10,212 bases of DNA from a virus (Duplodnaviria > Heunggongvirae > Uroviricota > Caudoviricetes): IMG/VR virus record IMGVR_UViG_2740892487_000003, one strand, 5' to 3'. Of this stretch, positions 1 through 10,212 are shown piece by piece. The notes under the pieces are model-generated. The model was not told the origin of the DNA. It ran no database searches and was given only the letters and a program-made list of their open reading frames with translations. A program made the translations under genes and the position numbers. Each line of letters starts with the position of its first letter. Within the stretch, counting starts at the first letter, position 1.

Positions 1-1
1 C

Positions 2-157
<156 letters not shown>

Positions 158-740
158 CTCGGTGGCCAGTTTTTGTTGACCACTTCATGTGCAGGGAGGC
201 TACAGTGTGCCACTGATTATTACCGCCAGTGACATAACGTCTCATCAGCCCGTCAGTAGAAAAATCAGTGCCCGTCATTTCGCAGGTATTTTTCAGTGGA
301 TGACCGGTATTTGTACTGAAAATATACCGCCATTCAATCCGCTGACAGACGAAGATAACTAACCTGTTATGGTTTTTAAGGGAGAGAGGAATATACCGGC
401 AGACAGTTTGAAACCTCAGCCACTTATTCTTCCTGATCACAGGTAATCATATATGGCAGACTGTAATACAGTCGCTTGTACTGAAAAGTATTCTGTATAA
501 AATATCCGTATTCATATCAGCACAAGGGACCATCAAATCCCTGCAGCACTCCTTACGTCAGTTATCCCGCATCACCCTGTGAGTACAGGATTTTTTATGA
601 GGTTACTTTTTTATTGAATGTATATAAATAATGAATAACCGCGGATTCTGATAATCCCCCCTGCAGGGAGCGGTAAATAGTAAATACATCAGTTAATACC
701 GTTTGTCTTTTTTAACAAAGAAAATAATCCTAGAATAATT

Positions 741-758
741 CCCGGGCATTTGCCCGGG
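741..758 (-). terminator. GC-rich hairpin just downstream of the int stop; possible intrinsic terminator
   Basis: cccgggc-attt-gcccggg (7-bp stem, 4-nt loop) lies 4 nt beyond the int stop codon (763-765 on the minus strand) and is followed on the minus strand by AT-rich sequence (AATTATTCTAGGATTATTTT) rather than a clean U tract. Confidence 0.35.
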
Positions 759-762
759 ATGA

Positions 763-2028
763 TTACTGTTTTAATGGATTATTAATCTTTGCATATTCAA
801 ATGGACTGATAAACCTTTCTCTGTTTACATCCAGAAAATCGGCCCACCACTGTAGCATCAATCGCCGTTCTTCCAGATGCTCTGCTTTATGGATATACGC
901 GGCCCTCACTGAATTTCGCTCCATGTGGCTCATCTGACGTTCAACAGCATCACGAGACCACAAACCTGATTCGACCAATGAACTACAGGCCATTGTTCGA
1001 AAGCCATGACCACAAACCTCTACTTTTGTATCATACCCCATGACCCGTAACGCACTATTTACCGTATTCTCACTCATGGGTTTGTGCGAATCGTGATCAC
1101 CAATAAATATCAAGTCATGGGCCCCATAAAACTGTTTTATCTGCTTTAAAATTGCAAGAGCTTGCGTTGAAAGAGGCACTAGATGCGTTGTACGCATTTT
1201 TGAGCCTCTATGGGAATGTTTCACTCCAGGAATAGGCTCCCGCTCCGGTGGGATAGTCCATATAGACGCTTCGAAATCGATCTCTGACCAACGAGCAAAA
1301 CGCAGCTCACTGGACCGAATAAAGATCAGCAAAGTGAGTTCTATCGCCCATCGGGTTAGCGGCCTACCAGTATAGCTATCTATTTTTGTAAGCAACTCAG
1401 GGATGCGCTTTAATTCAAGCGCGGGACGATGTTGTCGATTACAGGAAGCAACCGCCCCAGCCATCTCTTGTGCCGGGTTATAATCAATTAACCCACTTTG
1501 CACTGCATAGCGCATGATGGCTGTAGTGCGCTGCTGAAGACGAGCGGCCACTTCAAGACGTCCAGACATTTATACGGCCTTAATAGGTGCTAATAAATCT
1601 CGAGTTTTTAACTCAGCGATATTACGTTCACCAAGCGCTGCAAAAAGATTATCTTCAAGACTTTTTAGCACACGATGGGCGTGATCTTCAGACCACTTTT
1701 TATTGGTGCCATGCCACTCAATCGCGACTTCTTTAAAGGTTCGTGCTTTACTCTGTTCAACCTAATCATTTTTCTTTTTGTCTCCCGGATCGACGCCATT
1801 CGCAAGCAGCTTACGCGCCTCGTCACGACGTACTCTGGCATCCGCTAGTGTGATTTCAGGATAAACCCCAAGTGCCAGCATTTTTGCTTTCCCTCATAAC
1901 GGTACTGCAAACGCCAGTACTTAGAACCATTTGGATGGACAAGCAGATGCATACCGCCACCATCAGTCAGCTTATATTGCTTATCCGTTGGCTTGGCTGC
2001 TCTGACTTTGATATCTGTTAATGCCATC
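763..2028 (-). pseudogene. int: P4-type tyrosine integrase, disrupted by one frameshift and two in-frame stop codons
   Basis: Minus-strand ATG at 2028 is preceded by AGGGAGGG and starts MALTDIKVRAAKPTDKQYKLTDGGGMHLLVHPNGSKYWRLQYRYEGKQK, the typical P4-type integrase arm-binding N-terminus. After GKQK the frame changes at a run of 5 A (plus-strand T5 at 1881-1885); the other frame continues MLALGVYPEITLADARVRRDEARKLLANG... Two in-frame stops follow: TAG (plus-strand cta at 1762-1764) and TAA (plus-strand tta at 1570-1572). The 268-aa C-terminal ORF (763..1569) carries the catalytic region (HGFRTMACSS ... RAAYIH). Confidence 0.85.
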
Positions 2029-2175
2029 GTATTCCCTCCCTGTTGGTACAAGCATTATCGAACCGGAAATACCATCATCTGTACCAACATATGTTGGTAG
2101 ATGTACGTTGATATCGGTTGACCTTGAGAGAGTTAATATAGCGGGAAAGATAGATAAACACTGGATTTCAGGCAT

Positions 2176-2204
2176 AAAAAAAAGACCTCAGTTGAGGTCT
2201 ATTT
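2176..2204 (-). terminator. Intrinsic terminator between the att-like core and int (strong on the minus strand, weaker on the plus strand)
   Basis: A8 (2176-2183), stem gacctca (2184-2190), loop gt, stem tgaggtc (2193-2199), then tattt. On the minus strand this is a hairpin followed by U8. Confidence 0.55.
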
Positions 2205-2213
2205 ACATACTTT

Positions 2214-2235
2214 TGGTGCGAAGGCCGGACTCAAA
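2214..2235 (-). other. attP-like core: 22-nt copy of a tRNA 3' end (close to tRNA-Leu leuX), with no tRNA body upstream
   Basis: Minus strand reads TTTGAGTCCGGCCTTCGCACCA; the leuX 3' end as I recall it is TTCGAGTCCGGCCTTCGGCACCA (one substitution and one missing G). The sequence upstream on the minus strand (plus 2236-2300) is AT-rich and not tRNA-like, so this is a core copy, not a tRNA gene. P4 integrates at the 3' end of leuX (established). Confidence 0.5.
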
Positions 2236-2425
2236 TATCAAAATAAGTCAATGATAAAAAAACAAATAATAAAAAAACAAAAAATGAAATATGCCCCCTT
2301 TTGTGCCCCCACTGTTTTTCTGACCAATCTATTTTCAACCCATCAACAAATCGGAAAGTTAACTAATTTTTAATCAGTGAGTTTGGATCCGTAGCTCGGA
2401 TCCAAACCAGTGCATCTTTTACCCA

Positions 2426-2735
2426 CATAAAAAATTTTTTTTCGGAAGAACTGTTCACACTGTTCACCTTTCTGTTTTCTCCTTTTATTTCAGTTGGATA
2501 GGTGGTGAATAATGGGTGAAGGGTGAACATTCGATTCTTCACCTCCGGCATTCTGCCGGTGTGACTCATACCGGTGATTAATCCTCCGCACTGAAAATCA
2601 CACAGGAAGAAAAAAAAGTTTTTTTTTGATTTGATTGTTCACACTGTTCACCTTTCGTTTTTTTTCTTTTTAATTTCAGTGTGATAACGGGTGAATATAC
2701 GGTGAAGTGTGAACAGTGGATTGTTCACCTTCGGG
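2426..2735. repeat. crr-like region: two direct repeats of about 125 bp, each carrying TGTTCACC/GGTGAACA iterons
   Basis: Unit 1 about 2426-2550 and unit 2 about 2612-2735, offset 183 bp. Each opens with an A-run/T-run palindrome (2425-2444; 2619-2636), then TGTTCACA + TGTTCACC (2452-2459, 2462-2469; 2636-2643, 2645-2652) and inverted copies (GGTGAACA 2522-2529; TGTTCACC 2722-2729) plus degenerate octamers. P4 crr is described as two direct ~120-bp repeats with alpha-binding octamers (recalled). Confidence 0.6.
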
Positions 2736-2747
2736 GGATGTCGGGAT

Positions 2748-2774
2748 AAAAAAAAAGACCGGCAGATGCCGGTC
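2748..2774 (-). terminator. Intrinsic terminator immediately downstream of alpha
   Basis: Plus strand A9 (2748-2756) then gaccggc-agat-gccggtc (2757-2774). On the minus strand this is a hairpin followed by U9, 8 nt after the alpha stop codon (2782-2784). Confidence 0.5.
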
Positions 2775-2781
2775 AGGTGGG

Positions 2782-5116
2782 TCAGGCTATTGCAGGGTCG
2801 TCACATTTTGGCAGCCAGTCGCCGTAGCTTTCCTCTTTCAGCGTCAGGTTGGTCTGTATCCCCTGTTTGGTATGGCGCTTCTCGTAATTCAGTCCGTATT
2901 CCTTCAGCATCACCGGCAGCCCCAGCCCGAACATTTTCAGACTGAGTACATTCCGGTAGCCGTTTGCCTCCATGTAGGCCAGATAGGCGTGATAGAGGTA
3001 TTTACGGTAATTACGCGGGATGATACTGGCGTTCCCCATATACATGCCGCTGGTCTGCGGCAGGGTTTCCAGATAGCCGATAAAATCAAACGTCGGGTCG
3101 GCATCCCGTTTGATGTTCAGTGCCTCGTCTGAGTTCTGCTGGGACTGAAGCAGTGACCGGGCGAGCATCGGGTCGCTGAATTTCTGCATCAGGTGACGCA
3201 CGATGACCGCCAGCTCGCGGGTGATTTTGTCCTTAAGCTGCGGGTCGCGCTCCTGAGGGGCTATCTGTTCCGGGAAGTGAATAATCACCCGCCGGCGTGA
3301 CACGCCGCCGCTGCGGTCGGTGAAGCGCATCGGGTTATTGTTCACGGCCAGAATCACCGCCGGGATGTGCGTGGAGTACGCATCCCGGTATTTCGGGTCA
3401 ACGGACACCGCATCGCCGCCGGTGATGGCCTTGAGTCCGGCTCCGTCGCCGCTCCATTTTTCCTGGTCCGGCAGGCGTATCAGTGAGAAGCCAGTTAACG
3501 CGGCACGTTCACGCGGGGATTCCAGCGTCTCAATGGTGGCCGACGTGGCGTTATCCTCCCCGGCCAGCAGGGTGGCTATTTCGGCCATGATACTTTTGCC
3601 GCTGCCGCCGGGACCGGTCACCTCCAGAAAGAGCTGCCAGTCGTAGCGGTTTGCCAGCACCATAAACAGTGCGGCCAGAATCACGTCGCGTTTTTCCGCA
3701 CGGCCACCGGCGGCACGGTCAAGCCAGCGCCAGAACGCGGGGGCGTGGGTTTCCAGCGTTTCCCCTTCCACCGGCGGGGTGAAATCCACATCGCACAGGG
3801 TACGCATCCAGTGTGACGGACTGTGCGGGTGGAACGTGCCGTTCTGCGTGTCGAGCACGCCGTTACGAAAGCCAATCAGGCGGCGGGAGGGGGCTTCCTG
3901 CTGCGGAATAATCAGCTTCAGGGTGTCCACCACGGAGGCCACCTTCCCGGAGGAGAACGGCGCGCGCAGACGCTGAAACAGCCCGGCCACATCCCGGGCA
4001 AAGTCCTGTGGCGGCAGCACCTTCCAGACACCATTTTCATAGCGGGACAGAAGCTGGCCGTTGGCATCGACCGCGAGCGCCTCGCCGTAATGCTCATAGA
4101 TACGCATGGCCTTTTCGCTGGTACTCATGGCGGAAAACTCCGCTTCGCTCATGGTGTCGAACGGGCTTTCAGCCGGTGGCCGGATGGCATCATAAATGGC
4201 CTTACGGGTGGCTTCCCCGCCGTACTGCGTGAAGGCATCATTCCAGTCACCGAAGACCGGCGGCAGGGCAACAACACCTTCACACGCATCTGCGGCTGCG
4301 GCGGCTTTTTTTCTGGCCGTCACCGCTGAGGTCACGGTCAGCAGCAAGGACAATCTGACAGGCCGGATGCTTCTGCCGGGCAAGGCTGGCCAGAGAAAGG
4401 AGATTCACGGAAGAAAGCGCCACCATCACCGTTTCACCGGTCAGGTGATGCACGGTAAGTGCGGTCGCGTATCCCTCCGCTATCCACAGACGTTTTCCGG
4501 CCTGATTCTGTCCTTCAAGGGTGTGACAGGTGCCCCTGACCTGTCCGCCTTTCAGGGTGCGCTTACGGCCGTCAGCACTGATTAACTGAAGGTTAACCAG
4601 TTCGCCGCTGTCGTCATACAGTGGCACCACAAGGTCACCGGCACGCCAGCTCACGCCACCGGCTCTGTGTGTGCCGGTCAGCATCCGGCATTCCCGGCCG
4701 GGAAAGCCCTTGCGGGTCAGGTAGGCGTTACCGGTTCCGGGACGGGTTTTCGCCATCAGGGTTTGTGCCAGTGCGGCGGCGTTCTTCCGGGCGGCTTCTG
4801 TTTCAGCACCGGCGGCGGCCGTCACTGCCGGGCCAGCCGGGGGCAGGCTGCCGGTCACGGCAGCCACCTTTGCTGCCGCGTCGGACGGGGAAACACCAAA
4901 CACCTTTTCAACCAGTTTCAGGCCGTCACCGGCACCACACTGATTGCAGTACCAGGTGCCGCGCCCCTCCCTGTCATCAAAACGGAAGCGGTCACTCCCG
5001 CCACAGACCGGACAGGGCTGATGACGGTTTTTCAGCACCTGAATCCCCAGCGCCGGGAGAATACGCGGCCAGTGGCCGAGCGCATGGCTGACGGTGGCGG
5101 TTACGTTCATTTTCAT
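2782..5116 (-). pseudogene. alpha: P4 alpha-type primase-helicase (zinc-binding primase, TOPRIM, Walker-A helicase, C-terminal iteron-binding region), split by a +1 frameshift in an A7 run
   Basis: N-terminal ORF 4280..5116 (start MKMNVTAT, AGGAGAA 7 nt upstream) has CPVCGG...YCNQCG zinc motifs and a TOPRIM-like IAEGY...AADRD. C-terminal ORF 2782..4383 has GPGGSGKS. The frames switch at plus-strand T7 (4306-4312): the N frame reads GDGQKKSRRSRRCV*, the C frame reads ...ARKKAAAAADACEG. Combined length is about 776 aa, matching P4 alpha (777 aa, recalled). Confidence 0.85.
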
Positions 5117-5130
5117 GGTGTTGTTCTCCT

Positions 5131-5451
5131 TCAGTGCAGTACCGGCGCTTTTATGTGACGGGCACAGAGTTCATCCATCACAACCAGCCCGAGAAAGGAC
5201 AGCGACGGCGCGGCCTTCAGGGGGCCGGATTCCATTAAATCTTCCAGCAGGGCACAGGCTATCTGACGCCCTTTTTCCTCACCGTGCTGGCGCAGATAAA
5301 AGCCTTCCAGCTCAGCGGCGATGGCCGCCTCCAGTGACTCAAGGGTGAGATGCGGGTAGCGGTGCTGACGTTCGCACACGGTCAGCCAGGCACAGGCGAC
5401 AGCGCGACGGTAAAGGGCAGCGCGTAAGACGGGTGGTAAGGGTGTTTTCAT
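5131..5451 (-). CDS. Small hypothetical protein of the P4 left operon (106 aa; orf106-like)
   Basis: [25 protein letters not shown]... with GGGAGGAAA upstream of the ATG; same strand as and 14 nt upstream of alpha. Function unknown. Confidence 0.6.
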
Positions 5452-5586
5452 TTGTTTTCCTCCCTGTGACAGATGACTGCATTCCGTGCCGGTTGCATTA
5501 ACTGATAAGGCATATCTGCGTCTCCTGAAGACGTGCGTATCCCTGCGCGAATACGCACATTTAATTTTTCGGGTGTCGTTTTTTAA

Positions 5587-6042
5587 TTACAGATAATTGC
5601 GGTAACTGTTATCCGGGGTGATTTCCGGGTCAGGCTCCGTGCGGGGAATTTCCCGCCATTCCCGCGCCACCGGTGCCGCCCGGCTGACCGGAACAGTGTC
5701 CTGCGGGTAAATATCCAGATATTTCTCCCGCCATTTCTGTAATTCCGGGTCTCCGGCCATTTCTTTCAGTACCGCATGCCGGTTTACGGGGCTGCGTTTA
5801 AACAGGTCAGGACGGTCACAGGTAAATTCCCGCAGAAAACGCCCCAGCGGGATGTCTGTGGTGCGTCCGTCAGCGAGGATACGCACAAGGATACTGAATT
5901 TACGGCGGTACGGGTTCCAGACAATGTCCGGGCAGCGGTATGGCATTTCCCACGGAATACCGTCTTCCAGAATGCCGACCACGGCCACATCGGGAAAACC
6001 GGCAGAACGGTAAATCTCACCGGGCTGGGGAAAATCAAACAT
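5587..6042 (-). CDS. Hypothetical protein, 151 aa (P4 orf151-like)
   Basis: ORF MFDFPQPGEIYRSAGFPDVAVVGILEDGIPWEMPYR... Its ATG (6040-6042) overlaps the stop of the upstream epsilon-like ORF (ATGTTTGA), suggesting translational coupling. The length matches P4 orf151 (recalled). Confidence 0.6.
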   Translation of the reverse strand: MFDFPQPGEIYRSAGFPDVAVVGILEDGIPWEMPYRCPDIVWNPYRRKFSILVRILADGRTTDIPLGRFLREFTCDRPDLFKRSPVNRHAVLKEMAGDPELQKWREKYLDIYPQDTVPVSRAAPVAREWREIPRTEPDPEITPDNSYRNYL

Positions 6043-6316
6043 GCGTCCTGTCTCCCCGGTCTTTCTGCTGGGCGAGAAAATCGCGGCACAGGCCTTTGGC
6101 TTTCAGCTCATTCAGCACAAAATCAATATCTTCATTCAGGTAGCTGAAAATATGCGGAATGTAGAGCTGATGCAGGCCGGAGAGTTCACGGTGAATCAAA
6201 TCACCCCCAACAAACTGGGATACGGCGCTGGCGCGGTTGAGCTTATGGTAAGCCTCAATGCTGAGGTGTTCACGGGCGTCATGACGCGCTGAGACGGTCT
6301 GAGGGGCTTTTTTTAT
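6035..6316 (-). CDS. Epsilon-like small protein (93 codons) with no canonical start codon; first codon ATA in a TAATA stop/start overlap
   Basis: Open frame (ATA)KKAPQTVSARHDAREHLSIEAYHKLNRASAVSQFVGGDLIHRELSGLHQLYIPHIFSYLNEDIDFVLNELKAKGLCRDFLAQQKDRGDRTHV*. Its end overlaps the orf151 start. There is no in-frame ATG, GTG or TTG with a usable RBS; GGAGGT lies 12 nt upstream of the ATA. The position directly upstream of orf151 matches where I recall P4 epsilon; identity is inferred. Confidence 0.35.
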   Translation of the reverse strand: MKKAPQTVSARHDAREHLSIEAYHKLNRASAVSQFVGGDLIHRELSGLHQLYIPHIFSYLNEDIDFVLNELKAKGLCRDFLAQQKDRGDRTHV

Positions 6317-6513
6317 TACGCACGGGACACCTCCACCACCGGCAGACGGGCAGCAAGGGAGAGCACATAGTCACGGACAAGGGAACGGCGGGCGCTGCGT
6401 TCATCACCGGCGACGGTGCGAAGCATGCAGATACGGGGATGACGGTCTGCGCGACGGACAGCCGCAAACACAAAGACAAATTCAGGGTGTGAGGGGATAA
6501 GGGTCGTAGCCAT
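6316..6513 (-). CDS. Small ORF (65 aa) with a strong RBS, first translated gene after the leader; kil/eta-like by position
   Basis: ATG at 6513 (minus) preceded by GGAGGT with 7-nt spacing; [65 protein letters not shown]. The longer 166-aa version in the ORF track reads through an intrinsic terminator and is not supported. Confidence 0.35.
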
Positions 6514-6761
6514 AAGGCAACCTCCGATAACAGCGTAAATGACGCTATCGCCGGAGTTTCCACGCTCGATGGCGATAGCCCAGACGGGGGTGGAAATACC
6601 GGCGTTATCGGAAACCGGCCAGCCCGGAGGCTGCCCCGCCTGAGCTACCATTGACTCTGCGGTATAATGAGCGGACGCGGGCAGAATGCACGGAGTGCCA
6701 TTTGCTCGACTGACCACACACCACACCATAATCTGGCGCTCTGTGGCGTTGATTGCGACAC

Positions 6762-6784
6762 AAAAAAAAGACGCATGGCGCGTC
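6762..6784 (-). terminator. Intrinsic terminator downstream of alpA/vis
   Basis: Plus strand A8 (6762-6769) then gacgc-atggc-gcgtc (6770-6784). On the minus strand this is a hairpin followed by U8, about 130 nt after the alpA stop. Confidence 0.5.
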
Positions 6785-6912
6785 ATATGTCGCCGATAAC
6801 ATACTCGGGTTTCCACGCCCGGCTGCCGATTTTGCGGCAGCGGAAAAACTATATCCGCAAATGCCGGAAAAAGGCAAGCCAGAAAAAGGGACTTTTTGCA
6901 GAGCGGGCATCA

Positions 6913-7178
6913 TCATGCGTCGTACCCCCGTTTGCGTCCGGCAATGCGCCCGGCCATCCATGCGGTGACTTCAGAGTGCAGCCAGGCCACATTTTTACCG
7001 CCAAGACTCACCTGCGGCGGAAATTCCCCCTTACGGATAAGTTCATAGATGGTCGAGCGTGACAGGCCGCACAGGTGCATCACTTCCGGCAGACGTAAAA
7101 ACGCTCCTGCGTGATGTCCGGCAGCGGCATCAGTGGCGTCACTGGGGCGGGAGACGGGGAAGAAAAAACAGATTGCAT
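6913..7178 (-). pseudogene. alpA: AlpA/Vis-family DNA-binding regulator/excisionase, frameshifted in a T5 run
   Basis: ATG at 7178 (GAGG 9 nt upstream) gives MQSVFSSPSPAPVTPLMPLPDITQERF, then the frame stops. The +1 frame continues LRLPEVMHLCGLSRSTIYELIRKGEFPPQVSLGGKNVAWLHSEVTAWMAGRIAGRKRGYDA*, the AlpA-type helix-turn-helix. The switch is at plus-strand A5 (7097-7101); one more T would restore an 88-aa protein. Confidence 0.7.
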
Positions 7179-7321
7179 CGGGCTACCTCGTTAATGTCCA
7201 TACAGCACCGGATAAGTCCGTCCGGCTTCGGGTAGCGCTTTATTTTGTGAATATTTTCAGCAGACGCAACAGGGGGGATTTGTTCCGGCAGTCTTATAAT
7301 GCTTGTGTGTTTTTTGTTCAT

Positions 7322-7352
7322 CTCCACTTAAAGTCATTTAAAGCCACTTAAA
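7322..7352. repeat. Three tandem 10-bp direct repeats (CCACTTAAAG / TCATTTAAAG / CCACTTAAAG)
   Basis: Seen directly at 7322-7352 in the alpA-sid intergenic control region; a candidate protein-binding array. Confidence 0.4.
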
Positions 7353-7452
7353 GCAATTCGTAATTTTTATAGTGAAATACAAATCGTTTTTTCTTATTCA
7401 TTCCCGGCGAATTAATAAAAAATAAAAAAGTAATAAACAGCACAAAAAGTCC

Positions 7453-7563
7453 ATGAACGGGTGAACAGTGGTGAACAGACGGTGAACAGTCATTACTGCG
7501 ATTGTTCACCCTTTAACTTACTGTATTACTTATCTTTTTTCTTATGGTGAACAGAGGTGAACA
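7453..7563. repeat. ori-like iteron cluster: six perfect octamers (5 x GGTGAACA, 1 x TGTTCACC)
   Basis: GGTGAACA at 7460-7467, 7470-7477, 7481-7488, 7546-7553, 7556-7563; TGTTCACC at 7503-7510; plus a partial at 7453-7459. Same octamer as the crr-like region, about 4.9 kb away, consistent with the P4 ori/crr arrangement (recalled). Confidence 0.6.
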
Positions 7564-7643
7564 GTAAAATATAAAAAAAACAAACAGTAAGACGGTTTTT
7601 CCTGCGACCTTTTCCTGGCTTGCCGGTGTGAGGATGAGTCTCC

Positions 7644-7661
7644 TGTGTCAGGGCTGGCACA
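7644..7661 (+). promoter_or_regulatory. Psid-type late promoter activator site (TGT-N12-ACA dyad, the Ogr/Delta binding motif)
   Basis: TGTgtcagggctggcACA at 7644-7661. The dyad centre lies about 80 nt upstream of the sid ATG, consistent with activator binding near -55 of a start site about 25 nt upstream of sid. Confidence 0.5.
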
Positions 7662-7733
7662 TCTGCAATGCGTCGTGTTGTTGTCCGGTGTACGTCACAA
7701 TTTTCTTAACCTGAAGTGACGAGGAGCCGGAAA

Positions 7734-8468
7734 ATGTCTGACAACACCATCCCTGAATATCTGCAACCCGCGCTGGCACAACTGGAAAAGGCCAGAGCCG
7801 CTCATCTTGAGAACGCCCGCCTGATGGATGAGACCATCACGGCCATTGAACGGGCAGAGCAGGAAAAAAATGCGCTGGCGCAGGCCGACGGAAACGACGC
7901 TGACGACTGGCGCACGGCCTTTCGTGCAGCCGGTGGTGTCCTGAGCGACGAGCTGAAACAGCGCCACATTGAGCGCGTGGCACGCCGGGAGCTGGTACAG
8001 GAATATGACAATCTGGCCGTGGTGCTGAATTTCGAACGTGAACGCCTGAAAGGGGCGTGTGACAGCACGGCCACCGCCTACCGGAAGGCACATCATCACC
8101 TTCTGAGTCTGTATGCAGAGCATGAGCTGGAACACGCCCTGAATGAAACCTGTGAGGCGCTTGTCCGGGCAATGCATCTGAGTATCCTGGTACAGGAAAA
8201 TCCGCTCGCCAACACCACCGGCCATCAGGGCTACGTCGCACCCGATAAAGCTGTCATGCAGCAGGTGAAATCATCGCTGGAACAGAAAATTAAACAGATG
8301 CAAATCAGCCTCACCGGCGAGCCGGTTCTCCGGCTGACCGGACTGTCAGCGGCAACACTCCCGCACATGGATTATGAGGTGGCAGGCACACCGGCACAGC
8401 GCAAGGTGTGGCAGGACAAAATAGACCAGCAGGGAGCAGAGCTTAAGGCCAGAGGACTGCTGTCATGA
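7734..8468 (+). CDS. sid: Capsid size determination protein Sid (244 aa)
   Basis: ATG at 7734 with GAGGAG 7 nt upstream (the ORF track start at 7716 is an upstream GTG). MSDNTIPEYLQPALAQLEKARAAHLENARLMDE...; length and position (first gene of the sid-delta-psu operon) match P4 Sid. The stop overlaps the delta start (ATGA). Confidence 0.85.
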   Translation: MSDNTIPEYLQPALAQLEKARAAHLENARLMDETITAIERAEQEKNALAQADGNDADDWRTAFRAAGGVLSDELKQRHIERVARRELVQEYDNLAVVLNFERERLKGACDSTATAYRKAHHHLLSLYAEHELEHALNETCEALVRAMHLSILVQENPLANTTGHQGYVAPDKAVMQQVKSSLEQKIKQMQISLTGEPVLRLTGLSAATLPHMDYEVAGTPAQRKVWQDKIDQQGAELKARGLLS

Positions 8469-8965
8469 TTTACTGCCCGTCGTGTGGACATGTTGCTCAC
8501 ACCCGTCGCGCACATTTCATGGACGATGGCACCAAGATAATGATTGCACAGTGCCGGAATATTTATTGCTCTGCGACATTTGAAGCGAGTGAAAGCTTTT
8601 TCTCTGACTGTAAAGATTCAGGAATGGAATACATTTCAGGCAGACAGAGATACCGCGATTCACTGACGTCAGCCTCCGGCAGTATGAAACGGCCGAAAAG
8701 AATGCTTGTTACCGGATATTGTTGTCGGAGATGTAAAGGCCTTGCACTGTCAAGAACATCGCGGCGTCTCTCTCAGGAAGTTACCGAGCGTTTTTATGTG
8801 TGCACGGATCCGGGCTGTGGTCTGGTGTTTAAAACGCTTCAGACCATCAACCGCTTCATTGTCCGCCCGGTCACACCGGACGAACTGGCAGAACGCCTGC
8901 ATGAAAAACAGGAACTGCCGCCAGTACGGTTAAAAACACAATCATATTCGCTGCGTCTGGAATGA
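8465..8965 (+). CDS. delta: Delta late-gene transcriptional activator (duplicated Ogr-type zinc finger, 166 aa)
   Basis: MIYCPSCGHVAHTRRAH... plus a second module YCCRRCKG...YVCTDPGCG; two Ogr-like Cys4 halves. The 166-aa length matches P4 Delta. Confidence 0.85.
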   Translation: MIYCPSCGHVAHTRRAHFMDDGTKIMIAQCRNIYCSATFEASESFFSDCKDSGMEYISGRQRYRDSLTSASGSMKRPKRMLVTGYCCRRCKGLALSRTSRRLSQEVTERFYVCTDPGCGLVFKTLQTINRFIVRPVTPDELAERLHEKQELPPVRLKTQSYSLRLE

Positions 8966-9038
8966 GGGCTGCCGGTTAACTCCGGCCGTCGCCGCACACC
9001 GTATTTTTATTCTTCAGCATGATGAGAAAGAGATAACG

Positions 9039-9611
9039 ATGGAAAGCACAGCCTTACAGCAGGCCTTTGACACCTGTCAGAATAACAAAGCAGCATGGCT
9101 GCAACGCAAAAATGAGCTGGCAGCGGCCGAACAGGAATACCTGCGGCTTCTGTCAGGAGAAGGCAGAAACGTCAGTCGCCTGGACGAATTACGCAATATT
9201 ATCGAAGTCAGAAAATGGCAGGTGAATCAGGCCGCCGGTCGTTATATTCGTTCGCATGAAGCCGTTCAGCACATCAGCATCCGCGACCGGCTGAATGATT
9301 TTATGCAGCAGCACGGCACAGTACTGGCGGCCGCACTGGCACCGGAGCTGATGGGCTACAGTGAACTGACGGTCATTGCCCGAAACTGTGCCATACAGCG
9401 TGCCACAGATGCCCTGCGTGAAGCCCTCCTGTCCTGGCTTGCGAAGGGTGAAAAAATTAATTATTCCGCACAGGATAGCGACATTTTAACGACCATCGGA
9501 TTCAGGCCTGACGCGGCTTCGGTGGATGACAGCCGTGAAAAATTCACCCCTGCGCAGAACATGATTTTTTCGCGTAAAAGTGCGCAACTGGCATCACATC
9601 AGTCTGTGTAA
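9039..9611 (+). CDS. psu: Polarity suppression protein Psu (190 aa; capsid decoration and Rho antagonist)
   Basis: MESTALQQAFDTCQNNKAAWLQRKNELAAAEQEYLRLL...; 190 aa, third gene of the sid operon, matching P4 Psu from memory. Confidence 0.85.
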   Translation: MESTALQQAFDTCQNNKAAWLQRKNELAAAEQEYLRLLSGEGRNVSRLDELRNIIEVRKWQVNQAAGRYIRSHEAVQHISIRDRLNDFMQQHGTVLAAALAPELMGYSELTVIARNCAIQRATDALREALLSWLAKGEKINYSAQDSDILTTIGFRPDAASVDDSREKFTPAQNMIFSRKSAQLASHQSV

Positions 9612-9640
9612 AACTCCCCGAAAATCTGCCCGTTTTTACT

Positions 9641-9680
9641 GAAAAAAGCCATGCATCGATAAGGTGCATGGCTTTGCATG
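9641..9680 (+). terminator. Hairpin terminator downstream of psu
   Basis: A6 (9641-9646), stem gccatgca (9647-9654), loop tcgataagg, stem tgcatggc (9664-9671), then TTT and a T-rich tail (gcgttttcc). Confidence 0.45.
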
Positions 9681-9775
9681 CGTTTTCCTGCCTCATTTTC
9701 TGCAGACCGCGCCATTCCCGGCGCGGCCTGAGCGTGTCAGTGCAACTGCATTAAAACCGCCCCGCAAAGCGGGCG

Positions 9776-9794
9776 GGCGAGGCGGGGAAAGCAC
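9776..9794. other. cos site: the 19-nt P2/P4 cohesive-end sequence GGCGAGGCGGGGAAAGCAC
   Basis: Exact match at 9776-9794 to the P2/P4 cohesive end as I recall it, followed by TGCGCGC as at the start of the P2 genome. Here it is internal and contiguous, so this is not a virion end. Confidence 0.7.
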
Positions 9795-10027
9795 TGCGCG
9801 CCAATAGCAATGATGCACATTTATTTTCGAACCCTGAGTACATCATAGATGTATGCAGATAAACGATTATGGATCAGTGGCAAATGCATAGAGTAGGTTT
9901 GATGCTCTTACGAGGCATGCAGGTGAACAATACCAACACATAATATATTGAACCTACCCAAAAAAATGAGTAGGCATACTTGTTAAAAGTATATTTCTGA
10001 TCAATGATATAAAAATAAGCACTCTAG

Positions 10028-10212
<185 letters not shown>

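Follow-up and report, generated by a model that had tools for sequence, protein, structure and literature searches.

A putative antisense-RNA immunity region, carrying a specificity allele other than that of P4, in a P4-like satellite prophage of Escherichia coli

Does the leader ahead of a 65-aa open reading frame (ORF) on the minus strand of a viral DNA encode an immunity RNA, and if so, of which type? The question is raised by a stretch of 10,212 nucleotides, hereafter the window, taken from the IMG/VR virus record IMGVR_UViG_2740892487_000003 (Caudoviricetes). An earlier note made from the letters alone had proposed that 6513-6620 is a candidate immunity-RNA leader, in which complementary segments, one of them over the ribosome-binding site (RBS) of the first translated ORF, resemble by analogy the arrangement of the P4 immunity region. 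Minus-strand features are written here in the direction of transcription, with the higher coordinate first.

The element and the layout of its leader

Comparison with P4 showed that positions 2214-9775 of the window are a P4-like prophage with 97.6% identity to P4 positions 4078-11624 (approximately 7.5 kb). The nearest complete genome, at approximately 99.5-99.6% identity, is that of E. coli GPEC1446, whose copy of the element adjoins a tRNA-Leu gene. The nearest relative has the gene order of P4, namely integrase, psu, delta and sid, followed in divergent orientation by vis, the leader, epsilon, orf151, orf106 and the alpha primase. Annotations of both P4 and this relative place the leader in the surroundings expected of a P4-like satellite: vis/orf88 precede it, epsilon, orf151, orf106 and alpha come after it, and sid-delta-psu are transcribed divergently. 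In addition, insertion-sequence ends were seen on the window flanks, and the window contains many single-base homopolymer indels.

The minus strand at 6900..6250 was found to align end to end with the P4 immunity region, which is the leader of the P4 left operon, with 93.4% identity over 651 nt. Examination of Rfam showed a full-length match to the C4 antisense RNA (RF01695) at 6655..6568 on the same strand, scoring 77.9 bits against a gathering score of 45, a full-length match to the isrK model (RF01394; gathering score 50; Table 1), and a match to c4-a1b1 (RF03163) at 6854..6802, also on the minus strand, of 51.5 bits, above its gathering threshold. P4's own DNA yielded C4 and isrK matches at the homologous positions. 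The C4 and IsrK structural families correspond to the CI RNA and seqA of P4 (PMC3632133). The likeness to P4 immunity that had been put forward by analogy only is therefore supported by the identity and the Rfam matches as one of homology. Judged by this homology, a P4-like satellite prophage of E. coli has its antisense-RNA immunity control region here. The system and its mechanism are already known; the window copy is, relative to P4, a new specificity allele.

The distribution of the leader was determined in complete E. coli genomes. The result showed that the whole leader is present in 1039 of 5426 genomes (approximately one in five). A 36-nt probe specific for the CI allele of the window detected this allele in 96 of the 5426 genomes, in one copy each time, and P4's own CI allele was found in 206 genomes of the complete E. 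coli set.

The span 6513-6620 that had been proposed for the leader proved too narrow, since the predicted CI RNA extends to approximately 6649 and an upstream target, a promoter and a terminator lie at 6762-6877. The positions of all features are collected in Table 1. Within the promoter-like site at 6877..6848, the -10 hexamer is aligned with the 'consensus -10 sequence' of the P4 record X02534. The site appears to correspond to PLE, the constitutive promoter of the P4 left operon, and would place the transcription start near 6841. We take the intrinsic terminator at 6784..6762 to correspond, by its position, to the site called t1 in the P4 literature. The CI RNA is encoded approximately 110 nt beyond this terminator, between the promoter-like site and the first Shine-Dalgarno (SD) sequence and ATG (6525..6511), that is, in the untranslated leader. 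Alignment showed that the kil-like ORF that follows is identical to its P4 counterpart in start, stop and length, and the kil region as a whole is nearly identical to that of P4. No Pfam family matched the kil-like ORF.

Table 1. Features of the immunity leader, in the order of transcription
Feature	Position	Strand	Sequence, basis or remark
Promoter-like site	6877..6848	minus	TTGCCT-18-nt spacer-TATAGT; sole sigma-70-like site in 6250-7350
seqA/IsrK-like 5' leader RNA	6841..6764	minus	Rfam RF01394 isrK, 74.7 bits, full length; two hairpins, single-stranded A1, terminator
Hairpin of seqA leader	6841..6822	minus
Hairpin of seqA leader	6821..6806	minus	A2 in loop
Target A2 (module 2, upstream)	6816..6810	minus	GUGGAAA; in hairpin loop; complement of CI junction UUUCCAC
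Target A1 (module 1, upstream; seqA core)	6800..6793	minus	GUUAUCGG; single-stranded; 8/8 complement of CI loop
Intrinsic terminator	6784..6762 (stem 6784..6770)	minus	GACGCGCCAUGCGUC plus U8 run; terminator scan; 3' end of isrK model
Predicted CI RNA, ~80 nt	~6649..6570	minus	Rfam C4 and fold; ends predicted
CI basal stem, 16 bp	6649..6634 with 6589..6574	minus
CI hairpin 1	6633..6620	minus
CI hairpin 2	6619..6598	minus
Module 1 (B1, seqB core)	6613..6604	minus	UUCCGAUAAC; loop of hairpin 2; allele-defining site
CI junction, 8 nt	6597..6590	minus	AUUUCCAC; single-stranded
Module 2 (B2)	6596..6590	minus	UUUCCAC; in single-stranded junction
GCCA tail, tRNA-like	6573..6570	minus	directly after basal stem
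2:3 hairpin	6579..6571 with 6552..6544	minus	GCUAUCGCC pairs with GGCGAUAGC; 9/9 inverted repeat; 18-nt loop carries C2
Target C2 (module 2, downstream)	6563..6557	minus	GUGGAAA; direct repeat with A2
3:4 SD-sequestering hairpin, outer stem	6556..6551 with 6527..6522	minus	CUCCGG/UCGGAG; minimum-energy fold
3:4 hairpin, inner stem	6549..6542 with 6536..6529	minus	GAUAGCGU/ACGCUGUU; minimum-energy fold
Target C1 (module 1, downstream; seqC core)	6531..6519	minus	GUUAUCGGAGGUU; includes SD GGAGG 6525..6521
kil-like ORF, 65 aa	6513..6316	minus	ATG 6513..6511; first translated gene of operon

The predicted CI RNA, its targets and the cis hairpins

Structure prediction on the minus-strand leader gave a fold of -47.4 kcal/mol for the predicted CI RNA, with a z score of -4.7. 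A small processed RNA had been anticipated by the earlier note; the candidate for it is predicted at approximately 6649..6570 rather than centred in 6513-6620. Across related loci, three of the 16 pairs of the basal stem change in a compensatory manner and 96% of cells are paired, and the tail is ACCA or ACCC in other genera. The possibility that the RNA is a tRNA or tmRNA was rejected, as a search with ARAGORN gave neither.

All strings quoted in the earlier note were located on the minus strand, none of them more than one base from its stated position: GGTTTCCGATAACGCC at 6601-6616, GCTGTTATCGGAGG at 6521-6534, GGCGATAGCGTC at 6541-6552, GCTATCGCC at 6571-6579 and GGAGGT at 6520-6525. An independent repeat search recovered the complementary segments and added upstream partners that had not been listed. 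It gave inverted repeats between 6523-6531 and 6604-6612 (9/9) and between 6604-6611 and 6793-6800 (8/8), an exact direct repeat of 6524-6532 at 6793-6801, and an approximate direct repeat between 6556-6568 and 6809-6821.

For the CI loop CCGAUAAC, the upstream partner is GUUAUCGG (6800..6793) and the downstream one GUUAUCGGAGG (6531..6521); for the junction UUUCCAC, the partner is GUGGAAA, which occurs at 6816..6810 and again at 6563..6557. Modules and two-part targets follow each other in the order that collinear antiparallel pairing requires. Recognition is bipartite, involving the loop plus the junction. Of the two targets, the upstream one, at 6816..6793 and with its own terminator, had not been listed in the earlier note. 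Downstream, the overlap of the last complementary segment with the SD of the 65-aa ORF was borne out: C1 covers GGAGG (6525..6521), and its interaction with the CI loop comprises nine Watson-Crick pairs plus G-U pairs, in a 13-nt pairing (6531..6519) that spans the SD.

The strength of the complementarity was compared with that of 2000 targets shuffled at the dinucleotide level. For the CI segment that is exposed (6618..6583), the predicted duplex energy was -35.9 kcal/mol against the upstream target region and -35.6 kcal/mol against the downstream region. Shuffled targets averaged -19.7 and -21.5 kcal/mol, respectively, and none of the 2000 reached the observed value for either target, so that the segments are more complementary than shuffled controls. 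Minimum-energy cofolding of the mature CI RNA with the kil leader gave intramolecular folds only, the hairpins concerned being stable. The CI junction also forms a strong predicted duplex with a G-rich stretch near 6342. As a target, this duplex was set aside as non-specific G/C pairing.

Two further hairpins can form in cis. The 9-bp hairpin described in the earlier note exists, but one base away from the position given, at 6571-6579 with 6544-6552 instead of 6572-6580 with 6543-6551. It is not a separate element lying between the segments, because GCTATCGCC forms the 3' side of the basal stem of the CI RNA and its pairing in the hairpin is an alternative one. Written in the RNA, GCUAUCGCC (6579..6571) comprises the 3' strand of the CI basal stem and part of the tail, and the 2:3 hairpin therefore cannot coexist with the lower CI stem. 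When forced, it costs approximately 10 kcal/mol relative to the minimum-energy fold. The hairpins were compared in 12 representatives from E. coli, Pantoea, Erwinia, Dryocola, Hafnia, Citrobacter and Cupriavidus. The result showed that the 2:3 pairing holds in 88% of cells and that three of its nine pairs change on both sides; one of these two-sided changes, 6573 with 6550, is in no other helix.

The 3:4 hairpin is part of the minimum-energy fold of both the precursor and the 3' fragment. In this fold the unpaired probability of the SD is approximately 0. The anti-SD/SD stem (CUCC/GGAG) and a co-varying inner stem are present in 11 of the 12 representatives, and the fragment containing the 3:4 hairpin has a predicted energy of -21.5 kcal/mol in the window allele versus -15.5 kcal/mol in P4. 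The similarity of GGCGATAGCGTC to the seqB loop reflects this cis hairpin (6556..6522), since both sequences can pair with the same downstream segment, the one in cis and the other in trans. On the basis of these predicted folds, the leader can be read as a chain of four arms with the alternative pairings 1:2, 2:3 and 3:4. Arms 1 and 2 are the 5' and 3' strands of the CI RNA, the latter together with the tail; arm 3 is GGCGAUAGC, and arm 4 is the seqC flank with the anti-SD.

Specificity alleles and their covariation

The leader was then compared with that of P4 position by position. The result showed 47 differences in 411 nt, 33 of which fall within the 81 columns of the six recognition sites (Fisher p = 5e-16). 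The differences in the six sites compensate one another, so that pairing is preserved. The CI loop is CCGAUAAC in the window versus CCUGUGAA in P4, the junction is UUUCCAC versus UUCUCAC, and the targets are GUUAUCGG plus GUGGAAA versus UUCACAGG plus GUGAGAA. The recognition sequences are thus not those of P4: five loop positions and two junction positions differ, and the targets are changed to match. The predicted non-cognate duplexes, whether of window CI with P4 targets or of P4 CI with window targets, are approximately 10-14 kcal/mol weaker than the cognate duplexes of the window. Because all six sites differ in a compensating manner, the element should be self-immune and should show no cross-immunity with P4; that is, it is predicted from sequence to be heteroimmune with P4.

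To place this allele among others, 93 loci that share an invariant hairpin-1 sequence were collected from complete E. coli genomes, one-per-species genomes and IMG/VR. These loci include no fewer than 12 module-1 alleles and no fewer than six module-2 alleles, which co-vary with the targets. Results also showed that the upstream target copies match the CI RNA in nearly all of the 93 loci in which they could be parsed. In a few related loci, seqA is mismatched to its own seqB, implying that the upstream interaction is not always maintained. Downstream, C2 matches B2 over 6-7 nt in all 26 distinct B/C variants, and over 7 nt in 25 of them. The pairing run of B1 with C1 is 8-12 nt long and reaches into GGAG in 21 of the 26 distinct variants, and is just 4-5 nt long in the other five (L052, L062, L008, L009 and L014).

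Cognate and non-cognate pairing was also compared among the 11 distinct leaders of the E. coli type. The cognate duplex had the lowest predicted energy against every seqC, and likewise against every seqA except in the recombinant leader L024. Four module-1 and three module-2 alleles occur among the E. coli-type elements, and nine of the 12 possible combinations were seen. The six sites are interleaved in the leader (A2-A1 ... B1-B2 ... C2-C1) and lie just 7-24 nt apart. That the alleles combine almost freely despite this interleaving points to short-patch conversion among the three copies or to repeated convergent re-coding.

Tentatively, and with more doubt than confidence, we suggest that immunity specificity in P4-like satellites is a two-module code, made up of loop and junction, accompanied by a conserved four-arm chain, and that both are possibly undescribed; neither the two-module code nor the four-arm chain was found in the searchable open literature. 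If the suggestion is true, the four-arm chain would couple the folding or processing of the CI RNA in cis to the exposure of the kil RBS and of the second target.

Proposed mechanism, rival explanations and known systems

The complementary segments might be functionless chance matches in a G+C-rich leader. The single matches are indeed short (7-9 nt), and the scan also found the strong non-specific duplex near 6342. However, the observed energies were unmatched in 2000 shuffles, the differences from P4 are clustered and compensatory, covariation extends over 93 loci, and the Rfam matches are above threshold. Chance complementarity is ruled out by the shuffles and the covariation, and we give this explanation almost no weight. 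According to another explanation, the stretch is simply protein-coding, and the product of a 199-codon ORF acts as an immunity or regulatory factor, which would account for both the conservation and the repeats. PGAP annotates a 'host cell division inhibitor Icd-like protein' over the leader in every E. coli genome inspected, and Pfam PF10554 (Phage_ASH) matches residues 22-146 with E = 1e-23; the 199-aa 'Icd-like' ORF and the Phage_ASH match cover exactly the RNA-coding stretch. Also in favour of a protein, the long ORF over the P4 leader may be translated from an upstream late promoter. On the other hand, the variation is concentrated at six short sites, where the changes compensate one another in RNA pairing and show no codon-position pattern; some relatives have a 9-nt deletion inside the ORF; the ORF is frameshifted in the window by an extra T at 6769; and three RNA covariance models match above threshold. 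Moreover, P4 immunity has been assigned to RNA from an untranslated transcript (PMC4825925). A protein-only explanation was rejected on account of the RNA-compensatory substitutions, the 9-nt deletion in relatives and the window frameshift, and a protein as the immunity factor is very improbable.

It could also be argued that the leader is mainly a switch in cis, alternating between 1:2 plus 3:4, with the SD sequestered, and 2:3, with the SD free, while the trans-acting RNA is secondary. The translation of kil, and hence termination, would then be set by the folding or processing of the same transcript. Such a switch is favoured by the conservation across genera of the 2:3 hairpin, with its three compensatory pairs out of nine, and of the 3:4 hairpin, seen in 11 of 12 representatives, as well as by the near-zero unpaired probability of the SD in the minimum-energy fold. 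A switch of this kind, however, gives no account of the upstream copy of both targets, nor of the covariation among the loop, the junction and both target pairs. The 2:3 hairpin is approximately 10 kcal/mol less favourable and has no evident trigger, the covariation of the cis hairpins rests on few independent lineages, and P4 immunity works in trans (PMC4825925). A leader that acts mainly in cis is accordingly very improbable.

The leader very probably operates by CI-RNA immunity of the P4 type, in which leader transcription, a processed CI RNA, bipartite pairing in trans, a block of kil and termination follow one another. This is directly supported by the homology, the RNA-family membership, the fold, the complementarity beyond chance, the covariation and the overlap with the RBS. 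In P4, processing of the untranslated leader yields the CI RNA, whose pairing with seqA and seqC results in premature termination, and superinfecting phage are subject to this immunity in trans (PMC4825925). From the literature on P4, P1 and P7, we infer that processing, trans action, the translational block and termination proceed likewise in the window element, in the following manner.

The constitutive promoter at 6877..6848 would make an untranslated leader, in which an approximately 80-nt cloverleaf-like CI RNA (~6649..6570) would fold. The CI RNA would be cut from the transcript, with RNase P making its 5' end, by homology with P4 and with c4 of P1/P7; the sequence itself holds a hint of maturation, in that the basal stem is followed by the tRNA-like GCCA tail. 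In systems of the P4 type, RNase P and PNPase take part in this maturation to a stable small RNA. The CI RNA would display two single-stranded modules, one in the loop of hairpin 2 (CCGAUAAC) and one in the junction (UUUCCAC), through which it would pair in trans and in collinear order with two bipartite targets carried by the operon's own transcripts. Pairing with the upstream target (GUGGAAA plus GUUAUCGG), just before the intrinsic terminator, would favour a stop after seqA. Pairing with the downstream target (GUGGAAA plus GUUAUCGGAGG), which includes the kil SD, would block the translation of kil, and the untranslated RNA would then be open to premature Rho-dependent termination inside the kil region, leaving the replication genes silent. 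In the predicted fold, the SD of the window allele is already strongly sequestered in cis, apart from any trans-acting RNA. By our own inference, the single-stranded GUGGAAA sites may serve as first contacts, after which the loop would invade the SD hairpin.

As this mechanism has been textbook phage biology since the 1990s, the finding mainly confirms that the system can be recognized from raw sequence. Its useful yield is a catalogue of many specificity alleles with three co-varying copies. The alleles predict mutual exclusion between satellites, and they form a natural set of orthogonal antisense RNA/target pairs. The label of an 'Icd-like' or 'Ash' protein, placed by annotation pipelines over the whole RNA leader, hides these RNA elements. 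A large survey of P4-like satellites is silent on the immunity RNA (PMC8628076).

Among known systems, c4 of P1 and P7 shares its Rfam family and clan with the window RNA (RF01695, RF03163, CL00128), and the similarity of the window to P1 is at the level of covariance models only. In P1/P7, the a' and b' segments of c4 pair with a1 b1 and a2 b2, an arrangement mirrored by Rfam RF03163; the window likewise has a c4-family RNA and duplicated bipartite targets, matching a1/b1 and a2/b2 of immI. Work attributed to Citron and Schuster in 1990 and to Hartmann et al. in 1995 reportedly placed c4 in the leader of the operon that it represses and described bipartite recognition, with targets duplicated upstream and at the RBS of the first ORF; allele-specific complementarity is said to underlie heteroimmunity, and RNase P to make the 5' end. 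In contrast to immI (c4-icd-ant), where the genes under control are icd and the antirepressor gene ant, the operon downstream of the window leader is the one for P4 replication, with kil, epsilon, orf151, orf106 and alpha, and no ant gene follows. The 'Icd-like' label is the one that PGAP gives to the long ORF spanning the leader.

The window leader at 6841..6764 also fits the isrK model of Salmonella Gifsy-1, including the two 5' hairpins and the terminator. IsrK has been described as structurally homologous to P4 seqA, and a processed RNA with a possible CI-like action follows it; in Gifsy-1, the short RNA activates orf45-anrP translation, leading to an antiterminator cascade (PMC4825925). 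Activation operates there, whereas repression is expected in the window, whose downstream genes are those of P4; the orf45-anrP-isrJ/antQ order was not found downstream of the leader, the synteny being that of P4 and not of Gifsy-1. Membership of the P1 or the Gifsy-1 type was therefore rejected: the RNA models match, but the downstream genes are P4's.

The closest counterpart is the P4 immunity region itself, which has the promoter, the terminator after seqA, the cloverleaf CI RNA, the downstream target overlapping the SD and the 65-aa first ORF in the same order. It differs from the window in that all six recognition sites are re-coded in the latter, compensatingly, and in that the SD-sequestering cis hairpin is stronger in the window allele. 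A similar divergence is reportedly found in phiR73, a P4-like element whose CI RNA and targets are said, in work attributed to Sabbattini et al. in 1996, to differ from those of P4 in a compensating manner and to confer a different immunity.

Allele combinations and mismatched alleles

Among the 93 related loci that share the invariant hairpin-1 sequence, the E. coli-type elements carry four alleles of the loop module (module 1) and three of the junction module (module 2), and nine of the 12 possible combinations were present. These combinations occur on two leader backbones, one with and one without a 9-nt deletion. The six recognition sites of the two modules are interleaved, with a spacing of only 7-24 nt (6816-6793, 6613-6590, and 6563-6519 of the window), and allele combinations at sites arranged in this way cannot easily be produced by ordinary crossing-over.

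A few P4-like elements (L024, L096, L053, L052, and L062) were found to have a seqA allele that differs from the allele shared by the CI RNA and its downstream target; in two of them, L052 and L062, the loop is matched by neither the upstream nor the downstream target. These elements are probably recombinants or decaying copies, and such loci would probe the importance of the upstream site.

An annotated reading frame over the RNA leader

The NCBI pipeline annotates an Icd-like ORF that spans the entire RNA leader in all of the E. coli genomes inspected. A Pfam search showed that PF10554 (Phage_ASH) covers residues 22-146 of the 199-aa product, and that the DNA under this match coincides exactly with the stretch coding for seqA, the terminator, and the CI RNA. 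The Phage_ASH protein family may consist largely of translated RNA genes.

Coordinates of annotated features, matches, and single-base indels
Feature	Position	Source or comparison
199-aa ORF, 'host cell division inhibitor Icd-like protein'	window 6316-6916, minus strand	NCBI pipeline annotation of E. coli genomes
Counterpart of the 199-aa Icd-like ORF	L016 (related locus) 5985-6584	
Adjacent isrK and C4 matches	L015 (related locus) 7293-7482	Cupriavidus basilensis (betaproteobacterial genome)
Single-base indels	window 7580, 7424, 7422, 7101, 6769, 6314, 4312, 2756, 2667, 2665, 2619, 2617, 2279, 2277, 2262, 2183, 1885	Comparison with nearest relative
Transposase fragment (insertion-sequence DNA)	window 1-187, left end	
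IS5	window 10023-10212, right end	IS5 copies of phage records, 98-99% identical

Single-base indels and borders of the window

Comparison with the nearest relative, which is about 99.5% identical, revealed 18 single-base indels, almost all of them a surplus A or T in the window. The alpha primase gene is split by indels into two ORFs (4280-5116 and 2782-4383), and an integrase-like gene at about 763-1970 is likewise disrupted. Within the leader, the surplus T at 6769 is the eighth T of the terminator U-run, and none of the 16 other aligned leaders has one. Taken together, the indels have the look of errors from long-read sequencing, not of decaying genes. In the window's genome, mobile elements lie on either side of the P4-like block.

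Related leaders in other hosts and phages

Complete P4-like leaders with 91-93% identity to the window were found on two short contigs of metagenome-assembled genomes in GTDB, L006 and L013, with the labels 'Clostridiales bacterium' and 'bacterium'. Both contigs are most likely mis-binned enterobacterial DNA. The Cupriavidus basilensis locus L015 has matching modules of its own: in module 1 the loop CCUUGGG is complementary to CCCAAGGAGG at the ribosome-binding site, and in module 2 the junction UCUCAC is complementary to GUGAGAA. The two-module design therefore reaches well beyond Enterobacterales.

For the portion of the leader that encodes the CI RNA, matches at 74-78% identity were also found in the linear plasmid-prophage phiKO2 (H4 and H5) and in several related Klebsiella phages (H6-H11), and some of the stretches matched in these records are labelled 'transcriptional repressor' or 'Icd-like protein'. 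Immunity RNAs of the c4 type are known beyond satellites, and the phiKO2 and Klebsiella phage matches fit this known spread.
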